Source: a phage
Sequence record: PZ179882.1
DNA: 64,000 bases
Direction: 5' to 3' (one strand)
Part shown: piece by piece, positions 1 through 64,000 of the stretch
Numbering within the stretch: position 1 is the first letter of the stretch
Layout: the number at the start of each line of letters is the position of its first letter
Made by a program: the position numbers and the translations under genes
Notes under the pieces: generated by a model
The model's database searches: none
What the model saw: the letters and a program-made list of their open reading frames with translations, nothing else
Told to the model about the DNA's origin: nothing

Positions 1-1836
<1,836 letters not shown>

Positions 1837-1864
1837 TATTAAAGCATATTAAAGAGGATTAAAA

Positions 1865-3844
1865 ATGACTTTATTATCTCCGGGCATTGAGCTCAAAGAA
1901 ACTACGGTTCAAAGCACCGTGGTTAATAACTCTACTGGTACAGCAGCTTTGGCCGGTAAATTCCAGTGGGGTCCTGCTTTTCAGATCAAACAGGTTACAA
2001 ATGAAGTAGATTTAGTTAATACTTTTGGTCAACCTACAGCTGAAACTGCAGATTATTTTATGTCTGCAATGAATTTCTTACAATATGGAAATGATTTGCG
2101 AGTTGTGCGCGCTGTCGATAGAGATACCGCTAAAAACTCATCTCCGATTGCTGGTAATATTGAATACACTATTTCTACCCCAGGTAGTAACTACGCGGTT
2201 GGAGATAAAATCACAGTTAAGTATGTTTCAGAAGATGTTGAAACAGAGGGTAAAATTACCGAAGTAGATGCTGATGGAAAAATTAAGAAAATTAATATTC
2301 CTACCGCAAAAATTATCGCTAAAGCGAAAGAAGTCGGTGAATATCCAGAACTAGGTTCTAACTGGACCGCGGAAATTTCTTCGTCTTCATCTGGCTTAGC
2401 TGCAGTAATAACTCTCGGAAAAATTATTACTGATTCCGGTATTTTATTAGCTGAAATTGAAAATGCTGAAGCTGCTATGACAGCGGTTGACTTTCAAGCA
2501 AATCTCGAAAAATATGGAATTCCAGGAGTAGTAGCTCTTTATCCAGGCGAGTTGGGCGATAAAATCGAAATCGAAATCGTATCTAAAGCTGACTACGCAA
2601 AAGGTGCTTCTGCATTACTACCAATTTATCCAGGTGGCGGAACACGCGCATCTACTGCCAAAGCAGTGTTTGGATATGGACCACAAACTGATTCACAATA
2701 CGCTATTATAGTTCGTCGCAATGATGCTATTGTTCAAAGCGTTGTTCTTTCAACGAAGCGTGGTGAAAAAGATATTTACGATAGTAACATTTATATTGAT
2801 GACTTTTTCGCAAAAGGTGGTTCAGAATATATTTTCGCAACTGCACAAAACTGGCCAGAAGGCTTCTCTGGAATTTTAACTCTGTCTGGTGGATTATCGT
2901 CAAATGCTGAAGTAACAGCAGGAGATTTGATGGAAGCTTGGGACTTCTTTGCTGACCGTGAATCTGTTGACGTTCAGTTGTTTATTGCTGGTTCTTGTGC
3001 CGGTGAATCTTTAGAAACAGCATCTACTGTCCAAAAACACGTCGTTTCAATTGGGGATGCTCGCCAAGATTGCTTAGTATTGTGCTCACCGCCGCGCGAA
3101 ACTGTAGTTGGAATTCCTGTAACTCGTGCTGTTGATAACTTAGTCAATTGGAGAACTGCAACAGGTTCATACACTGATAATAACTTTAATATCAGTTCAA
3201 CCTACGCAGCAATTGATGGTAACTATAAGTATCAGTATGACAAATATAATGATGTGAATCGTTGGGTTCCATTAGCAGCTGATATTGCGGGTTTATGCGC
3301 AAGAACTGATAACGTATCTCAGACTTGGATGTCTCCAGCTGGTTATAATCGTGGCCAAATTTTGAACGTTATTAAACTTGCTATTGAAACTCGCCAGGCT
3401 CAGCGCGACCGTTTATACCAAGAAGCTATCAACCCGGTAACCGGTACAGGTGGTGATGGTTACGTATTGTATGGTGATAAAACAGCTACTTCTGTTCCTT
3501 CTCCATTTGATCGTATTAACGTTCGTCGTCTGTTTAATATGTTGAAAACGAATATCGGACGTAGTTCAAAATATCGTTTGTTCGAATTAAACAACGCGTT
3601 TACTCGTTCATCATTCCGCACAGAAACTGCCCAATACTTGCAGGGAATTAAAGCTCTCGGTGGAATTTATGAATATCGTGTAGTTTGCGATACAACAAAT
3701 AATACTCCGTCAGTAATTGATAGAAATGAGTTTGTTGCAACATTCTACATCCAACCGGCTCGTAGTATAAATTATATCCAACTTAATTTCGTCGCAACTG
3801 CTACTGGTGCAGATTTCGATGAGTTAACTGGTCTTGCAGGTTAA
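1865..3844 (+). CDS. 18: Tail sheath protein
   Basis: 659-aa ORF; N-terminus MTLLSPGIELKETTVQ matches T4 gp18 as recalled; same length as T4 gp18. Confidence 0.95.
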   Translation: MTLLSPGIELKETTVQSTVVNNSTGTAALAGKFQWGPAFQIKQVTNEVDLVNTFGQPTAETADYFMSAMNFLQYGNDLRVVRAVDRDTAKNSSPIAGNIEYTISTPGSNYAVGDKITVKYVSEDVETEGKITEVDADGKIKKINIPTAKIIAKAKEVGEYPELGSNWTAEISSSSSGLAAVITLGKIITDSGILLAEIENAEAAMTAVDFQANLEKYGIPGVVALYPGELGDKIEIEIVSKADYAKGASALLPIYPGGGTRASTAKAVFGYGPQTDSQYAIIVRRNDAIVQSVVLSTKRGEKDIYDSNIYIDDFFAKGGSEYIFATAQNWPEGFSGILTLSGGLSSNAEVTAGDLMEAWDFFADRESVDVQLFIAGSCAGESLETASTVQKHVVSIGDARQDCLVLCSPPRETVVGIPVTRAVDNLVNWRTATGSYTDNNFNISSTYAAIDGNYKYQYDKYNDVNRWVPLAADIAGLCARTDNVSQTWMSPAGYNRGQILNVIKLAIETRQAQRDRLYQEAINPVTGTGGDGYVLYGDKTATSVPSPFDRINVRRLFNMLKTNIGRSSKYRLFELNNAFTRSSFRTETAQYLQGIKALGGIYEYRVVCDTTNNTPSVIDRNEFVATFYIQPARSINYIQLNFVATATGADFDELTGLAG

Positions 3845-3931
3845 TTGATTGTGGGGCTTCGGCCCCTATTCTCGAGGAAACAAGTGATTATTTCTAAGTT
3901 TGTTACAATAAAACCAAGAAATCATTCAAAA

Positions 3932-4489
3932 ATGTGGTCGACAATTCTGGGATATAAAGTATCATATCATGATACAATATCTGTTCCAATAGAATTAATG
4001 CCAAAGAATAGTAATAAAATAGTTGACGCTAAATGTGATTTGTGTGGTATTAAATTTAGTAGAAGCATTCAGCTTTTAAATAGAACACCCACACATGCAT
4101 GTAGAAAATGTAGCATTAAACAAGTTGCTATTAAAAATTCGGAAGTTCAATCTGGAATAAGCAGACCATGGCAAAGAGGCGATAAACATCCTCGATGGAC
4201 TGGTAAAAGAAAAGAGTTTGCATTATATGCTAGTAGAGTTCATTCTATAACTAAGTCAGCTAAAATAAGAAAAATTTGGTCAAAATGGCCGAATGCTGAT
4301 AAAATAGGAGTGTGCGGTGTAGAAGGTGCTTATCAACTCGATCATAAAGTATCTATCAAATATGGATTTGATAATTTAATTCCGCCGGAAATTATAGCAA
4401 GCGTAAAAAATTTAGAAATAATCACTTGGGAATCTAACCGAGAAAAGTCAAAAAGAAATAGCGTAGATCTTTGGGATTTACTAGAATGA
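3932..4489 (+). CDS. Putative HNH-family endonuclease (freestanding, inserted between genes 18 and 19)
   Basis: ORF track gives 3845..4489 with a TTG start directly after the gene 18 stop; first ATG at 3932. CxxC...CxxC pair followed by C-terminal LDHKVSIKYGFDN...NLEIITWESN (H-N-N type motif). Start codon uncertain. Confidence 0.5.
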   Translation: MWSTILGYKVSYHDTISVPIELMPKNSNKIVDAKCDLCGIKFSRSIQLLNRTPTHACRKCSIKQVAIKNSEVQSGISRPWQRGDKHPRWTGKRKEFALYASRVHSITKSAKIRKIWSKWPNADKIGVCGVEGAYQLDHKVSIKYGFDNLIPPEIIASVKNLEIITWESNREKSKRNSVDLWDLLE

Positions 4490-4515
4490 TTCTAAAGGCC
4501 TGTTTCGGCAGGCCA

Positions 4516-4523
4516 TATAAATA
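4516..4523 (+). promoter_or_regulatory. Late promoter TATAAATA (distal copy upstream of gene 19)
   Basis: Exact TATAAATA immediately after hairpin GGCCTGTTTCGGCAGGCC. Confidence 0.45.
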
Positions 4524-4574
4524 CACTATATCCTTAATTCTTTAATTCTATATGCCCTAGGTTAAACATAGGGA

Positions 4575-4582
4575 TATAAATA
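4575..4582 (+). promoter_or_regulatory. Late promoter TATAAATA (proximal, upstream of gene 19)
   Basis: Exact TATAAATA 15 nt upstream of the gene 19 ATG; RBS GAGG follows. Confidence 0.6.
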
Positions 4583-4596
4583 CTACAGAGGCTAAT

Positions 4597-5088
4597 ATGT
4601 TTGTAGATGATGTAACACGAGCGTTTGAATCAGGTGATTTTGCGCGACCTAACTTATTCCAAGTAGAAATTTCTTATCTTGGACAAAATTTTACGTTTCA
4701 ATGTAAAGCCACTGCTTTACCAGCTGGTATTGTAGAAAAAATTCCAGTCGGATTTATGAACCGTAAAATTAACGTAGCAGGCGATCGTACATTCGATGAC
4801 TGGACTGTTACAGTAATGAACGATGAAGCTCATGATGCTCGCCAGAAGTTCGTTGATTGGCAAAGCATTGCTGCGGGGCAAGGAAACGAAATTACTGGTG
4901 GAAAACCTGCAGAGTATAAAAAGAGCGCTATCGTTCGTCAATATGCTCGTGACGCTAAGACAGTAACAAAAGAAATTGAAATTAAAGGTCTGTGGCCTAC
5001 TAACGTGGGTGAACTTCAATTGGATTGGGATTCAAACAATGAAATCCAAACATTTGAAGTAACTCTTGCTCTCGATTATTGGGAATAA
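4597..5088 (+). CDS. 19: Tail tube protein
   Basis: 163-aa ORF; sequence matches T4 gp19 as recalled. Confidence 0.95.
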   Translation: MFVDDVTRAFESGDFARPNLFQVEISYLGQNFTFQCKATALPAGIVEKIPVGFMNRKINVAGDRTFDDWTVTVMNDEAHDARQKFVDWQSIAAGQGNEITGGKPAEYKKSAIVRQYARDAKTVTKEIEIKGLWPTNVGELQLDWDSNNEIQTFEVTLALDYWE

Positions 5089-5093
5089 AATGA

Positions 5094-6745
<1,652 letters not shown>

Positions 6746-6746
<1 letters not shown>

Positions 6747-6985
6747 TGGAAGGTTTAATTGAAGCTATTAAATCAAACGACCTCGTAGCCGCTCGTAAAT
6801 TATTTGCTGAAGCCATGGCTGCAAGAACGACTGATTTAATTAAAGAAGAAAAAATCGCTATCGCTCGTAATTTCTTAATCGAAGGTGAAGAACCTGATGA
6901 CGAGGATGATGACGAAGACGAAGAGAGTGATGATAAAGACGACAAAAAAGACAAAGACTCTGACGAAGACGAGGATGATGAATAA
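6746..6985 (+). CDS. 67: Prohead core protein with acidic C-terminal tail
   Basis: 79-aa ORF; TAATG overlap with gene 20 stop; D/E-rich C-terminus; position and sequence match T4 gp67. Confidence 0.85.
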
Positions 6986-7410
6986 TGCTTCTGATCCCTG
7001 AAACTCATGAATTAGTTCTCGAGAATGTCGAAGCACTTATTCCTGAAGCACAGGGTCGCTTTGACGAATTGTCTTCTGCTTTAAATAAAGACGATATAAA
7101 TACAATTGTCGAGAATATGCTTGATGATGAAACTGATTTAGCGGTTGCATTAGCTTCTATTAATGAAAATATGCCGTTAAATGAATTTATCGTTAAACAT
7201 GTTTCTGCCCGTGGTGAAATTACTCGCACTAAAGATCGCAAAACCCGCGAACGTAATGCATTTCAAACTACCGGGTTGTCTAAAGCAAAACGTAGACAAA
7301 TTGCTCGTAAAGCTACCAAAACGAAGATTGCCAATCCAGCAGGTCAATCTCGTGCTCAGCGTAAGCGTAAAAAAGCTCTTAAACGCCGTAAAGCATTAGG
7401 ATTAAGCTAA
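6985..7410 (+). CDS. 68: Prohead core protein
   Basis: 141-aa ORF between 67 and 21; basic C-terminus; T4 gp68 position. Confidence 0.8.
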
Positions 7411-8048
7411 TGAATGAACCCCAATTACTAATTGAAACTTGGGGTCAACCTGGCGAAATTATTGATGGTGTGCCAATGCTTGAATCCCACGATGGAAAAG
7501 ACTTAGGTTTAAAACCTGGTTTATACATCGAAGGAATATTCATGCAAGCAGAAGTCGTCAATAGAAATAAACGTCTTTATCCAAAACGCATATTAGAAAA
7601 AGCGGTAAAAGACTATATTAATGAGCAAGTTTTAACTAAACAAGCTCTCGGAGAATTAAATCATCCTCCACGCGCTAATGTTGACCCGATGCAAGCCGCT
7701 ATCATTATAGAAGATATGTGGTGGAAAGGAAATGACGTATACGGACGAGCTCGTGTTATTGAAGGTGACCATGGTCCTGGAGATAAATTAGCAGCTAATA
7801 TTCGTGCCGGATGGATTCCAGGAGTTTCTTCTCGTGGATTAGGTTCATTGACTGACACAAATAAAGGTTATCGTATCGTAAACGAAGGATTCAAATTAAC
7901 TGTAGGTGTTGATGCAGTATGGGGTCCAAGTGCTCCAGATGCATGGGTAACTCCTAAGGAAATTACCGAATCACAGACGGCGGAAGCCGATACAAGTGCC
8001 GATGACGCCTATATGGCTCTCGCAGAGGCCATGAAAAAAGCGTTATAA
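7410..8048 (+). CDS. 21: Prohead core protease
   Basis: 212-aa ORF; sequence matches T4 gp21 as recalled. Confidence 0.95.
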   Translation: MNEPQLLIETWGQPGEIIDGVPMLESHDGKDLGLKPGLYIEGIFMQAEVVNRNKRLYPKRILEKAVKDYINEQVLTKQALGELNHPPRANVDPMQAAIIIEDMWWKGNDVYGRARVIEGDHGPGDKLAANIRAGWIPGVSSRGLGSLTDTNKGYRIVNEGFKLTVGVDAVWGPSAPDAWVTPKEITESQTAEADTSADDAYMALAEAMKKAL

Positions 8049-8051
8049 ATA
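8044..8051 (+). promoter_or_regulatory. Late promoter TATAAATA upstream of gene 22
   Basis: Exact TATAAATA 28 nt upstream of ATG 8079. Confidence 0.55.
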
Positions 8052-8078
8052 TTATTATCTAAACAACAGGACTACAAA

Positions 8079-8888
8079 ATGCTTAAAGAACAACTGATTG
8101 CCGAAGCGCAGAAAATTGATGCTTCCGTTGCTCTTGATAGTATTTTCGAATCAGTTAATATTTCTCCGGAAGCAAAAGAAACTTTCGGCACTGTATTCGA
8201 AGCTACCGTCAAGCAGCACGCCGTTAAATTAGCTGAATCTCATATCGCTAAAATTGCTGAAAAAGCAGAAGAAGAAGTAGAAAAAAATAAAGAAGAAGCA
8301 GAAGAAAAAGCTGAGAAGAAAATCGCTGAGCAAGCTTCTAAATTCCTTGACCATCTTGCAAAAGAATGGCTCACTGAAAATAAATTAGCAGTAGATAAAG
8401 GTATCAAAGCCGAACTGTTTGAATCCATGCTTGGTGGATTGAAAGAGCTCTTCGTTGAACACAACGTTGTTGTTCCAGAAGAATCAGTTGATGTTGTAGC
8501 TGAAATGGAAGAAGAACTGCAAGAACATAAAGAAGAATCAGCTCGTCTGTTCGAAGAACTCAATAAGCGTGACGCATATATCAATTATGTGCAGCGTGAA
8601 GTGGCATTGAGCGAAAGTACTAAAGATCTGACTGAGTCTCAAAAAGAAAAAGTCTCTGCTCTGGTCGAAGGTATGGATTATTCAGATGCATTCTCAAGTA
8701 AATTGAGTGCAATCGTAGAAATGGTGAAGAAATCTAATAAAGATGAAAGCACTATTACTGAGAGTATAAATACTCCTGATACTGAAGCAGCCGGACTGAA
8801 TTTCGTCACTGAAGCTGTAGAAGATAAATCTGCACAAGGTGCAGAAGATATTGTAAGTGTATATGCGAAAGTCGCATCTCGTTTCTAA
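8079..8888 (+). CDS. 22: Prohead core scaffolding protein
   Basis: 269-aa ORF, E/K-rich coiled-coil composition; T4 gp22 position and length. Confidence 0.9.
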   Translation: MLKEQLIAEAQKIDASVALDSIFESVNISPEAKETFGTVFEATVKQHAVKLAESHIAKIAEKAEEEVEKNKEEAEEKAEKKIAEQASKFLDHLAKEWLTENKLAVDKGIKAELFESMLGGLKELFVEHNVVVPEESVDVVAEMEEELQEHKEESARLFEELNKRDAYINYVQREVALSESTKDLTESQKEKVSALVEGMDYSDAFSSKLSAIVEMVKKSNKDESTITESINTPDTEAAGLNFVTEAVEDKSAQGAEDIVSVYAKVASRF

Positions 8889-8906
8889 TTTTAAAGGTTA
8901 ACACAA

Positions 8907-10472
8907 ATGACTATCAAAACTAAAGCTGAACTTTTGAACAAATGGAAGCCATTACTGGAAGGTGAAGGTTTACCGGAAATTGCTAATAGCAAACAAGCGA
9001 TTATCGCTAAAATCTTTGAAAACCAGGAAAAAGATTTCCAGACAGCTCCGGAATATAAAGACGAAAAAATTGCTCAGGCATTCGGTTCTTTCTTAACAGA
9101 AGCTGAAATCGGTGGTGACCACGGTTACAATGCTACTAACATCGCTGCAGGTCAGACTTCTGGCGCAGTAACTCAGATTGGCCCAGCTGTTATGGGTATG
9201 GTACGTCGTGCTATTCCTAACCTGATTGCTTTCGATATTTGCGGTGTTCAGCCGATGAACAGCCCGACTGGTCAGGTATTCGCACTGCGCGCAGTATATG
9301 GTAAAGACCCAATCGCTGCCGGCGCTAAAGAAGCATTCCACCCAATGTATGGTCCAGATGCAATGTTCTCTGGTCAGGGTGCTGCTAAGAAATTCCCAGC
9401 TCTGGCTGCTAGCACACAAACCACAGTAGGTGATATCTATACTCACTTCTTCCAGGACACTGGTACTGTGTATCTGCAGGCTTCTGCTGTAGTAACAATC
9501 GATGCTGGTGCATCTGACGCAGCTAAATTAGATGCAGAAATTAAGAAACAAATGGAAGCTGGTGTACTGGTAGAAATCGCTGAAGGTATGGCTACTTCTA
9601 TCGCTGAACTCCAGGAAGGTTTCAACGGTTCTACCGATAACCCATGGAATGAAATGGGCTTCCGTATCGATAAACAAGTTATCGAAGCTAAATCTCGTCA
9701 GCTGAAAGCTGCTTACTCTATCGAATTAGCACAAGACCTCCGCGCTGTTCACGGTATGGATGCTGATGCTGAACTGTCTGGTATTCTGGCTACCGAAATC
9801 ATGCTGGAAATCAACCGTGAAGTTGTTGATTGGATTAACTACTCAGCTCAGGTTGGTAAATCTGGTATGACCCTGACTCCAGGTTCTAAAGCTGGTGTAT
9901 TTGACTTCCAGGATCCGATTGATATTCGTGGTGCTCGCTGGGCGGGTGAATCCTTTAAAGCTCTGTTGTTCCAGATTGACAAAGAAGCAGTTGAAATTGC
10001 TCGTCAGACCGGTCGTGGTGAAGGTAACTTCATTATCGCTTCCCGTAACGTAGTTAACGTTCTGGCTTCAGTTGATACTGGCATTTCTTATGCTGCACAG
10101 GGTCTGGCTACCGGCTTTAACACTGATACTACCAAGTCAGTATTTGCTGGTGTTCTGGGTGGTAAATACCGTGTATATATCGACCAGTATGCTAAACAGG
10201 ATTATTTCACTGTAGGTTATAAAGGCCCGAACGAAATGGATGCTGGTATTTACTACGCTCCATATGTAGCTCTGACTCCGCTGCGTGGTTCCGATCCGAA
10301 GAACTTCCAACCAGTAATGGGATTCAAAACTCGTTACGGTATCGGTATCAACCCATTTGCAGAATCCGCTGCTCAGGCTCCGGCTTCTCGCATCCAGAGC
10401 GGTATGCCTTCTATTCTGAATAGCCTTGGTAAAAACGCTTACTTCCGCCGTGTATATGTTAAAGGTATCTAA
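8907..10472 (+). CDS. 23: Major capsid protein
   Basis: 521-aa ORF; sequence matches T4 gp23 as recalled. Confidence 0.97.
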   Translation: MTIKTKAELLNKWKPLLEGEGLPEIANSKQAIIAKIFENQEKDFQTAPEYKDEKIAQAFGSFLTEAEIGGDHGYNATNIAAGQTSGAVTQIGPAVMGMVRRAIPNLIAFDICGVQPMNSPTGQVFALRAVYGKDPIAAGAKEAFHPMYGPDAMFSGQGAAKKFPALAASTQTTVGDIYTHFFQDTGTVYLQASAVVTIDAGASDAAKLDAEIKKQMEAGVLVEIAEGMATSIAELQEGFNGSTDNPWNEMGFRIDKQVIEAKSRQLKAAYSIELAQDLRAVHGMDADAELSGILATEIMLEINREVVDWINYSAQVGKSGMTLTPGSKAGVFDFQDPIDIRGARWAGESFKALLFQIDKEAVEIARQTGRGEGNFIIASRNVVNVLASVDTGISYAAQGLATGFNTDTTKSVFAGVLGGKYRVYIDQYAKQDYFTVGYKGPNEMDAGIYYAPYVALTPLRGSDPKNFQPVMGFKTRYGIGINPFAESAAQAPASRIQSGMPSILNSLGKNAYFRRVYVKGI

Positions 10473-10485
10473 TCTTTGACGATTT

Positions 10486-10516
10486 AAGGGACCTTCGGGT
10501 CCCTTTAGTTGTTTTT
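10486..10516 (+). terminator. Rho-independent terminator hairpin after gene 23
   Basis: AAGGGACC-TTCG-GGTCCCTT stem-loop followed by T-rich run. Confidence 0.6.
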
Positions 10517-10520
10517 ATGG

Positions 10521-10528
10521 TATAAATA
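10521..10528 (+). promoter_or_regulatory. Late promoter TATAAATA upstream of gene 24
   Basis: Exact TATAAATA about 28 nt upstream of ATG 10556. Confidence 0.6.
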
Positions 10529-10555
10529 AATCATATAAACCAAAAGGAAAGCGCA

Positions 10556-11839
10556 ATGGCTAAAATCAACGAACTTCTGCGCGAATCAACCACAACGAAT
10601 AGCAACTCAATCGGTCGCCCAAATCTCGTTGCTTTGACTCGCGCTACCACTAAATTAATATATTCTGACATTGTAGCAACGCAAAGAACTAATCAACCTG
10701 TTGCTGCTTTTTACGGTATCAAATACCTTAACCCAGATAACGAATTTACATTTAAAACTGGTGCTACTTACGCTGGCGAAGCTGGGTATGTAGACCGAGA
10801 ACAAATCACAGAATTAACAGAAGAGTCTAAATTAACTCTCAATAAAGGCGATTTATTCAAATATAATAATATCGTTTATAAAGTATTAGAAGATACACCA
10901 TTTGCTACCATTGAAGAAAGCGATTTAGAATTAGCTCTTCAGATTGCAATTGTTCTTTTAAAGGTTCGTCTATTTTCTGACGCAGCGTCAACGAGCAAAT
11001 TTGAAAGCTCTGATAGTGAAATTGCGGATGCTAGATTCCAAATTAATAAATGGCAAACCGCAGTTAAATCTCGTAAACTTAAAACTGGCATCACAGTTGA
11101 ATTAGCACAAGATTTAGAAGCAAATGGATTCGATGCTCCTAATTTCTTGGAAGATTTGCTTGCAACTGAAATGGCGGATGAAATCAATAAAGATATTCTA
11201 CAGTCTTTGATTACAGTATCAAAACGCTATAAAGTTACAGGAATTACTGATACCGGTTTCATTGATTTGAGTTATGCATCTGCACCTGAAGCTGGTCGTT
11301 CATTATACCGAATGGTATGTGAAATGGTTTCACATATCCAAAAAGAATCAACTTATACAGCAACGTTCTGTGTTGCTTCAGCTCGTGCCGCTGCGATTCT
11401 TGCTGCATCAGGTTGGTTAAAACATAAACCAGAAGATGATAAATATCTTTCACAAAATGCCTACGGGTTCTTAGCTAATGGTTTACCGCTTTATTGCGAT
11501 ACTAACAGCCCATTAGATTATGTAATCGTAGGTGTGGTAGAAAATATTGGCGAAAAAGAAATTGTTGGATCAATTTTCTATGCTCCATATACAGAAGGTC
11601 TTGACTTAGATGACCCTGAACATGTAGGTGCATTTAAAGTTGTAGTTGATCCAGAAAGTTTGCAGCCATCTATCGGTTTATTGGTTAGATATGCTTTATC
11701 TGCAAATCCTTACACTGTAGCAAAAGATGAAAAAGAAGCAAGAATAATTGATGGTGGAGACATGGATAAAATGGCGGGTCGTTCAGATTTGTCTGTTTTA
11801 TTGGGTGTTAAGCTACCAAAAATTATCGTTGATGAATAA
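10556..11839 (+). CDS. 24: Head vertex protein
   Basis: 427-aa ORF; T4 gp24 length and position. Confidence 0.93.
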   Translation: MAKINELLRESTTTNSNSIGRPNLVALTRATTKLIYSDIVATQRTNQPVAAFYGIKYLNPDNEFTFKTGATYAGEAGYVDREQITELTEESKLTLNKGDLFKYNNIVYKVLEDTPFATIEESDLELALQIAIVLLKVRLFSDAASTSKFESSDSEIADARFQINKWQTAVKSRKLKTGITVELAQDLEANGFDAPNFLEDLLATEMADEINKDILQSLITVSKRYKVTGITDTGFIDLSYASAPEAGRSLYRMVCEMVSHIQKESTYTATFCVASARAAAILAASGWLKHKPEDDKYLSQNAYGFLANGLPLYCDTNSPLDYVIVGVVENIGEKEIVGSIFYAPYTEGLDLDDPEHVGAFKVVVDPESLQPSIGLLVRYALSANPYTVAKDEKEARIIDGGDMDKMAGRSDLSVLLGVKLPKIIVDE

Positions 11840-11842
11840 AAC

Positions 11843-11868
11843 AAAGGGACCAAAAGGTCCCTTTTTAT
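11843..11868. terminator. Bidirectional terminator hairpin between convergent genes 24 and rnlB
   Basis: AAAGGGACC-AAAA-GGTCCCTTTTT, A/T-flanked on both strands. Confidence 0.6.
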
Positions 11869-12873
11869 TTAACTTACCAATTCAATCCAAGCCGGACGAA
11901 GTACATCTTGTACCATTTTAACTAATTCCTTTTTAACCAAAGAAGGATTATCCGCTTGAGTTAGAGTAATACCTTCACGAGAAGTTTCTTCCAAAATATC
12001 TTGAACAGTTAGTCCCATCACCTTTCCAAAATCCTTCGGACCAATTTCGCCAATTTTAGAAATAACGTTATTTACCCGGTTCAGTGTAACGTAACAAGCT
12101 AAAATTCCCACCAATTTGTTATCAGCTTCTGACAGTTCAACTTTAGCTTTAATAGGCTTATCAGACTTTTTCTTTTCGCTAAATTTAGAGTTCTTGCATT
12201 TAATAGCTACACGATTGCCATTAGGCATCCAAGAAGGATAACAAGGTTTCAATACATAACCTTCAGCGGTAAATACTTCGCCTTTTGCTTCGGCATTCCA
12301 AACACATTTATTTGCATCAACTAATCCAGCATGGTCTACTGTAAAATTATAATCTTGAACGACAGAATCTAAATCATTTGGCAATTTAATAAGCTCTTCA
12401 AATTTACCACGACCTAAAAGTGGAGCCATTTTAAATTTAAATGTATTACAGAATGATTCCATCATATAATCATCGACATAAGTCACATCACCGCTTTCGG
12501 TAGTAACAATAATGTCAAATACATAAAAATCTTTATCACCATAATCGACATTCTTCTGAATGCCAGGTCCAGCGAATTCGCCGAAGACTTGATAAGATAC
12601 AACTGCCGAAGTTTCCATAATATCTTGTACTGCTTTAATGGAATCAGCATAATTCTTTAAAATAATTTCATACCCAAAGAAATCTTCAGCAGGAAGAATA
12701 GGACCAGTACGTTTAGCACAAGTTGCTTTATCGCGTTCAATAATCAGTGAGAAATTTGTGCCATGAATCTTTTCACGAGCTACCCATTCGCCGCCAGTCA
12801 ATCCTAAACTGTAAAGTTTTTCAATGAATTTAGAATTGTAATGATTTTCAAGACTGCTATACTTTTTAAACAT
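11869..12873 (-). CDS. rnlB: RNA ligase 2
   Basis: 334-aa ORF; ligase motif I KIHGTN; matches T4 Rnl2 as recalled. Confidence 0.9.
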
Positions 12874-12882
12874 AATTAATCC

Positions 12883-13161
12883 TCAAAATGTAATTTCTAA
12901 CCAATCACCATCACGCTGATCACTATTGACTTTAAAGCTAAATCCTTCTTTTCTCAGCCAATCACCAATTTCTTCAGTAATCAATTTATCACGAGCAGTA
13001 CAATAATAACTAAAATATGTTTTACCTTGTTCAGCTGCTTTATTAGCAAGTTCCGAAAAATCTTTAATAAAACACTCTAGTTTAAACTGTTTACTTTTAA
13101 GTGCTTTTTCGCGTAATTGATTAGCAAAAGATTCATTTTCATAAAGATCATACTGTTCCAT
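12883..13161 (-). CDS. Hypothetical protein (T4 24.2 position)
   Basis: 92-aa ORF, tightly packed downstream of the 24.3-like ORF. Confidence 0.55.
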   Translation of the reverse strand: MEQYDLYENESFANQLREKALKSKQFKLECFIKDFSELANKAAEQGKTYFSYYCTARDKLITEEIGDWLRKEGFSFKVNSDQRDGDWLEITF

Positions 13162-13363
13162 TTTTCACCTTCTTATTAATATGTCTTTTTCTATAGACGA
13201 CTTTTTCTCGAGTTTCAAATTTATTTTTAGCAGTCATAGCTCGAGCCCATAATACAGCCACTTCCTTTGCCTGTAAGTTCAATTCACGAGCAATTTCAAT
13301 GAATGACTTTCCAGACTCATGGAGTGTAAACACCACAACCTCAGTTCTCATAATCAATCTCAT
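13148..13363 (-). CDS. Hypothetical small protein, possible HTH (T4 24.3 position)
   Basis: 71-aa ORF; SFIEIARELNLQAKEV helix-turn-helix-like segment. Confidence 0.55.
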   Translation of the reverse strand: MRLIMRTEVVVFTLHESGKSFIEIARELNLQAKEVAVLWARAMTAKNKFETREKVVYRKRHINKKVKNGTV

Positions 13364-13431
13364 GTTATCGAGTTGATGCCATTATATACATCGTTTTCTG
13401 ATTGTGTTTTGTGTGCTTTCAAAATGAAGAA

Positions 13432-13447
13432 AGGGGCCGAAGCCCCT
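13432..13447 (-). terminator. Hairpin terminator downstream of hoc
   Basis: AGGGGCC-GAAG-CCCCT stem-loop; U-rich tail on the minus-strand transcript. Confidence 0.45.
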
Positions 13448-13451
13448 GAGA

Positions 13452-14870
13452 TTATGGATAGGTATAGATGATACCAGTTTCTAAAGCAGTTTTATGAATG
13501 ATGTATCCATTACGCGATTCTTGAACATCAACTTCTGGATAGTCTTTCATCATCTTCTGAAGAGTGTAACGATGCAGGTAGTATTTACTATCTGGATCTT
13601 CAGTTTTCCAATCTTTACCTTCTTCGGTCATTTTTTGGATTTCATCCATAACCCACCAACCGCACCAGATATAAGCTGAAGTACGATGTGGAAGAGGATG
13701 AACATAAGGCAATTCACCTTCTGGTTCCGGAGCAACTTTATCAGTCACTTGAACTTGACCTGTGGCTTTAACTGTTTTACTATCATAGTCAGTTGCTGTA
13801 ACGACAGCAGTAACTTCAATAGTTTGACTTCCAATAGATGAGGTATCAACAGTATATACGTTAGTTGACCCTTCTACAGGAGAAGAATCTTTCTTCCATG
13901 AGTAAGTAATTTGTGCTGCTTCAGGTGCGCCAGTAACATTAGCAGTAAATGTAGCCGAAGCATCTTGCTGAACATTAATAGAAGGAGGAGTCAATGTAAC
14001 CTGTGGATTCATTGTCTTCTTATTAACCGTTAATGATACTTCATTAGAAGTAACTGTTTTTGCGTCGTAATCCGTTGCTGTTACTTGGGCTATACATTTA
14101 ATTTTTTTAACTCCAGCCACAGTTGGAGTATAGTTAAATGTAGAGTTAGTTTCTCCACCAACTTGTGAATCATCTACATACCACTGATACGTAGCAGACG
14201 CTCCATCAGGTTGAGAAGCTAATGCAGCAGTAAATTGAACCGGGTTTCCAATTACTCCAGCAGCAGGACTAGCAGGAGTTACTGCCAAGGTAGTTGTCTG
14301 CGTCTTTTTATTAACCGTTAATGATACTTCATTAGAAGTAACTTCCTTTGCATCATAATCTGTCGCGGTTACTTGAGCTACACACTTAATTGTTTTAACT
14401 CCGCTTGTGGAAGGAGTGTAATTGAATGTAGCAGAAGTTGCTTCGCTCACAGGAGAACCGTCAACGTACCATTGATACGTAGCAGATGCACCTGGTGGCT
14501 GTGAAGCTAAGGCAGCGGTAAATTCAATTGGAGTTCCAATCACTCCAGCATCAGGGCTACCAGGAGTTACAGCTAAGGTAGTTGTCTGTGTCTTATTTTG
14601 AACTGTGATAGTTGTACTAATTTCAGCTGTTTCAGCATCAGTATCTGGAACTGTGTTTGTTGCAACTACTTTAATAGTCTTTTGACCGGCAGGTCCTTTT
14701 AGTACATAACTAAAAGTTGCTTCAGCTCCATCTTGTGGAACATCATCTACAGTCCAAGCATAGGTAATAGTTCCACCTCCAGTTTCACCACTGGGTGTAG
14801 CAGTAAACTGCTGAGTCTGATCTATAACTCCAGTAGGTGTTTTAGGAGTTATATCAACTGTAAAAGCCAT
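13452..14870 (-). CDS. hoc: Highly immunogenic outer capsid protein Hoc, 472 aa with an extra tandem Ig-like domain
   Basis: C-terminal capsid-binding region (YVHPLPHRTSAYIWCGWW...) matches T4 Hoc as recalled; two roughly 88%-identical 96-aa Ig-like repeats. Confidence 0.9.
   Translation of the reverse strand: MAFTVDITPKTPTGVIDQTQQFTATPSGETGGGTITYAWTVDDVPQDGAEATFSYVLKGPAGQKTIKVVATNTVPDTDAETAEISTTITVQNKTQTTTLAVTPGSPDAGVIGTPIEFTAALASQPPGASATYQWYVDGSPVSEATSATFNYTPSTSGVKTIKCVAQVTATDYDAKEVTSNEVSLTVNKKTQTTTLAVTPASPAAGVIGNPVQFTAALASQPDGASATYQWYVDDSQVGGETNSTFNYTPTVAGVKKIKCIAQVTATDYDAKTVTSNEVSLTVNKKTMNPQVTLTPPSINVQQDASATFTANVTGAPEAAQITYSWKKDSSPVEGSTNVYTVDTSSIGSQTIEVTAVVTATDYDSKTVKATGQVQVTDKVAPEPEGELPYVHPLPHRTSAYIWCGWWVMDEIQKMTEEGKDWKTEDPDSKYYLHRYTLQKMMKDYPEVDVQESRNGYIIHKTALETGIIYTYP
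14019..14594 (-). repeat. Tandem in-frame 288-bp duplication (two copies) inside hoc encoding an Ig-like domain
   Basis: DNA segment TATTAACCGTTAATGATACTTCATTAGAAGTAAC recurs at 14021 and 14309 (offset 288 nt); protein repeat TQTTTLAVTP...SLTVNKK occurs twice. Confidence 0.85.
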
Positions 14871-14879
14871 AAGTTATCC

Positions 14880-15560
14880 TTATTTTAATGTTACGAAAGA
14901 AGAATTGCGTGTTTCACGAATTAGAACTGATCCGTCACGATTAATGTAGTAAATTAAGCTAAATAAAGTTTGGTGTGCCGACGCGTGTTCAAAACTAGTT
15001 GGGTGAGATTTCCAATCCGGAGTTTCAGCGATCCATTGATAAATCCACCAAGGAACCGTGCAAAATCCTGGATTTTTTCCAATCAGCTGAAGATTCGGAC
15101 TAAAGTTTTCCGGAAGAGTAAATACAGACGGCTTTTCAGATTCAATAATCTCAGCTACAGCCTGTTCGAATTTTTCTTCAACAAAAGGAGTATCTTCAAT
15201 CAAAACATTGGTATTTTCAGGAATTTTATCCGTTTCTACTACTTCAATTTTAATGTCAGATTTAACCGGAGAATCAATCAGAAGTGCTGCTTCTGGATTG
15301 ACTTCTTCATCGTCATATTTTAACCCCTCTGCAGCATCAGCAGCATTGATTAAGTCTTTAATAGATAACCCATCAGTCTCTGGCATAGGTTCACTAGCGA
15401 GCTTCTGGAGGGCTTCTTCAATATCAATAACGATATTATCAAAAGATTTATTCTTTTTGACCTTTATACCAAACTGTTCAGCATATTCAGCTAATTTAGC
15501 CTTAGCTTCTTTATTATCATCAAGAGCCTTCAGCTCTGCAATATAATCTTTATCTATCAT
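14880..15560 (-). CDS. inh: Putative prohead protease inhibitor Inh
   Basis: 226-aa ORF directly upstream of hoc; T4 inh position. Confidence 0.7.
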   Translation of the reverse strand: MIDKDYIAELKALDDNKEAKAKLAEYAEQFGIKVKKNKSFDNIVIDIEEALQKLASEPMPETDGLSIKDLINAADAAEGLKYDDEEVNPEAALLIDSPVKSDIKIEVVETDKIPENTNVLIEDTPFVEEKFEQAVAEIIESEKPSVFTLPENFSPNLQLIGKNPGFCTVPWWIYQWIAETPDWKSHPTSFEHASAHQTLFSLIYYINRDGSVLIRETRNSSFVTLK

Positions 15561-15573
15561 AATATTTCCTCAG

Positions 15574-15581
15574 TATAAATA
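15574..15581 (+). promoter_or_regulatory. Late promoter TATAAATA upstream of the GIY-YIG endonuclease gene
   Basis: Exact TATAAATA 29 nt upstream of ATG 15610. Confidence 0.5.
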
Positions 15582-15609
15582 TAGATATATTTATTACTCG
15601 GAAAATAGT

Positions 15610-16227
15610 ATGTACCACTTTGTATATGAAACAACAAATCTAATAAATGGTAAAAAGTATATAGGAAAACACTCTACTGATGACTTGAATGATGGCTACC
15701 TTGGTTCCGGTAAGGCAATTCAGCAGGCTATAAAGAAATATGGTGAAAAGAATTTCTCTAGAACAATACTAAAAGAGTTTAAAACTTCCGAAGAAGCGTA
15801 CATGTATGAAGAAGAAATTATAACTCCTGAACTAATAAAAAGCAAAAATTATTATAATATGAAACCTGGTGGAATTGGTGGAATTGTTATGACTGCAGAG
15901 GTTATAGCAAAGATGAAAGAATCTTCCGCTAAGAGATTTGAAAACTCACCGGGCACGGTATTAGGTACAACTTGTTACACTAATGGAACTAAAAATATTT
16001 TTATTAAACCTGGAGAACTTGTTCCAGAAGGATTTGTAAAAGGGATGGTTCATCTTAATAGAAAGTCCAGAAAAGGATGTAAAGTCAAACCGACTACCAC
16101 AGGAACTTTTTGGGTCAATAATGGAGCAATAAATAAATTAATACAACCAGACGGTATTATTCCTGACGGATTTATTAAAGGTCGTCTCATGAAAAGAGAC
16201 TCTAAAGGCAAATTTAGTAAGGCATAA
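15610..16227 (+). CDS. GIY-YIG homing endonuclease (Seg family, T4 segD/segE-like locus between inh and uvsW)
   Basis: 205-aa ORF; GIY-YIG core FVYETTNLINGKKYIGKHS; basic C-terminal DNA-binding region. Confidence 0.85.
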   Translation: MYHFVYETTNLINGKKYIGKHSTDDLNDGYLGSGKAIQQAIKKYGEKNFSRTILKEFKTSEEAYMYEEEIITPELIKSKNYYNMKPGGIGGIVMTAEVIAKMKESSAKRFENSPGTVLGTTCYTNGTKNIFIKPGELVPEGFVKGMVHLNRKSRKGCKVKPTTTGTFWVNNGAINKLIQPDGIIPDGFIKGRLMKRDSKGKFSKA

Positions 16228-16229
16228 TT

Positions 16230-17738
16230 ATGGATATTAAAGTACATTTTCACGACTTCAGTCATGTACGCATCGATTGTGAAGAGAGCACGTTCCACGA
16301 ATTAAGAGATTTCTTTTCGTTTGAGGCCGATGGATATAGGTTTAATCCTCGCTTCAGATATGGCAACTGGGATGGACGAATCCGTCTTTTAGATTATAAT
16401 CGCCTTCTTCCATTCGGCTTAGTCGGGCAAATTAAAAAGTTCTGTGATAATTTTGGCTATAAAGCCTGGATTGACCCACAAATTAACGAAAAAGAAGAAT
16501 TATCAAGAAAAGATTTTGATGAATGGCTTTCTAAATTAGAAATCTATTCAGGAAATAAAAGAATTGAACCACACTGGTATCAAAAAGATGCAGTGTTCGA
16601 AGGATTAGTTAATCGTCGTAGAATTCTTAATCTTCCAACATCCGCAGGTAAATCTTTAATTCAAGCTTTGCTTGCACGTTATTATTTGGAAAATTATGAA
16701 GGTAAAATTCTTATCATTGTTCCAACAACTGCTCTGACAACTCAGATGGCTGATGACTTTGTTGACTATCGTTTATTCAGTCATGCAATGATAAAGAAAA
16801 TCGGCGGCGGAGCATCAAAAGATGATAAATATAAAAATGATGCACCGGTAATTGTTGGTACATGGCAAACTGTAGTAAAACAACCAAAAGAATGGTTTTC
16901 ACAATTTGGAATGATGATGAATGATGAATGCCATCTTGCTACAGGAAAAAGTATTTCATCTATCATATCAGGTTTAAATAACTGCATGTTCAAATTTGGT
17001 CTATCGGGTTCATTACGTGATGGCAAAGCTAATATCATGCAGTATGTTGGAATGTTTGGTGAAATATTTAAGCCAGTAACGACTTCTAAATTGATGGAAG
17101 ATGGACAAGTAACTGAGCTAAAAATTAATAGTATTTTTCTTCGCTATCCCGATGAGTTCACTACTAAATTAAAGGGAAAAACTTACCAAGAAGAAATAAA
17201 AATTATTACTGGACTCAGTAAAAGAAATAAATGGATCGCTAAATTAGCTATTAAGCTTGCACAAAAAGATGAAAACGCTTTTGTCATGTTTAAACACGTA
17301 TCGCACGGTAAAGCTATTTTCGATTTAATTAAAAATGAATACGATAAAGTTTATTACGTATCAGGGGAAGTTGATACCGAAACCCGCAACGTAATGAAAA
17401 CCTTAGCTGAAAACGGTAAAGGAATAATTATAGTAGCTAGTTATGGTGTATTTTCTACTGGTATTTCAGTTAAAAATCTGCATCACGTTGTTTTAGCGCA
17501 CGGTGTTAAATCTAAAATTATTGTATTGCAAACAATAGGTCGCGTATTACGTAAGCATGGTTCTAAAACAATCGCAACGGTCTGGGACCTCATAGATGAC
17601 GCGGGCGTAGTTTCTAAATCAAAAACATCTTCCAAAAAATACTCGCATTTAAACTATCTTTTAAAACATGGACTTGATCGTATTCAGCGTTATGCTGATG
17701 AGAAGTTTAATTATGTGATGAAAGAGGTTAAACTTTGA
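16230..17738 (+). CDS. uvsW: UvsW SF2 DNA/RNA helicase
   Basis: 502-aa ORF; Walker A PTSAGKS, DExH-like NDECH; matches T4 UvsW as recalled. Confidence 0.95.
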   Translation: MDIKVHFHDFSHVRIDCEESTFHELRDFFSFEADGYRFNPRFRYGNWDGRIRLLDYNRLLPFGLVGQIKKFCDNFGYKAWIDPQINEKEELSRKDFDEWLSKLEIYSGNKRIEPHWYQKDAVFEGLVNRRRILNLPTSAGKSLIQALLARYYLENYEGKILIIVPTTALTTQMADDFVDYRLFSHAMIKKIGGGASKDDKYKNDAPVIVGTWQTVVKQPKEWFSQFGMMMNDECHLATGKSISSIISGLNNCMFKFGLSGSLRDGKANIMQYVGMFGEIFKPVTTSKLMEDGQVTELKINSIFLRYPDEFTTKLKGKTYQEEIKIITGLSKRNKWIAKLAIKLAQKDENAFVMFKHVSHGKAIFDLIKNEYDKVYYVSGEVDTETRNVMKTLAENGKGIIIVASYGVFSTGISVKNLHHVVLAHGVKSKIIVLQTIGRVLRKHGSKTIATVWDLIDDAGVVSKSKTSSKKYSHLNYLLKHGLDRIQRYADEKFNYVMKEVKL

Positions 17739-18427
17739 ATTATAAATTAATATACGATAATTTAATTAATAGAGCCCAGAATCGGGCTCGCCTTAATGGA
17801 TACACTGAAACTCATCATATAATTCCTAGATGTATGGGCGGTACAGATGATAAGTGTAATTTGGTAGAACTAACAGCTGAAGAGCATTTTATAGCTCATA
17901 AACTTTTAGCTAAAATTCATCCAAACCATTACGGTATAATTAAAGCCGTTATATGTATGGGGATGAATTCAAAGACTCATGAAAGACACGTTAATAAATC
18001 TTACGCCTGGGAACGTCGTAAAATGGCAGAACTTCAATCAGGTGAAGGTAATCCATTTTACGGAAAACACCATACGGAAGAACATAAACAATATATGTCA
18101 AAACTCATGAAAAATCGTCCAATTACGTGGGGAAGTAAAATTAGTAAAACTAAAAGAATGAACCCAACAAAATGGACTGAAGAAGCTAAAAGATTGCATT
18201 CTATCAATCAATCAGGTAAAAATAATGGCATGTATGGAAGGAAACATTCCGCTAAATCTATTCAGAAAATTAAAGATAACATGCCAGATAATTCAGGAGC
18301 TAATAACCCAGCTGCTAAACCTATAGAAGTAAATGGTGTTAAGTATAAATGCATGAAAGATGCTTCTAAAGCTACTGGATTATCAATGTACAAACTAAGA
18401 ATACTTAGAAAAACAGTTAATTTATAA
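17735..18427 (+). CDS. HNH homing endonuclease with NUMOD3-like repeats
   Basis: 230-aa ORF; HNH_3-type motif ETHHIIPRCMGG...NLVELTAEEHFIAH; repeats GNPFYGKHHTEEHK and GKNNGMYGRKHSAKS; TTG start overlapping the uvsW stop (TTGA) with GAGG RBS at 17724. Confidence 0.8.
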   Translation: MNYKLIYDNLINRAQNRARLNGYTETHHIIPRCMGGTDDKCNLVELTAEEHFIAHKLLAKIHPNHYGIIKAVICMGMNSKTHERHVNKSYAWERRKMAELQSGEGNPFYGKHHTEEHKQYMSKLMKNRPITWGSKISKTKRMNPTKWTEEAKRLHSINQSGKNNGMYGRKHSAKSIQKIKDNMPDNSGANNPAAKPIEVNGVKYKCMKDASKATGLSMYKLRILRKTVNL

Positions 18428-18440
18428 GGGCTTCGGCCCT

Positions 18441-18683
18441 TTGGAGAAAAAGATGTTACTAGAATTTAAACAATTTCTTTATGAAGCTTCTATTGATGAA
18501 TTTATGGGTAAAATTGCCTCTTGTCAAACAATAGAAGGTCTAGAAGAACTTGAAGCTTATTATAAGAAAAGAGTTAAAGAAACTGAATTAAAAGATACTG
18601 ATGACATCTCTGTGAGAGATGCTTTGGCAGGAAAAAGAGCTGAATTAGAAGATTCAGACGATGAAGTAGAAGAAAGCTTTTAA
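18441..18683 (+). CDS. uvsW.1: UvsW.1-like small acidic protein
   Basis: 80-aa ORF following the uvsW locus; T4 uvsW.1 position. Confidence 0.7.
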   Translation: MEKKMLLEFKQFLYEASIDEFMGKIASCQTIEGLEELEAYYKKRVKETELKDTDDISVRDALAGKRAELEDSDDEVEESF

Positions 18684-18738
18684 ATTAAAAAAGGCCCAAC
18701 CAAAAAGGAAGGGCCAAAACTATAGACTAAAGGTCACA

Positions 18739-18906
18739 CTATAGCAAAAGTTGTGTTTCATTTAATTGTTCTTCAGAACTTTCTGAAACTGGTAGTTCTT
18801 TAATGTAATTATAACAAGGCCCAGGATGTACAGGACCTTTGTCTGTTTCAACAACCAATGCAGAATCGATTGGAGTTTTACAGACAACACAAATCTTATC
18901 TGACAT
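18739..18906 (-). CDS. Small Cys-containing protein (T4 uvsY.-2 position)
   Basis: 55-codon minus-strand ORF not in the ORF track (MSDKICVVCKTPIDS...); GAGGAGA RBS; TATAAATA on minus strand at about 18931-18940. Confidence 0.5.
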   Translation of the reverse strand: MSDKICVVCKTPIDSALVVETDKGPVHPGPCYNYIKELPVSESSEEQLNETQLLL

Positions 18907-18934
18907 GATTGTCTCCTCTAAATTATATATCTAT

Positions 18935-19159
18935 TTATATAACTCTCATATGCATATCAATGCCCATATCTTTAGAATAAAAATATTCATCAAGATATCC
19001 GGCAAATTTTCCTTTAATATAAAGTACATCTTCACCGCATGGGTGGTCAGCCAGGATACGAATATCCTGACGCTTGAGATTATACTTTTTCATTAAGAAT
19101 TGAATTTCCGTTTCGAATTCTTCTTCATAATTAAAAGCATCATCAATGCTATATTTCAT
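18935..19159 (-). CDS. Hypothetical protein (T4 uvsY.-1 position)
   Basis: 74-aa ORF abutting the uvsY stop. Confidence 0.6.
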   Translation of the reverse strand: MKYSIDDAFNYEEEFETEIQFLMKKYNLKRQDIRILADHPCGEDVLYIKGKFAGYLDEYFYSKDMGIDMHMRVI

Positions 19160-19572
19160 TATTTTCCAGCCTCAAATGCTCGCATGTCTTGAATATGCTT
19201 AATAGCAAATCCACGTGATTTAATAGCATCAAGAGCTCCGCTACAGAAATCCAATAAAATTCCCCAATATTGTAATGAAGTATCAACTTTTAAAACATCC
19301 TTATCAGCTGATAGAACTGTCTTCATTTCTGATTTCTCGTAACGATCCATACTAAATTCATCACCATCTCCTCGTCCCGAGTAGTAGTCTAATTTAGCTT
19401 TAATAGCAACTTTTTTCTGTGCTTCAATTCTAAGCATTTCCTTTTTAATACTTGAATGCTTATTAAGCCATTTACTATATAACATCACATTATTAGCTGC
19501 TTCATACTGTAATTTAGTCGAATCTATAAACACATCTTTCTTCAATTCTTCTTGAAGATCTTCTAATCTCAT
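19159..19572 (-). CDS. uvsY: Recombination mediator protein UvsY
   Basis: 137-aa ORF; matches T4 UvsY as recalled. Confidence 0.9.
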   Translation of the reverse strand: MRLEDLQEELKKDVFIDSTKLQYEAANNVMLYSKWLNKHSSIKKEMLRIEAQKKVAIKAKLDYYSGRGDGDEFSMDRYEKSEMKTVLSADKDVLKVDTSLQYWGILLDFCSGALDAIKSRGFAIKHIQDMRAFEAGK

Positions 19573-19638
19573 ATTGTTCTCTATTCAATTGTTATTGGAT
19601 GGACTTAGATTCATTATACCACGTTTATACGTGAAGCA

Positions 19639-20037
19639 TTATACTCTGTTACTGGAAGCTAGTTGTAGTTTTATCTGCTCAATATCATCAGGGTTATCGA
19701 TGACTGAAAAGCGTATTTCTACTATAAGAGTATAATCATCATAAACTGGTATTACATTAACTGCTAATTTATCAATACGTGGCTCGTAGTTTCTTACTGC
19801 GCTTTCAATGTTACGCTCAACGGTATCAGCAGTAAGAGGAGTCATATTCTCAAAAAGCTGATCAGATAAATCGCATCCAAATTCTGGGTCAAAAGGTCTT
19901 GACCCTTTTCTGGTTGTAATAATTCCCAAAAGGCTATTTTTAATTGACCTTAATCCAAGAGATCTAGAAACATCTTTGTCCCAATCCATTTTCATTTCTG
20001 GGTCAATGTCAGAATAAAGCTTATTAATATTTGCCAT
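19639..20037 (-). CDS. 25: Baseplate wedge subunit
   Basis: 132-aa ORF; matches T4 gp25 as recalled. Confidence 0.9.
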   Translation of the reverse strand: MANINKLYSDIDPEMKMDWDKDVSRSLGLRSIKNSLLGIITTRKGSRPFDPEFGCDLSDQLFENMTPLTADTVERNIESAVRNYEPRIDKLAVNVIPVYDDYTLIVEIRFSVIDNPDDIEQIKLQLASSNRV

Positions 20038-20663
20038 TACAATAGCTCAAAGAATTCTTTGAGTCCTCTTATTACATGAGCGTGAGATTTTCCACACTCT
20101 GGACATTTAATTGGAACAGCCAAATAAACAGTAGGCTTTAAAAGCATATCTTTTATAGCTACAATATCTGACTCTGTGATGATAGAATATAAATCTTCCA
20201 ACTCTTTTTCATTTAAGTCTTCAATTGGAATGCTTTCTCCGTTAGCATGAATCGTTTCTATACATGATACTATCATGTGGGCTATATTTTTATCATCAAA
20301 AATTTTAGGGTAATGGAACTTAATTTTAATGTCACCCAGTGTATACCAGAGGTCTTCTGGTGCATCTATTTGTGTATGTAATAGATTTATATGGGTTGGT
20401 ATTTCAGTTCCACAGGTGCACTTCCAGGAGTTTTCGTGATTAACTTCTCCAAGAGAATGCGCCCATAAATGAATCAACAATAGTTCTGATTCTTGGCGGT
20501 TTAAATCTTTTGCATTTGTACAGTCTTTAATTAGCTTTTTAACGATCTCTTCTACTGAACCGTTCTTTTTAGCAGTAATAAGTTCTAGATATTCTTTGAG
20601 AGTAAATGCGCGACAGTTGATTATTTTAGAACCAACTCTCACATCAAATTTGTATTCATACAT
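20037..20663 (-). CDS. 26: Baseplate hub subunit
   Basis: 208-aa ORF; T4 gp26 position and length. Confidence 0.85.
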
Positions 20664-20688
20664 ATTTAGCTCCTTTATTTATCATATT

Positions 20689-20696
20689 TATAAATA
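20689..20696 (+). promoter_or_regulatory. Late promoter TATAAATA for gene 51, with a divergent TATAAATA on the minus strand for gene 26
   Basis: TATTTATAAATAGA reads as TATAAATA on both strands between divergent genes 26 and 51. Confidence 0.5.
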
Positions 20697-20713
20697 GAAT
20701 AAAAGGAGCATCT

Positions 20714-21463
20714 ATGGCAAACATTATTCGTTGTAAATTACCAGATGGTGTTCATCGTTTTAAACCATTTACGGTAGAAGATTATCGAGATTTTTTGTTA
20801 GTTCGAAACGATATAGAACATCGGTCACCACAAGAACAAAAAGAAATAATTGCTGACTTAATTGCCGATTATTTTGGAGACTATCCGAAGACTTGGCAAC
20901 CATTTATATTTTTGCAGGTATTTGTAGGGTCAATAGGTAAAACTAAAGTACCTGTCACATTTGTATGTCCAAAATGTAAAAAAGAAAAGACAGTTCCATT
21001 TGAAATATATCAAAAAGAATTAAAGGAACCTGTTTTTGATGTAGCTAATGTTAAAATTAAATTAAAGTTTCCTTCTGAGTTTTATGAAAATAAAGCAAAG
21101 ATGATTACTGAAAATATTCATTCTGTTCAAGTAGATGAAACATGGTATGATTGGAAGGAAATTAGCGAATCAAGTCAAATAGAACTTGTTGATGCCATCG
21201 AGATAGAAACATTAGAAAAAATTCTTGATGCAATGAATCCTATTAATTTAACATTGCATATGTCCTGCTGTGATAAGTATGTAAAAAAATACACTGATAT
21301 AGTAGATGTGTTTAAGCTATTAGTCAACCCAGATGAGATATTTACTTTTTATCAAATTAATCACACACTCGTAAAAAGTAATTATAGCTTAAATTCAATA
21401 ATGAAAATGATTCCTGCCGAGCGCGGATTCGTATTAAAACTGATTGAGAAGGATAAACAATAA
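20714..21463 (+). CDS. 51: Baseplate hub assembly catalyst
   Basis: 249-aa ORF; T4 gp51 position and length. Confidence 0.85.
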
Positions 21464-22638
21464 TGAGTATGTTGCAACGCCCAGGATATCCAAATCTCAG
21501 CGTTAAATTATTTGATAGCTACGACGCTTGGAGTAATAATAGATTTGTTGAATTAGCTGCTACTATTACCACATTAACTATGCGGGATTCTCTTTATGGC
21601 CGAAATGAAGGAATGCTGCAGTTTTATGATTCTAAAAATATCCATACAAAAATGGATGGAAATGAAATAATTCAGATTTCTGTAGCTAATGCAAACGATA
21701 TTAATAATGTTAAAACAAGAATTTATGGATGTAAGCATTTTTCTGTGTCAGTAGATTCAAAGGGTGATAACATCATTGCTATTGAATTGGGAACTATTCA
21801 TTCTATAGAAAATCTTAAATTTGGCAGACCGTTTTTTCCTGATGCAGGTGAATCTATAAAGGAAATGCTTGGTGTCATTTATCAAGACCGCACGCTATTA
21901 ACTCCAGCGATAAATGCTATAAATGCTTATGTTCCTGATATTCCGTGGACTAGTACATTTGAAAACTATTTGTCATATGTCAGAGAAGTTGCTCTAGCTG
22001 TAGGAAGTGACAAATTTGTATTTGTGTGGCAAGACATCATGGGAGTTAACATGATGGACTATGATATGATGATAAATCAAGAACCGTATCCAATGATTGT
22101 CGGTGAGCCATCTTTAATAGGTCAATTCATCCAAGAATTAAAATATCCATTAGCATATGATTTCGTTTGGTTGACTAAATCGAATCCTCACAAACGCGAC
22201 CCAATGAAAAACGCTACTATCTACGCGCATTCATTTTTAGATTCTTCATTGCCAATGATTACTACAGGAAAAGGAGAAAACTCTATTGTAGTGTCAAGGT
22301 CAGGTGCTTATTCTGAAATGACTTATAGGAATGGATATGAAGAAGCTATTCGTCTTCAAACTATGGCGCAATACGATGGCTATGCTAAATGTTCTACTGT
22401 CGGTAATTTTAACTTGACACCTGGCGTTAAAATTATTTTTAATGATAGTAAAAACCAATTTAAAACAGAATTTTACGTTGATGAAGTCATCCATGAATTA
22501 TCCAATAATAATTCAGTAACTCATCTATATATGTTCACTAATGCAACGAAACTGGAAACAATAGACCCAGTTAAGGTTAAAAATGAATTTAAATCTGATA
22601 CTACCACTGAAGAAAGTAGTTCTTCCAATAAGCAATAA
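21463..22638 (+). CDS. 27: Baseplate hub subunit
   Basis: 391-aa ORF; T4 gp27 position and length. Confidence 0.9.
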
Positions 22639-23116
22639 AGAAGTTTCTATTCCTAAAATGGGTCTTAAACATTATAACATTTTAAAAGATGTTAAAGGTC
22701 CTGATGAAAATTTAAAACTTCTTATTGATTCTATTTGTCCGAATTTATCACCGGCAGAAGTTGATTTCGTTTCTATTCATTTATTGGAATTTAATGGAAA
22801 GATTAAATCTCGTAAAGAAATAGATGGTTATACTTATGACATTAATGATGTTTATGTATGCCAAAGATTGGAATTTCAATACCAAGGAAATACATTTTAT
22901 TTTAGACCTCCTGGAAAATTTGAACAATTTTTAACTGTGAGCGATATGTTATCCAAATGCTTGCTTAAGGTCAATGATGAAGTTAAAGAAATTAATTTTC
23001 TTGAGATGCCAGCATTCGTTTTAAAATGGGCAAATGACATTTTTACAACTTTAGCAATTCCTGGCCCTAATGGTCCAATAACTGGAATTGGCAATATTAT
23101 TGGATTATTTGAATGA
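22583..23116 (+). CDS. 28: Baseplate hub distal subunit
   Basis: 177-aa ORF overlapping the gene 27 end; T4 gp28 position and length. Confidence 0.85.
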
Positions 23117-24885
23117 AAAAGCCACAAGAAATGCAAACGATGCGCAGAAAAGTTATTTCAGATAATAAACCAACACAGGAAGCGGCTAAATCCGCTTCCA
23201 ATACTTTATCTGGACTTAATGACATTTCTACAAAATTGGATGATGCTCAAGCTGCTTCTGAATTAATAGCTCAAACCGTTGAAGAAAAATCGAATGAAAT
23301 AATTGGAGCAATTGACAATGTAGAAAGCGCAGTGAGTGATACTACTGCTGGTTCTGAGTTAATTGCTGAAACTGTAGAAATTGGCAACAATATTAATAAA
23401 GAAATCGGTGAATCACTCGGAAGTAAATTAGATAAATTAACGAGTTTACTAGAACAAAAAATTCAAACAGCTGGAATTCAACAGACAGGAACCAGCTTAG
23501 CTGTAGTCGAAAGTGCTATTCCCGTTAAAGTTGTTGAGGATGATACAGCTGAATTTGTTGGTCCATTATTACCAGCTCCTGAAGCAGTTAATAATGATCC
23601 TGACGCTGATTTTTTTCCTGCCCCTCAACCAGTTGAACCTAAGCGAGAGTCACCGGAAGAAAAACAGAAAAAAGAAGCATTTAATTTAAAATTATCTCAA
23701 GCTTTAGATAAATTAACAAAGACTGTTGATTTTGGATTTAAAAAATCCATTTCAATTACTGATAAAATATCAAGCATGCTATTTAAGTATACTGTCAGTG
23801 CTGCTATTGAAGCTGCTAAAATGGTTGCATTAATAATGGCTGTTGTTATTGGAATAGACCTACTGATGGTTCATTTTAAATATTGGTCAGATAAATTTTC
23901 AAAAGCCTGGGATTTGTTTAGCACTGATTTTAAAACTTTTTCAAGCGAAACCGGAACTTGGGGTCCTTTATTACAGAGCATCTTTAGTTCTATTGATGAA
24001 ATTAAAAAATTCTGGGAAGCGGGAGATTGGGGCGGTTTGACGGTAGCTATTGTAGAAGGGCTTGGAAAAGTTCTTTATAATTTAGGAGAACTTATTCAGC
24101 TTGGAATGGCTAAATTATCTGCAGCAATTCTTCGAGTCATTCCTGGTATGAAGGATACTGCTGATGAAGTAGAAGGAAGAGCACTAGAAAATTTCCAAAA
24201 TTCTACTGGAGCATCTCTCAATAAAGAAGACCAGGAAAAAGTTGCAAATTATCAAGATAAACGAATGAACGGAGACCTTGGTCCGATAGCAAAAGGATTA
24301 GATAAAATTGCTAATTGGAAAACTCGTGCATCTAACTGGATTCGTGGCGTTGATAATAAAGAAGCACTAACTACCGACGAAGAACGTGCAGCAGAAGAAG
24401 AAAAATTAAAGCAACTTTCACCTGAAGAAAGAAAAAATGCTTTAATGAAGGCTAATGAAGCCCGTGCCGCAATGATTCGCTTTGAAAAATATGCTGATTC
24501 AGCTGATATGAGTAAAGACTCAACAGTTAAATCAGTTGAAGCTGCCTATGAAGACCTTAAAAAACGGATGGATGACCCGGATTTAAATAATTCACCGGCA
24601 GTTAAAAAAGAACTTGCTGCTAGATTTTCTAAAATTGATGCTACTTATCAAGAACTCAAGAAAAATCAGCCTAATGCCAAACCTGAAACTTCTGCTAAAT
24701 CGCCAGAAGCAAAACAAGTCCAGGTTATTGAAAAGAACAAAGCACAACAAGCTCCTGTTCAACAAGCATCTCCTTCAATCAATAATACTAATAATGTTAT
24801 TAAGAAAAATACTGTCGTTCATAATATGACACCTGTTACGAGCACGACTGCTCCTGGTGTATTTGATGCGACTGGAGTTAATTAA
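23113..24885 (+). CDS. 29: Baseplate hub subunit / tail length determinator (tape measure)
   Basis: 590-aa ORF; T4 gp29 position and length. Confidence 0.9.
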   Translation: MKKPQEMQTMRRKVISDNKPTQEAAKSASNTLSGLNDISTKLDDAQAASELIAQTVEEKSNEIIGAIDNVESAVSDTTAGSELIAETVEIGNNINKEIGESLGSKLDKLTSLLEQKIQTAGIQQTGTSLAVVESAIPVKVVEDDTAEFVGPLLPAPEAVNNDPDADFFPAPQPVEPKRESPEEKQKKEAFNLKLSQALDKLTKTVDFGFKKSISITDKISSMLFKYTVSAAIEAAKMVALIMAVVIGIDLLMVHFKYWSDKFSKAWDLFSTDFKTFSSETGTWGPLLQSIFSSIDEIKKFWEAGDWGGLTVAIVEGLGKVLYNLGELIQLGMAKLSAAILRVIPGMKDTADEVEGRALENFQNSTGASLNKEDQEKVANYQDKRMNGDLGPIAKGLDKIANWKTRASNWIRGVDNKEALTTDEERAAEEEKLKQLSPEERKNALMKANEARAAMIRFEKYADSADMSKDSTVKSVEAAYEDLKKRMDDPDLNNSPAVKKELAARFSKIDATYQELKKNQPNAKPETSAKSPEAKQVQVIEKNKAQQAPVQQASPSINNTNNVIKKNTVVHNMTPVTSTTAPGVFDATGVN

Positions 24886-24893
24886 GGAATAAT

Positions 24894-25988
24894 ATGGCAA
24901 TTGTTAAAGAAATAACTGCTGATTTAATTAAAAAGTCCGGTGAGAAAATTTCAGCCGGACAGAGTACTAAATCAGAAGTAGGAACTAAAACATACACCGC
25001 CCAGTTTCCAACTGGGCGTGCTAGTGGTAATGACACTACAGGGGACTTCCAGGTAACAGATCTATATAAGAATGGATTATTATTTACTGCATACAATATG
25101 TCATCTAGGGATTCTGGAAGTCTTAGATCGATGAGATCTAACTACTCTTCTTCATCTTCGAGTATTTTACGTACAGCCAGAAACACTATCAGTAATACAG
25201 TATCAAAACTGTCAAATGGATTAATATCAGATAATAATTCAGGAACAATAAGTAAAGCCCCTGTTGCAAATATTCTTTTACCAAGATCTAAATCCGATGT
25301 TGATACATCATCACACAGATTTAATGATGTTCAAGAAAGTCTTATCAGCAGAGGCGGAGGTACTGCTACTGGTGTGCTAAGTAATATTGCTTCAACTGCA
25401 GTATTTGGAGCACTGGAAAGTATAACACAAGGTATAATGGCTGATAATAATGAACAGATTTATACGACAGCCAGAAGTATGTATGGTGGCGCTGAAAATA
25501 GAACTAAAGTGTTTACATGGGATTTGACTCCACGTTCCACAGAAGATTTAATGGCTATTATTAATATCTATCAGTATTTTAACTATTTTTCTTATGGTGA
25601 AACGGGTAAATCTCAATATGCTGCTGAAATAAAGGGGTATTTAGATGATTGGTATCGTTCTACGTTAATTGAACCTTTATCTCCGGAAGACGCAGCTAAA
25701 AATAAAACACTATTTGAGAAAATGACATCGAGTTTAACTAACGTTCTAGTAGTTTCAAACCCGACAATTTGGATGGTGAAAAACTTTGGTGCAACATCTA
25801 AGTTTGATGGAAAAACTGAAATATTTGGTCCATGCCAAATACAGAGCATCAGATTTGATAAAACGCCTAATGGTAACTTTAACGGATTAGCTATTGCTCC
25901 AAACCTCCCTAGTACATTTACTCTTGAGATTACTATGAGAGAAATTATCACGTTAAACCGTGCTTCTTTATATGCGGGGACTTTTTAA
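24894..25988 (+). CDS. 48: Baseplate tail tube cap
   Basis: 364-aa ORF; T4 gp48 position and length. Confidence 0.9.
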   Translation: MAIVKEITADLIKKSGEKISAGQSTKSEVGTKTYTAQFPTGRASGNDTTGDFQVTDLYKNGLLFTAYNMSSRDSGSLRSMRSNYSSSSSSILRTARNTISNTVSKLSNGLISDNNSGTISKAPVANILLPRSKSDVDTSSHRFNDVQESLISRGGGTATGVLSNIASTAVFGALESITQGIMADNNEQIYTTARSMYGGAENRTKVFTWDLTPRSTEDLMAIINIYQYFNYFSYGETGKSQYAAEIKGYLDDWYRSTLIEPLSPEDAAKNKTLFEKMTSSLTNVLVVSNPTIWMVKNFGATSKFDGKTEIFGPCQIQSIRFDKTPNGNFNGLAIAPNLPSTFTLEITMREIITLNRASLYAGTF

Positions 25989-26953
25989 TGTATTCTTTAG
26001 AGGAATTTAATAATCAAGCAATAAACGCAGATTTCCAACGTAATAATATGTTTAGCTGCGTTTTTGCGACAACTCCATCAACTAAAAGCTCTTCGTTGAT
26101 AAGTTCAATTAGCAACTTTTCTTATAATAACTTGGGTTTAAATTCAGATTGGTTAGGATTGACTCAAGGCGATATTAATCAGGGAATTACCACGCTAATT
26201 ACAGCTGGCACACAAAAACTGATAAGAAAATCAGGGGTTAGTAAATATCTTATTGGTGCCATGAGTCAACGTACAGTTCAAAGTTTATTAGGTTCATTTA
26301 CAGTTGGTACATATTTAATTGACTTCTTTAACATGGCATATAACTCATCTGGATTGATGATATATTCGGTAAAAATGCCAGAGAATAGATTATCCTATGA
26401 AACTGACTGGAACTATAATTCCCCTAATATTCGTATAACTGGGAGAGAATTAGACCCTTTGGTTATTTCATTTAGGATGGATTCAGAAGCATGTAATTAT
26501 CGTGCGATGCAAGACTGGGTTAATGCTGTTCAAGACCCGGTAACTGGATTACGTGCTTTACCGCAAGATGTTGAAGCAGATATTCAAGTTAATCTTCATG
26601 CTCGTAATGGATTGCCTCATACTGCAGTGATGTTCACCGGATGCATTCCAGTGTCAGTGAGCGCTCCTGAGTTATCATATGATGGAGATAATCAAATAAC
26701 TACATTTGATGTTACTTTTGCGTATAGAGTCATGCAGTCTGGAGCGGTTAATAGACAAGCTGCTCTTGAATGGCTTGAATCTGCTACTATAAACGGTATT
26801 CAAAGCGTTCTCGGAAATAGTGGAGGTGTTACTGGACTATCTAATTCGCTTTCACGACTTAGTAGATTAGGAGGAACTGCAGGAAGCATTTCAAACATTA
26901 ATACTATGACAGGAATTGTCAATTCGCAAAGTAAAATATTAGGAGCAATATAA
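25988..26953 (+). CDS. 54: Baseplate tail tube initiator
   Basis: 321-aa ORF; T4 gp54 position and length. Confidence 0.9.
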   Translation: MYSLEEFNNQAINADFQRNNMFSCVFATTPSTKSSSLISSISNFSYNNLGLNSDWLGLTQGDINQGITTLITAGTQKLIRKSGVSKYLIGAMSQRTVQSLLGSFTVGTYLIDFFNMAYNSSGLMIYSVKMPENRLSYETDWNYNSPNIRITGRELDPLVISFRMDSEACNYRAMQDWVNAVQDPVTGLRALPQDVEADIQVNLHARNGLPHTAVMFTGCIPVSVSAPELSYDGDNQITTFDVTFAYRVMQSGAVNRQAALEWLESATINGIQSVLGNSGGVTGLSNSLSRLSRLGGTAGSISNINTMTGIVNSQSKILGAI

Positions 26954-26955
26954 CA

Positions 26956-26986
26956 ATGGGGACCGAAAGGTCCCCATATTTTTATT
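26956..26986. terminator. Bidirectional terminator hairpin after gene 54
   Basis: GGGGACC-GAAA-GGTCCCC followed by T-run. Confidence 0.6.
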
Positions 26987-27272
26987 TACGGAATGAAATA
27001 AAAGCAGCAACTGAAGCAACTAAACTGTCTTCAATATAAACTTCAATTTTTACCGGAGCTTCTGACTCAAATTTACCTGTTACTACACCTTGGAAAATGC
27101 TTTCAGTCTGTTCTGGCTTTGAAAAATTTTCAGAAGGAAAAATTCCGAACTTTTTATCTGTTCCAAAAATTTTAATAAATTCATCGTAAACTGCTTCATT
27201 AAAAGCGTTATCAGCAGGAATAACGCCTTCAACTACAAGTTCTTGACCTAAAAAGCGCAAAGAAGATTTCAT
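26982..27272 (-). CDS. Hypothetical protein (T4 alt.-x position)
   Basis: 96-aa ORF immediately downstream of a conserved early promoter/leader. Confidence 0.55.
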   Translation of the reverse strand: MKSSLRFLGQELVVEGVIPADNAFNEAVYDEFIKIFGTDKKFGIFPSENFSKPEQTESIFQGVVTGKFESEAPVKIEVYIEDSLVASVAAFISFRK

Positions 27273-27303
27273 TTTGTGTTCCTCATGTTATGTCAGTAAG
27301 TCT

Positions 27304-27333
27304 ACTATAACACAACACGAGGGACTTGTAAAC
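27304..27333 (-). promoter_or_regulatory. T4-type early promoter (GTTTAC -35, TATAGT -10) with conserved leader
   Basis: Minus strand GTTTACAAGTCCCTCGTGTTGTGTTATAGT...CATAACATGAGG; near-identical copy at 42996-43025. Confidence 0.55.
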
Positions 27334-29390
27334 TACATTTTGAACTTTTTAGACATTCCGTTAATATTAACCAAAGAAGCCAAGATTTGAGAAACTTCGT
27401 TTTCCTCTTCTTTTGATTCTTCTACAAGGAATTGATTAAATCCAGTCATTGGACGAACTTCACCAGTTTCCATTAAATGGTCGCCATCATATACCGATTC
27501 TTCTAATTGTTCAGAAGGAGGAACGATTGTGCCTTCGATTAGATACTTGTTATAAGCAGTTTCTTTCATCATGTACGTACTCACTTTATTAATCTTCAGC
27601 AAAATTCCACGCGGTAAAATAACTTCAGCTTCTGACGGAAATCCTGATAAATGACCCGGAACGATAACTTTGATTCGCTCAGCTCCTTTAATTACCATAC
27701 CCACGCTAGTTTCAGCATCTTCATTGGCATACGCAGAATGACTGCCCATATGCATCAAATCTTCAGCATCAACTGAACCTTCTCCTTCACCAGAAAATAC
27801 TGCGCCGGAATCATCTAGGGCCATATAGTTTTTACCATACTCACCGAAGATATTTGGTTTAAGCGATGTGGATACGAAGTTCTTGAAGTAGAACATTTTA
27901 TTTTCAATATTATGACGTAAAGTTTTAAAGGTAACTTCTTGTCCACGGTAAAGTGTAGTTCCTGGAGGAAGAACTGATCCTTTGGCAAAGGCAGAATCCA
28001 TTGTCTCGATGTGTTTAATAGCTCGTTCCATGTATTCTTCACGTGTAGAATCCGGTTTACCTAAAAGGAACGAGTTCATTTCAACATATGAATCTGCACA
28101 ATAATCTTCAATTACATCAGACTCAGCCTGAGTTAATCCTTTTGGAGTTACTTCAGTACTTGCGTATTCATACGCTTGAGAAGCAGACTCATTAATCAAT
28201 TTATAAACGCCATTCATGACAAATTGAACAATAGCTACCTTTTCATCTGGCGTGGCTTTAGAACCTTTAACTAAATCATTGATAATTTTCTTAATAACAT
28301 CAAAGCTATTAGAAATATTAATGTCAGCAAGATCACTTAAAATTTTATCAGTTTTATAATCAAAAAATTCTTTATTCTTTAAATATTCTTGAGAACCTTG
28401 ATATGTTATATCGCTCTGTAACTTGATAGATGGATCACGTAAACGTGCATGAGCCAATGCAATATGATTTCGGAAGCTTTCTAGTTCATAATCGCTAGAT
28501 TTAAAACGAGAAGCGCTTCTCATACCACCGATAGCTCCTTTACTAAAGTTTGAACCAACCTGAATAACGCCGGAGTTCATTGGTCCTTCTGCTTTATATA
28601 CCGGAACTTTAGATTCAAACTCTTGGTATTTCTTAGCAGCGAAGCTATCACCCTGAAGCGAAGCATCGACAGTAGAATATTGAGCTTGTGCTGCTAATCG
28701 ACGACTAATTTTAGTTTTCTGAATAACAGCTTGATCCGTGCGCTTATCATTTTCTAAAGCAATAGAAGCAGCAACAGCGACAGCTTTAGGAACAGCATTA
28801 CCTGTTTTAACGTCTACATAAACATCACCAACCTTTGATTCAACTTTTGTGAATAACTCAGTTGAAATAGGAGGTACACCTGGAATGTCTTCTAAATTGG
28901 CATTTTTACGGTAAACCATAATATATGCGTACTTTTTATCGTAATCCCAGATTTCTTTTAAAAGAACATATCGACCTGCTCCTTTAGTACGTACTAAACG
29001 GTCGGCAATAACCTGCATTTGACGAGCTGCACCGTTTGTTTTACTCTTTAGTACGCGGAATAAGCATGCATCAATTTTATACTGTTTCATTGTCTGAAGA
29101 GCAGTATCAAAAACGGCATTAATGACACCAATTGGATTTCCACCCAAGTTTTTAAGTTTAACTAATGATAGTTTCTCATTAACACCTATCATTACGATAT
29201 GCATCATTTTATCGCCTGGCTTAACGTTTTTATTTGTATCACCGCCAGAGGTGTATGTACAAAATCTAAATCCAGGAAGCACGCTTTCTTCACCGGCTTG
29301 AATAGCAAAAATTTGAGGTATTTTATGCTTAGGATTTAAGTTAACAACCGGCGCCGAAGCGCCGTCAAATAATTCTGTAATAAGTTCCAT
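27333..29390 (-). CDS. Alt-family mono-ADP-ribosyltransferase, paralog copy
   Basis: 685-aa ORF; N-terminus MELITELFD shared with the adjacent alt; C-terminal R-S-E-type motifs YRGQ, FVSTSL, EAEVILPRG. Confidence 0.85.
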   Translation of the reverse strand: MELITELFDGASAPVVNLNPKHKIPQIFAIQAGEESVLPGFRFCTYTSGGDTNKNVKPGDKMMHIVMIGVNEKLSLVKLKNLGGNPIGVINAVFDTALQTMKQYKIDACLFRVLKSKTNGAARQMQVIADRLVRTKGAGRYVLLKEIWDYDKKYAYIMVYRKNANLEDIPGVPPISTELFTKVESKVGDVYVDVKTGNAVPKAVAVAASIALENDKRTDQAVIQKTKISRRLAAQAQYSTVDASLQGDSFAAKKYQEFESKVPVYKAEGPMNSGVIQVGSNFSKGAIGGMRSASRFKSSDYELESFRNHIALAHARLRDPSIKLQSDITYQGSQEYLKNKEFFDYKTDKILSDLADINISNSFDVIKKIINDLVKGSKATPDEKVAIVQFVMNGVYKLINESASQAYEYASTEVTPKGLTQAESDVIEDYCADSYVEMNSFLLGKPDSTREEYMERAIKHIETMDSAFAKGSVLPPGTTLYRGQEVTFKTLRHNIENKMFYFKNFVSTSLKPNIFGEYGKNYMALDDSGAVFSGEGEGSVDAEDLMHMGSHSAYANEDAETSVGMVIKGAERIKVIVPGHLSGFPSEAEVILPRGILLKINKVSTYMMKETAYNKYLIEGTIVPPSEQLEESVYDGDHLMETGEVRPMTGFNQFLVEESKEEENEVSQILASLVNINGMSKKFKM

Positions 29391-29393
29391 GAT

Positions 29394-31487
29394 TTATCCT
29401 TGAACAAACTTGTAAGGCATGTTTGTAATATCTATGCAAGACGCAATAATTCCAAGAGATGATTCTACTTTTTGTTTAACATTTGATGAAACAAATGATG
29501 CAAAGTCAACTCTGTCTTCTATTTCAATATCATCTGTCATTGCAACTACTTCGCCGGTTTCCATTAGACGGTCACCGTCATAAATTACTGATTCGGTGAG
29601 TTCTTCCGTAGTCATAACTTCAGCTTGAATGAGTTTTGTGTTATTAGATGTTGTTCCGTCATTATTAGAAGCATCAGTTATTTTATTAACTTTGACCATC
29701 AATCCGCGCGGCAGAATAACTTCAGCTTCAGTTGCTATTCCGAGACTTCCTGGATATACAACATTAACTTTATGAGCTCCATCAATTGCCCATCCTATTT
29801 GAACTTTAACGTATTCAGGATTTTCTTTATACGCTCTTATTTCGTTTGGATTAATAGTTATTCCTTCTTCATTTTTATCAACTGTTAATTCATTACGAGC
29901 TTCTGGTTCTAAAAGACCGATACCAGCATGTGTAATTCCAAAACGTCCAAAAATGATAGGAGTTAAAGAAGTAGATACAAAATTTCTGAAATAGAACACT
30001 TTATTTTTAACTAGTGCTTCGTATATAGGAGCAGTCATACTTTGAGCACGATAAACTGTAATGCCTTCTGGTATACGGTCACCATTTTCAAAGGCTGAAT
30101 CTAAATTATTTATCGCAGATTCAATTTCTTTTTCACTCATTACATCATATCGTTCTGGATTGTAGCGGCCTAAAAGAAGATTATTGATGTCAGTATATCC
30201 TGATCCACAATACTCTCTAATGCCGCGCTTTTGCGATGGGGTATATTTAGAACCATCACGGGCAATAGTAATATCAATCATTGGACCTGCACCAATTCCA
30301 GAAAAGCTATAAATCATTCGTTTGAGGAATTTAGTTTTTGCTGCGTTCCAGGAATTTTTAGTTATTTCTTCCCAGACTTCATCTGGCTGTCCTTTACGAG
30401 TTTTATTATGTTTATCAAGCCAAGTATCTTTATATTCTTCAAAGAATTTATTAATAGCTGCTGCGTATTTCTCTAAACATTTTATTGAAGTAGTTGGTTC
30501 ATTTTTAATCGCATTAAGAATTACATCTTTAATTTTTTCAGAAACTTCATTAACCTCACTTTTTGAAAAGAATTTATAGTCATAGTGAAGTTCATCTGCG
30601 GTTCCTTCGGCAATGATTTTTGCTGCCTTAGTTTTAGAAGCTAATGAATTAATTCCAAGCTTCATTTCTTCTGCTTCGGGAATTAAAGGAGCTGTAGCAG
30701 GTTTATTGAAATTAGCTGCGGTAGATTCATACTTCTGGAATAATTTACTTTCAAATCTAGAAGATTCTAATGATTGACTTTGCGCAATTGCTCTACGGGA
30801 AATTTTAACTTTAACAATAACAGCTTGGTCAGAACGTTTATCATTTTCTTGTGCAATAGATGCTGCAATTGCCTCATTTTTAGTTACTTGAGCTCCGGTA
30901 TCTTTATTGATATAAACATCGCCGACCTTCGATTCAACTTTAGTAAAGAGCTCGGTACTAATTTCCGGAACTCCTGGAATGTCTTCTAGTGATACATTTT
31001 TGCGATGTATAAGAATATATGCATACTTTTTATCATAATCCCAGAGTTCCTTAAGAAGGACGTATCTGCCGCCTGAACGACTACGGATAAGTCTATCAGC
31101 AATAACTTGAATTTGTCGAGCTTGACCAGCAGTTTTAGACTTAAGAATACGAAGCATACAGGCATCAATTTTATACTGACGCATTGTTTGCATTGCAACA
31201 GTAAAAACTGAATTGATGTAATTAATTGGGCTTGGACCGAGACCTTTTAATTTAGCAATTGAACCTTTAGCAGTTAGTGTAAAAGGAACAATGTGCATCA
31301 TTTTATCGCCCATCTTTAAATCACGGTTAGTATCACCTCCAGATGTATATGTACATAAACGAAAGCCTGGTTGCTCAATTGCGTCATCAACATGAACTGA
31401 AAAAATTTGCGGTATTTTCTTCTTTGGATTTAAGTTTGTAATCGGAAGAGTAGTATCTTCGTCAAATAATTCTGTAATAAGTTCCAT
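29394..31487 (-). CDS. alt: Alt ADP-ribosyltransferase (packaged, injected)
   Basis: ORF track 29394..31490; start taken at the second Met (MELITELFDEDTTLPITNL); C-terminal YRAQ, FVSTSL, EAEVILPRG motifs. Confidence 0.85.
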   Translation of the reverse strand: MELITELFDEDTTLPITNLNPKKKIPQIFSVHVDDAIEQPGFRLCTYTSGGDTNRDLKMGDKMMHIVPFTLTAKGSIAKLKGLGPSPINYINSVFTVAMQTMRQYKIDACMLRILKSKTAGQARQIQVIADRLIRSRSGGRYVLLKELWDYDKKYAYILIHRKNVSLEDIPGVPEISTELFTKVESKVGDVYINKDTGAQVTKNEAIAASIAQENDKRSDQAVIVKVKISRRAIAQSQSLESSRFESKLFQKYESTAANFNKPATAPLIPEAEEMKLGINSLASKTKAAKIIAEGTADELHYDYKFFSKSEVNEVSEKIKDVILNAIKNEPTTSIKCLEKYAAAINKFFEEYKDTWLDKHNKTRKGQPDEVWEEITKNSWNAAKTKFLKRMIYSFSGIGAGPMIDITIARDGSKYTPSQKRGIREYCGSGYTDINNLLLGRYNPERYDVMSEKEIESAINNLDSAFENGDRIPEGITVYRAQSMTAPIYEALVKNKVFYFRNFVSTSLTPIIFGRFGITHAGIGLLEPEARNELTVDKNEEGITINPNEIRAYKENPEYVKVQIGWAIDGAHKVNVVYPGSLGIATEAEVILPRGLMVKVNKITDASNNDGTTSNNTKLIQAEVMTTEELTESVIYDGDRLMETGEVVAMTDDIEIEDRVDFASFVSSNVKQKVESSLGIIASCIDITNMPYKFVQG

Positions 31488-31510
31488 CATATCCTCTCTA
31501 GTGTTTATTC

Positions 31511-31518
31511 TATTTATA
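31511..31518 (-). promoter_or_regulatory. Late promoter TATAAATA (minus strand) upstream of alt
   Basis: Minus strand TTTTATAAATAG about 25 nt upstream of the alt ATG. Confidence 0.5.
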
Positions 31519-31524
31519 AAATTA

Positions 31525-31542
31525 AAGGCCCGAAGGCCTTTA
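31525..31542 (-). terminator. Hairpin terminator downstream of the ligase operon
   Basis: AAAGGCC-CGAA-GGCCTTT, U-rich tail on the minus transcript. Confidence 0.45.
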
Positions 31543-31728
31543 ATAATCTAGTGGTAAGAGAGTACGGTATATTTCAAACTTTGGACCTTTTTCGTAGGCA
31601 TCAAATGTTTCTGTAAATTTATTATAAGCATACGCATCTACAAATTCGAGAATGACTTGCGATACCGAAGTAGAAACATCTCCACCTTCTTTTTGAGCAA
31701 CGACAATTGTTTCTAAGTAAGCTTTCAT
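31540..31728 (-). CDS. Hypothetical small protein
   Basis: 62-aa ORF with 4-nt overlap to the ligase gene stop. Confidence 0.5.
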   Translation of the reverse strand: MKAYLETIVVAQKEGGDVSTSVSQVILEFVDAYAYNKFTETFDAYEKGPKFEIYRTLLPLDY

Positions 31729-33185
31729 AGACCAGTTACCTCATGAAAATCACCAAATACATCCTCGAATGTATTAGCTTTAGTTTTATCTTCACGTAAA
31801 CGAATCGCAATCGGAAGAAATAATTTAACGTAATCAGTGCGGCCATCAGATTTTAACCAACCGTTGCATTCGCACTCTAGAATTTTTCCAATATAATAAT
31901 TTTGGTTTTCCATAATGCGAGTACGGTCAAGTTCATGCGATTTTACACCGGCTTTATCTTTTAAGCCTGAACCAGCATTTACTTTAATTTTTCCACACTC
32001 TGATTCAAGAATAAATCCACCTGCTTTAGTAGGGTCTTTACGGTGAGGATAAATTCCTACAATTTTTAAATCAACATCAATTACTTCTTTAAATTTATAA
32101 AGATTTTTTGAACGAGCATTTTCCCACAATCCATCGGTATTTTTGAGAATAATACCTTCAAGACCTTGGTCAATATATTTTTTATAAATTACCTTAGCTT
32201 CATCTAGGTTATTTACTACTTGGTTTTCAATTAAAATTACTTTATCATATCCTGATGTCATTTGTTCTAGTTTAGAAAAACGTACATCATATTTTAAACG
32301 AAACGCCGGAAGACCGTATATTTCTACCAACGGAACATAATCCCAGACCTGAAACTTCATGCATTTGGCTTCTTTTTCTGAAATAGTTCCCTTTAAAGAT
32401 TTATTGGCGATTCCATTAGAAGCAGTACGAGATTCAGCTACTTCGGCAAACTCTTTAGCTTTACTATTTTCAGGAGCATCAAAAAGAAAATCTAGGCCTT
32501 CTGGTTCCTTTTCAACTTGCTCATGGTATACCAATTCGCCATCGATTAACACGCCTTCTGGATGAATCTGGCGGGCTTCAGCAGTCATTTTGATTAACTC
32601 TTCCTTAAGAAGATCTAATCCTAGGTATTCATTGCCAGCTCGCGATAAAAGACGAACATCATCTAATTCATCACCTCGGACTTCAGCAAAACACCGAGCT
32701 CCATCTGCTTTTAACTGTGCAAAAGCTGGAAATTTTATATTCTTACTAATGCCTTTTTCATCATAAGAACTTGCCAGCATTTGAGGTTGTTCAGGAATTA
32801 AACCTGGCCAAACTTTGTTTGCAATAGATACTGAAGCACCACATTCAAGGTCTCGCATCATAACTCGACGCAAAACTTCAACATCATCCTTTTTACCATC
32901 GGTGATATAACCAGTTAATTCCTCAATTGCTGCATTGCCAGTTAATTTCCGAGTAGCTAACGTGAATTCAATGAAGTCAAGCATATCGGTAATAGTCAGC
33001 ATTCCAAAACTCTGGGTAGCAATACCAGGTTTAGGCCATTTCTTGATATAATACTGTAACCCACGAGAATAAGTCAGACGATATACTCGTTTAAGCAATT
33101 CATTATCTTTATTCTTTTCAAGAATTGCTTGCTTCTGTTTAGTTGATCCAATAGATGCTATTTCATTCAGAATTTTAAGAATCAT
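31725..33185 (-). CDS. 30: ATP-dependent DNA ligase
   Basis: 486-aa ORF; adenylation motif KADGARCF; matches T4 DNA ligase as recalled. Confidence 0.95.
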   Translation of the reverse strand: MILKILNEIASIGSTKQKQAILEKNKDNELLKRVYRLTYSRGLQYYIKKWPKPGIATQSFGMLTITDMLDFIEFTLATRKLTGNAAIEELTGYITDGKKDDVEVLRRVMMRDLECGASVSIANKVWPGLIPEQPQMLASSYDEKGISKNIKFPAFAQLKADGARCFAEVRGDELDDVRLLSRAGNEYLGLDLLKEELIKMTAEARQIHPEGVLIDGELVYHEQVEKEPEGLDFLFDAPENSKAKEFAEVAESRTASNGIANKSLKGTISEKEAKCMKFQVWDYVPLVEIYGLPAFRLKYDVRFSKLEQMTSGYDKVILIENQVVNNLDEAKVIYKKYIDQGLEGIILKNTDGLWENARSKNLYKFKEVIDVDLKIVGIYPHRKDPTKAGGFILESECGKIKVNAGSGLKDKAGVKSHELDRTRIMENQNYYIGKILECECNGWLKSDGRTDYVKLFLPIAIRLREDKTKANTFEDVFGDFHEVTGL

Positions 33186-33451
33186 TGCTCATCCTTCAAG
33201 GTTTGGTTTACAGCTCTATTATAAATCAATTCATCATTAAGCTCAGGCAAAGACCTATGATATGTAGTTCTAACTTTATTTCCTTGCATCCAGTGCTTGA
33301 CGTAAATGAAACCTTGCTCTACACATTTTTTAAAAATTCGTTCGTCTTTTTGAGCTCGGAATTCTGGATTGCATCTAAAAAATTGATTTACGTGACCGTA
33401 ATCACGTGTAGTATTACCTTCATTTTCATAAATAGTATGAACAACAAACAT
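33182..33451 (-). CDS. Hypothetical protein (T4 30.1 position)
   Basis: 89-aa ORF, operon-packed. Confidence 0.55.
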   Translation of the reverse strand: MFVVHTIYENEGNTTRDYGHVNQFFRCNPEFRAQKDERIFKKCVEQGFIYVKHWMQGNKVRTTYHRSLPELNDELIYNRAVNQTLKDEQ

Positions 33452-34290
33452 TAGAATGCTCCTTGAAAAATATTATCACCACTAGTAGGTCTATTATACA
33501 AATACTCTATGCCACCAGGTTTAATATAGTTCCATGTCTGAAACGGATGTGTCTGATATGGATGATATGGATGATTATAAGGATTAAATCCAGGCGTTCT
33601 CCAGGTAGTATTCCAAGGAAAAGAATTGTTTTTAACCATTTTCTCAATTGCATCTTTTATAGCTTTTTCACTATCAAAACTTTCTTTATTTTCCTTTGAT
33701 GAAAAAAGCTTATTTTCTACATCATTCCATGTATAAACTCGCTGCGCAGTTTTTGGAATATTGTCACGCTCTCCTCGAGCCATCCAATAAACTGGAACAT
33801 TTAATATTTCACTCGCATGATCGCAGTGATGAGCGAGATCGTCAATATAACAAATTACGTTATATTTCTCTTTTGCCTTTTTGAACAGCTCTTCTTTTGA
33901 AGAATCATGACCACACATCATTACTTCTGAGAAGGCACCAGGAAAAAGAGCATTCAAATTAAATTGACGATTCAACAGAGCGTCAATAGAATCACCCAAT
34001 GCTGTAACAGCTACAAAATTATAATCTTCTTTTAATTTGTTAATTACACACAGGGCATCTTTATACGGAGACAAGTAACGAATAAAATCTGAACGATTGT
34101 ATTTTTCAATTAACTTGACGCCAAGTTCTTCGTCACAATTAAAGAGTTTACCAGGAGAAATAAATTTCTCATCTTGGATCATTTTTAAAATATGTTCTAA
34201 TGGAAGATTATATTTCTGAGCAAAATAAGGAAGGCCTGATTGCCAGCTTAAACATACTCCATCAATATCAGTTAAAATAGTAGGCTTCAT
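33451..34290 (-). CDS. HAD-like hydrolase/nucleotidase-like protein (T4 30.2 position)
   Basis: 279-aa ORF; N-terminal TDIDGV (DxDG phosphatase motif); P/H-rich C-terminus. Confidence 0.6.
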   Translation of the reverse strand: MKPTILTDIDGVCLSWQSGLPYFAQKYNLPLEHILKMIQDEKFISPGKLFNCDEELGVKLIEKYNRSDFIRYLSPYKDALCVINKLKEDYNFVAVTALGDSIDALLNRQFNLNALFPGAFSEVMMCGHDSSKEELFKKAKEKYNVICYIDDLAHHCDHASEILNVPVYWMARGERDNIPKTAQRVYTWNDVENKLFSSKENKESFDSEKAIKDAIEKMVKNNSFPWNTTWRTPGFNPYNHPYHPYQTHPFQTWNYIKPGGIEYLYNRPTSGDNIFQGAF

Positions 34291-34751
34291 AGAGAGTCTC
34301 TTAATAGGTTTAACACATCAATAAATTCAGCTTCAGTTAGTATTGTATCATCTTTTGTTAGACCACTAGCCATGCTGTGCTTCAAAACTTTTCCTTTCGA
34401 GGCTTGTAATGCATCGCGAAAGCCCCTGTTTTGGATCGCTGCTTCAAAATATGCATTTGTGTATAATTCTTTCCACGCTGGAGAGTATCTTGAAAACGGA
34501 ACTCCAAGCCAGAAGAGGGTCCCACGGTCCTGAGCTCTAGCATAAGACCTTCCAGCTTGTTGGGCGGCAAGCCCGGATAACCCAAATATACGACGTTGTT
34601 GTTCAGCATTTTTCACCTTACATCCTTGAAGGAATCCTTCGAGACCTCCAAATTGGATACCATCCATAACGAAAGGCCATTGGGCGAAATTGCTTAATGC
34701 ACATGATGGCCATCTAAAATTGCTTCTTATTTCTAGCTCAGACATTTTCAA
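34287..34751 (-). CDS. NADAR/YbiA-like domain protein (T4 30.3 position)
   Basis: 154-aa ORF; WPFVMDGIQFGGLEGFLQGCK and EAAIQNRGF resemble the DUF1768/NADAR family. Confidence 0.6.
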   Translation of the reverse strand: MKMSELEIRSNFRWPSCALSNFAQWPFVMDGIQFGGLEGFLQGCKVKNAEQQRRIFGLSGLAAQQAGRSYARAQDRGTLFWLGVPFSRYSPAWKELYTNAYFEAAIQNRGFRDALQASKGKVLKHSMASGLTKDDTILTEAEFIDVLNLLRDSL

Positions 34752-34944
34752 TACTTATAATTTCAACATCAGCCCAATGACCATAGCAAGGAAGACGAAA
34801 TTCAACTGGCCAGTTAGGGTCCTTTTCTAATATAATAGACTTAACTTGTGGTTCTTCATGTTCATCGGTATACGGACCTTTATACGTTACTTTATATGTG
34901 ACCTTAATGTACTGAATTCCAAAAATCTTATTAATTATATTCAT
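34738..34944 (-). CDS. Hypothetical small protein
   Basis: 68-aa ORF, operon-packed. Confidence 0.5.
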   Translation of the reverse strand: MNIINKIFGIQYIKVTYKVTYKGPYTDEHEEPQVKSIILEKDPNWPVEFRLPCYGHWADVEIISIENV

Positions 34945-35138
34945 ACTAATTCCTTTAATCCATAGATAGGAGATAATTCATCACCCATACGAAGGTCTTC
35001 ATTTCCATCTACCCAGGAAACAATATAAGCCTCTTTTATTTGAACGTCTCTCCATTTAAATGCAGGCAAAACCTTAGAAATTAATCCAGGTATACCGACT
35101 CCCTTTAATTCAACAGTTTGACCCAAAAAGAATTTCAT
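34941..35138 (-). CDS. Hypothetical small protein
   Basis: 65-aa ORF, operon-packed. Confidence 0.5.
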   Translation of the reverse strand: MKFFLGQTVELKGVGIPGLISKVLPAFKWRDVQIKEAYIVSWVDGNEDLRMGDELSPIYGLKELV

Positions 35139-35425
35139 TAGAACCTCATCTGAAATCCGTGCGATTTAACATTACCACCACCAATGTCAGAAATATTAAT
35201 TTCACGCGCAATTGAAGGGTCAATGTCAATTTCACGATTGAGTTTAATGATTGCTAGAGTATCACGTCCACTTACAGTACGGAACTCTAAAGGACATACT
35301 ACATTAACGTAGTTTTTAATCGATTCACTGGTAGGTTGCAAATGAGCAGGAAGGCCTTTAGGCGCCTTTGAGAAAACCACTTCACAGAAATTTTTGCGGG
35401 TATCAAAATAAGTAGTCATAAACAT
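35138..35425 (-). CDS. Hypothetical protein
   Basis: ORF track 35138..35476; start moved to ATG 35425 (GAGGA RBS) because the upstream part encodes the GGGGCCGAAGCCCC hairpin. Confidence 0.5.
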   Translation of the reverse strand: MFMTTYFDTRKNFCEVVFSKAPKGLPAHLQPTSESIKNYVNVVCPLEFRTVSGRDTLAIIKLNREIDIDPSIAREINISDIGGGNVKSHGFQMRF

Positions 35426-35465
35426 AGTATTTTCCTCAGTAAGGGGCCGAAGCCCCTGTTTTATT

Positions 35466-35843
35466 TTAAATATCAAATTCGTTAAGAACTACATCAAAGA
35501 TTGCTTCAAGATGCTCAGGTTTAGCTCTGTTACTCAGAATATGACGAATCCAAGTTTTAACAAGAAGCTTACGATTAACGCCATTCCAGCAAGGATGAGT
35601 CCCTAAATCACGTTGACGGAAATCATCATCTAGTGCGATTTTAAAAGAAGAACCTTCTTTCGTGATTGAAACCGTAATGCCATTTTCAAATCGCATATAA
35701 ACGTAGTTAGGAGTCATATACTGCTCAATTTCGCATACTGATCCATTTTGATGTTTCCAAAGGCAAATAGTATCAATAGAACCTGCAATACCGTTAGAAA
35801 CATATTTACGTTCAAAGTTAATGTAGTTCATTTTATTCTCCAA
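35466..35843 (-). CDS. Hypothetical protein
   Basis: 125-aa ORF downstream of a GTTTAC early promoter. Confidence 0.55.
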   Translation of the reverse strand: MENKMNYINFERKYVSNGIAGSIDTICLWKHQNGSVCEIEQYMTPNYVYMRFENGITVSITKEGSSFKIALDDDFRQRDLGTHPCWNGVNRKLLVKTWIRHILSNRAKPEHLEAIFDVVLNEFDI

Positions 35844-35898
35844 GATGTTTAATTGCGGTACAGGTATATAATATCATATCCTGTACCAAAGTAAACAA

Positions 35899-36231
35899 TT
35901 ATTTTACTAATTTCCAATGCTTCATGTCAAGTTTGCCAACTTTTTTCATCTTCTCAATTAAGCGTTCGGCACGTTGGCGAGCTGTAACATAATACCATTC
36001 ACCTAATTCATTTTGTTCAATTTTTCCAATGATTACTGTATTCAATTCATAAATCCAACCAGTAAAGAAATTATGAACTTGAATTGTAAAGGTGAAATCT
36101 GTTCCCATACCTTCTGTTGTTTCTACTTCAATAATATCACCTTCAACTGCCATTAAGAACCACATAGTTTCATCATATTTACCATTGAAGCATTTAGTTT
36201 TAACTGTAGCGTTCAGATTAATCGTTTTCAT
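35899..36231 (-). CDS. Hypothetical protein
   Basis: 110-aa ORF. Confidence 0.55.
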   Translation of the reverse strand: MKTINLNATVKTKCFNGKYDETMWFLMAVEGDIIEVETTEGMGTDFTFTIQVHNFFTGWIYELNTVIIGKIEQNELGEWYYVTARQRAERLIEKMKKVGKLDMKHWKLVK

Positions 36232-36341
36232 TTTATTCTCCTTTGTTTGTGTAAGATAATACTATCACAAAGGAACTATACTGTAAACAACTTTGTGCAA
36301 TCTTTGGAAAATAAAAAAGGACTCCCGAAGGAGTCCTTAAC

Positions 36342-36518
36342 TTATGCTTTCTGCTTACCAAAACGAGAAGCATCATCTCGAAGAACCGCACGTGCTCGGC
36401 GCATGATCTTCTCAACAGTTTGATTGATACGAGAGTTCGACCCACGCTTGTAACCAGCGCGTTTAGAATCACCAACTTTCTTTTCAACTGCTTTCTTTGC
36501 TTTAGCTTGTTTTGCCAT
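36342..36518 (-). CDS. Small highly basic protein
   Basis: ORF track 36342..36560; likely start at MAKQAKAKK (ATG 36518); K/R-rich; hairpin terminator 36314-36342 follows. Confidence 0.45.
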   Translation of the reverse strand: MAKQAKAKKAVEKKVGDSKRAGYKRGSNSRINQTVEKIMRRARAVLRDDASRFGKQKA

Positions 36519-36638
36519 TATAAATTCTCTTTTAAATGAAAATGCAGGACTTATTGGCATTGCCTGCGAAAGCCCTCAAGGGGGTACTTAGGTTTTAAAT
36601 ATTTACCGACAGGATAACCATAAACCTCGTCAACATAA

Positions 36639-36887
36639 TTACTTCAGTGTTACCACAAAGTGACGAACTGCTTTTCGTGCGGCAGAAGCCAGAGGCTTAG
36701 CATACTTAAGTTCATCTTTTTCCTGAAGCTCAGCAGCTAGTGCAGTTTGAGCAGGATTCAGATGTTTGAAATAACGCAGGATTTCAAGAGCTTCGGCTTC
36801 AACATCAATAGATGCGCCATAGTTTTCGTGACCATTATTCCATGCGTTTCGTTGCAGTTCAAGAGCGTGTTGTAATTGTTTAATCAT
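36639..36887 (-). CDS. rIII: rIII lysis inhibition accessory protein
   Basis: 82-aa ORF; matches T4 rIII in length and position. Confidence 0.75.
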   Translation of the reverse strand: MIKQLQHALELQRNAWNNGHENYGASIDVEAEALEILRYFKHLNPAQTALAAELQEKDELKYAKPLASAARKAVRHFVVTLK

Positions 36888-37034
36888 TTAAAAATTCTCG
36901 TTAGAGATTAAAACTCGGTAGTCACGTTCTTCTGAATTTCATCTTCTTTCGACAGATCTCTCAGTTGTAGACTACCACATAGAATTGTTCGGTTAACTTA
37001 TTATTCCGACACCCAATTCATATTATTATTTATA

Positions 37035-37370
37035 TCACTTATAAAGACACGGAATAGCTTTATAGTGACAGGTAACGAATTTTTGTTTAATTTCTTTTGG
37101 CTGCTTAAGACCCAGAGCTACAAAAGGGTGTGGAACGTTTCGAATTTGACCAACTGGAAGAGAAGTCAAATCACCAACTTCACAGAAACCTTCAGGAACA
37201 TCAGGACCGACAGAGTGAACTACACACAGTTCAGGAACTTCACCTTGAACACGTTTACCGATAATAAGTCCTGATTCTGTAACTTCTTCATCACCGGCTT
37301 GTGCAGGTTCAGAAACTAAAATAACATATTCACCGACAGCACGAATTGGTAGCTGTTGTACTTCAGACAT
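37035..37370 (-). CDS. 31: Head assembly co-chaperonin (GroES-like)
   Basis: 111-aa ORF; matches T4 gp31 as recalled. Confidence 0.9.
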
Positions 37371-37426
37371 CGTTTTTCCTTTTTGTTAACAGATGAATTA
37401 ATAATAACAAATAATTCTTAAAGCAT

Positions 37427-37735
37427 TTATTTACCAATAAATTGGAGCAAATGTTCAACTTTCATACCATTAACGGAAATCAATTTGTCAATAGAAAAAC
37501 CTCGCCATGCACCAAGCTCAACATCAAATACTGGAATCATATCAGTAGATTCTTTCCGAGTAGATTCAGTCAATTTACCGGTTTGCATGGTTGGCATAAA
37601 GTCTGCATCACGAGTACCTTTCATAGTACGAATAGTACCATCAGACTTTTCAAAAACCACGTTTGAAATACCCATGGACAATTTAGTTTTCAAAATTTCA
37701 CGAATTGCTACTTTCTGTTCAGTTGTCAGTTTCAT
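37427..37735 (-). CDS. Hypothetical protein (T4 31.1 position)
   Basis: 102-aa ORF. Confidence 0.55.
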   Translation of the reverse strand: MKLTTEQKVAIREILKTKLSMGISNVVFEKSDGTIRTMKGTRDADFMPTMQTGKLTESTRKESTDMIPVFDVELGAWRGFSIDKLISVNGMKVEHLLQFIGK

Positions 37736-37972
37736 TTATTTACCTATCACAGTTTTAATATGAGTTGTTCCACGTTCTTTAAGAGTGGAAAGCAACTTTT
37801 GGCATTTTTCTAAATCAGATTTCCAACTATACGGCCTATCAATACAAACCCATTCTGACTTATAATACTGTTTCCATTTAGAGAAAAAATACTTCTTATA
37901 CTCTACAGCAAATGAAATGTTCTCGTTAGAATAAGAACTAATTGCTGTGAGCTGTACCAAACGAAATTTCAT
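37736..37972 (-). CDS. Hypothetical protein (T4 31.2 position)
   Basis: 78-aa ORF. Confidence 0.5.
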   Translation of the reverse strand: MKFRLVQLTAISSYSNENISFAVEYKKYFFSKWKQYYKSEWVCIDRPYSWKSDLEKCQKLLSTLKERGTTHIKTVIGK

Positions 37973-38553
37973 TATTCACCACAGAATTCGTTGATATTTT
38001 CCCAGTTTAACTTATTCAAGTTTTTCTTAGGAACATTAAACACTTCAATACCCGCATTTCGCAGAATATCATCCCAGCCAGGTTTATTTTTATCGTATGT
38101 TTCGCAATAAACCAGCTTTTTAATTCCAGATTGAGCTATCGCTTTTGCACAATCTGGGCAAGGAGAAAGTGTTACATACATAGTAGCACCTTCAATTGAA
38201 GAACCATTTCGCGCAGCAAACAAAATCGCATTTAGTTCAGCATGAATTTCATTTTTAGACGACCACTCAGAGTGAGCACTACGATGTTCTTTCGCCAAGA
38301 CAAAACGATCAGTTGAACCAAACGATACACATTCGGGCTTATGACCTTGAATGATAGTGTGTTTAGGCTTATTCAGCAACCAACCTTGCTCGGCAGCATA
38401 ATCACAACAATTCACACCACCTGCCGGAGAACCGTTATATCCAGTAGAAATAATACGCCCATTCTTTTCAATTACTGCTCCTACCTTCCAGGAGCAACAT
38501 TTTGATTCTTGCGATACTAAATATGCAATTTGAAGTACTGTACTCGCTTTCAT
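37972..38553 (-). CDS. cd: dCMP deaminase
   Basis: 193-aa ORF; zinc motifs HAELNA and PCPDCA. Confidence 0.9.
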   Translation of the reverse strand: MKASTVLQIAYLVSQESKCCSWKVGAVIEKNGRIISTGYNGSPAGGVNCCDYAAEQGWLLNKPKHTIIQGHKPECVSFGSTDRFVLAKEHRSAHSEWSSKNEIHAELNAILFAARNGSSIEGATMYVTLSPCPDCAKAIAQSGIKKLVYCETYDKNKPGWDDILRNAGIEVFNVPKKNLNKLNWENINEFCGE

Positions 38554-38888
38554 TTCATAATCACCAGATAAGCAGATTTAGCAGTTTCAACACGATAAAT
38601 TTCGTGACGAAGTTTAGTTATACTTTTAATAACAGAACTAATTATATTCTGCCCGTCTTTAAAGCGGTTTTTCTTATCAATAAAAATTGCACCAGCCATC
38701 TTTTTGTGAAGCTCAACTGGATACTTCGTCACAATAATAGCATCATACACAGAAGGATGAATACTGTTCACCAGAGTATCATTCATTAAAGTTATTCTAA
38801 TGAACTGTGCTGTTTCAGAGTCAAGCGCTCTATGATCGCCAGTATCATTTTCAAGACAATTATCAATTATATCAGTTAAATTCATCAT
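38550..38888 (-). CDS. Hypothetical protein (cd.1 position)
   Basis: 112-aa ORF, overlapping stop/start packing. Confidence 0.5.
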   Translation of the reverse strand: MMNLTDIIDNCLENDTGDHRALDSETAQFIRITLMNDTLVNSIHPSVYDAIIVTKYPVELHKKMAGAIFIDKKNRFKDGQNIISSVIKSITKLRHEIYRVETAKSAYLVIMK

Positions 38889-39121
38889 AGTACGCCATAC
38901 ACCCTTTGTGCTTCAACTAATCCATCAAAATCCAGTTTAAGATGTGTTATTTGATCACCATCACCTGGATTCACAATTACTAATACTGAACGAGGAGTTT
39001 CGGTAATAACACGAACCGACGTTTCAGGAAATCGTTCAGAAACCTTATTTACTAATTCTTGAGCAAATAGTTTAACTTTTTCTTGGAATTCTTTAGTAGT
39101 AATTGGTTTTTCACTTAGCAT
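38885..39121 (-). CDS. Hypothetical protein (cd.2 position)
   Basis: 78-aa ORF. Confidence 0.5.
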   Translation of the reverse strand: MLSEKPITTKEFQEKVKLFAQELVNKVSERFPETSVRVITETPRSVLVIVNPGDGDQITHLKLDFDGLVEAQRVYGVL

Positions 39122-39642
39122 GTTGATCCCAGCTCCTTACTTTCAACGTTTTTAACTAATTTGACAGAAACTAATTCGGCATCTTGGGTAATCATTACCG
39201 GGCCTTCTTCATACTCTTCAAGATATTCTAGAGCTTTCTTTTTAGCTTCTTCCTTCGTATCAGTTTGAGCATAGATATAGAACATACAACCAGTAATACC
39301 TACTACTTTCCACTTAATTTCTTTATCAGCTTTAATTTCAAATTTACTGACAGAATCATCTTTTTGAACTTCTTCGAAAAAAGAATATTCTAACATATAA
39401 GCAATTGAAAATAACGGACTAACTTTATAGGATTCGCCCATTACATCAACAGCTTTATACCAGCAGTCATCAATTTCACGTTTAATGCTAATAACATTTT
39501 TCGCAGGATCTATTTTTACTTTAAATGAATTTTCCCCAATAAACTGGGCAATTCGTTTATTAGCCCCGCAAGTTTCATTAAAAATATCTTTATATCCAGC
39601 TTTAAAGCGATAAACCTTATCTTCTTCAAACCATTCGCTCAT
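39115..39642 (-). CDS. Hypothetical protein (cd.3 position)
   Basis: 175-aa ORF; GTTTAC early promoter upstream. Confidence 0.55.
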   Translation of the reverse strand: MSEWFEEDKVYRFKAGYKDIFNETCGANKRIAQFIGENSFKVKIDPAKNVISIKREIDDCWYKAVDVMGESYKVSPLFSIAYMLEYSFFEEVQKDDSVSKFEIKADKEIKWKVVGITGCMFYIYAQTDTKEEAKKKALEYLEEYEEGPVMITQDAELVSVKLVKNVESKELGSTC

Positions 39643-39704
39643 TTCAATTTCCTCATTTGTTTTGGTAGAGCTATAATATCACAACTCTACCGTAAAGTAA
39701 ACTA

Positions 39705-39980
39705 TTAAATTGCTTTGAATTCTGATGTCTGTGATTCAAAACGAATATCGCCTTTGATGACTAGCTCAGCATCAAGACCGAATACGACAATGATATGCGC
39801 AGAACCTGGATACAGTGTAATGGCGATAGAATCCACCTGGTCTGGAAGCAAAGTGTTCAATACATGAGTCACTTGAGCATGAATTCGAAGCTCAGCTGCG
39901 TTATCAAGCTTTTCAAACATATTATTAGCGATAATTTGGCTAAACACTACTTCTACGATTTTAGAATAAGTCGGAAACAT
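39705..39980 (-). CDS. Hypothetical protein (cd.4 position)
   Basis: 91-aa ORF. Confidence 0.5.
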   Translation of the reverse strand: MFPTYSKIVEVVFSQIIANNMFEKLDNAAELRIHAQVTHVLNTLLPDQVDSIAITLYPGSAHIIVVFGLDAELVIKGDIRFESQTSEFKAI

Positions 39981-39982
39981 AT

Positions 39983-40183
39983 TTACCTCACATAATTTTC
40001 TTCAAGCCAATCAATAACATCCAACGCATTATCAAAAGTTGAACCATCTACTTTGTCTTCTGTTTCATAATCAAGAACATCTAGGCCTACTCTTCCATCA
40101 ACAATAGGCCATAAACAAAATAGATATTTCCTTTCTTTTTCAATCTTATCGCAAAGACGATAAATCTTTTCTATATTATTCAT
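39983..40183 (-). CDS. Hypothetical protein (cd.5 position)
   Basis: 66-aa ORF. Confidence 0.5.
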   Translation of the reverse strand: MNNIEKIYRLCDKIEKERKYLFCLWPIVDGRVGLDVLDYETEDKVDGSTFDNALDVIDWLEENYVR

Positions 40184-40372
40184 AAGTTTTCCATGGTAAA
40201 GGCAGTTTAGTTTTCTTTACTGTTAGTTCAACATCAGGATTCTTTTCTCTTAATTTAAGGCATTCCTCCCAAGCTCTGATTTCACTAGTGAATATACAAA
40301 ATTGCCCATTACTAGTACCAACTAAACCACTATTTACAATAACAATAGCCCAAGTTTCATGATGCCAAGCCA

Positions 40373-40373
<1 letters not shown>
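40176..40373 (-). CDS. Hypothetical small protein
   Basis: 65-aa ORF abutting the pseT stop. Confidence 0.45.
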
Positions 40374-41594
<1,221 letters not shown>

Positions 41595-41598
<4 letters not shown>

Positions 41599-41825
41599 TT
41601 ATTTTTCTCAACTAATGATTGAATATAATCATGCAGGTCTTTAGATGCTTTACCCCACTTATTTTGATATTCATTTTTGAGATTAGCACGGGATTGAGCT
41701 AATAAAACATCATTAGTTGGAGGTAAAGATTCTAACCGCTGAATCTGGCGTCCATAAATCATTGCAGCCATCTCGGATTCATAAATCAATCCTTTGAGAT
41801 GTTCAAATTGATGCCATGAAATCAT
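41595..41825 (-). CDS. Hypothetical protein
   Basis: 76-aa ORF. Confidence 0.5.
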
Positions 41826-42121
41826 TTACATTTATCCTCTTTTAACTCTTGACGATAATAACATATCATAGTTTTTTGGTCATGTACATATCGTTTTACA
41901 TCATTAAGCCAAATACGAAATTCCTGGGAATCTTCAAATGGCATACCGACCCAAGCTTTACCATCAATAACTTTAACTTGCCAAGATAGTTTAGCTTCAT
42001 CATATGACTTTATCTGTACAGGCCAATTAGGATGAACTGTTTCTTTCTTTACTTCTAGAGGCTTTGTCGAACAACCAGCTAGAAGACCGATAGATAATAT
42101 TACTGCTGATAGTCTAATCAT
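41822..42121 (-). CDS. Putative o-spanin (outer-membrane lipoprotein, Rz1-like)
   Basis: 99-aa ORF; signal peptide with lipobox LLAGCS; adjacent to the i-spanin-like gene (T4 pseT.2 position). Confidence 0.6.
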   Translation of the reverse strand: MIRLSAVILSIGLLAGCSTKPLEVKKETVHPNWPVQIKSYDEAKLSWQVKVIDGKAWVGMPFEDSQEFRIWLNDVKRYVHDQKTMICYYRQELKEDKCK

Positions 42122-42471
42122 TTAGAAAGGTCCTGGATGTCTTCTGCGAACTTGTTGAAGGAGTTGTTGATTTGTTTTTCAACCAATCCTGGCTTACGAG
42201 CCACCACATCCGCCTTCTTTGCATCTTTGCGCAGTTTTTCATTTTCACGCTCAATAGCAGCAATCGCCTCACGATTTTTATTATTCATCGCATCAATATA
42301 ATTATACTGAATTCGCAAATTATTTAATGCTAAGGCGTTTTCATTGGCCGTTTTTGTAATTTCTACAACAGACGTTTCTAATCTTTCAATTTTATTTTTT
42401 AAAATTAAAGAAGTTCCGCCTAATGCAATTACAATTAATAGCAAACCTGCTGTCGTATTACTTAATTGCAT
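42118..42471 (-). CDS. Putative i-spanin (Rz-like)
   Basis: 117-aa ORF; N-terminal TM helix LLLIVIALGGTSLIL followed by coiled-coil-like region (T4 pseT.3 position). Confidence 0.6.
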   Translation of the reverse strand: MQLSNTTAGLLLIVIALGGTSLILKNKIERLETSVVEITKTANENALALNNLRIQYNYIDAMNNKNREAIAAIERENEKLRKDAKKADVVARKPGLVEKQINNSFNKFAEDIQDLSK

Positions 42472-42968
42472 AAAGTTTTAATAACCTCTATAATATCGTC
42501 TTTCTCAAGACCGTTAATTAAAATATGATGTTCAGCCGGAGATTTAGAAATTTTAAAGCATGCCTCAACATCTTCTGCCATATCCGATGCGCTACGATTT
42601 GGATTACTAATTCCAAGACGATGTTTTCCCGTTAAAGGATTAACGATGATATAGCATTTACAGTTGTTAATATGAACATTAGGTTGAGTCTGATTAATGA
42701 ACACATCGCAATCATATTTCGCAAGCTGATTTTCTAAAAAGACTTTCATCTCCTCAACCGCATCAGGAAGCATATCACGGGCTTGCTCAAGACGACGATT
42801 TCGATATTCTTTAATGGTCGTTTTCCGCTTGACTTGCTTAGCTAAATCTTTCTTAAGATCGGTGATATATCCAACTCGACGATTTCCTTTAAATACAGAA
42901 ATCCCATCTGTAGTATCACCATATGCTTCAACGACCATTTCAGTAGTAATAAGCTGCAAATCCATCAT
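42462..42968 (-). CDS. alc: Putative Alc (host transcription termination/unfolding protein)
   Basis: 168-aa ORF between the spanin genes and rnlA, as in T4; preceded by a conserved early promoter. Confidence 0.6.
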   Translation of the reverse strand: MMDLQLITTEMVVEAYGDTTDGISVFKGNRRVGYITDLKKDLAKQVKRKTTIKEYRNRRLEQARDMLPDAVEEMKVFLENQLAKYDCDVFINQTQPNVHINNCKCYIIVNPLTGKHRLGISNPNRSASDMAEDVEACFKISKSPAEHHILINGLEKDDIIEVIKTLCN

Positions 42969-42995
42969 AAAGTCCTCATGTTATGTCAGTAAGAC

Positions 42996-43025
42996 TACTG
43001 TAACACAACACGAGGGACTTGTAAA
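42996..43025 (-). promoter_or_regulatory. T4-type early promoter with conserved leader (second copy)
   Basis: Minus strand GTTTACAAGTCCCTCGTGTTGTGTTACAGT...CATAACATGAGG; near-identical to the 27304-27333 copy. Confidence 0.55.
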
Positions 43026-43029
43026 CAGC

Positions 43030-44617
<1,588 letters not shown>

Positions 44618-44644
44618 AATAAAATGGGCCTTGCGGCCCACTCC

Positions 44645-45823
44645 TTAAAAATATTTTTTAAAACTCATCATAACTTTATCATCAACATCATTATCAATCT
44701 GTGCTACAAGGTAAGATGACAGTTCTACTTCTTGTGGCGCGGATTGAACATTATCAGAATTAAGGTATTCACGAATCCAAGGATATGGATGTTTAACCGG
44801 AGCATCGGTAATTGGGCATGGAAGACCGCACTGTTTCATACGAGATACAGTTAAGTAATCAATAAAGCTCCACATGCTATTTGTATTTAATCCAGGAACA
44901 TCGCCATCTTTAAATAAATGAACTGCCCAGTCTTTTTCTTGGCGGTTAACTTCCATGAAAATATCAACTGCTTCTTGTTCACACTCTTGAGCAATTTTAA
45001 CCCATTCATCACCGTCAGTGCCAAGTTGAAGTTGACGAATAATATATTGTGTACCTTTAAGATGAAGTTGTTCATCACGCGCAATGAACTTCATAATCTT
45101 GGCATTACCTTCCATGATTTCCATGTTCTTATGGAAGTTAAAGGTACATGCGAAAGATACATAAAAACGAATAGCTTCCAATGCATTGATTACATGGAGG
45201 CAAAGATAAAGAGATTTCATTAGTGCTCGTTTAGCTTCGGCTTCTTGTTTAATAGCTCGATTTAAACGAAAATCAGCATCAGGAGATTCTTTAGCTAGTT
45301 CTACAAATTCTTTAGCATTTTCCCATTCACGGGTCTTCTTAAGAACATCATCGTAATAGCGACCAATGGACTCAGCGCGTTTCATAATATCTTCATCTAA
45401 TACAATCTCATCAAATACCTTTGACGGATCAGTATAAAGATTTCGCATGATATGGGTATATGAACGGCTGTGAATAGTTTCACTAAAAGTCCATGTAGCA
45501 ACCCATGTATCAAGACTTGGATCTGAAATTAATGACATAAGTACTGCAGACGGTGCACGACCCTGAATGCTATCTAGAAGTGATTGATACTTCAGGTTAT
45601 TAGTAAAAATATCTTGCTGATATTGAGGAAGCTTGTTAAATTGTGCAGCATCCATCATTAAGTTTACTTCTTCAGGACGCCAGAAAAATGACAACTGCTT
45701 TTCGGTTAAATCTTCAAAAACTTTATGACGTTGAATATCGTAACGCGCAATACCAAGACCTGAACCGAAGAACATAGGTTCTTTTAAAACATCAACTGGA
45801 TTTGTATTAAAAACTGTGCTCAT
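44645..45823 (-). CDS. nrdB: Ribonucleotide reductase beta subunit, uninterrupted (no intron)
   Basis: Continuous 392-aa ORF with the expected class Ia R2 iron-ligand residues. Confidence 0.9.
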   Translation of the reverse strand: MSTVFNTNPVDVLKEPMFFGSGLGIARYDIQRHKVFEDLTEKQLSFFWRPEEVNLMMDAAQFNKLPQYQQDIFTNNLKYQSLLDSIQGRAPSAVLMSLISDPSLDTWVATWTFSETIHSRSYTHIMRNLYTDPSKVFDEIVLDEDIMKRAESIGRYYDDVLKKTREWENAKEFVELAKESPDADFRLNRAIKQEAEAKRALMKSLYLCLHVINALEAIRFYVSFACTFNFHKNMEIMEGNAKIMKFIARDEQLHLKGTQYIIRQLQLGTDGDEWVKIAQECEQEAVDIFMEVNRQEKDWAVHLFKDGDVPGLNTNSMWSFIDYLTVSRMKQCGLPCPITDAPVKHPYPWIREYLNSDNVQSAPQEVELSSYLVAQIDNDVDDKVMMSFKKYF

Positions 45824-45874
45824 AAATTTTCCGCTTAGTTAATAGATAGTGACTCGTCCGTGAGTCAAATTATA

Positions 45875-48139
45875 TCATAATTTACAGGATGAACAATCTT
45901 CAGCTTTTGGAGTTTCTATTTCATAATCATCAGTACCAGAACCATCGCGGGTATTATGATAATAGAAATTTTTTCCGCCAAAATACCAAAAATACAAAAG
46001 GTCATCAATCATTACAGACATTGGAACCTTTCCTTTTGGAAAAATCTGCGGGTCATAATATGTATTCGCTGAAGCTGATTGACATACCCATTTAAGCATA
46101 ATAGCTACCTGCGTAAGATAAGGTTTATTACCTTTCTTAGCTAATTTCCACGTATAATCATAGAGGTCTATGTTATGTTCAATATTGGGCACGACTTGAT
46201 TAAAGGAACCCTCTTTTGATTCTTTAACAGAGACTGGTCCACGTGGAGGCTCGATACCGTTTGTACTGTTAGAAACTTGGGAAGATGACTCACATGGCAT
46301 AAGTGCTGATAATGTGCTATTACGGATGCCAAAGAGCTTAAGGTCTTCCCGCAGCGCCGACCAGTCACAAACGTATTTTGGAGCTGCGATTTGGTCAATC
46401 TTTTTATTGTACCAGTCGATAGGTAATTCGCCTCGAGACCAACGAGTGTCTGAATAATATTCGCAAGGTCCTTTTTCTTTGGCGAGCTTAATGGATGCTT
46501 TAATGAGTCCATACTGTAATCTCTCAAATAGTTCATGTGTTAAATCGTTAGCATCTTCATAAGAAGCAAAGTTACTTGCTAGCCAAGCTGCATAGTTGGT
46601 AACACCTACGCCAAGATTACGACGCTTTTTAGCTTTTTCTGCTTCAGGAACTGGATATCCTTGGTAATCCAAAAGATTATCAAGAGCGCGAACTTGAACT
46701 TCTGCTAATTCATTAATTTTATCTTGGTCTTGCCAATCGAAGTTATCCAACACAAATGCAGATAACGTACACAATCCAATTTCAGCATCAGGACTATTCA
46801 CATCATTTGTTGGAATAGCAATTTCACAACACAAGTTACTCTGACGAATAGGTGCCTTTTCACGAATAAACGGAGTATAGTTATTCGTATTATCAATGAA
46901 CTGTACATAAATCCTTGCTGTTCCTGAGCGTTCAGTCATGAGCAATTCAAATAGTTCACGAGCTTTAATACGCTTTTTACGAATATTAGGGTCTTTTTCT
47001 GCGGCTTCGTATAATTCACGGAAACGGTCTTGGTCTTTAAAATAAGAATAATAAAGTTCGCCACCCATTTCATGCGGACTGAACAAAGTAATGTAGTCGT
47101 TCTTTCCAAAACGTTCCATCATTAGGTCATTCAGCTGGACGCCATAATCCATATGACGGATACGGTTTTCTTCTACACCTTTGTTATTTTTCAAAACGAG
47201 AAGATTTTCAACTTCCAAATGCCAAATAGGATAATAAGCAGTAGCAGCGCCGCCACGAATTCCGCCCTGTGAACATGATTTAACAGCAGTCTGAAAATGT
47301 TTCCAAAAAGGAATAACGCCAGTATGACGCACTTCACCTGTGCCAATCTTAGAACCTTCGGCACGAATCATACCAACGTTAATGCCGATTCCAGCTCGTT
47401 TAGAAATATACTCAACAATTGAAGCAGAAGCCTTATTGATAGACTTCAGCGAATCACCTGCCTCAATAACAACGCATGAACTAAATTGCCGAGTCGGAGT
47501 ACGACATCCAGCCATAATAGGAGTTGGCAATGAAATCTGTCGAGTAGATACTGCTTCATAAAAACGAATAACGTGTTTTAATCTATCAACAGTTTCATCT
47601 TGATGCAATGCCATTCCAATAGTCATAAATGCAAACTGTGGAGTTTCATAAATTTGACCAGTGGTTTTATCTTTAACGAGATATTTTTCTTTTAATTGCA
47701 TCGCCCCGGAATAAGTAAATTCCATATCCCGCTCGTGCTTAATTTTTGATTCTAAAAATGTAATTTCTTCTGCTGAATATTTTGACAACAATTCAGGGTC
47801 ATATTTACCTTCATTTACGCAGTAAGAAATATGGTCAATAAATGAACGTGGTTCATACTGCCCGTAAACATGCTTACGAAGAGCGAACATTAAACAGCGC
47901 GCAGCTACGTATTGATAATCAGGCTCTTCAACTGAAATAGAATTCGCAGCAGCCTTAATGACAATAGTCTGAATGTCATCAGTTGTCATTCCATCACGGA
48001 GATATGATTTAATATTTTCATATAATTCATAAGGATCTACAGATGTTCCTTCAGCTGCCCAAGATAAAACTTTAATAATTTTTTGCGGGTCAAAGCTCTG
48101 AGAAACACCACTACTTTTGATAACATTAATTAATTGCAT
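45875..48139 (-). CDS. nrdA: Ribonucleotide reductase alpha subunit
   Basis: 754-aa ORF; ATP-cone N-terminus; class Ia R1. Confidence 0.95.
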   Translation of the reverse strand: MQLINVIKSSGVSQSFDPQKIIKVLSWAAEGTSVDPYELYENIKSYLRDGMTTDDIQTIVIKAAANSISVEEPDYQYVAARCLMFALRKHVYGQYEPRSFIDHISYCVNEGKYDPELLSKYSAEEITFLESKIKHERDMEFTYSGAMQLKEKYLVKDKTTGQIYETPQFAFMTIGMALHQDETVDRLKHVIRFYEAVSTRQISLPTPIMAGCRTPTRQFSSCVVIEAGDSLKSINKASASIVEYISKRAGIGINVGMIRAEGSKIGTGEVRHTGVIPFWKHFQTAVKSCSQGGIRGGAATAYYPIWHLEVENLLVLKNNKGVEENRIRHMDYGVQLNDLMMERFGKNDYITLFSPHEMGGELYYSYFKDQDRFRELYEAAEKDPNIRKKRIKARELFELLMTERSGTARIYVQFIDNTNNYTPFIREKAPIRQSNLCCEIAIPTNDVNSPDAEIGLCTLSAFVLDNFDWQDQDKINELAEVQVRALDNLLDYQGYPVPEAEKAKKRRNLGVGVTNYAAWLASNFASYEDANDLTHELFERLQYGLIKASIKLAKEKGPCEYYSDTRWSRGELPIDWYNKKIDQIAAPKYVCDWSALREDLKLFGIRNSTLSALMPCESSSQVSNSTNGIEPPRGPVSVKESKEGSFNQVVPNIEHNIDLYDYTWKLAKKGNKPYLTQVAIMLKWVCQSASANTYYDPQIFPKGKVPMSVMIDDLLYFWYFGGKNFYYHNTRDGSGTDDYEIETPKAEDCSSCKL

Positions 48140-48456
48140 AAGTCCTCAACTTGAAAATCGTCTTTAAACAATCGGTTAACTATATGAGCTATTATATCAC
48201 CATGACACGGCTTTGGTTTACATGTGCATCCTAGCCTCATTCCACGTAAAGGCTCTAAATGTGCTTTAGTTATTTCTCCGGATTTAATTCGACGTATAAA
48301 ATCTTTTTTGAATAATTCAATGGCAGCCTCCCGGCTGCCAGCATCTTTACCGACGTAATTTCCCCAAAATGTACCACGGTGAATATTAACATCAAAGTCG
48401 GATTTATATTTATTCACTACCTGGCATAGACGGCCCGCGCGGTGATAATTCGTCAT
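48130..48456 (-). CDS. Hypothetical Cys/His-containing protein (nrdA.1 position)
   Basis: 108-aa ORF; [11 protein letters not shown]. Confidence 0.5.
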
Positions 48457-48673
48457 ATTGTTTTTCCGTTAAAACAGTAATATCATAGTAACAATCTGAA
48501 GAAGTTTTAACTGTAGAAATTTTATTATCAAAATACTCACGAGTCATTTTATGAGTATAATATTTTTTGCCATAAATGATAATAGGCTGATTTGGTCCTG
48601 GAACTTCTAACTCACTTGGATTAGGAAGTGTAAAAAGAACTGCACCAGAAGTATCTTTAAATCGTAAAATCAT
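48410..48673 (-). CDS. Hypothetical protein (nrdA.2 position)
   Basis: 87-aa ORF. Confidence 0.5.
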
Positions 48674-48696
48674 ATATCCTCACAATTAATAATTAA

Positions 48697-49008
48697 TTAC
48701 ACCGCCATTTTTCCTTTAATAGGAGGGTGTGATTCGTAACCTTTAAGAACGAAATCTTTAGGCCTGAGTTTAAGAACATATTCCAATTGTTCTTTAGTAG
48801 AAAGATAGCGGAATTTATAAGGCAATCCGCCTATTACCAGTTCACAAAGCTCTTTAGGTTCACGACGCAAAATTTCTTTACATTGTTCTACGTGATTCAT
48901 ATAGATATGAGTATTACCGCCAGAAAATATCAAATCTCCAGGAATAAGATTACACATCTTAGCTACGATATGAACTAACGCAGCATATGATGCAATATTA
49001 AATGGAAG
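48697..49008 (-). CDS. td: Thymidylate synthase, exon 2
   Basis: Exon 2 begins LPFNIASY directly after the intron-terminal G; C-terminal ...HPPIKGKMAV matches T4 TS as recalled. Confidence 0.85.
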   Translation of the reverse strand, partial: LPFNIASYAALVHIVAKMCNLIPGDLIFSGGNTHIYMNHVEQCKEILRREPKELCELVIGGLPYKFRYLSTKEQLEYVLKLRPKDFVLKGYESHPPIKGKMAV

Positions 49009-50024
49009 CATTATGTTCAGATAAGGTCGTTAATCTTATCCCGGAATTATATCCAGCTGCATGTCACCATGCAGAGCAGACTATATCTCCAACTTGTTAA
49101 AGCAAGTTGTCTATCGTTTCGAGTCACTTGACCCTACTCCCTAAAGGGATAGTCGTTAGGCATTTATGTAGAACCAATTCCACTTATCAGATTTTACACG
49201 GTAAGTAACTAATCCGGATGAAATTTCAAAATGTCTAGCTGCATCAGCTGCACATTCAAAAATAACCCCATCACATGAAATCTTTTTAATATTACTAGGC
49301 TTTTTACCTTTCATCTTTTCTGATATTTTAGATTTAGTTTTGTCTGAATGCTTATGATTAAAGAATGAATTATTTTCACCTGAACGATTTCTGCATTTAC
49401 TACAAGTATAAGCAGAAGTTTGTATACGAACACCACATTCACAAAACTTATGGGTTTCTGGATTCCAACGCCCATTTTTGCTTCCGGGTTTACCGTAAAG
49501 AGCTTTCCGACCATCAAGGCCAAGCTTAAGCATCTTAGCTTTAACAGTTTCAGAGCGTTTCTTAATAATTTCTTCTTTTAATGGATGTACAGAATATGTA
49601 TCACCAAACGTTGCATCAGCAATATTGTATCCATTAATTTTAGAATTAAGCTCTTTAATCCAAAAATTTTCTCGTTCAATAATCAAATCTTTCTCATATG
49701 GAATTTCTTCCAAAATAGAGCATTCAAACACATTACCATGTTTGTTAAAAGACCTTTGAAGTTTTATAGAAGAATGGCATCCTTTTTCTAAATCTTTAAA
49801 ATGCCTCTTCCATCTCTTTTCAAAATCTTTAGCACTTCCTACATATACTTTATCGTTTAAAGTATTTTTAATCTGATAAATTCCACTTTTCATAAATACC
49901 TCTTTAAATATAAAGGTATTTATTAAAGGGTAGTCCTACAATTTAGCACGGGATTGTCTACTAGAGAGGTTCCCCGTTTAGATAGATTACAAGTATAAGT
50001 CACCTTATACTCAGGCCTCAATTA
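49009..50024 (-). mobile_element. Group I self-splicing intron in td (1016 nt) carrying I-TevI
   Basis: Exon 1 ends ...TTGGGT; intron begins TAATTGAGGCCTGAG... and ends ...ATG; inferred length equals the 1016-nt T4 td intron. Confidence 0.8.
49156..49893 (-). CDS. I-TevI: GIY-YIG intron homing endonuclease I-TevI
   Basis: 245-aa ORF within the td intron; GIY-YIG N-terminus MKSGIYQIKNTLNDKVYVGSA; zinc finger and C-terminal DNA-binding region. Confidence 0.92.
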   Translation of the reverse strand: MKSGIYQIKNTLNDKVYVGSAKDFEKRWKRHFKDLEKGCHSSIKLQRSFNKHGNVFECSILEEIPYEKDLIIERENFWIKELNSKINGYNIADATFGDTYSVHPLKEEIIKKRSETVKAKMLKLGLDGRKALYGKPGSKNGRWNPETHKFCECGVRIQTSAYTCSKCRNRSGENNSFFNHKHSDKTKSKISEKMKGKKPSNIKKISCDGVIFECAADAARHFEISSGLVTYRVKSDKWNWFYINA

Positions 50025-50572
50025 ACCCAAGAAAACATCTACAGAACGTTGATACCACTGCAAATCCAAATAGCCATTACGCACATTAAACTGATAGAAC
50101 ATGTGACAAGGCGGTAATGCCATTTGCTTGAGTTCAGCTGGATTCCACGCCGACACAATTTGACGCCTATCGTTTGGAAATGTTTTAATACGATTAACAA
50201 CTTCTACAATTTGGTCTACACCGCCAAAATCACGCCATTGTTTTCCGTAAATTGGACCAAGTTCACCACTATGATAACCTAGGTCTTTGGCCTGATTTTC
50301 GTAGTTTTCATCCCAAATCGTTTTTCCAGCAATTAAAGATCCATGAGTACGTTTACGTAGATCATTTACGTTAGTACTTCCTGATAAGAACCACAATAAC
50401 TCAGAAATACACGCATTCCAGGCGAGCTTCTTAGTTGTTACTGCAGGAAAACCTTTAGTTAAATCCCAGCGTAATTTAGTACCGAACAAAGCAATTGTTC
50501 CTGTGCCTGTTCGGTCATCGGTTTCGTAGCCATTTTCTAGAATATCTTTAATTAAAAATTGGTATTGTTGCA

Positions 50573-50573
<1 letters not shown>
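50025..50573 (-). CDS. td: Thymidylate synthase, exon 1
   Basis: ORF track 50022..50585; start at MQQYQFLIKDI; ends ...YQRSVDVFLG at the 5' splice site; the two exons give 286 aa. Confidence 0.85.
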
Positions 50574-51366
<793 letters not shown>

Positions 51367-51666
51367 TCAAACAGACTTTTTCACAATTTTCCAATCAGCT
51401 TTAAACTGTTCAACGTCAGAATGGTAAATCCAGAATCCTGCGCTTTCTCCATCCTCATAAAGAGGGCATCCATCACATTCATCTTCCCATCCCATATCAC
51501 GTAAAAGATGTTCGGCTTTTTCAACGAGATCAGAATCTTTACCGATGATATTAAAATACCATTTACCTCTAACTTCTGAATCTTTAATGCTCTGGCGTTG
51601 TAATCTCATTTTATTCTCCTTAGTTGATAAGGCTATAGTATCACTACCATAGCCCGTTGTAAACAA
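51367..51666 (-). CDS. Hypothetical protein (frd.1 position)
   Basis: 99-aa ORF; GTTTAC early promoter upstream. Confidence 0.5.
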   Translation of the reverse strand: MFTTGYGSDTIALSTKENKMRLQRQSIKDSEVRGKWYFNIIGKDSDLVEKAEHLLRDMGWEDECDGCPLYEDGESAGFWIYHSDVEQFKADWKIVKKSV

Positions 51667-51969
51667 TTATTTTTGAATTTTATCGAGCCACTTACCAAGC
51701 TTAATCATTTCTTTAGTAGCCTTTTCCATACTTCTGAACTTAACCAATAGAGGATAGGTATCGACACCCATAACTAAACTGGTTACAAGACTGTGTTCAC
51801 CCACAAGCCATAACGAATACGTTTGAATATCGAGTCCGTAATTTCTGTCTTTATGGACCCGTACACCCATCACTTCAAATTTCTCACTAGCTTTTTCTAC
51901 CGCATCCAGGAAATCATCTTTAGTCATATTAGGCCTTAAAAGTTTTTCGCAAAAGTTCAATGATTTCAT
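51667..51969 (-). CDS. Hypothetical protein (frd.2 position)
   Basis: 100-aa ORF. Confidence 0.5.
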   Translation of the reverse strand: MKSLNFCEKLLRPNMTKDDFLDAVEKASEKFEVMGVRVHKDRNYGLDIQTYSLWLVGEHSLVTSLVMGVDTYPLLVKFRSMEKATKEMIKLGKWLDKIQK

Positions 51970-52315
51970 CTACATTGTTTTCGTCTACAATGCAGTGAAT
52001 TTTTGTTACGCCAGAAACCTTGTCTTCGACTTCATCTTCTTCAGAAGTCGGTTCTTTATACTCGCGGAAACAATAAAACTCTTCTTCACTAAGTTCAAAA
52101 TAATCATCACCTATGCCATCATCATTATAGATTTCGCCATTAGCACAAATGATTTCGGTTACATAATCAAAGCCATCTAAACTTGATATTGATTTAACTT
52201 CAAACCAACCGCCATTTTCTTGAATGATGCTGACCATATTAGCATTTGATGAACTAATATCAATGAAAGATTTAATACGGTGTGGATTTAACTCATATTT
52301 TTTGCCGATTTCCAT
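51929..52315 (-). CDS. Hypothetical acidic protein (frd.3 position)
   Basis: 128-aa ORF. Confidence 0.5.
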   Translation of the reverse strand: MEIGKKYELNPHRIKSFIDISSSNANMVSIIQENGGWFEVKSISSLDGFDYVTEIICANGEIYNDDGIGDDYFELSEEEFYCFREYKEPTSEEDEVEDKVSGVTKIHCIVDENNVDEIIELLRKTFKA

Positions 52316-52361
52316 TTTTGATTTTCCTCATTTTGATAGGGGCTTGACAGCCCCTTGATAA

Positions 52362-52610
52362 TTATTGTTCGATCAGTCCCATGTAAAATTCTGCGTCTTC
52401 AGCATCCATACCATCACAATATTCATTAGCCATAAAGCGGGTGAGGTCTTCAAGAGGACCTTCAATAACGATTTGAATGCTCCAAAACTTAGAATCTTGT
52501 ACGCTTGTGATACTAAGTTCAGGATAACGATTACGAATAATTTCTTCAATATATTCAAAATCAACGATGTCAATATCAACTTTAGCCATATTATTTTCCT
52601 CTTTAATCAT
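52362..52610 (-). CDS. Hypothetical acidic protein
   Basis: 82-aa ORF with AAGAGGA RBS and GTTTAC-N18-TACTAT early promoter upstream. Confidence 0.5.
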
Positions 52611-52734
52611 CAGCAGTATTGCCGATAGTTGTATAGTACCATAGAAGAACAGAGATGTAAACAGTTTTGTGAAAAATTTTTGAAATAAAAAAAGGGGACC
52701 TCTAGGGTCCCCAATTAATTAGTAATATAATCTA

Positions 52735-53643
52735 TTAAAGGTCATTCAAAAGGTCATCCAGGTCCGTGTCATCAGCACTAGATGAACTGCCAGAGCTTGA
52801 GCTCATAAAATCATCTTCAGTTTTTGTTTTGAAGTCATCAACATTGAATGCATCCAAATCATCAGCAACTTTATCGGCTTTCTTAGCGGCAGTTGCTGCG
52901 GCACCACCCATAGCAGCAGTTCCCATAACTTGACTGAACTTAGTGCTCAGTTCTTCAAACGATTTGAATTTATCTTTAGAAGTCATTTCAGAAAGGTCAA
53001 CCATTTGTTCGAACAGTTCTTTCTGGAAAGATTCATCATCAATGTTTGGAATCGCAGATTGATTCAGGAATTTAGATTCGTCGTAGTTACTAAAACCAGA
53101 AACTTGTTTAACTTTCAGTACAAAGTTAGCACCTTCCCACGGACAAGTTACATCAACCGGAGTTTCACCCATTTCAACATCAACTGCAATCATTGCATTG
53201 ATTTTATCCCAGATTTTCTTACCGAAACGGTATTTAAATACTTTACCTTCATTTTCTGGAGCAGCTGGGTCTTTTACTACAAGAATGTTAGCCCAGTAAG
53301 AAGTTTTACGTTTAACAAGACCATACTCTTTATTGTCAGTGTTGTACAAATCATTTTTACTGATGTACTGACATACTGGACAAGAATCGTAATCACCGTA
53401 GGTAGATGAGCATGTTTCAATATACCATTTACCATTTTTCTTGAAACCGTGATTTACAAGAAGTGCGAATGGTGCTTGTTCATCATTTTTAGACGGAAGA
53501 AAACGAATTACTGCTTGACCGTTACCCGCATTATCGAGTTTCAGTTTCCACTCGCCTTTATCTTCAGAAGAAAAACCACCTTTATTTCCAGCCAGTTTAG
53601 CCATTTGTGCAGCGAGTTCAGCAGTAGATTTACGTTTAAACAT
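52735..53643 (-). CDS. 32: Single-stranded DNA-binding protein
   Basis: 302-aa ORF; zinc-binding region and acidic Ser/Asp-rich C-terminus; matches T4 gp32 as recalled. Confidence 0.95.
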
Positions 53644-53742
53644 TTTTATTTCCTTTTTAATTTAATTAACAGTTGGTGCTATGACGATGTATGACCTCAT
53701 AGCTGGTCAGTGAGATAATTATAATCTATTTATAATAAGCAA

Positions 53743-54396
53743 TTAATACTTGCATGATTTCACAGTTTCAATGAAAACACTTTTAGCTTTCTGTGAATCA
53801 ATATTTAAAATTTTTCTATAAGCTTTTAACTTTATAGAATAATTATTCCAGACTAAATTATCAGTCTGTTCATCATGTTTATCAATTATATTTAAAAACG
53901 AATCAAGCAAGATAAACGTCTCAAACGAAATTATATTCGATTGAAGTAGTTTAAAAATATAACTTGATTGAACTTTTGGATTATACTCAAAGATTTCTTT
54001 AAAAGCAGAAACTTCAACTTTTTTACTAAAATAATAAATGTTGCGAATATCTTCTTCAAACTTAAATTTAATTTGCTTTAAGCGTCCGATATATTCACGA
54101 TAAAACACAAGTGCATCAGCATCAGAGATGTCACCAATCCAAGCATCCTGGTTAGCAACAAGATTGCTTATAAAGATTAAAGCAAGTTCCTTTAATTTAT
54201 ATTTTTCTGATAACTTCTGGAAAAAATACTTATCCCTTCGCTTTTGATAAGCGGCATCAGACACCCGCATGCACCAATTATACTTAATTACATCATACTT
54301 TCCATTCATATGTTGTTTTATCATTAAGTATAATTTATAAACTGATTTACCATCAATGTATCTTTCACCACCAGCAGGCATGCGGAGTTTAATCAT
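53743..54396 (-). CDS. 59: Helicase loader
   Basis: 217-aa ORF; T4 gp59 position and length. Confidence 0.85.
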   Translation of the reverse strand: MIKLRMPAGGERYIDGKSVYKLYLMIKQHMNGKYDVIKYNWCMRVSDAAYQKRRDKYFFQKLSEKYKLKELALIFISNLVANQDAWIGDISDADALVFYREYIGRLKQIKFKFEEDIRNIYYFSKKVEVSAFKEIFEYNPKVQSSYIFKLLQSNIISFETFILLDSFLNIIDKHDEQTDNLVWNNYSIKLKAYRKILNIDSQKAKSVFIETVKSCKY

Positions 54397-54731
54397 AGTA
54401 GAAAATCTAATGTATTAGTTTTTTCGCAACGAACAACAGAAGGACGTAAAAGATTTTCGTCAATAGCTTCTGACTGAATTTTTTCAATTATACCAGAAGG
54501 AATAAATTTAGCAAATTGAGTTTCAGGAATAGAATTTTCTTCTAAGAATGCTGTTGTAGCTTCAAGATAACTCATTCCAAACTCTTCTACCATTTTTTCA
54601 ATAATAAATCCATTTTCTTGGCGGTCAAGAAGTTTTGCTATTTCATCCTTTTCTTTCTTAATTGAAAGTTCTTTTTCTGAAAGACCGGTCTCATCGACCG
54701 GACGAATATCATTTAGAGAAAACTGTGTCAT
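54393..54731 (-). CDS. 33: Late transcription co-activator
   Basis: ORF track 54393..54740; start at MTQFSLNDIRP (112 aa) as in T4 gp33 as recalled. Confidence 0.8.
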   Translation of the reverse strand: MTQFSLNDIRPVDETGLSEKELSIKKEKDEIAKLLDRQENGFIIEKMVEEFGMSYLEATTAFLEENSIPETQFAKFIPSGIIEKIQSEAIDENLLRPSVVRCEKTNTLDFLL

Positions 54732-54978
54732 AAAGTTCAACTACCTCTTCAGTTTCAGCTTCAAACACATCACGGTTATCTTTATGATACAAAGCTAATA
54801 GACGATTAAACATCTTACCATCAACACCAAGTTCATCTTTGGCACGAATTCGAATGTCTTTAATCAATTCATTATAACCAGAAATTTTCAGTTTATGATC
54901 AGATGCTTCTTTGATAAATTTGGCCAAGTCTTCGCCATGAATAGCTTCGTCAAATTCAACCATTTCTTTTTTAGCCAT
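54709..54978 (-). CDS. dsbA: dsDNA-binding protein
   Basis: 89-aa ORF between rnh and 33; T4 dsbA position. Confidence 0.7.
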   Translation of the reverse strand: MAKKEMVEFDEAIHGEDLAKFIKEASDHKLKISGYNELIKDIRIRAKDELGVDGKMFNRLLALYHKDNRDVFEAETEEVVELYDTVFSK

Positions 54979-54986
54979 TATTCACC

Positions 54987-55904
54987 TCAAAATTCATTAA
55001 TGCTATTAGTTAATTTAGAAAGACCCGCTTTTACAAAATATGAATAAATTTTGCCACGCGGTGGTAATTTATATGAATTATAGTAATTCACAATGTTTGA
55101 AGCAATATTATCAGGAATATAATCAAAGTCAATTAGAACTAAATTTTCTTTATATCGATTATATTCAGATTCAGTGAGAAGCACCTTAGCTTGCTCACGG
55201 TCATTAGCAATAGCTTCAACAATAGATGTTTTCATTGAAGGAGTTCGTTCACCTTCAACTCTGGTAAACCAAAAGTCAGATCGTACTTTAACTGAAGCAA
55301 CGTTATCCTTTTTGTCGCCTTTAAGGATTTTAGTCATGCAATCAATTTCAGCAGAACCGCTTTTAATTTTAACCCATTTCTTATGCATCGGTGACCATTG
55401 CTTAACATTTGGATACTTGTGAAGTTGAGTAAAGTCACCATCCGATGAAATGATTAAAATTTTATGTCCTTCTAAAGAGAACTTTTTAACAAGCACAGCA
55501 ATGTGGTCATCTGCTTCATACTTATCAATATCCATAACAATGTATGGCATATAAGCTTTCAATTCATCTATAACTTTATGACTGGATTCAAAATAACCTT
55601 CCCAGTCCCAAGTAGATTCTTCTCGTGCTTTTCCACGGTTTTTCTTATAATAATAAGCAAAATCACGACGCCAGTATCCGGATTTTGCGTTATCGATACA
55701 CAATACAATTTTAGTGTATCCAAGAGTTTTTGCTTTTTTGACATTAAACTTAATTGAGTTCAATATCAAATGACGAACCATTGATAAGTTAATTTTTTCT
55801 TTATCTGGAAAGTTTACTAAAGCAGTTGAAAGCGCAATTTGACTAAAGTCAATTAAGCAAATTCCTTCTTTGTAATCTTCATCCAGCATCATTTCTAAAT
55901 CCAT
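54987..55904 (-). CDS. rnh: RNase H (5'-3' exonuclease, FEN-1 family)
   Basis: ORF track 54987..55919; start at MDLEMMLDEDYKEG (305 aa) as in T4 RNase H as recalled. Confidence 0.9.
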   Translation of the reverse strand: MDLEMMLDEDYKEGICLIDFSQIALSTALVNFPDKEKINLSMVRHLILNSIKFNVKKAKTLGYTKIVLCIDNAKSGYWRRDFAYYYKKNRGKAREESTWDWEGYFESSHKVIDELKAYMPYIVMDIDKYEADDHIAVLVKKFSLEGHKILIISSDGDFTQLHKYPNVKQWSPMHKKWVKIKSGSAEIDCMTKILKGDKKDNVASVKVRSDFWFTRVEGERTPSMKTSIVEAIANDREQAKVLLTESEYNRYKENLVLIDFDYIPDNIASNIVNYYNSYKLPPRGKIYSYFVKAGLSKLTNSINEF

Positions 55905-55966
55905 ATGAACCTCGTTCAATTAGTGAGATTTCTATTATATACTATCCAAATCTTAAAGTAAACAAG

Positions 55967-55974
55967 TATAAATA
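55967..55974 (+). promoter_or_regulatory. Late promoter TATAAATA upstream of gene 34
   Basis: Exact TATAAATA 35 nt upstream of ATG 56009. Confidence 0.6.
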
Positions 55975-56008
55975 CTTATTATTGAAAACACAATAGGAGC
56001 CCGGGAGA

Positions 56009-59000
56009 ATGGCCGAGATTAAAAGAAAGTTCAGAGCAGAAGATGGTCTGGACGCAGGTGGCGATAAAATAATCAACGTAGCTTTAGCTGATCGTACCGT
56101 AGGAACTGACGGTGTCAACGTTGATTACTTAATTCAAGAAAACACAGTTCAACAATATGATCCAACTCGTGGATATTTAAAAGATTTTGTAATCATTTAT
56201 AATAATCGTTTTTGGGCAGCAACGGATAATATTCCAAAACCTGCTGGAAGTTTTAATAGAATTCGTTGGAAAGCATTACGTACTGATGCCGTATATACAA
56301 CCGTATCATCTGGACCATATCAATTAAAATCCGGAGAAGCAATTTCAGTAGATACATCAGTTGGTAATGACATTGAGTTTAATTTACCACCTTCTCCGCT
56401 TGATGGAGAGACCGTAATAATTCAAGATATTGGTGGAAAACCTGGTATAAATCAGGTTAAAATAAATTCTTCAAATCAGAGTATTGTTAATTTTAGAGGT
56501 GAACAGGTACGTTCAGTTCTAATGACTCATCCAAAGTCACAAATGATATTCATTTTTAATAATCGTTTGTGGCAAATGTATGTTGCTGATTATAGCAGAG
56601 AAGCTGCGATTGTTACTCCATCGACTGCATATCAAGCACAATCTAATGATTTTATTGTGCGTAGATTTACTTCCGCTGCGCCGATTAATATTAAACTTCC
56701 GAGATTTGCTAATCATGGCGATATTATTAATTTCGTTGATTTAGATAAATTAAATCCACTTTATCATACAATTGTCACGACATATGATGAAACAACTTCA
56801 GTACAAGAAGTTGGAACTCATTCTATTGAAGGCCGTACATCGATTGACGGTTTCTTGATGTTTGATGATAATGAAAAATTATGGAGATTGTTTGACGGGG
56901 ATAGTAAAGCACGTTTACGCATTATAACAACTAATTCTAATATTCGTCCAAATGAAGAAGTTATGGTATTTGGTGCGAATAACGGAACAGCCCAAACAAT
57001 TGAACTTCAACTTCCAACCGATATTTCCATTGGTGATACTGTTAAAATTTCCATGAATTACATGAGAAAAGGACAAACAGTTAAAATCAAAGCTGCCGGT
57101 GAAGATAAAATTGCTTCTTCAGTTCAATTGCTGCAATTCCCAAAACGTTCAGAATATCCACCTGAAGCTGAATGGGTGACTGTTCAAGAATTAGTTTTTA
57201 ACGGCGAAACCAATTATGTTCCAGTTTTACAACTTGCTTATATAGAAGATTCTGACGGAAAATACTGGGTTGTACAACAAAACGTTCCAACGGTTGAAAG
57301 AGTCGATTCTTTAAATAATTCTACTAGAGCAAGATTAGGCGTAATTGCTTTAGCTACACAAGCTCAAGCTAACGTCGATTTAGAAAATTCTCCACAAAAA
57401 GAATTAGCAATTACACCAGAAACATTAGCTAACCGTACTGCTACAGAAACTCGTAGAGGTATCGCAAGAATAGCAACTACTGCTCAAGTGAATCAGAACA
57501 CCACATTCTCTTTTGCTGATGACCTTATCATCACTCCTAAAAAGCTGAATGAAAGAACTGCTACAGAAACTCGTAGAGGTGTCGCTGAAATTGCTACGCA
57601 GCAAGAAACTAATACAGGTACTGATGATACTACAATCATCACTCCTAAAAAGCTTCAAGCTCGTCAAGGTTCTGAATCATTATCTGGTATTGTAACCTTT
57701 GTATCTACTGCAGGAGCTACTCCAGCTTCTAGTCGTGAATTAAATGGTACAAATGTTTATAATAAAAACACTAATAATTTAGTTGTTTCGCCTAAAGCTT
57801 TGGATCAGTATAAAGCTACTCCAACGCAACAAGGTGCAGTAATTTTAGCAGTTGAAAGTGAAGTAATTGCTGGACAAAGCCAAGAAGGATGGGCAAATGC
57901 GGTTGTAACGCCAGAAACGTTACATAAAAAGACATCAACTGATGCAAGAATTGGTTTAATTGAAATTGCTACACAAAGTGAAGTTAATACAGGAACTGAT
58001 TATACTCGTGCAGTCACTCCGAAAACTTTAAATGACCGTAGAGCAACTGAAAGTTTAAGTGGTATAGCTGAAATTGCTACGCAAGTTGAATTCGACGCAG
58101 GCGTCGACGATACTCGTATCTCTACACCATTAAAAATTAAAACCAGATTTAATAGTACTGATCGTACTTCTGTTGTTGCTCTATCTGGATTAGTTGAATC
58201 AGGAACTCTCTGGGACCATTATACCCTTAATATTCTTGAAGCAAATGAGACACAGCGTGGTACACTTCGTGTAGCTACACAAGTTGAAGCTGCTGCAGGA
58301 ACATTGGATAATGTTCTAATAACTCCTAAAAAGCTTTTAGGTACTAAATCTACTGAAGCACAGGAAGGCGTTATTAAAGTTGCAACTCGGTCTGAAACTG
58401 TAGCTGGAACGTCAGCAAATACTGCTGTATCCCCAAAAAATTTAAAATGGATTGTGCAGAGTGAACCAACTTGGGCAGCTACTACCCTGGTAAGAGGTTT
58501 TGTTAAAACTTCATCTGGTTCAATTACATTCGTTGGTAATGATACAGTTGGTTCTACGCAGGACTTAGAACTATATGAGAAAAATAACTATGCAGTATCA
58601 CCATATGAATTAAACCGCGTATTAGCAAATTATTTGCCGTTAAAAGCAAAAGCTGTAGATAGTAATTTATTAGATGGTTTAGATTCACTCCAGTTCATTC
58701 GTAGGGATATTGCGCAGACGGTTAATGGTTCACTAACCTTAACACAGCAAACGAATCTGAGTGCCCCTCTTGTATCATCTAGTACTGCTACATTTGGTGG
58801 ATCAGTTTCAGCAAATAGTACATTAACTATTTCTAATACTGGAACGGCAACTCGTCTGATTTTTGAGAAAGGACCTCAAACTGGAACAAACCCGGCTCAA
58901 ACGATGACAGTCAGAGTGTGGGGAAATCAATTTAGTGGGGAGTCAGACACAACACGTTCTACTGTATTTGAAGTTAGTGATGAAACTTCTAGTCATTTTT

Positions 59001-59878
59001 ATTCTCAGCGTAATAAAGCTGGTAATATAACATTTAATATCAACGGTACAGTAACACCGATAAATGTGAATGCTTCAGGAACATTGAATGCGAATGGCGT
59101 TGCAACATTTGGTAATTCAGTCACTGCAACTGGTGAAATTATTTCTCGAAGCGCAAATGCTTTCCGTGCTATTAATGGAAATTACGGTTTCATTATTCGT
59201 AATGACGGGTCAGTAACGAATTTTATGCTTACTGCATCAGGCAATCAAACTGGTGGATTTAATGGATTGCGTCCATTGTCCATTAATAATCAATCTGGGC
59301 AGGTCACAATTGGTGAAAGCTTGATCATTGCTAAAGGTGCTACTATAAATTCAGGTGGTTTAACTGTTAACTCGAGAATTCGTTCTCAAGGTGTTAAAAC
59401 ATCTGATTTATATACCCGTGCGCCGACATCTGATACTGTAGGATTCTGGTCAATCGATATTAATGATTCAGCCACTTATAACCAGTTCCCGGGTTATTTT
59501 AAAATGGTTGAAAAAACTAATGAAGTTACTGGACTTCCATACTTAGAACGTGGCGAAGAAGTTAAATCTCCTGGTACATTGACTCAGTTTGGTAACACAC
59601 TTGATTCACTTTACCAAGATTGGATTACTTATCCAACGACTCCAGAAGCACGTACCACTCGCTGGACACGTACATGGCAAAAAACTAAAAACTCTTGGTC
59701 AAGTTTTGTTCAGGTATTTGACGGAGGTAACCCTCCTCAACCTTCAGATATAGGAGCGATCCCATCTGATAATGGAATAATAGGTAATCTTACTATTCGT
59801 GATTTCTTACGAATTGGTAATGTTCGCATTATTCCTGACCCAGTGAATAAAACTGTTAAATTTGAATGGGTTGAATAA
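56009..59878 (+). CDS. 34: Long tail fiber proximal subunit
   Basis: 1289-aa ORF with internal repeats (TETRRGIARIAT..., TETRRGVAEIAT...); T4 gp34 length. Confidence 0.95.
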   Translation: MAEIKRKFRAEDGLDAGGDKIINVALADRTVGTDGVNVDYLIQENTVQQYDPTRGYLKDFVIIYNNRFWAATDNIPKPAGSFNRIRWKALRTDAVYTTVSSGPYQLKSGEAISVDTSVGNDIEFNLPPSPLDGETVIIQDIGGKPGINQVKINSSNQSIVNFRGEQVRSVLMTHPKSQMIFIFNNRLWQMYVADYSREAAIVTPSTAYQAQSNDFIVRRFTSAAPINIKLPRFANHGDIINFVDLDKLNPLYHTIVTTYDETTSVQEVGTHSIEGRTSIDGFLMFDDNEKLWRLFDGDSKARLRIITTNSNIRPNEEVMVFGANNGTAQTIELQLPTDISIGDTVKISMNYMRKGQTVKIKAAGEDKIASSVQLLQFPKRSEYPPEAEWVTVQELVFNGETNYVPVLQLAYIEDSDGKYWVVQQNVPTVERVDSLNNSTRARLGVIALATQAQANVDLENSPQKELAITPETLANRTATETRRGIARIATTAQVNQNTTFSFADDLIITPKKLNERTATETRRGVAEIATQQETNTGTDDTTIITPKKLQARQGSESLSGIVTFVSTAGATPASSRELNGTNVYNKNTNNLVVSPKALDQYKATPTQQGAVILAVESEVIAGQSQEGWANAVVTPETLHKKTSTDARIGLIEIATQSEVNTGTDYTRAVTPKTLNDRRATESLSGIAEIATQVEFDAGVDDTRISTPLKIKTRFNSTDRTSVVALSGLVESGTLWDHYTLNILEANETQRGTLRVATQVEAAAGTLDNVLITPKKLLGTKSTEAQEGVIKVATRSETVAGTSANTAVSPKNLKWIVQSEPTWAATTLVRGFVKTSSGSITFVGNDTVGSTQDLELYEKNNYAVSPYELNRVLANYLPLKAKAVDSNLLDGLDSLQFIRRDIAQTVNGSLTLTQQTNLSAPLVSSSTATFGGSVSANSTLTISNTGTATRLIFEKGPQTGTNPAQTMTVRVWGNQFSGESDTTRSTVFEVSDETSSHFYSQRNKAGNITFNINGTVTPINVNASGTLNANGVATFGNSVTATGEIISRSANAFRAINGNYGFIIRNDGSVTNFMLTASGNQTGGFNGLRPLSINNQSGQVTIGESLIIAKGATINSGGLTVNSRIRSQGVKTSDLYTRAPTSDTVGFWSIDINDSATYNQFPGYFKMVEKTNEVTGLPYLERGEEVKSPGTLTQFGNTLDSLYQDWITYPTTPEARTTRWTRTWQKTKNSWSSFVQVFDGGNPPQPSDIGAIPSDNGIIGNLTIRDFLRIGNVRIIPDPVNKTVKFEWVE

Positions 59879-59886
59879 GAGGTATT

Positions 59887-61002
59887 ATGGAAAAATTTAT
59901 GGCAGAGTTTGGACAAGGATATGTCCAAACGCCATTTTTATCGGAAAGCAATTCAGTAAGATATAAAATAAGCATAGCGGGCTCTTGCCCGCTTTCTACT
60001 GCAGGGCCATATGTTAAATTTCAGGATAATCCCGTTGGAAATCAAACATTTAGTGCAGGTCTTCATTTAAGAGTTTTTGACCCTTCTACGGGAGCATTAG
60101 TTGATAGTAAGTCATATGCTTTTTCTGCTTCAAACAATACAACATCTGCCGCTTTTGTCAGTTTTATGAATTCTTTGTCAAACAATAGACTTGTTGCTAT
60201 ATTAACTAGCGGAAAGGTTAATTTTCCTCCTGAAGTGGTATCTTGGTTAAGGGGAGCAGGAACTTCAGTTTTTCCATCAGATTCAGTATTGTCAAGATTT
60301 GACGTATCATATGCTGCTTTTTATACTTCTTCTAAAAGAGCTATTGCATTAGAGCATGTTAAACTAAGTAATAGAAAAAGCACAGATGATTATCAAACTA
60401 TTTTAGATGTTGTATTTGATAGTTTAGAAGACGTCGGAGCTACGGGATTTCCTAAAAGAACATATGAAAGTGTCGAGCAATTTATGTCAGCGGTTGGTGG
60501 AACTAACAACGAAATTGCGCGATTGCCAACTTCAGCTGCTATAAGTAAACTATCTGATTATAATTTAATTCCTGGTGATGTTCTTTATCTTAAAGCACAG
60601 TTATATGCTGATGCTGATTTACTTGATCTTGGAACTACAAATATATCTATCCGTTTTTATAATGCATCAAATGGATATATTTCTTCAACACAGGCTGAGT
60701 TTACTGGGCAAGCTGGATCTTGGGAATTAAAGGAAGATTATGTAGTTGTTCCTGAAAATGCAGTCGGATTTACTATATATGCGCAGAGAACTGCTCAAGC
60801 TGGTCAAGGCGGAATGAGGAATTTAAGCTTTTCTGAAGTATCAAGAAATGGCGGCATTTCAAAACCTGCCGAATTTGGCGTCAACGGTATTCGTGTTAAT
60901 TATGTCTGTGAATCGGCTTCACCTCCAGATATAATGGTACTTCCTACACAAGCCTCTTCTAAAACTGGCAAAGTGTTTGGGCAAGAATTTAGAGAAGTTT
61001 AA
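59887..61002 (+). CDS. 35: Long tail fiber hinge connector
   Basis: 371-aa ORF; T4 gp35 position and length. Confidence 0.9.
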   Translation: MEKFMAEFGQGYVQTPFLSESNSVRYKISIAGSCPLSTAGPYVKFQDNPVGNQTFSAGLHLRVFDPSTGALVDSKSYAFSASNNTTSAAFVSFMNSLSNNRLVAILTSGKVNFPPEVVSWLRGAGTSVFPSDSVLSRFDVSYAAFYTSSKRAIALEHVKLSNRKSTDDYQTILDVVFDSLEDVGATGFPKRTYESVEQFMSAVGGTNNEIARLPTSAAISKLSDYNLIPGDVLYLKAQLYADADLLDLGTTNISIRFYNASNGYISSTQAEFTGQAGSWELKEDYVVVPENAVGFTIYAQRTAQAGQGGMRNLSFSEVSRNGGISKPAEFGVNGIRVNYVCESASPPDIMVLPTQASSKTGKVFGQEFREV

Positions 61003-61005
61003 ACT

Positions 61006-61032
61006 GAGGGAGCCTTCGGGTTCCCTTTTTCT
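61006..61032 (+). terminator. Hairpin terminator after gene 35
   Basis: GGGAGCC-TTCG-GGTTCCC followed by TTTTTCTTT. Confidence 0.55.
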
Positions 61033-61033
61033 T

Positions 61034-61041
61034 TATAAATA
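61034..61041 (+). promoter_or_regulatory. Late promoter TATAAATA upstream of gene 36
   Basis: Exact TATAAATA 24 nt upstream of ATG 61065. Confidence 0.6.
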
Positions 61042-61064
61042 ATATTAAAATAAAGGGGCATATA

Positions 61065-61715
61065 ATGGCTGATTTAAAAGTAGGTTCAACTGTGGGTGGA
61101 TCTGTCATTTGGCATCAAGGAAATTTTCCATTGAATTCAGCCGGTGACGATGTACTCTACAAATCATTTAAAATATATTCAGAATATAATAAACCACAGG
61201 CAGCTGATAACGATTTCGTTTCTAAAGCTAATGGTGGTACTTACACCGGTCCAATTACTATTAATTACGGGGTAAATAGTTATCTTCAATTAAGTAATAA
61301 TGAAACCCCCATTCGAATTCGTTCTGGTGGCGGTACCGGCAATACTCTTGTAGTTGGCGGCTCTTCTGGCGGTATTAGTTTTAGACCTGCAGGTAGTGAA
61401 ATCACTACTGGACAAATTACTATTACGCCAGAAGGTTTGACAACATTTACCAGGGCTGTAACGGCTCCATCTGTAACTGTTACATCTACTCCTTCAGCAG
61501 CATCTGATGTTACTCGTAAAGATTATGTCGATGGAGCAATAAATACTGTTACGGCAAATGCGAATTCTAGAGTTTTGCGTAAAGGTGACACCATGACAGG
61601 TAATTTAACAGCGCCAAACTTTTTCTCGCAGAATCCTGCATCTCAACCCTCGCATGTTCCACGATTTGACCAAATCGTAATTAAGGATTCTGTTCAAGAT
61701 TTCGGCTATTATTAA
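61065..61715 (+). CDS. 36: Long tail fiber distal connector
   Basis: 216-aa ORF; T4 gp36 position. Confidence 0.9.
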
Positions 61716-61723
61716 GAGGACTT

Positions 61724-64000
61724 ATGGCTACTTTAAAACAAATACAATTTAAAAGAAGCAAAACCGCAGGTCAACTTCCTGCTGCTTCAGTATTAGCCGA
61801 AGGTGAATTGGCTATTAATTTAAAAGATAAAACAATTTTCACAAAAGATGACTCAGGCAATGTTATAGAATTAGGTTTAAAATATGGAGGAACAATTGAT
61901 GGTTCTTTAACTGTTAATGGAAATATAATTGGAAATTTAACAGGTAACGCTGCAACTGCAACGAAATTAAAAACAGCACGAAAAATTAATGGTATATCAT
62001 TTGATGGGTCAAAAGATATCACGCTAACTCCATCTGACATAAATGTCAATAGCACAACGTTTATAAAAAATAACGGCGAATTACCGGTTGATGCTAATTT
62101 AGATGAGTATGGGCCTGTTGAAGAATATCTTGGGGTTTGGTCGAAATCTACTTCAACAAATGCGCAACCGGCAAATAAATTCCCAGAAGAAAATGCCGTA
62201 GGTGTACTAGAAGTATTTGTGGCCGGTCAATTTGCTGGTACTCAGAGATATACTGTAAGATCTGGTAACGTATATGTTCGATCTTTGTCTGCTAAATGGA
62301 ACGGTGTTAACGGTCCGTGGGGAGTTTGGCGTAATGTTCAAGCGTCAACTCGTCCACTTTCACAAACGATTGACCTTGATAGTTTGGGAGAATTAGAACA
62401 TTGCGGCTTATGGCGAAATAGTTCAAGTGCTATTGCATCGTTTGATCGCCATTATCCAGAAGAAGGATCAGCCGCACAAGGATTTTTAGAAATATTTGAA
62501 GGTGGTTTATACGCGAGAACTCAGCGTTATACAACTAGATCTGGTGTTGTTTATACTCGCTGTCTTGCTGCTGCATGGGATGCATCTGCGCCTAAATGGG
62601 GACCGTGGCAACAAGTCGGTAATGTCACACCAGCGACTTTCTATGACGGAAACCTGAATGATTTTAAAACTCCTGGGTTATATAATATTTTAGGCACTGA
62701 TGCCGTTATTAATTGTCCTACAGGCGAAGGTTTACCAGCCGTTATTGTTGGTTTGCTGGAAGTTAAACAGCGTGCTTCTGGTGGTGCTATTTTCCAAAAA
62801 TTTACTACTGCCGGAACGGGAACTACTACCCGTGGTCGTATTTTTGAGCGTGCATATACTGGTGGTGCGTGGGGTACATGGAACGAAGTATATACATCTT
62901 ACTCTCTGCCAATTACTTTGGGTATGGGCGAGCGTGCAATTGAACTTACTTCTATGGATTGGCAACAACAAGAATTTCTTTCTGGTGGGATCTATAGCGT
63001 CGGTGCTAAGGATATGACAAACACGCCAAGTGGGATGACCTTTGCTGATGTTGCTGTTTATATCTCCGTTATTGGTCGTTCTGGTAGTGCTTTAGAATTA
63101 AGCGTAATACCACGCACGTCAAATGATAAAAACTATCATTGTTATAATGTTAGGAGTACTGGTGCTAAAGGATCTCGAACGTTTTATGTAAGGAAGTTTG
63201 CAACCACGTCTACCCAACACACATGGACAGCACAGCAAGATTTTAATGGCGCAGTTAACTTCGGTGCTCCTACCAATTTTAACTCTACTGTTAACCTTAA
63301 TAACACTACCACTTTTAAAACAGAAGTTAAATTTCGCTCATCTAATGCATTCCGTATGTATGGCAGAAAATTTGGTACAATTTTCCGTAATGATGGAGAG
63401 AGTCTTTATATTCTTTCTACCGACGAAGATGACCAAGATGGAAACTTTAATACAAATAGACCTTTCCGTTATGAATTAAGAACTGGCGATGTTACTTTAG
63501 GTGGTGCTAGTGGTGCTAACGTTTTAAAATTAGAACGTAGTTCGCTTGCTGCCACCTTTGGTGGTGATGTTAACTTAAATAAAGGTACACTGACGTTTGA
63601 AGCTGGTCGCTTAAACTCCCGCGATTATTTTAAATTTAACCATTGGGGTGATAGTAATAATGCTCGTGATAACATCATCCAGTTAGAAGATAGTCAAGGC
63701 GCCCATTTTTCCACTGAACGTACTTTAGCGACAGGTGCAATTAAAACTCGTTTCTTTGGCGAAACATTCACTGATGGTACATTATACCTAAATCAGATGA
63801 ATAATAGCTCTGAACGATTCTCTATTAATAATTGGGGAAATTCAGAAGTTGGTCGCGCGGCAGTGATGGAAGTCAGTGATTCCAAAGGTTATCACTTCCA
63901 TACGGAACGCAGGACAGATAACAGTTTGAATTTTGATGTTGCTGGCAATTTTACTGCGCATGGACCTTCCGGAATAACCATCAAAAACTCAACTGGTGCA
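61724..64000 (+). CDS. 37: Long tail fiber distal subunit, 5' partial (runs off window end)
   Basis: ATG 61724 with AAGAGGA RBS; open frame to the window end (759 codons, no stop); N-terminus [20 protein letters not shown]; absent from ORF track because no stop lies in the window. Confidence 0.9.

Follow-up and report, generated by a model that had tools for sequence, protein, structure and literature searches.

The window analysed here is the whole stretch of 64,000 nucleotides of phage DNA (sequence record PZ179882.1), in which the tail sheath gene (gene 18) and the tail tube gene (gene 19) are separated by 752 bp, compared with 116 bp in T4 (NC_000866). The gene 18 product has Gp18 domains by Pfam (E 8e-40) and the final 50 nt of gene 18 are nearly identical to those of T4; the gene 19 protein is 100% identical to T4 gp19. 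An extra ORF in this gap, a GGGGC-TTCG-GCCCC hairpin near its 5' end (3853-3866), and hairpins with two TATAAATA boxes downstream (at 4516 and 4575) had all been noted in an original prediction made from the letters alone, and each of these elements is present, with correct coordinates throughout. The features of the locus are:

1865..3844, + strand: gene 18 (tail sheath), left flank; ORF with Pfam Gp18_dom_I, Phage_sheath_1 and Phage_sheath_1C
3845..4488, + strand: inserted cassette, ~644 bp, by comparison with T4 and five insert-free IMG/VR Tequatroviruses
3853..3866, + strand: GGGGC-UUCG-GCCCC stem-loop, directly after the gene 18 stop codon
3874-3878, + strand: Shine-Dalgarno GAGGA, 5 nt ahead of GTG 3884, read from the sequence
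3881..3906, + strand: 5' arm of the predicted helix (inverted repeat I1), covering the start codon and first 7 codons; paired in MFE and centroid structures
3884..4489, + strand: putative endonuclease ORF, GTG start, 201 aa, TGA stop at 4487-4489; the family alignment begins here
4034..4111, + strand: four-cysteine (treble-clef type) zinc finger of the N-terminal domain, codons of Cys51, Cys54, Cys73 and Cys76
4340..4438, + strand: HNH core, D153-H154 (end of beta1), N176 (beta2) and N185 (helix), from invariant columns, model and fold matches
4403..4428, + strand: 3' arm of the predicted helix, codons V-K-N-L-E-I-I-T-W, inside the HNH-coding part
4433..4451, + strand: further part of the closing helix, predicted by MFE only, in which 4433-4444 would pair with 3869-3878 (Shine-Dalgarno included) and 4446-4451 with 3845-3850
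4490..4596, + strand: native T4 18-19 spacer, with 100% identity to T4 and to hundreds of phages without the insert
4497-4514, + strand: downstream hairpin 1, native spacer
4516-4523, + strand: late promoter box 1 (TATAAATA), native spacer
4555-4573, + strand: downstream hairpin 2, native spacer
4575-4582, + strand: late promoter box 2 (TATAAATA), native spacer
4588-4591, + strand: gene 19 ribosome site GAGG, in the native spacer
4597..5088, + strand: gene 19 (tail tube), right flank; ORF with Pfam Phage_T4_gp19 (E 3e-16)

The limits of the insert are set by the empty site, which reads GGTTAA-TACGGTGCA-TTCTAAAGG and has the same junctions in T4 and in five insert-free phages of IMG/VR: in the window, 644 bp stand in for the 8 nt TACGGTGC of T4, each boundary being ambiguous by 1 nt. 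Locus L018 is filled, and L017 and L019 are empty. In T4 the insert-free 18-19 DNA falls within 100.3-100.8 kb. The cassette consists of the UUCG hairpin, the ribosome site and the ORF, in that order, without a promoter of its own, and synteny comparison bears out the expectation that canonical T4 has no nuclease-type gene at the 18/19 site. The original prediction went on to explain both hairpins and both TATAAATA boxes downstream of the ORF as the scar of an insertion that had duplicated the gene 19 promoter, a reading favoured by the presence of ATATAAATAC twice, 59 nt apart. It now has practically no chance of being right, being refuted by T4, which is 100% identical over the 108 bp of 4489-4596, as are hundreds of other phages without the insert; both hairpins and both boxes are therefore native T4 spacer. 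The window as a whole contains 17 TATAAATA boxes, against 8.7 expected.

The open reading frame and the domains of its product

The frame that is open from TTG 3845 to TGA 4489 (214 codons) is no chance occurrence, because it has 47 homologs by word-indexed search and 7341 representative clusters (E<=0.001) by exhaustive profile search. ATG 3932 had been favoured as its start codon, but three lines of evidence point to GTG 3884 instead: the N-terminus of nearly all homologs is M/V-I-I-S-K, the alignment to PHROG 5104 (E 6e-82) begins at residue 14 of the 214-aa frame, and GAGGA, also present in allele B (see below), is located 5 nt upstream. On this evidence, GTG 3884 and not ATG 3932 is the predicted translation start, and the 201-aa protein is a full-length member of PHROG 5104 (function unknown).

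The stem-loop on the 5' side of the ribosome site is not an intrinsic terminator by scan, because it has no U tract. A stable hairpin of variable sequence occupies the same position in all clade A and clade B homologs inspected. Occlusion of the ribosome site by a local hairpin was considered and rejected: the UUCG hairpin ends 8 nt short of GAGGA, and locally the RNA folds no more stably than shuffled sequences do (z -0.4). Scans identified neither an intrinsic terminator nor a sigma-70 promoter for the ORF upstream, and no TATAAATA between 1829 and 4516 of the window. A transcript might also start near TATAAATT at 3760.

The original description of two CxxC pairs and a C-terminal segment of H-N-N type holds for the intact ORF, which encodes CDLC, CRKC, the segment LDHKVSIKYGFDN...NLEIITWESN and a D-H...N...N motif. 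The zinc and catalytic residues are all kept across the family; D153, H154, N176 and N185 do not vary among 39 sequences, and in a set of 145 their conservation is 90% or more. The structure model (pLDDT 88), built from an alignment without RB6, includes a beta-beta-alpha element, with strands at residues 150-154 and 177-181 and a helix at 182-188 (pLDDT 84-94), and together with the motif columns it displays the beta-beta-alpha-metal core of the HNH / His-Me finger superfamily. The top fold matches of the model are HNH enzymes, and BFVD yields a match named 'HNH endonuclease' (E 5e-6). A check against curated profiles had been proposed: Pfam, NCBIfam and PADLOC models found nothing significant in the 201-aa protein (PADLOC defence-system models gave no match at E<=0.1), and among 145 relatives there are sub-threshold matches to HNH_4 in 12 and HNH in 8, with NUMOD3 matched in 3. 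Foldseek against PDB gave no significant match, the best being the Cas9 HNH domain (E 0.25), and a profile search of PDB sequences gave a weak match to mS66/DUF4379 for the zinc-finger part only.

The C-terminal domain appears to be an HNH (His-Me finger) nuclease, divergent and of H-N-N type, that is predicted to nick or cut, and the four-cysteine zinc-finger domain at the N-terminus is predicted to recognize DNA. It is very unlikely that the protein is a zinc-finger nucleic-acid-binding regulator with a catalytically dead HNH-like motif. Although the motif terminates in Asn rather than His and the protein matches no curated HNH model, the His that serves as general base, the Asp ahead of it and the two Asn are the very residues that remain invariant or nearly so, H-N-N variants are active in Cas9 and I-HmuI, and relatives possess NUMOD3 modules, which are typical for homing endonucleases.

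Predicted pairing between the start codon and the HNH-coding region

The new element here is the predicted pairing of an arm over the start codon (3881-3906) with codons at 4403-4428. These arms form a 26-nt inverted repeat with 24 complementary positions (92%), and the resulting helix, which spans -4 to +22 of the initiation region and has its partner ~520 nt downstream, appears in the MFE structure and in the centroid structure alike (z -5.2 for the whole region). The arms covary among 15 distinct homologs: 84.7% of cells pair, compared with 33-48% in slid register, double changes occur at 6 pairs, and the covariation score was reached by 0 of 500 shuffles, a count that is not a probability because the sequences are related. 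Compensation extends to non-synonymous pairs, such as S4D with E-to-S (NLE-to-NLS) and S4T with E-to-V (NLE-to-NLV), and to the non-coding positions -4 to -1, where for instance a change from A-T to T-A goes with a synonymous change of ACT to ACA; G-U wobbles are tolerated only on the sense strand. Four other homologs have a second register, in which the Shine-Dalgarno and ATG have another partner downstream; in two of these homologs, 21 of 21 nt are paired. The MFE structure shuts the initiation region on the HNH-coding part in all 15 clade A/B mRNAs folded, but not in the two of clade C (CHI14 and Bp7), whose genes have their own TATAAATA. Since the helix is absent from distant environmental homologs, Acinetobacter phages, phiM7 and clade C, it is clade-specific; no Rfam 15 covariance model matches positions 3700-4700 at E<=1.

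The compensatory changes in the 15 distinct homologs suggest a translational lock. Complementarity of about 75-80% in register would be expected anyway from two conserved peptides and AT-rich codon use, so that the compensatory changes and the second register are the main grounds for the helix. That the long inverted repeat instead arises as a by-product of an AT-rich genome that encodes the peptides M-I-I-S-K-F and N-L-E-I-I-T-W, or is a DNA-level element, is unlikely, though of all the alternatives it deserves the most weight: synonymous resampling with the peptides fixed already gives 15-16 of 20 paired positions, and both peptides are conserved in distant homologs without the repeat. However, 265 paired positions were observed versus 221 +/- 5.5 upon resampling, and almost all sequences reach or approach the highest value of the synonymous null. 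A by-product is also hard to reconcile with the participation and covariation of the non-coding positions -4 to -1, with radical changes (E to S, E to V) exactly where Watson-Crick pairing is restored, with tolerance of G-U wobbles on one strand only, with a second register of fully paired arms (21/21 nt) of which the 5' one is mostly non-coding, and with the absence of the repeat from homologs that have their own late promoter. A wider reading of the translational lock, for and against which the chances appear evenly balanced, is that an intragenic 5'-3' RNA clamp governs the sheath-tube endonuclease genes of an entire clade in T4-like phages of enterobacteria, with selection for pairing strong enough to drive matched non-synonymous changes at the N-terminus and in the catalytic motif, and with a sister group behaving alike via another downstream site. 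The start codon (hence GTG) and the first codons would pair with codons of the HNH strand and helix.

Distribution and spread of the insert

The distribution of the insert is sporadic and multi-allelic. Of approximately 500 Tequatrovirus records, each assigned to allele A, mosaic allele B or an empty site, 70 phage records have allele A, which is that of the window (95-100% identity; PP01 and vB_EcoM_G4507 carry this cassette), 48 have allele B, and ~380 (about three quarters) have the T4-type spacer alone, a presence/absence polymorphism at one site with clean boundaries, as is characteristic of free-standing homing endonuclease genes. Alleles A and B have in common a 5' leader of ~62 nt (90%) and the 3' 225 nt (88%), whereas their middles, which code for the zinc-finger domain, are unalignable. 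Beyond this genus, the sheath-tube slot is occupied in every annotated phage record inspected, including those of Dhaka-, Karam-, Gapriver-, Gelderland- and Winklervirus, phages of Klebsiella, Acinetobacter, Aeromonas and Erwinia, and Sinorhizobium phage phiM7. Among 12 metagenome or genome contigs, the gene is in this slot in all ten with identifiable flanking genes, and 45 of 80 IMG/VR loci have sheath and tube genes on both sides; at one IMG/VR locus the gene is inverted. Copies in phages number roughly 240 in all.

The phylogeny of the gene is discordant with that of its flanks. UP19 and Bp7 have 96% identical gp18 and 100% identical gp19, but their ORFs are only 31% identical and flank opposite sides of a common 144-nt spacer. 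Clades A, B and C span genus borders, and within genera the ends of gp18 are 99-100% identical where the ORFs are only 32-56% identical. Judged from these sequences, the two patterns are those of probable independent acquisitions. No cleavage site, target or gene-conversion tract was identifiable. A cluster of substitutions near the 3' end of gene 18 (last 85-50 nt), where 33 nt contain 14 differences from T4, shows no linkage to presence of the insert, and its interpretation as target-site immunity was rejected because the insert-free L010 and L016 have the same gene 18 variant.

Strict conservation of the slot across very divergent phages could reflect old vertical inheritance with repeated loss. 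In its full form, this alternative holds that the gene is an ancestral accessory of the T4-type tail/packaging module, a domesticated nuclease that is inherited vertically, often lost, and not actively homing. In its favour are the use of one and the same slot by phages as far apart as Tequatrovirus, Sinorhizobium phiM7 and Aeromonas AS-zj, as well as at those 45 environmental loci, the tight packing against gene 19 in some phages (3 nt in CHI14), and the conservation of every catalytic and zinc residue, which implies selection on the protein. It is nevertheless quite improbable, considering that most Tequatroviruses lack the gene and have clean, identical empty sites, that alleles diverge so far where the gp18 ends match within genera, that UP19 and Bp7 have insertions at different points of one spacer, that one locus has the gene inverted, and that packaging in T4 relies on the nuclease of gp17 itself.

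Proposed mode of action and related systems

The favoured interpretation, which is probably correct, is that positions 3845-4488 are a promoter-less cassette with a free-standing homing endonuclease gene, of which the nuclease activity, homing, target and translational effect are predicted. In a mixed infection, the enzyme would nick or cut a co-infecting T4-like genome at an empty sheath-tube junction, and recombinational repair would then place a copy of the cassette in the cut genome. By settling between the gene 18 stop codon and the hairpins and late promoters of gene 19, and by bringing a replacement hairpin after gene 18, the cassette would leave the flanking essential genes undisturbed. 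Lacking its own promoter, the ORF would depend for transcription on read-through from the late promoter of gene 18, and its translation would be throttled twofold, by the GTG start and by the long-range mRNA helix on the initiation region, such that ribosomes may load only before the 3' arm has been transcribed or while another ribosome unwinds the helix.

Seven free-standing endonuclease genes of T4 are promoter-less cassettes, and several endonuclease genes are repressed by structures that occlude the ribosome site (PMC2988022). T4 mobA-mobE are likewise optional, intergenic genes for HNH-superfamily nucleases beside essential genes and sporadic in close relatives, and mobA, mobC, mobD and mobE likewise lack promoters and are read from an upstream phage promoter (PMC2988022). 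In Mob proteins, HNH is N-terminal (Pfam HNH at residues 24-50 in MobB and MobC) and the binding region C-terminal, whereas here the order is reversed, with the zinc finger N-terminal and HNH C-terminal. Membership in the T4 Mob family was rejected on account of this order and of hhalign probabilities below 1% versus MobB and MobC, and the 18/19 site is not among the fifteen sites of T4. Another rejected candidate was the terminase-associated HNH of the HK97 gp74 type, a gene that is present beside terminase without exception and that cos cleavage requires; here gene 18 separates the ORF from gp17, and most Tequatroviruses, including T4, are without it.

Burial of the initiation region in RNA structure has likewise been described for I-TevI, I-TevII, I-TevIII, segB and Aeh1 mobE, and seg43(25) likewise has a very stable hairpin directly 5' of its ribosome site, the site itself being uncovered (PMC2988022). 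In the former five genes the hairpins are local and are relieved by a late promoter that starts within the hairpin (PMC2988022). Here, in contrast, the partner is ~520 nt downstream, within the ORF itself, and there is no sign of an internal promoter. In hok-type (type I toxin) mRNAs and in MS2 and Qbeta RNA, a potentially harmful gene has its initiation region closed by long-range pairing, as would happen here through the predicted helix. The 3' arm of this helix, however, is within the ORF and not at the end of the mRNA, and neither an antisense RNA nor a 3' processing signal is evident.

Identical or nearly identical genes have already been deposited in 70 phage genomes. Depositors have named members of the family variously as hypothetical protein, HNH endonuclease, homing endonuclease or type II restriction endonuclease; some GenBank records call it gp19.1. 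Among the papers searched, none describes an 18/19 endonuclease. Well over 100 deposited phage genomes would be better annotated with a start at GTG 3884 and with the name 'HNH homing endonuclease, gp19.1 family'. Several of those phages are therapy candidates.

Although free-standing homing endonucleases have T4 as their model, this large family (the 7341 clusters) has no function in PHROGs and is missing from T4. Throughout the T4 superfamily, its full-length members are confined to a single position between two tail genes that are essential. It may be a good system in which to study how a selfish nuclease follows a conserved target while exchanging recognition domains. The covarying helix offers a testable hypothesis for low expression in a gene without its own promoter, and the clamp, if true, would add a new, long-range kind of translational control to those of homing endonucleases and would clearly illustrate how the structure of an RNA can shape the sequence of a protein.

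Layout and boundaries of the insert

The window is late-region DNA of a T4-like phage (Tequatrovirus), in which 752 bp separate genes 18 and 19, versus 116 bp in T4 (NC_000866).

Features of the region (positions 5' to 3' on the single strand given)
1-1833: gp17 (ORF)
1865-3844: gp18, tail sheath (ORF and Pfam)
3845-4489: extra open frame (ORF)
3853-3866: hairpin (UUCG)
4497-4514 and 4555-4573: hairpins
4516 and 4575: TATAAATA late-promoter boxes
4597-5088: gp19, tail tube (ORF and Pfam)
3' of gp19: gp20, 67, 68, 21, 22 and 23, in that order (ORF)

The two CxxC pairs, the LDH...N...N segment, the hairpins and both TATAAATA boxes of the original prediction were all found again where it had placed them. 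At the junction, T4 and five insert-free Tequatroviruses of IMG/VR read ...GGTTAA-TACGGTGCA-TTCTAAAGGCCTG..., whereas the window reads ...GGTTAA-TTGATTG...[644 bp]...AGAATGA-TTCTAAAGGCCTG...; the insert, or cassette, is therefore 3845-4488 (+/- 1 nt), in place of 8 nt. Window 4489-4596 is 100% identical to T4, and the two hairpins and two late-promoter boxes 3' of the insert are part of the ordinary T4 spacer. This refutes the earlier reading of an insertion scar with a duplicated gene 19 promoter, because T4 has the same sequence without the insert. The gene 19 promoters are retained despite the insert, which carries its own UUCG hairpin immediately 3' of the gene 18 stop, so that gene 18 still has a 3' stem-loop.

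From the gene 18 promoter at 1829 to the box at 4516 no further TATAAATA was found, nor any sigma-70-like site or terminator serving the cassette ORF. The cassette is promoter-less and would be expressed by read-through from gene 18; seven free-standing endonuclease genes of T4 are likewise promoter-less (PMC2988022). Farther 3', the computed gp20 ORF (550 aa from ATG 5094) takes in a TATAAATA box at 5136 (within 5094-5172); since gp20 of T4 has 524 aa, translation probably begins farther 3', at an ATG inside this ORF.

The predicted zinc-finger nuclease

The computed cassette ORF begins at TTG 3845 solely because the leader has no in-frame stop. The M/V-I-I-S/T-K N-terminus of nearly all of 47 homologues aligns with GTG 3884, the PHROG 5104 profile (E 6e-82) begins at the same residue, GAGGA (3874-3878) lies 5 nt 5' of this GTG, and the peptide encoded from 3884 to ATG 3932 is conserved at the protein level. 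On this sequence evidence the start is GTG 3884, giving a predicted protein of 201 aa, and ATG 3932, the start originally preferred, is left unsupported.

None of the curated models searched (Pfam, NCBIfam, PADLOC) names the cassette protein. Its AlphaFold model (mean pLDDT 88.3, pTM 0.49) has two well-predicted domains and a weaker linker (residues 81-110); in the C-terminal domain, a strand that ends in D-H (150-154), a strand that starts at N-L (177-181) and a helix bearing N185 (182-188) form a beta-beta-alpha element. In an alignment of 39 sequences, C51, C54, C73, G99, W105, Y115, N137, G145, Y150, Q151, D153, H154, S157, G161, N176, L177, W182, N185, R186 and K188 are invariant, and C76 is kept in at least 90%. 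Foldseek gave no significant match in the PDB (top match, the NmeCas9 HNH domain, E 0.25), and among viral models it matched 'HNH endonuclease' (5e-6), 'endonuclease-like' (1e-4) and 'homing endonuclease' (3e-3). An exhaustive profile search returned 7341 representative clusters (E<=0.001), and among the best 144 of these plus the query, HNH_4 gives sub-threshold matches in 12 and HNH in 8, DUF4379 matches 21 and NUMOD3 3, the last being a DNA-binding module typical of homing endonucleases. In its N-terminal half, the family profile also weakly matches the DUF4379-type fingers of mS66 in the PDB (E 0.005). We conclude that the cassette protein is a predicted zinc-finger domain followed by a divergent HNH nuclease of the H-N-N type. 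This order is the reverse of that in T4 Mob, where HNH (residues 24-50) precedes NUMOD modules (PMC2988022), and hhalign found no relation of the cassette protein to MobB or MobC. The nuclease domain is joined to other N-terminal modules (DUF7487, NUMOD3) in proteins P0047, P0137 and P0153 and in three of the 145 relatives, and Salmonella phage S16 has a 106-aa version consisting of the C-terminal domain only (BFVD M1HDJ8).

Distribution and acquisition of the cassette gene

The unique middle part of the window's version of the gene (allele A) is present in 70 phage-collection records at 95-100% identity; a second, mosaic version (allele B) is present in 48 further records, including RB3, RB5, RB6, RB7, Sf22 and HP3, and the T4-type spacer alone in about 380. 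Nucleotide identity between the alleles is 90% in the leader (3852-3913), 88% over the final 225 nt and about 45% in the middle, which codes for the zinc-finger domain and linker; protein identity is 55% overall. The allele B ORF (205 aa from its GTG; L002, 1500-2150, in RB6) is intact in RB5, RB6 and RB7 and unannotated in their GenBank records. The gene is already known in that it is deposited in many genomes, mostly as 'hypothetical protein' and sometimes as gp19.1, HNH endonuclease, homing endonuclease or type II restriction endonuclease; among the papers searched, none describes a sheath-tube endonuclease gene.

Beyond Tequatrovirus, 243 records gave tblastn matches to the gene. Every record inspected (UP19, Bp7, Klebsiella phi1_146043, CHI14, phiM7, AS-zj and EnA02; likewise EnC07, DCP80, STP4-a, COW86c and two Acinetobacter phages) has it between sheath and tube, the unannotated TH57 being left out of this check. 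Flanking genes could be recognised in ten metagenome or genome contigs, and all ten carry it in the same slot; in IMG/VR, sheath and tube flank it at 45 of 80 loci, and most of the 27 loci that lack both flanks match the C-terminal domain only. Such fidelity is expected of a homing endonuclease that targets the junction, which the insert disrupts, or the conserved sequence on either side of it, at the gene 18 end or the gene 19 start.

Four results favour repeated horizontal acquisition, as judged from sequence comparison: empty sites, genus-crossing clades, differing insertion points and an inverted copy. Clean empty sites occur in close relatives, and in another genus one locus is filled (L018) and two are empty (L017 and L019). 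The homologues form clade A (window, UP19, TH57, EnA02; 59-67% internal identity), clade B (RB6, QL01-like, DCP80, EnC07, Klebsiella, STP4-a; 57-76%) and clade C (Bp7, CHI14; 53%), with 45-56% identity between A and B and 30-42% between C and the rest; these clades cross genus borders, and the gp18 C-termini of same-genus pairs are 99-100% identical. UP19 and Bp7 have 96% identical gp18 and 100% identical gp19, but their cassette ORFs are just 31% identical and flank opposite sides of a common 144-nt native spacer. In IMG/VR locus L058 (3300009563_000455, 1740-4002), a family member lies between tube and sheath on the strand opposite to both. Altogether, the cassette is probably an HNH-type mobile nuclease gene, with cleavage and homing predicted.

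Several local features accompany these loci. Just 3' of the ORF, UP19 (L003, 3609-3640) has a relic gene 18 end (TTAGTATAA) followed by native spacer; the relic matches the real gene 18 end of Bp7 and looks like a footprint of the insertion route. A 3' patch of gene 18 (window 3756-3795) departs from T4 at 14 positions within 33 nt, with one amino-acid change (Q versus T); it was considered as target-linked and rejected, the same patch being present in two insert-free phages (L010 and L016). Within it, TATAAATT (3760-3767) matches the late-promoter box at 7 of 8 positions, 117 nt 5' of the endonuclease start. Bp7 (L007, 3769-4731) has a second extra ORF between gp19 and gp20, annotated 'HNH endonuclease' with only a weak Pfam match (SegE_GIY-YIG, 0.0046), and the annotation splits its gp20 in two (4408-4731 and 4737 onward), so that another mobile element, or else a frameshift, may be present at the portal gene.

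A predicted long-range mRNA helix at the start codon

Cross-strand BLAST matches between the alleles revealed an inverted repeat within the cassette.

Arms of the predicted mRNA helix
3881-3906: 5' arm, CAAGTGATTATTTCTAAGTTTGTTAC, spanning GTG and the first seven codons
4403-4428: 3' arm, GTAAAAAATTTAGAAATAATCACTTG, coding for V-K-N-L-E-I-I-T-W of the HNH motif

When 3845-4520 is folded, the arms (26 nt, 24/26 complementary, 496 nt apart) pair in the MFE structure and in the centroid alike, with a predicted extension of the helix by 3869-3878 (including the Shine-Dalgarno) with 4433-4444 and 3845-3850 with 4446-4451; the region reaches -177.9 kcal/mol versus -138.4 +/- 7.7 for shuffles (z -5.2). 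The UUCG hairpin leaves the ribosome site uncovered, and local structure there is no more stable than in shuffled sequences. The same register, or alignment of the arms, is found in RB6, UP19, Klebsiella, QL01-like phage, EnA02, TH57, DCP80, EnC07, STP4-a, COW86c, POP12, Thanatos-2 and several metagenome copies, with scores of 15-25 versus about 10 +/- 1.3 for a codon-shuffle null. The initiation region is closed on the HNH-coding part in the MFE folds of all 15 clade A and B mRNAs.

Peptide conservation could itself produce complementarity: resampling codons while both peptides are held constant already pairs 15-16 of 20 positions. The observed pairing lies at or near the top of this null (265 versus 221 +/- 5.5, summed), although these sequences are related. 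Across 18 aligned sequences, 15 of them distinct, pairing is seen in 84.7% of cells, versus 33-48% with the register slid; changes on both sides affect six pairs (13 cells), and none of 500 shuffles reached the covariation score. Among the compensatory changes, ATT/GAA becomes ATC/GAG in Klebsiella, STP4-a and Thanatos-2, with neither codon change altering the protein; in L116 and POP12, T-A replaces A-T at position -1 and ACA correspondingly replaces ACT; TCT/GAA becomes ACT/GTA (S4T with E to V) in EnC07; and ATT-TCT/GAA-ATA becomes ATA-GAT/TCT-ATA (S4D with E to S) in DCP80 and L119. G-U wobbles on the sense strand point to pairing as RNA. In four other homologues with ATG starts, the Shine-Dalgarno and ATG (-12 to +8) pair in a second register with codons for D-N-H-I-V-P-E or N-I-C-P-S (21/21 nt in L113 and L123); its 5' arm is mostly non-coding, so peptide constraints cannot account for the pairing. 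The helix is rather likely to be a selected RNA structure that controls translation, with repression predicted.

The repeat is absent from clade C members and Acinetobacter phages, whose genes have a TATAAATA box directly 5' and an ATG start, and from phiM7 and distant environmental homologues; no Rfam family matches the helix region. In the MFE fold of Acinetobacter phage AB-Navy-v2 (L110, 489-1088), 19 nt of the initiation region pair with the gene's own HNH-motif codons (D-H-I-I-P-I-Q-Y), which may be a third register, with an ungapped score no better than shuffles.

In geometry, the proposed clamp resembles the fold-back inhibition of hok-type toxin mRNAs. It may also be likened to the occlusion of the ribosome site in I-TevI, segB and Aeh1 mobE, where the hairpins are local (PMC2988022). 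The cassette differs from known endonuclease genes in its reversed domain order, in keeping to the slot between sheath and tube, and in the covarying long-range pairing proposed as a clamp. The endonuclease gene would be transcribed late, as a passenger on the gene 18 message, with its initiation region open only until the polymerase completes the 3' arm some 520 nt later; the mRNA would then clamp shut unless a ribosome transits the 3' arm. The clamp and the GTG start combined would hold each transcript to a small enzyme burst, which may suffice for cutting a co-infecting genome with an empty site and yet keep the harm limited.

Follow-up and report, generated by a model that had tools for sequence, protein, structure and literature searches.

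A four-Ig Hoc with two diverged tandem domain 2 units is a common inherited allele class of T4-like phages

The hoc gene in the window, a 64,000-nt stretch of phage DNA (PZ179882.1), encodes a Hoc with four Ig-like domains, one more than T4 Hoc. The additional domain is part of an array of two tandem 288-nt units of the T4 domain 2 (D2) type. This four-Ig Hoc is a common inherited allele class that has been deposited hundreds of times, and comparison of unit sequences indicates that the split between the two units predates the divergence of the hoc alleles compared here. We consider it very probable that the window hoc represents an inherited, widespread longer-fibre class of alleles in which domain number changes by homologous recombination.

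Hoc forms a fibre of ~180 Å composed of a C-terminal capsid-binding domain and Ig-like domains, of which homologues carry 1 to 10 (PMC10385173). On the mature capsid, every gp23 hexamer carries one copy at its centre, and Hoc is not needed for growth (PMC10385173). The window ORF encodes 472 aa and T4 Hoc was confirmed at 376 aa, both as originally predicted. Searches with phmmer matched the window protein to the T4 Hoc chains (5vf3_Z, 8t1x and 8t9r; E = 5e-220), and the gene matched PHROG 1149, 'Hoc-like head decoration' (E = 7e-140), as well as the Hoc-like PHROG 21694. The gene order rnlB, 24.2-like, 24.3-like, hoc, inh, segE is that of T4 (NC_000866, 108.6–112.7 kb), and the T4 arrangement 24.3-hoc-inh-segE-uvsW was found at the window locus. 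The protein has the characteristics of a Hoc, namely a C-terminal domain corresponding to residues ~281–376 of T4 Hoc, an N-terminal string of Ig-like domains and a gene positioned between 24.3 and inh. A terminator is annotated after hoc in phages NBG2 and ATK47 at the same site as the hairpin in the window (Table 1). The 20 kb flanking hoc are 95–99% identical to 517 phage records (97.4% being the best among the matches listed), and by this sequence relationship the source phage is a Tequatrovirus, a T4-like coliphage. The window hoc is a normal, intact gene, for which the fitting annotation is Hoc with four Ig-like domains.

Table 1. Domains of the window Hoc and adjacent features
Feature	Position	Strand	Residues	Observations
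hoc, highly immunogenic outer capsid protein (head decoration fibre)	13452..14870	-	472 aa + stop	ORF
Ig-like domain 1	14592..14870	-	1-93	Aligns with T4 Hoc 1-92; AlphaFold2 beta domain, pLDDT ~90
D2-type unit 1, 'first-unit' type	14304..14591	-	94-189	Without counterpart in T4; Pfam PKD/BiPBP_C/Ig_2 matches
D2-type unit 2, 'later-unit' type	14016..14303	-	190-285	Counterpart of T4 domain 2; aligns with T4 93-188
Ig-like domain 3	13728..14015	-	286-381	Pfam Ig_3 and I-set, aa 289-374
C-terminal capsid-binding domain	13455..13727	-	382-472	Near-identical to T4 Hoc 286-376; binding role from PMC10385173
inh, inhibitor of prohead protease	14880..15560	-		Upstream of hoc; PHROG 1051, E = 8e-102
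Terminator-like GC hairpin and T-run	13432..13447	-		Directly past the hoc stop; consensus scan

T4 Hoc (PDB 5vf3, 8t1x and 8t9r; Fokine et al. 2023, PMC10385173) shares the gene and the locus with the window, and the two C-terminal domains are 96% identical at the nucleotide level. T4 Hoc residues 1–92 align with window residues 1–92 and T4 residues 93–376 with window residues 189–472 (577 bits), which leaves aa 94–189, the first unit, as the extra block. The window protein thus differs from T4 Hoc by one more 96-aa D2-type unit between domain 1 and the T4-type D2, and the alignment confirms the extra Ig-like domain that had been predicted. The window Ig domains are 10–19% diverged from those of T4 in nucleotide sequence; unit 2 is 89.9% identical to T4 D2 and 99.0% identical to unit 2 of phage OES_C-2. 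Domain 3 is 100% identical to that of OES_C-2, and the whole gene is 96.5% identical to OES_C-2 hoc. Domain 1 is 39–42% identical to the D2-type units. The nucleotide sequence of the C-terminal domain is 96–99% identical throughout the panel of phages compared, and 97–98% identical in the Mosigvirus phages RB69 and F26, where the rest of the gene is unmatched.

The Pfam PKD domain (PF00801) scored 42.4 bits in the window Hoc, with a cutoff of 23.5, and matched two stretches, the best at aa 197–253 in unit 2. The best stretches for PKD_3, BiPBP_C and Ig_2 lie at aa 127–177 in unit 1. PKD, Ig_3, I-set and PKD_3 exceed their cutoffs, and PKD/Ig domains above the Pfam cutoff are present in both units. 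AlphaFold2 predicted four confident beta-sandwich-like domains over residues 1–380, mostly with pLDDT >90, and the top Foldseek matches were strings of four Ig domains, Dscam1 Ig1–4, ICAM-5 D1–D4 and Sidekick Ig1–4 (probability 1.0). The RB49 Hoc crystal structure was not retrieved by phmmer against PDB at E < 0.01, and evidence for the fold comes from the AlphaFold2 model and Foldseek. AlphaFold2 confidence was low in the C-terminal domain (pLDDT <50 at residues 386–405 and 446–472), and a capsid-binding role for this domain therefore rests on its near-identity to T4.

The two D2-type units form an ungapped direct repeat spaced exactly 288 nt start to start, in agreement with the period and the two consecutive 96-aa segments of the original prediction. 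Tandem Repeats Finder placed 2.0 copies of a 288-nt period at 14014–14594 (score 724); the predicted span, 14019–14594, is this array displaced by a single codon. At an offset of 288 nt the identity is 0.78, whereas 355 other in-frame offsets give 0.31 ± 0.03 (z = 16.5), and the repeat is far above chance. Segment identity had been put at about 88%, which proved too high: the units share 77 of 96 residues (80%) and 224 of 288 nucleotides (78%). They begin with TQTTTLAVTP and end with SNEVSLTVNKK, both ends being conserved at the protein level, and the protein has two copies of the motif EVSLTVN, at aa 181 and aa 277. The units differ at 11% of first, 14% of second and 42% of third codon positions; of the codon differences, 32 are synonymous and 19 non-synonymous. 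The corresponding dS is ~0.94, dN 0.127 and dN/dS ~0.13, and the central third of the units is saturated (pS 0.75).

Unit number was compared among relatives from the spans of their matches in two samples of 60 rows, drawn systematically from ~680 GenBank phage records; of 679 records with a match, 598 span 80% or more of hoc. The database is biased towards E. coli phage isolates, and the resulting frequencies describe samples, not a full census. Four-Ig genes (1419–1425 nt) accounted for ~21/54 and ~20/54 in the two samples, or ~38%, and include those of PP01, AR1, HP3 and RB27. Three-Ig genes (1131 nt), to which T4 belongs, made up 29/54. Forms of ~850 nt occurred 2–3 times per sample and longer forms twice per sample. 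The number of D2-type units per gene among close relatives is 1 (T4), 2, 3 (568 aa) or 4 (664 aa), and a 283-aa form has two Ig domains and lacks domain 3. Genomes closest to the window over 20 kb (96.6–97.4%) are divided, with a four-Ig hoc in KFS-EC3 and KMB39 and a three-Ig hoc in pSe_SNUABM_01, ACG-C40 and ESh30.

A neighbour-joining tree was built to examine how the units are related. It holds 51 units, drawn from the hoc genes of the window, PNJ-9, EP01 and 25 panel members (28 genes in total); the frameshifted hoc records of T6 (MH550421) and ACG-C40 were left out of the unit analysis. The tree has two clades, one of first units and one of later units, and units cluster by position rather than by genome. 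Window unit 1 joins the first unit of every one of the 17 arrays, together with the sole D2 of ATK47 and of IMG/VR locus L004, and single-unit genes occur in both clades, interleaved with array units. The nearest relative of window unit 1 is unit 1 of 4E10 (93.4%). Within the 17 multi-unit hoc genes of other phages, units are 74–84% identical in DNA, and in thirty 472-aa Hocs (29 database proteins and the window) units 1 and 2 are 56–85% identical in protein. The maximum unit identity among the sampled arrays is thus 84% in DNA and 85% in protein. Orthologous units have dS values of 0.03–0.57, similar to those of domains 1 and 3, and the other hoc domains of the window differ from T4 with a dS of 0.17–0.34.

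The exact in-frame 288-nt period and the conserved unit ends are what a recent tandem duplication of domain 2 in this lineage, slightly diverged since, would leave, and such an event had been proposed. However, the copies are far from nearly identical, least of all at synonymous sites, and the observed identity, on which a recent origin had been argued, itself speaks against one, with 42% third-position differences and 80% protein identity. Nor are the window units closest to each other. Each is more similar to the unit at the same position in other phages than to its neighbour, and relatives share the array. Clustering by position, together with a dS of 0.94 against 0.03–0.57 between orthologous units, refutes a recent duplication. 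Retaining it would require a mutation rate in this segment orders of magnitude higher than elsewhere, whereas orthologous units evolve like domains 1 and 3, and we regard this origin as highly improbable. An assembly artefact, in which a single domain 2 was expanded or two co-infecting alleles were chimerically joined, could be imagined because 288-nt repeats approach short-read length and because both unit types circulate as single units, which a mixed lysate might in principle bring together. Copies that differ at 22% of nucleotides are easily resolved by assemblers, however, and the reading frame is intact. Unit 2, domain 3 and the C-terminus are 98–100% identical to the complete genome of OES_C-2, which shares the architecture. 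The same unit order, first-type before later-type, and the same 1419-nt length recur in hundreds of records produced independently by many laboratories on many platforms, which excludes an artefact in practice.

Alternatively, the array could have arisen by unequal homologous recombination between co-infecting phages with first-type and later-type single-unit alleles, in which case its units were diverged from the outset. Single-unit genes of pure first type (ATK47 and IMG/VR L004) and pure later type (RB3 and IMG/VR L002) do exist, conserved sequence at the unit junctions could support crossovers, recombination is pervasive in hoc, and unit number varies between genomes that are ~97% identical over 20 kb. 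Against this origin, the first-type unit comes first in all 17 arrays examined, and arrays of three and four units hold further distinct later-type lineages, a pattern more simply explained by a single old expansion, or a few, with later losses. The single units of EO1, Lv5cm and VIPECOOM02 resemble deletion hybrids, with a first-type 5' part and a later-type 3' part, according to a noisy painting in 48-nt windows that the diagnostic sites do not support. We judge the joining of single-unit alleles to be an unlikely, though not negligible, origin. With regard to polarity, the data are compatible with an old duplication and recurrent losses, and also with diverged alleles having been joined more than once.

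The inherited, recombining allele class that we favour would operate as follows. Since their split, each unit has evolved under purifying selection in a lineage specific to its position, 'first' or 'later'. The variation from one to four D2-type units, and the absence of domain 3 from some forms, would most likely result when phages in a mixed infection recombine, homologously or unequally, within the 288-nt repeats; the same recombination would swap short patches among alleles and among units. Judging from its sequence, the C-terminal domain should, like that of T4 Hoc, attach to the middle of every gp23 hexamer, and the Ig-like domains should project outward from the capsid as a fibre. The extra 96-aa domain should add ~40–45 Å to the T4-type fibre. 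It would also provide a second D2 surface, including the S-L-T triad; in PNJ-9, the D2 triad S183/L184/T185 is needed for binding of the mucin MUC2 (PMC11853027). That a longer fibre could alter adhesion or immunogenicity is a reasonable suggestion. The literature and databases searched contained no experiment or structure for a four-Ig Tequatrovirus Hoc.

Exchange of sequence is evident within the gene. Over nt 301–360 of the hoc coding sequence, the window has 0 mismatches to HP3 and to IMG/VR locus L001 and 14–16 to the otherwise closest phages. The window allele is therefore a new mosaic, with an HP3-like patch in the 5' part of unit 1 and a remainder like OES_C-2 and 4E10; its best protein match is 96%. 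Between the unit classes there are 34 shared polymorphisms and 6 fixed differences, and the shared ones are mostly at third positions (24/34), where some may be parallel mutations at such divergence. The four-gamete test fails for 56% of site pairs, and a PHI-like permutation gave p < 0.001. The alignments mark hoc as a short-patch mosaic gene. Close relatives thus differ in unit number and also show exchange between units and alleles, and recombination would be the mechanism behind the changes in unit number. Painting in 48-nt windows hinted at mosaic single-unit genes, T4 D2 included, but this signal is noisy, and hybrid single units as products of deletion were not borne out by the 5 near-fixed diagnostic sites between unit types, all of which are central.

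Position-specific lineages combined with mosaicism below the domain level suggest selection on the Hoc surface. More tentatively, the D2 units may form a recombination-driven variable cassette array, in which lineages are distinct only in a ~90-nt core (nt 102–189 of the unit), flanks are freely exchanged and unit number flips repeatedly between 1 and 4 in near-identical genomes. Diversifying selection by mucosal glycans or antibodies is possible in such an array, and the neighbouring segE homing endonuclease could promote the exchange. We regard this as possible but less than likely; if true, hoc would be more than a dispensable decoration gene, serving a lytic phage as a locus of surface variation at the population level.

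Ig-like domains on phages are reportedly covered by Fraser et al. 2006. The 472-aa Hocs in GenBank, annotated as Hoc or PKD domain protein (OES_C-2, 4E10, BF15, PP01, AR1, HP3, RB27, KFS-EC3 and others), have the architecture and length of the window protein and a whole-gene nucleotide identity of 92–96.5%; their units are orthologous by position and the differences are only allelic. Hoc of PNJ-9 and EP01 has 283 aa and no domain 3 (PMC11853027), Hoc of UGKSEcP1, EC101 and YUEEL01 has 568 aa and three D2 units, and slur03 Hoc has 664 aa and four. All of these length variants share the principle seen in the window, a conserved C-terminal anchor bearing tandem Ig-like domains of ~96 aa in varying number, and Hoc of Serratia phage Muldoon has 10 Ig domains (PMC10385173). 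Variation in Hoc domain number in general is already published (PMC10385173, PMC11853027). The literature searched, where the gene name is easily confused with 'post hoc' and 'ad hoc', gave no specific description of D2-unit copy-number polymorphism in Tequatrovirus. The BACON repeats of crAssphage are likewise reported to be tandem accessory surface domains whose copy number varies between related phages (PMC6949934); in these and other Ig-like virion arrays, the domain families and carrier proteins differ from Hoc.

For the window itself, a four-Ig Hoc is of little consequence. Hoc serves as a T4 display and vaccine platform and mediates adherence of phages to mucus, and natural Tequatroviruses carry Hocs with 2, 3, 4, 5 and 6 Ig domains, the three-Ig form of T4 making up only about half. 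This variety is relevant to the choice of therapeutic phages, mucus retention, antibody cross-reactivity and the design of longer display fibres.

A scan of IMG/VR identified only four close Tequatrovirus loci, too few for a census, and the comparison of unit number therefore drew on GenBank phage records. Two further loci, L005 and L006, belong to another genus of Tevenvirinae and encode Hocs of 471–472 aa. In these proteins a second domain of the D3 type supplies the fourth Ig domain, which indicates that the four-Ig state was gained independently there.

The window protein is Hoc by every testable criterion. It matches the T4 Hoc chains 5vf3, 8t1x and 8t9r with E = 5e-220, PHROGs assigns it to Hoc-like head decoration, and its gene neighbors (rnlB, two small conserved ORFs, inh and a GIY-YIG homing endonuclease) follow the T4 order rnlB-24.2-24.3-hoc-inh-segE-uvsW. 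Across the 20 kb around hoc, 517 phage records are 95–99% identical (97.4% for the best among the matches listed), and nearly all phage genomes retrieved for the hoc comparison are classified as Tequatrovirus; on sequence grounds, these findings place the window in this genus. The endonuclease, of 205 aa, resembles T4 segE in size and in its position between inh and uvsW; ~740 nt separate it from the start codon of hoc. Past the hoc stop codon, at a distance of 5 nt, lies a GC-rich hairpin (AGGGGCTTCGGCCCCT) with a T-run behind it, and terminators are annotated at the matching position in NBG2 and ATK47.

The hoc ORF and the T4 chain lengths confirm the predicted 472 aa, compared to 376 aa in T4. 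T4 Hoc residues 1–92 pair with window residues 1–92 and T4 93–376 with 189–472, so the block lacking a T4 counterpart is the first of two units resembling D2 (T4 domain numbering). The Pfam PKD profile scored 42.4 bits (cutoff 23.5) and matched a stretch of each unit; Ig_3/I-set matches fall in domain 3. The AlphaFold2 model, built on an alignment of 32 homologues, shows four all-beta domains with pLDDT mostly >90 across residues 1–380, nearly alike strand patterns in the two units and low confidence in the C-terminal domain. Foldseek against the PDB returned the four-Ig strings of Dscam1 Ig1–4, ICAM-5 D1–D4 and Sidekick Ig1–4 with probability 1.0; TM-scores were low, as expected where the inter-domain angles of strings differ. 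The T4 alignment, Pfam, AlphaFold2 and Foldseek thus bear out that this Hoc has one Ig-like domain more than T4's, making four.

Coordinates of hoc features and neighboring elements in the window
Feature	Position	Strand	Product or residues
hoc ORF	13452–14870	-	472 aa
Tandem array	14014–14594		
D2-type unit 1	14304–14591	-	aa 94–189
D2-type unit 2	14016–14303	-	aa 190–285
60-nt patch at start of unit 1 (CDS nt 301–360)	14511–14570		
Anchor segment matching RB69	13452–13727		
Hairpin	13432–13447	-	
GIY-YIG endonuclease	15610–16227	+	205 aa

Tandem Repeats Finder detected a single array (2.0 copies, period 288, 78% matches, score 724), and an ungapped repeat finder gave a start-to-start spacing of exactly 288, in agreement with the period originally proposed. 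The interval proposed, 14019–14594, captured the same array but was offset by one codon from the unit bounds. Self-identity of hoc was 0.78 at offset 288 versus 0.31 ± 0.03 at 355 other in-frame offsets (z = 16.5), indicating that the repeat is not due to chance. The units are less alike than the ~88% originally estimated, sharing 77/96 residues (80%) and 224/288 nucleotides (78%; 77.8%). Differences at codon positions 1, 2 and 3 amount to 11%, 14% and 42%; of the codon changes, 32 are synonymous and 19 non-synonymous.

The original reading of a recent duplication is refuted. Nei–Gojobori estimates between the two units are dS 0.94 and dN 0.127 (ratio about 0.13), and in the central third synonymous sites have reached saturation (pS 0.75). 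By the same method, dS between the window and T4 is 0.24 for D1, 0.34 for D3 and 0.17 for the C-terminus, and for orthologous units in ten other 472-aa genes it is 0.03–0.57. We split hoc DNA from 25 GenBank and 4 IMG/VR phages into domains, and a neighbor-joining tree of the 51 D2-type units resolved two deep clades, one holding all first units of arrays (genes with more than one such unit) and the other all second, third and fourth units. The nearest relatives of window unit 1 are first units of 4E10 (93.4%), BF15 and IMG/VR locus L001; those of unit 2 are second units of OES_C-2 (99.0%) and 4E10. Units of one gene share 74–84% DNA identity across 17 arrays and 56–85% protein identity in thirty proteins of 472 aa, of which 29 come from the protein database and one is the window's, and no young duplication was seen among them. 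This clustering by position, together with the within-gene divergence, indicates that the two units separated before the sampled hoc alleles diverged.

An assembly artefact is very unlikely as the source of the array, given 22% divergence between copies and many independent records. Already diverged alleles could instead have been joined into a two-unit array. We consider this less likely, as the unit order is invariant, which favors as the presumed origin a duplication that took place long ago within one genome and was followed by losses. The likeliest cause of changes in unit number is unequal homologous recombination within the 288-nt repeats, which would occur during mixed infection.

Megablast with the window hoc retrieved 679 phage records, 598 of them covering ≥80% of the gene. 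Architecture was read from match span in two 60-row samples drawn systematically from the ranked matches, one queried with the window hoc and the other with T4 hoc; about 54 rows of each held a Tequatrovirus-type hoc.

Architecture of Tequatrovirus-type hoc in the two samples
Match span	Ig domains	Window query	T4 query
1419–1425 nt	four	about 21	about 20
1131–1137 nt	three (including T4, RB3, RB32, RB68)	29	29
about 850 nt	two	2	3
longer	five or more	2	2

Four-Ig genes occur, among others, in PP01, AR1, wV7, HP3, RB27 and KFS-EC3. Protein database and tblastn searches found at least 15 records that encode a 568–570-aa Hoc carrying three D2-type units (e.g. UGKSEcP1/2, EC101, YUEEL01 and ESh16), and the 664-aa Hoc of slur03/08/14 has four such units, hence six Ig domains (slur03 LN881728 60366–62360). 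The last unit of these three- and four-unit arrays (L042–L047) forms a separate sub-lineage (ANPAAG...VDGSLVDGETTTTF...ENYNEKE). The 283-aa Hoc of PNJ-9 and EP01 comprises D1, one D2-type unit and the C-terminal domain without D3, in agreement with its published description (PMC11853027). Among genomes 96.6–97.4% identical to the window over 20 kb, KFS-EC3 and KMB39 have four Ig domains and pSe_SNUABM_01, ACG-C40 and ESh30 three. Single-unit genes fall in both clades of the tree, interleaved with array units; those of ATK47 and L004 are first-type, and those of T4, RB3, L002 and L003 later-type. Together, these observations indicate that D2-type unit number has, as judged from the alleles compared, changed repeatedly.

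The gene is also mosaic. hoc is 92–96.5% identical to its best matches compared to about 97% for its flanks, and its nearest relative varies along its length: OES_C-2 is 100% identical in D3, 99% in unit 2 and only 90.6% in unit 1. The 60-nt patch has 0 mismatches to HP3 and L001, and 14–16 to OES_C-2, 4E10, BF15 and KFS-EC3, the closest alleles elsewhere in hoc; it is the footprint of short-patch recombination. D1 nt 121–240 is the same as in KFS-EC3; the remaining phages in the comparison differ there by several to a dozen positions per 60 nt. Between 17 first and 23 later units only 6 differences are strictly fixed, all within unit nt 102–189. At 34 sites both groups share one and the same pair of segregating alleles, although 24 of these are third positions, where parallel changes may explain some. 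A PHI-like permutation gave p < 0.001 for D2-type units, and 56% of informative site pairs failed the four-gamete test. Both lineages may also have contributed to T4 D2, which in noisy 48-nt windows reads as first-type at its ends (unit nt 1–50 and 220–288) and later-type in its core, with diagnostic sites only in the center. Co-conversion around a Seg cleavage site as a contributor to this mosaicism is only an idea.

In megablast, RB69 and F26 (Mosigvirus) match only nt 1144/1147–1419 of hoc at 97–98%, corresponding to RB69 NC_004928 112612–112884. This breakpoint is the boundary between D3 and the C-terminal domain, which suggests that whole Ig strings have also been exchanged between genera on a conserved anchor. 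Two IMG/VR loci of a different Tevenvirinae genus (UViG 2974735671 and 2974546015; positions 1501–2910) encode 471–472-aa Hocs with four Ig domains at ~50% identity. Their extra domain is a second D3-type, and was therefore gained independently and convergently.

T4 Hoc is a ~180 Å fibre bound to the capsid by its C-terminal domain with three Ig-like domains outward, a plan shared by about 650 homologues, whose Ig domains number from 1 to 10 (PMC10385173). With its near-identical anchor, the window Hoc would sit on gp23 hexamers as T4's does, and the extra unit would lengthen the fibre by about one domain, ~40–45 Å (180 Å / 4). Purifying selection (dN/dS about 0.13) and the intact frame indicate that both units are likely expressed and folded. 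Through Hoc, phages adhere to mucus and to fucosylated glycans (PMC9271167), and MUC2 binding in PNJ-9 needs D2 residues S183/L184/T185 (PMC11853027). The EVSLTVN motif occurs twice in the window Hoc, at aa 181 and 277, and the extra unit would provide a second D2 surface.

The duplication was thus correctly seen and mis-dated, and the window carries an ordinary allele. The four-Ig architecture has already been deposited hundreds of times, annotated variously as Hoc, 'PKD domain protein' or 'capsid and scaffold protein', and Hoc domain-number variation is published in general terms and, specifically, for the two-Ig variant. Our literature search found no description of the D2-unit copy-number series within Tequatrovirus, a descriptive gap and not a new kind of object. 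The interest is modest and lies at the population level, in position-specific unit lineages, 1–4 copies and sub-domain mosaicism beside a homing endonuclease.

In several records hoc is interrupted. The gene is frameshifted in a T6 record (MH550421; stop after aa 161), annotated as two CDS in ACG-C40 (JN986846) and split into three in a T2 record (PV648364 139788–140904); either sequencing errors or decay of this dispensable gene into a pseudogene may be responsible. Others are oddly labeled (PV654520.1, NC_041919.1, KT184309.1 and PQ100635.1). PV654520.1 is named a 'Pseudomonas phage' yet has a Tequatrovirus hoc at 89.5% identity, HP3 RefSeq is given the taxonomy Rosemountvirus, and ATK47 and PNJ-9 are labeled Mosigvirus, but their hoc Ig domains are Tequatrovirus-type, unlike those of RB69.

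Follow-up and report, generated by a model that had tools for sequence, protein, structure and literature searches.

What kind of gene lies between uvsW and uvsW.1 in this T4-like phage, and how is it fitted into the end of uvsW? We addressed this question in a 64,000-nucleotide stretch of phage DNA (record PZ179882.1), referred to as the window. The helicase gene uvsW (16230..17738, + strand, 502 aa) was identified by PF21241 UvsW_N (E 8e-44) and by the alignment of 502/502 residues to PDB 2OCA, and uvsW.1 (18453..18683, + strand, 76 aa) matches PF11637 (E 6.5e-30). Between them lies an open reading frame of 230 aa (17735..18427, + strand), whose TTG start (17735-17737) overlaps the uvsW TGA (17736-17738) in the sequence TTGA. 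The original prediction had described a TTG-started ORF overlapping the uvsW stop and preceded by GAGG at 17724, and had held it to be absent from T4, where uvsW and uvsW.1 would be contiguous. These features are borne out in the sequence. In T4, the uvsW.1 sequence stands directly 3' of uvsW, and no such gene is present between them.

The insertion boundaries were fixed by alignment against T4, as had been proposed. The insert spans 17724..18412 (+ strand, 689 nt); an AAA at either end leaves its boundary uncertain by 3 nt. The gene had been placed exactly at the uvsW/uvsW.1 junction, but it does not lie strictly between the two genes: the inserted DNA starts 15 nt upstream of the uvsW end, within the last five codons. 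The 5' end of the insert provides a substitute uvsW tail, GAG GTT AAA CTT TGA (E V K L *; 17724..17738, + strand), so that uvsW ends in ...MKEVKL*, and this tail also supplies the GAGG Shine-Dalgarno sequence (17724-17727) of the endonuclease gene. The native T4-type tail, AAA ACA GTT AAT TTA TAA (K T V N L *), is found at 18410..18427 (+ strand), where it now provides the final five codons and the stop of the endonuclease. It is followed by a hairpin, GGGCTTCGGCCC (18428..18439, + strand), and then by the GGAG Shine-Dalgarno sequence of uvsW.1; the hairpin is native, as it also occurs in genomes without the endonuclease gene. Empty sites were identified in T4, VR7, and JD18 for the Tequatrovirus, Gaprivervirus, and Jiaodavirus comparisons, respectively; Klebsiella phage R3_1 is a Marfavirus and was set aside. 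The Gaprivervirus insert is flanked by a 22-nt direct repeat (95% identical, 692 nt apart), and its empty site has one copy.

The protein was expected to contain an HNH_3-type motif and NUMOD3-like repeats, with profile searches as the proposed check. The motif (HHIIPRCMGG...NLVELTAEEHFIAH) and the repeats are present, but Pfam HNH_3 gave no match to the protein, and the general HNH profile PF01844 remained below its cut-off (16.8 versus 21.4 bits, E 0.008); the HNH_3 label is not supported. The HNH (beta-beta-alpha-metal) motif TETHHIIPRCMGGTDDKCNLVELTAEEHFIAH spans residues 24-55 (17804..17899, + strand). It contains H27-H28, N42, H51, and H55, and the positions H28, N42, H51, and H55 do not vary in the alignment of 62 family sequences. 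The AF2 model (pLDDT 85.8) has strand-strand-helix at residues 24-61, a candidate for the beta-hairpin-plus-helix fold, and the motifs of a group II intron maturase and a Cas8-HNH protein showed weak local matches (E 0.37-0.85). NUMOD3 (PF07460) was detected well above threshold in two stretches (E 7.7e-14, 51.8 bits versus a cut-off of 20.4). The first repeat covers residues 94-122 (18014..18100, + strand; Pfam), and the core of the second (NQSGKNNGMYGR; 18208..18239, + strand) was located by Pfam and by an internal DNA repeat within the NUMOD3 repeats (18034-18065 and 18208-18239). A DNA-binding helix-turn-helix module resembling that of I-TevI occupies residues 193-218 (18311..18388, + strand). 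Compared with the copy of I-TevI in the window, the GIY-YIG endonuclease of the td intron (49156-49893, - strand), the C-terminal half shows 31% identity (tblastn E 2.6e-8), and the module matches PDB 1I3J by phmmer (E 0.006) and Foldseek (probability 1.00, E 0.05, TM-score on target 0.45); PF20987 by itself is below threshold (14.7 versus 27 bits). The DNA-binding half is therefore of the I-TevI type, with a NUMOD3 minor-groove helix and a C-terminal helix-turn-helix, which points to an extended bipartite target and to a catalytic domain that acts away from the bound site. However, I-TevI has a GIY-YIG catalytic domain and is intron-encoded, whereas the present protein has an HNH domain and is not.

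Residues 1-106 are 52% identical to T4 MobE (E 5e-33), and the protein was also assigned to PHROG 655 'homing endonuclease' (E 1.6e-61), with a further match to PHROG 12434 'HNH endonuclease' (E 5.6e-10). Together with the presence/absence polymorphism and the lack of intron RNA described below, these matches uphold the earlier reading of a freestanding homing endonuclease and support its assignment to the MobE-like members of the T4 Mob family, with cleavage predicted by homology. MobE is an experimentally active Mob protein, and MobA and MobE nick DNA; the T4 mobile elements are promoter-less cassettes, the mobE AUG overlaps the nrdA stop, and a hairpin/terminator lies inside the 5' end of mobE (PMC2988022). 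The present gene resembles mobE in its N-terminal HNH domain, as a free-standing promoter-less cassette, in a start codon that overlaps the stop of an upstream essential-pathway gene, in a GC hairpin at the same 5' coding position, and in being present in some T-even phages and absent from others. It differs in its locus (uvsW/uvsW.1 instead of nrdA/nrdB), and presumably in its target. MobE has only 141 aa without NUMOD3 repeats or the I-TevI-like C-terminal domain, and starts with AUG instead of TTG. Moreover, the hairpin of the present gene has no U-run on its 3' side, and its ORF ends in a captured host-gene tail. It therefore represents no new type of system but an ordinary selfish homing endonuclease gene of the MobE type.

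We consider it probable, and hold with good confidence, that a MobE-like promoter-less cassette occupies the uvsW tail and homes on empty uvsW alleles. This explanation builds on the anatomy, the homology, the site-specific occupancy, the presence/absence polymorphism, the linked flank, and the purifying selection. The predicted enzyme combines an N-terminal HNH nuclease domain with a linker, in which two NUMOD3 minor-groove helices lie, and a C-terminal helix-turn-helix domain of the I-TevI type. The cassette sits in the last five uvsW codons, and its 5' end brings a replacement uvsW tail (EVKL*) with a GAGG ribosome-binding site; because the cassette carries this tail, UvsW stays full length. 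Ribosomes that finish uvsW would make the endonuclease by translational coupling, probably at a low level, since the TTG overlaps the uvsW stop, and the late promoter that precedes segE would probably drive transcription. The frame ends in the old uvsW tail of the recipient, leaving the native hairpin and the uvsW.1 initiation region untouched. If the enzyme acts as MobE and MobA do, it would introduce a nick or cut near the 3' end of gene-less uvsW alleles in a mixed infection. Repair by recombination with the carrier genome would then copy the gene and the neighboring uvsW 3' block. Carrier genomes would be protected by the synonymous substitutions in this block, by the insertion itself, or by both. 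We infer gene-less uvsW alleles as the target, which fits the strict site specificity in eight lineages and the linked diverged block.

Of the 759 matching records, nearly all of them Tequatrovirus, 49 carry the same gene at this position, among them the classic phage T6. The novelty implied by the original prediction is thus overstated: the gene is neither rare nor unrecorded, since T6 and 48 further records carry it, usually with the annotation "homing endonuclease". A literature search found no publication on it, and no biochemical or genetic assay of its cleavage or homing turned up in the searchable literature; the gene is not new, but the details of its insertion are undescribed. With it, the 3' end of uvsW joins the known T-even loci of Mob-type homing endonucleases. 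Seven further T4-like lineages (Jiaodavirus, Gaprivervirus (TH40), PSD2002, Morganella phage Rgz1, and three metagenomic lineages) have orthologs with 55-70% identity at the uvsW/uvsW.1 junction, and in all eight lineages start and stop overlap there as NTGA, with ATG, GTG, or TTG as the start codon. A scan of IMG/VR with the protein gave only two close copies, the isolates ZN18 and G8, and supplied distant family members for the hairpin comparison.

Carriers make up about 6% of the matching Tequatrovirus records. Among about 33 records of Gaprivervirus-like phages there are 6 carriers, and among about 144 of Jiaodavirus-like phages there are 13. Because of the approximately 6% prevalence and a frameshift in the BF15 copy, the element may spread poorly or decay in some lineages. 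These observations, together with a G35D replacement within the motif of the ZN18 copy, could also mean that the gene is a decaying or domesticated former homing endonuclease that no longer cuts, kept since its deletion would harm the uvsW tail or uvsW.1 expression. The seamless fit with uvsW/uvsW.1 expression would favor such retention, and I-TevIII of T4 shows that T4-type phages retain defective endonuclease genes. However, purifying selection on the gene is shown by codon comparison, with 24 synonymous-only versus 6 nonsynonymous polymorphic codons in eight intact copies. The copy in the window has kept its catalytic residues, which do not vary across the family, and full-length orthologs have been kept in all eight lineages. 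A mere remnant is therefore unlikely, although it retains some credit.

The gene is linked to a diverged block at the uvsW 3' end (17603..17723, + strand). The final ~220 nt of uvsW in the window are 69-92% identical to T4, whereas the upstream part is 93-100% identical (mostly 96% or more). The block was found in 9/9 fetched carriers; at an identity of at least 95% it occurs in exactly 49 records, and the gene carriers also number 49. Within it, nine third-codon-position synonymous substitutions (17651-17717) occur in 9/9 sampled carriers and 0/6 sampled non-carriers, and 17610-17645 forms a variable-loop variant (VVSKSKTSS) shared only with the recombinants LH2 and OES_C. In Jiaodavirus carriers, the last 100 nt of uvsW are 76% identical versus 98-100% upstream. 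The Gaprivervirus carrier flank shows no divergence; the diverged block is therefore not universally needed. Plain physical linkage could account for the association of block and gene, because diverged DNA suppresses recombination. A search for the donor of the 3' block (17560-17738) among eight endonuclease-bearing lineages, T4, and Mosigvirus found none closer than 74%. The candidate target or immunity region comprises window 17651-17738 and the T4 sequence ...TACGTAATGAAAACAGTTAATTTATAA.

A related arrangement in T4 was reportedly described by Bonocora et al. in 2011, in which MobA accompanies the gene 60 bypass cassette and the adjoining sequence would protect the carrier genome from cleavage. 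In both cases, a Mob endonuclease cassette moves together with neighboring DNA that alters the end of the host gene beside it. However, in the present case a replacement 5-codon tail and a synonymously diverged uvsW 3' block of ~120 nt travel with the gene, there is no translational bypass element, and uvsW is unsplit.

At the other end of uvsW, the window has a GIY-YIG homing endonuclease gene, segE (15610..16227, + strand; PF19835 SegE_GIY-YIG, E 5.5e-9), at the same position as in T4. SegE is likewise a free-standing endonuclease whose gene flanks uvsW, but it belongs to the GIY-YIG family and lies at the inh/uvsW junction; it is listed as targeting uvsW (PMC2988022). The two genes are inherited independently, since F26 and BF15 carry the HNH gene without segE. 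The presence of two independent selfish nucleases on both sides of uvsW may help to explain mosaic boundaries and local marker exclusion in this region. An active endonuclease might even mainly benefit the phage, by marker exclusion of co-infecting relatives or by modulating uvsW/uvsW.1 expression or recombination. The bracketing of uvsW by segE and the HNH gene, with SegE listed as targeting uvsW, and the co-travel of the gene with the diverged uvsW 3' allele are consistent with such a benefit, and two recent papers reportedly ascribe host-beneficial roles to phage homing endonucleases (PMC13096335, PMC10055350). However, the sequence offers nothing that separates a benefit from ordinary homing, and the low frequency in three genera speaks against a strong general advantage. 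A predominant phage benefit is quite improbable, and it overlaps with homing on empty uvsW alleles rather than excluding it.

The TTG start is a weak start codon, which raises the question of whether translation begins at an internal ATG (Met34 or later) without the nuclease motif, or not at all. An in-frame TAA (17729-17731) two codons upstream makes the TTG the earliest possible start, and the next in-frame ATG, Met34, lies downstream of the His-His of the motif. However, the orthologs have ATG (four lineages) or GTG (one lineage) at the homologous codon, and their N-termini align (MNY[KQE]..), with the first ~10 residues conserved. All three TTG lineages have a strong Shine-Dalgarno sequence (GAGG or AGGTGG) 5-7 nt upstream, which is GAGG at 7 nt in the window; in the replacement uvsW tail, this element is strong in all TTG lineages and absent in the ATG lineages. 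The synonymous bias in polymorphism extends through codons 7-50, and the annotators of T6, PST, G28, HY03, and F26 called the TTG independently. The predicted TTG start is thereby corroborated, and a false start is very improbable. Weak translation of the gene, which had also been suggested, is plausible. The ATG, GTG, and TTG coupled starts offer a natural series for studying how the expression of a selfish gene is throttled.

Endonuclease codons 13-19 contain a GC-rich hairpin, GAGCCC-AGAATC-GGGCTC (17772..17789, + strand). Its position is kept in 8/8 orthologous lineages and in T4 mobE with differing stem sequences; this conservation is based on per-gene fold ranking and shuffles, and the stems are offset by a few nt between lineages. 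The hairpin scores as terminator-like on the minus strand only. RNA folding around the start revealed no significant structure hiding the Shine-Dalgarno sequence or the TTG (z -0.9 to -1.9), and a sequestering hairpin in the style of I-TevI or Aeh1-mobE is unsupported. What points to low expression is therefore the TTG start together with the coupled arrangement of the two genes.

A group I intron-encoded endonuclease splitting one uvsW into two exons, as suggested by annotations in G8, G28, and PST ('group I intron endonuclease', 'uvsW-A/uvsW-B') and by a weak match to TIGR01453 grpIintron_endo (30 bits versus a cut-off of 56) that is due to the shared NUMOD3/I-TevI-type DNA-binding region, is refuted and hardly credible at all: the Rfam search of 15500-19500 found no intron or other RNA family at E<=1, uvsW has its own stop and uvsW.1 its own Shine-Dalgarno sequence and ATG, and the two are separate genes in every genome examined, including all those lacking the endonuclease gene, the fusion reported in T4 being a sequencing error. 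These labels, as well as 'mobD', are misleading and are corrected here.

The architecture of the insertion, with its replaced tail, putative immunity allele, and putative attenuator hairpin, might also be an adaptive, lineage-wide module for seamless docking; we put this forward tentatively, as it falls somewhat short of being probable. In its first part, the cassette would duplicate or replace the last ~5-7 uvsW codons and thereby keep UvsW intact, with the Shine-Dalgarno sequence embedded in the tail and the ORF stop in the old tail restoring the native uvsW.1 context. The synonymously recoded uvsW 3' block of ~120 nt would act as the immunity allele, and the structure-conserved but sequence-variable 5' hairpin, as in mobE, would be an expression attenuator. 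If so, the target, immunity determinant, and expression throttle of Mob-family genes could be read from comparative sequence.

A scan for sigma-70 promoters and terminators gave no more matches than expected by chance. The exact T4 late-promoter consensus TATAAATA occurs upstream of segE (15574..15581, + strand), as the sole exact + strand match between 10529 and 20688. The window has 17 exact matches versus 8.7 expected, and none within uvsW or the endonuclease gene. The match at 15574..15581 is the likely source of a transcript covering segE, uvsW, the endonuclease gene, and uvsW.1. By eye, two near-matches to the late promoter were observed inside the endonuclease ORF, TATAAATT at 17741 and TATAAATG at 18345.

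The observation in the original prediction was confirmed, and the anatomy of the locus, together with the comparative data, supports a free-standing homing endonuclease gene of the MobE (HNH) family that is specific to the 3' end of uvsW. From this anatomy and these comparisons we infer homing, the target site, immunity and low expression. Gene order in this T4-like region starts with inh (minus strand), followed on the plus strand by segE (15610–16227), a GIY-YIG free-standing endonuclease gene on the 5' side of uvsW, then uvsW (16230–17738), the HNH endonuclease ORF (17735–18427, 230 codons) and uvsW.1 (18453–18683). Beyond these lie uvsY.-2, uvsY.-1 and uvsY, in that order, on the minus strand. 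An in-frame TAA is present at 17729–17731; therefore, the TTG at 17735–17737 is the earliest start available to the endonuclease ORF. This TTG overlaps the uvsW stop within TTGA, and GAGG is located upstream at 17724–17727. The following ATG encodes Met34, past the His-His of the nuclease motif. Because these positions agree with the predicted ORF, overlap and GAGG, the earlier description, read directly in the sequence, was correct. The TTG start was used by every annotator of the carrier genomes whose coordinates were read. Two unrelated free-standing endonuclease genes thus flank uvsW, segE on the 5' side and the HNH gene on the 3' side. Their inheritance is independent: of the two, F26 and BF15 carry just the HNH gene, and T4 and RB59 just segE.

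The protein was predicted to combine an HNH_3-type motif with NUMOD3. The NUMOD3 part was upheld by a clear Pfam match (E 7.7e-14, two stretches). HNH_3 gave no Pfam match in the protein, and Pfam HNH (PF01844) reached 16.8 bits, below the cut-off of 21.4. A weak Pfam match to the I-TevI DNA-binding domain was also found, and PHROGs assigned the protein to phrog_655, "homing endonuclease" (E 1.6e-61). Over residues 1–106, the protein shares 52% identity with T4 MobE (E 5e-33), which is listed among the active HNH enzymes and credited with nicking its target (T4 mobile-element review, PMC2988022). In a family alignment of 62 sequences, His28, Asn42, His51 and His55 do not vary. Residues 111–222 share 31% identity with the DNA-binding half of the I-TevI encoded in the window (E 2.6e-8), and the C-terminal half matches PDB 1I3J (E 0.006). 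The AlphaFold prediction, made with 62 homologs (mean pLDDT 85.8), has a strand-strand-helix unit at residues 24–61; several short helices follow, and the C-terminus forms a strand-strand-helix-helix unit. From the profile, structure and direct comparisons, we interpret the protein as a fusion of a MobE-type HNH catalytic domain with a DNA-binding module of the I-TevI type (NUMOD3 and helix-turn-helix). The I-TevI gene is intact (245 aa, 49156–49893, minus strand) in the td region, and the C-terminal half of the HNH protein has no closer paralog in the window than the DNA-binding half of this I-TevI. A group I intron at the uvsW/uvsW.1 junction was ruled out because no RNA family matched anywhere in 15500–19500. 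The gene is free-standing, as had been proposed, and the MobE identity and phrog_655 assignment agree with a homing endonuclease.

Alignment to T4 delimits the extra DNA to 17724–18412 (689 nt). In T4, uvsW ends with ...GTA ATG AAA ACA GTT AAT TTA TAA, followed by a hairpin, and the UvsW structure (2OCA) ends with ...YVMKTVNL. In the window, uvsW ends with ...GTG ATG AAA GAG GTT AAA CTT TGA (KEVKL-stop), and the endonuclease ORF ends with ...CTT AGA AAA ACA GTT AAT TTA TAA (RKTVNL-stop). Past this stop, the hairpin GGGCTTCGGCCC and the uvsW.1 start region are the same as in T4. Comparison of the three tails places the element within the last five codons of uvsW. It supplies a substitute uvsW tail, whose Glu-Val codons make the GAGG, and the recipient's original tail and stop are reused by the endonuclease. 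The T4 RefSeq (NC_000866; locus L001, 4160–4200) still annotates a fused uvsW of 587 aa because it differs by +1/−2 nt at the GGGCTTCGGCCC hairpin (window 18410–18440) from all other phages examined; the fusion is regarded as a sequencing error in the literature. In the same region, the RefSeq reads DSAG in place of the DDAG of PDB 2OCA and all relatives.

Similar anatomy was found in other genera. In the Gaprivervirus pair, the insert of the carrier TH40 is flanked by a 22-nt direct repeat of the uvsW tail (95% identical, copies 692 nt apart), which is present once at the empty site of VR7, and both uvsW and the endonuclease of TH40 end with IKQVEI-stop. The AGGTGG within this repeat serves uvsW.1 at the empty site and both the endonuclease gene and uvsW.1 at the occupied site. 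In the Jiaodavirus pair, the endonuclease of the carrier pzk-kv6-1 ends with AAC CTA TGA and uvsW at the empty site of JD18 with AAT CTA TGA; the former recreates the native ATGA overlap with uvsW.1. Therefore, reuse of the uvsW tail as the endonuclease end recurs beyond the window, in at least three lineages (TH40, PSD2002 and pzk-kv6-1). No sign of it was seen in Rgz1 or the metagenomic contigs L101, L102 and L103.

A megablast search of 50,697 phage records with 17000–19000 matched 759 records, 49 of which hold the whole segment; a protein search also gave 49 records (at least 95% identity). The carriers include the classic phage T6 (AP018814, MH550421), PST, HY03, ACG-C40, G8, G28 and UFV-AREG1. 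Their annotations differ: "homing endonuclease", "mobD", "putative mobile endonuclease E", "group I intron endonuclease" and "NUMOD3 motif protein". The same gene at the same place in T4 would contradict the original prediction; T4 was checked and the gene is absent, so no such contradiction arises. None of the 15 endonuclease genes listed in a T4 review is at the uvsW/uvsW.1 site (PMC2988022). The UFV-AREG1 genome paper names two "UvsW" CDS, 184 and 186, but leaves the intervening CDS 185 without comment. The gene is not new, being already annotated in T6 and many other genomes; our literature search found no paper describing it.

Orthologs (55–70% identical) were traced to their contigs; in each case, the gene occupies the uvsW/uvsW.1 junction and overlaps the uvsW stop by 4 nt. 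The start codon is TTG in Tequatrovirus (this window and T6), Escherichia phage PSD2002 and the Gaprivervirus-like Escherichia virus TH40, GTG in L102, and ATG in Klebsiella Jiaodavirus pzk-kv6-1, Morganella phage Rgz1, L101 and L103. The N-termini align from the overlap codon (MNY[KQE].IY..LI), which is the best evidence that TTG is probably the true start. GAGG or AGGTGG is present 5–7 nt upstream in each of the three TTG lineages; no recognisable Shine-Dalgarno sequence was found in the ATG and GTG lineages of this small sample (eight lineages in all).

Translation that is coupled and at a low level is suggested by three features: the overlap in TTGA, the weak start codon TTG and the GAGG embedded in the uvsW tail. 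Likewise, the mobE AUG overlaps the nrdA stop, and coupled, low-level translation was proposed (PMC2988022); the start codon there is AUG rather than TTG. The only exact late-promoter consensus nearby on the plus strand is at 15574, upstream of segE, and none is inside uvsW or the endonuclease gene. By this sequence criterion, the gene matches the "promoter-less cassette" class described for T4 endonuclease genes (PMC2988022). Two 7-of-8 matches to the late-promoter consensus inside the ORF, TATAAATT (17741–17748) and TATAAATG (18345–18352), may be due to chance; the latter, which the Klebsiella ortholog lacks, precedes uvsW.1 by about 100 nt.

No structure hiding the start region was found. 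Of all 30-nt folds in the gene, a GC hairpin at 17772–17789 (plus strand, codons 13–19) is the most stable. A hairpin in the same place ranks first in stability among the local folds of each of the eight orthologous lineages (the window, ortholog loci L002, L086, L088 and L090, and L101, L102 and L103; nt ~24–67 of each) and of T4 mobE (locus L104, 21991–22416, minus strand). It beats 30 of 30 shuffles in each gene, the stem sequences differ between genes, and the encoded peptide is variable there (codons ~12–19). It is absent from more distant family members. A weak intrinsic terminator was reported inside the 5' end of mobE (PMC2988022), at a position corresponding to the hairpin; the U-run is absent in the window. 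Candidate roles are attenuation, RNA processing and ribosome pausing.

Eight intact Tequatrovirus copies have 24 polymorphic codons with only synonymous changes and six with nonsynonymous changes. The BF15 copy (L096, 2676–3263) is decaying; a 4-nt deletion at about window 18205–18208 truncates its ORF. The pattern indicates purifying selection with occasional decay, as is usual for homing endonuclease genes.

Through segE and uvsW, the window is 93–100% identical to T4, mostly at least 96%. In the last three blocks (17495–17723), identity drops to 92%, 69% and 83%. A BLAST search with 17560–17738 was sharply bimodal: 49 records, equal to the carrier number, had at least 95% identity, and the remainder comprised 4 at about 91%, 12 at 80–90% and 885 below 80%. 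In an SNP matrix of 15 genomes (nine carriers and six non-carriers), the block at ~17603–17723 is common to all nine carriers, and nine third-codon-position (synonymous) substitutions at 17651–17717 are fixed in the carriers and found in none of the non-carriers. The upstream limit of carrier-type sequence varies (~17513 in the window, ~17567 in T6), as would be expected of co-conversion tracts. The right flank had no carrier-specific sites in this matrix and is uninformative because it hardly varies across these phages. In four non-carriers, LH2 and OES_C-1/2/3, the block is represented by its distal part alone, 17610–17645 (VVSKSKTSS loop variant), and the sequence is T4-type from 17651 on (region ~2560–2680 in L003 and L004, the LH2 and OES_C-2 loci). 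These four are recombinants rather than deletion derivatives. The LH2 and OES_C-2 alleles could be naturally resistant or still sensitive, and are useful for target mapping. In Jiaodavirus, the last 100 nt of uvsW are 76% identical, versus 98–100% upstream and 99–100% to the right; in Gaprivervirus (TH40 versus VR7), no such diverged flank was seen.

The endonuclease may have entered Tequatrovirus along with a foreign uvsW 3' end, to which no sampled lineage is closer than 74%. The right junction would lie inside the recipient's uvsW tail, and later spread among Tequatroviruses would have proceeded through homologous repair. The block may contain a resistant version of the cleavage site; alternatively, it may owe its association with the gene to close linkage alone. 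The features that deserve experiment are the exchange of uvsW tails, the recoded flank that travels with the gene, the series of coupled starts (ATG, GTG and TTG) and the 5' hairpin with its conserved position. The uvsY.-2/uvsY.-1 region is another small variable spot just downstream: HY03 (L094) and F26 (L095) have an additional segment of ~98 nt between these genes (~3850–3970), and in LH2 (L003, ~3160–3300) the uvsY.-1 region is replaced and shorter.

Follow-up and report, generated by a model that had tools for sequence, protein, structure and literature searches.

When a phage carries two adjacent full-length genes of the Alt type, has it enlarged the set of ADP-ribosyltransferases known from T4, or is T4 itself the exception? 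T4 Alt (gpAlt, NP_049811) is packaged in the virion and injected, and it mono-ADP-ribosylates the RNA polymerase alpha subunit along with other host proteins. The window analysed here, 64,000 nucleotides of phage DNA (record PZ179882.1), holds two Alt-type genes, AltA and AltB, which a sequence-only reading had presented as a possible 'expanded toolkit' relative to T4. We consider it likely that they are two functional paralogs of the T4 head protein Alt, and that AltB is old, kept by most T-even phages and lost in T4.

The tandem locus and its expression signals

The ORF coordinates bear out a tandem minus-strand pair of 698/697 and 685 aa (Table 1), separated by 3 nt (TAA ATC ATG), with the second ATG of AltA, at 31487, corresponding to the annotated start of T4 alt. 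As in an Alt-type locus, the pair lies behind a late promoter, with DNA ligase and alt.1 on one side and alt.-3 and gene 54 on the other. The AAGGA ribosome-binding site of AltB sits within the 3' end of AltA and, because of this and the short gap, translation of AltB would probably be coupled to that of AltA.

Both genes had been placed behind a single late promoter, and this holds: TATAAATA, whose sequence context is also present in T4, is the sole exact minus-strand copy within 20.7-37 kb, and a promoter search and terminator scan found neither a second TATAAATA nor a terminator-like site between AltA and AltB on the minus strand. Late transcription of both genes would start from this promoter. 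Directly before it lies a hairpin, AAAGGCCTTCGGGCCTTT, that is conserved in T4 and absent from the automatic terminator scan output, and that is probably the terminator of upstream transcription.

Table 1. Positions of the features of the alt locus within the window.
Feature	Position	Strand	Remarks
AltA	29394..31490	-	ORF; 698 aa from first ATG, 697 aa from second
AltB	27333..29390	-	ORF; 685 aa; second full-length Alt paralog
T4-type late promoter TATAAATA	31511..31518	-	exact match; 20 nt upstream of AltA first ATG
GC-rich hairpin AAAGGCCTTCGGGCCTTT, then T-rich sequence	31524..31541	-	end of alt.1; read from sequence
AltA N-terminal propeptide MELITE	31470..31487	-	ends in gp21 motif I-T-E
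AltA variable all-helical middle region	30243..30782	-	residues ~236-415; 3-25% identity to AltB; AlphaFold2
AltA ADP-ribosyltransferase domain	29592..30242	-	residues ~416-632; PF03496; catalytic residues
AltA catalytic residues	R480 30048-30050; S505-T-S507 29967-29975; E587-A-E589 29721-29729	-	
AltA predicted C-terminal propeptide	29397..29591	-	65 aa, acidic; after L-T-E at residue 632
AltB N-terminal propeptide MELITE	29373..29390	-	start identical to AltA
AltB variable all-helical middle region	28131..28685	-	residues ~236-420; no profile similarity to AltA middle; AlphaFold2
AltB ADP-ribosyltransferase domain	27498..28130	-	residues ~421-631
AltB catalytic residues	R482 27945-27947; S507-T-S509 27864-27872; E587-A-E589 27624-27632	-	
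AltB predicted C-terminal propeptide	27336..27497	-	54 aa; after L-E-E at residue 631
A5 run, A4 in T4	29227..29231	-	1-nt frameshift divides T4 remnant into alt.-1 and alt.-2
Segment absent in T4	27344..29051	-	near-repeats CTAAAAAGT at 27344-27352, CTAAAGAGT at 29043-29051
alt.-3 promoter, sigma-70/early-like	27332-27304	-	TTTACA-17-TATAGT; own promoter of alt.-3
alt.-3	26982..27272	-	96 aa, DUF5498; final gene ahead of terminator
Hairpin scoring as terminator on both strands	26956..26977	both	between gene 54 and alt.-3; terminator scan

Shared ends and divergent middle regions

That the two proteins are Alt-family paralogs is confirmed by their matches to PF03496 (AltA 129.2 bits, E = 1.6e-37; AltB 73.2 bits, E = 2.4e-20; both well above the curated cut-off of 23.4 bits) and, at full length, to phrog_802, 'Alt-like RNA polymerase ADP-ribosyltransferase' (AltA residues 1-696, E = 1e-271; AltB residues 1-685, E = 2.1e-255). 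Both have the full Alt architecture of N-terminal domain, helical region, catalytic domain and C-terminal tail, both start with MELITELFD, their first 27 nt being identical, and the motifs YRAQ/YRGQ, FVSTSL and EAEVILPRG are present as originally read.

Overall, AltA and AltB are 42% identical (BLASTP, E = 7e-159), with ~175-190 residues at the centre that cannot be aligned. In 40-column blocks, identity is 53-75% over residues 1-240, 3-25% over residues ~240-415, 25-50% in the catalytic domain, save one unrelated insertion at 7%, and ~30% in the C-terminal tail. A profile-profile comparison of strict segments of the two middle regions found no similarity (hhalign probability 0.3%) and, given this and the low block identity, the description of the central 200 residues as unrelated in sequence is true for ~150-190 of them. 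AlphaFold2 predicts helices in both middle regions (pLDDT 80-93 in AltA, 80-92 in AltB). That of AltB could not be aligned to its counterpart in AltA or T4 Alt. Run against 1.84 billion representative proteins, phmmer returned zero matches to it, leaving it without recognisable relatives beyond the Alt family.

AltB and the short ORFs of T4

Compared with T4 Alt, AltA reaches 70% identity (955 bits) and AltB 42% (461 bits). On these scores AltA is assigned as the ortholog of T4 alt, in the form of a T2/T6-type allele, and AltB, being the weaker match, is not. AltA and T4 Alt share locus, late promoter, start context, four-part architecture, catalytic residues and both motifs for the gp21 protease, and over residues 1-240 they are 95-100% identical per 40-column block, with one N/Y difference. 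The alleles differ in the helical middle region, where identity falls to 12-33% over most of its length and where positions 30251-30681 have no blastn match in T4, and in the insertion in the catalytic domain (19%). AltB has the architecture and motifs of T4 Alt in common with it, but is a separate paralog.

T4 has a single full-length alt gene, accompanied by small ORFs. These small ORFs are informative: alt.-1 (NP_049810) is 95% identical to AltB residues 1-56 and alt.-2 (NP_049809) is 98% identical to AltB residues 62-116, and they begin 3 nt after alt, as AltB does after AltA. Unlike AltB they are fragments only, set apart from each other by the 1-nt frameshift and cut short by an out-of-frame deletion of 1,699 bp within AltB; the 9-nt near-repeats CTAAAAAGT and CTAAAGAGT lie 1,699 bp apart, and a single copy is found at the T4 junction. 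According to the T4 record, alt.-1 and alt.-2 duplicate the beginning of alt. On the alignments, they are instead the decayed remains of the full-length paralog, and AltB is the ortholog of alt.-1/alt.-2 and of altb in phage JS98. The frameshift, together with the deletion between near-repeats, indicates that T4 lost AltB; the proposed expansion is thus inverted, with T4 reduced rather than this phage enlarged.

The distribution of the pair agrees. At least 80% of the locus is covered in 375 records, the AltB middle region recurs at ≥90% identity in 402 phage records (JS98-like phages reach ~47%), and of about 500 related records roughly 400 have the gene pair. These include T2, T6 and PP01, in which the layout is the same (2094 + 2058 nt), protein identity is 98-99%, also for AltA against the upstream gene, and we see no difference of substance. 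More distantly, JS98 has alta/altb in the same position and order, each 48% identical to its AltA or AltB counterpart. AltB is missing in T4 and in roughly 100-130 related records, and is therefore dispensable at least on laboratory hosts. Duplicated alt genes have also been noted in 44RR, Ac42, Bp7, 6phi13 and SHFML-11 (PMC1524935, PMC4177764, PMC13600099), the pair is usually annotated as "Alt-like RNA polymerase ADP-ribosyltransferase (x2)", and a 2026 paper made the same observation and drew the same inference. The tandem alt pair is, then, already annotated and published, and is not new.

A recent, lineage-specific duplication giving this phage a larger toolkit than that of T4 could have been suspected from the adjacency of AltA and AltB, from their shared ends and from the single full-length alt gene of T4. 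It is refuted by the distribution just described, which extends to another genus with JS98, and by the T4 remnant. It is also refuted by orthology, since the middle, catalytic and C-terminal parts of the JS98 proteins are 44-59% identical to the matching copy versus 11-32% to the other, and by a dS between the paralogous N-terminal domains that is saturated at 1.35; we give it practically no credence.

Among close relatives, AltA itself occurs as two very different alleles: 317 records have the T2/T6-type middle region and 174 the T4 type, each at ≥90% identity, so that about two-thirds of the relatives with either allele carry the T2/T6-type Alt.

Purifying selection on the two genes is strong, with dN/dS of 0.025-0.052 (0.025-0.049 for AltB against PP01, T2 and T6). 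Across the segments of AltB the ratio ranges from 0.019 to 0.084; the N-terminal domain has the lowest value and the catalytic domain stands at 0.041.

Predicted catalysis, head packaging and targets

The Arg / Ser-Thr-Ser / Glu-x-Glu residues occur in order in both proteins and are invariant across 22 diverse homologues, with no catalytic residue lost in either copy. Within the R-S-E clade, an E-x-E catalytic loop typically marks enzymes specific for arginine. In T4 Alt, the E577A change, at the second Glu of this motif, abolished activity (PMC11404850). Predicted structures have the ADP-ribosyltransferase fold: Foldseek matched AltA best to Vis toxin, CDTa, iota Ia and C3, while the AltB catalytic domain was modelled confidently and matches active arginine ADP-ribosyltransferases, the best being the arginine-specific Vis toxin. 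The AltB model superposes on the SP18 Alt model over 641 aligned columns (TM 0.68/0.74). Vis, C3bot, iota Ia, CDTa, VIP2 and Certhrax are bacterial exotoxins that act on eukaryotic targets and are 14-25% identical to the Alt proteins; C3-like and binary toxins have neither the Alt N-terminal domain nor delivery via a phage head.

These data make it very unlikely that AltB is a pseudo-enzyme or a purely structural head-core protein that kept the Alt scaffold and lost ADP-ribose transfer. Such a role would fit the description of T4 Alt as a head core protein besides an enzyme (PMC11404850), the lower Pfam score of AltB (73 versus 129 bits) and its dispensability in T4-type phages, but the catalytic residues are intact and invariant, the dN/dS of the catalytic domain points to constraint on the whole domain, and the model resembles active enzymes.

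Processing by the gp21 prohead protease is known for T4 Alt, which is cleaved at ITE-6 and LTE-619 (PMC5694885), and our calculated mass for the mature T4 protein, 68.2 kDa, equals the published value. At motif level, gp21 sites are present at both ends of AltA (ITE-6 and LTE-632) and AltB (ITE-6 and LEE-631). The AltB L-E-E aligns with LTE-619 of T4 Alt, and both Glu of the motifs, including E631, are invariant in the 22-sequence alignment; further (L/I)-x-E sites lie nearby in AltB at residues 619, 641 and 657. An N-terminal propeptide and a C-terminal cleavage motif are as expected of packaged proteins, and we infer packaging and processing, as well as catalytic activity, for AltB. With the MELITE propeptide and the conserved ~230-residue N-terminal domain, both proteins would be built into the prohead core and trimmed by gp21 after ITE-6 and after LTE-632 (AltA) or LEE-631 (AltB), giving enzymes of about 69-70 kDa. 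Injected with the DNA, these would use NAD+ to mono-ADP-ribosylate arginines of host proteins via the R / S-T-S / E-x-E site.

Alternatively, AltB could be active but neither packaged nor injected, acting late in the producing cell, somewhat like ModA and ModB in that these too work intracellularly. These T4 proteins are unpackaged early products of about 200 aa, without the Alt N-terminal domain, helical region and propeptides. They belong to the R-S-E clade of ADP-ribosyltransferases, act on host proteins of transcription and translation and, unlike Alt, are not injected from the head (PMC5512222). Packaging is established for T4 Alt only, and an enzyme made late could act in its own cell. 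However, AltB has kept the MELITE propeptide, with the 27 nt shared with AltA, an N-terminal domain that is the most constrained of its segments, and a C-terminal propeptide with an aligned cleavage motif, features that a protein not directed to the prohead would have little selective reason to keep. We therefore regard this alternative as unlikely.

Also quite unlikely is a non-arginine target, whether a nucleic acid, a small molecule or, as for ModB, the attachment of NAD-capped RNA to proteins, possibly in counter-defence. ModB of T4, of the same clade, is reported to link RNA chains to proteins (bioRxiv 10.1101/2021.06.04.446905), the neighbouring alt.-3 has been tied to escape from CmdTAC defence (PMC11618068), and the AltB middle region stands apart from proteins outside its family. 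Against this, the E-x-E loop and the match to Vis toxin both point to arginine, and the data give no hint of nucleic-acid binding.

Our best inference is that AltB is packaged and injected alongside AltA, as another arginine ADP-ribosyltransferase whose substrates differ. The helical region before the catalytic domain and the insertion within it are the likely substrate-recognition surfaces, and since they differ completely between AltA and AltB, the two proteins probably modify distinct sets of host proteins. Our searches of the literature found no experimental study of AltB, including virion proteomics and biochemistry. We see about an even chance that AltB is a virion-delivered enzyme of this kind with host targets of its own, possibly defence or stress proteins, that was overlooked because T4 has a dead remnant. 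If so, the helical region and the catalytic-domain insertion would be exchangeable specificity modules, and the two paralogs of any one phage lineage would retain matching N-terminal domains, since the head core that they have to fit is shared.

Phage ADP-ribosylation research rests almost wholly on Alt, ModA and ModB of T4. AltB is a fourth enzyme in most natural T-even phages, T2 and T6 among them, and it is intact, strongly selected and shows all the sequence hallmarks of packaging; it represents a characterisation gap rather than a new kind of system. Because the presumed substrate-binding regions are sharply unlike those of T4 Alt in about two-thirds of the relatives with either of the two alleles, target lists obtained with T4 Alt may not hold for other T-even phages, among them phages used therapeutically.

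The tandem Alt locus

The segment belongs to a T-even (Tequatrovirus) phage genome. Its positions 26900-31800 match Escherichia phage ECO07P4 and similar phages at 98% identity and are covered to at least 80% in 375 phage records. Two Alt-family genes lie here in tandem, and we name them after alta and altb of phage JS98: AltA, the upstream gene and orthologue of T4 alt, and AltB, the second paralogue downstream. Beyond alt.-3, genes 54 and 48 come next on the plus strand.

Features of the Alt locus and of the JS98 locus used for comparison
Feature	Position	Strand	Remark
DNA ligase	31725-33185	minus	
alt.1	31540-31728	minus	62-aa ORF, between ligase gene and AltA
Hairpin AAAGGCCTTCGGGCCTTT	31524-31541	minus	5' of late promoter and AltA
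TATAAATA octamer	31511-31518	minus	between hairpin and AltA
AltA	29394-31490	minus	698-aa ORF
AltA N-terminal domain	30783-31487	minus	
AltA helical region	30243-30782	minus	variable segment
AltA catalytic-domain insertion	~29790-29900	minus	variable segment
AltB	27333-29390	minus	685-aa ORF
AltB N-terminal domain	28686-29390	minus	
A5 run	29227-29231		A4 in T4
CTAAAGAGT	29043-29051		bounds segment absent from T4
CTAAAAAGT	27344-27352		bounds segment absent from T4
Early-like promoter	27304-27332	minus	
alt.-3	26982-27272	minus	96 aa, DUF5498
Hairpin	26956-26977	minus	terminator-like, beyond alt.-3
JS98 alta + altb	L005 1642-5856		

AltA opens with two consecutive ATG codons, both shared by T4 alt, whose annotated start is the second; counted from that codon, AltA has 697 aa. 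Its stop is separated from the AltB start by 3 nt (TAA ATC ATG), and AAGGA sits six bases 5' of the latter. The late-promoter octamer TATAAATA occurs as a single exact minus-strand copy from 20.7 to 37 kb, and no minus-strand terminator-like site was found between AltA and AltB, the next being the hairpin past alt.-3. All elements described in the sequence-only reading, namely the ORFs, their spacing, the promoter and the divergent middle regions, are borne out, and its interpretation is for the most part reasonable. On the other side of the promoter, alt.1 matches Pfam PF24647, 'Phage blade protein' (E = 2e-29), and its stop codon overlaps the hairpin AAAGGCCTTCGGGCCTTT.

Between the AltB stop codon, which it directly follows, and alt.-3 lies a promoter resembling sigma-70 and T4 early sites (TTTACA, 17 nt, TG-TATAGT; 10 of 12 matches), so alt.-3 may have independent early expression in addition to late expression by read-through. 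In T4, the frameshifted ORF alt.-2 runs through this promoter sequence. The alt.-3 gene, the orthologue of T4 Alt.-3, is intact and under strong purifying selection (dN/dS 0-0.05); mutations that extend the C terminus of T4 Alt.-3 allow escape from the CmdTAC defence by blocking CmdA degradation (PMC11618068).

Catalytic residues and middle regions

AltA and AltB each score far above threshold against Pfam PF03496 and also match the full-length PHROG Alt family; no NCBIfam model matches either. The arginine, the Ser-Thr-Ser and the Glu-x-Glu follow in order in AltA (R480, S505-S507, E587/E589) and in AltB (R482, S507-S509, E587/E589), and are invariant across 22 homologues of 33-99% identity. 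T4 Alt with the change E577A (numbered from the upstream ATG) no longer carries out ADP-ribosylation (PMC11404850); the numbering, checked against the sequence, places E577 at the second glutamate of Glu-x-Glu.

AltA and AltB are 42% identical overall (BLASTP, E = 7e-159), and a three-way alignment including T4 Alt resolves this unevenly along the protein (AltA numbering): 53-75% over residues 1-240, 3-25% over ~240-415, 25-50% in the catalytic domain, 7% within an insertion of ~35 residues inside that domain, and ~30% in the C-terminal tail. Compared profile to profile, the strict middle regions of AltA type and AltB type show no detectable homology (probability 0.3%, E = 0.18), in agreement with the earlier description of these regions as unrelated in sequence. 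The sole stretch aligned, NSWNAAKTK with NSFDVIKKI, is collinear with the MAFFT alignment and at most hints at relatedness. With the AltB middle region as query (residues 236-420), phmmer matched none of 1.84 billion representative proteins, other Alt proteins included; presumably the representative of its cluster is an Alt whose middle region differs. The result gives no clue to the origin of this segment.

A sequence search of the PDB returned only weak 70-residue matches to binary-toxin enzymes and no solved Alt structure. In AlphaFold2 models of the two proteins (mean pLDDT 75.6 and 75.3), both middle regions form a confident run of helices (pLDDT 80-93), alike in helix number and spacing, and the AltB model aligns with that of phage SP18 Alt, to which it is 32% identical, over 641 columns (TM 0.68/0.74). 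On the basis of these similar helix patterns and the full-length structural match, the predicted middle regions probably share an architecture despite their unrelated sequences.

Age and distribution of the pair and loss of AltB in T4

T4 carries one full-length alt, followed 3 nt on by alt.-1 (61 aa), alt.-2 (67 aa) and then alt.-3. The first two correspond to AltB, with alt.-1 being 95% identical to AltB residues 1-56 and alt.-2 98% identical to residues 62-116, against only 58-62% identity to AltA. The A5 run of the window is A4 in T4, a frameshift that gives rise to the alt.-1 stop and alt.-2 start, and 1,699 bp between CTAAAGAGT and CTAAAAAGT are absent, leaving one copy of this near-repeat at an out-of-frame junction. 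Taken together, the AltB-like ORFs, the frameshift and the deletion show that T4 carries a decayed AltB and that the change ran towards loss. The T4 record instead derives alt.-1 and alt.-2 from an old duplication that took in the first part of alt, and the T6 record treats its complete gene as an 'apparent insertion in alt.-2', whereas our comparison shows loss in T4.

The proposal that the pair is an expanded toolkit relative to T4 is thus reversed: AltA plus AltB is the common, ancestral state, from which T4 departs as the degenerate exception. Both genes (2094 + 2058 nt) recur in T2, T6 and PP01, with 98-99% protein identity to the window, and the tandem pair is already annotated in T-even phages. 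Published mentions of alt duplication go back to 2006 (PMC1524935; PMC4177764), and a 2026 paper on 6phi13 and SHFML-11 reports two Alt-like paralogues of 43% identity and draws the same inference of expanded targets (PMC13600099). Of the phage records, 402 have the AltB middle region at no less than 90% identity and about 500 (502) have the AltB N-terminal DNA, and in 130 records the best match to the N-terminal domain is only AltA-like (60-80% identical). A query for the T4-type deletion consists to 83% of AltB N-terminal sequence and does not discriminate, so we estimated the reduced state in two ways, from the difference between the 502 and 402 records and from the 130: it occurs in roughly 100-130 records, including all T4 isolates, RB55, RB59, vB_EcoM_112 and ACG-C40.

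JS98, of the genus Dhakavirus, has alta and altb at the same position. Outside the N-terminal domain, AltA and its JS98 counterpart are 34-60% identical and the two AltB counterparts 44-59%, compared with 11-32% to the other paralogue, so the duplication is older than the split between the two genera. Across the whole phage collection, the Alt N-terminal domain occurs at 1,819 places in 1,202 phage records, so it is common in Straboviridae for a genome to carry several Alt-type genes. The number of such places is three in some genomes, UGJNEcP4 and PspYZU05 for example, and one in Mosigvirus-like phages, among them ATK47 and ST0.

Comparisons among the window phage, PP01, T2 and T6 give a dN/dS of 0.025-0.049 for AltB and 0.030-0.052 for AltA. 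Within AltB it is 0.019 in the N-terminal domain, 0.084 in the middle region, 0.041 in the catalytic domain and 0.020 in the C-terminal propeptide; all segments are thus constrained, and AltB is a maintained, functional gene.

Probable packaging and the variable segments

T4 Alt is a prohead-core protein of about 40 copies that is injected together with the DNA (PMC9026906). The prohead protease gp21 cuts it after ITE-6 and after LTE-619 to give a mature protein of 68.2 kDa (PMC5694885), a mass that mapping these sites onto T4 Alt reproduces. AltA retains ITE-6 and LTE-632, and AltB retains ITE-6 with LEE-631 at the column of the T4 C-terminal site, the glutamate of both motifs being invariant in the family alignment. 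After cleavage, AltA is predicted at 70.1 kDa and AltB at 69.1 kDa. The first 27 nt are identical between the two genes, with 66% nucleotide identity in the remaining N-terminal domain. These retained features make it likely that AltB is also packaged and processed by gp21; the searchable literature yielded no functional or proteomic data on a second Alt paralogue.

Over the N-terminal ~235 residues, paralogues within one genome are 68% (window phage) and 63% (JS98) identical, as against 44-46% for orthologues across genera; elsewhere along each protein, orthologues are the closer pair. The pattern points either to ancient concerted evolution or to co-adaptation with a head-core partner particular to the lineage. 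Recent gene conversion between AltA and AltB was rejected, as the 66% identity (dS 1.35) includes no high-identity tracts beyond the first 27 nt.

AltA itself represents an allele other than that of T4. Over residues 1-240 it departs from T4 Alt at a single position; identity is 12-33% in the helical region, with no DNA-level match to T4 over 30251-30681, and 19% in the catalytic-domain insertion. Counted at 90% identity or more, 317 records have the AltA middle type of the window, T2 and T6, and 174 have the T4 type. These types are ~31-34% identical in database searches, with flanks at 95-100%. In phage G4507, an AltA of T4 type occurs together with an intact AltB. The helical region and the insertion divide AltA from AltB and likewise the two AltA alleles, a pattern that would fit a role for these segments in substrate choice, and the dimorphism of AltA among close relatives looks like the exchange of specificity cassettes.
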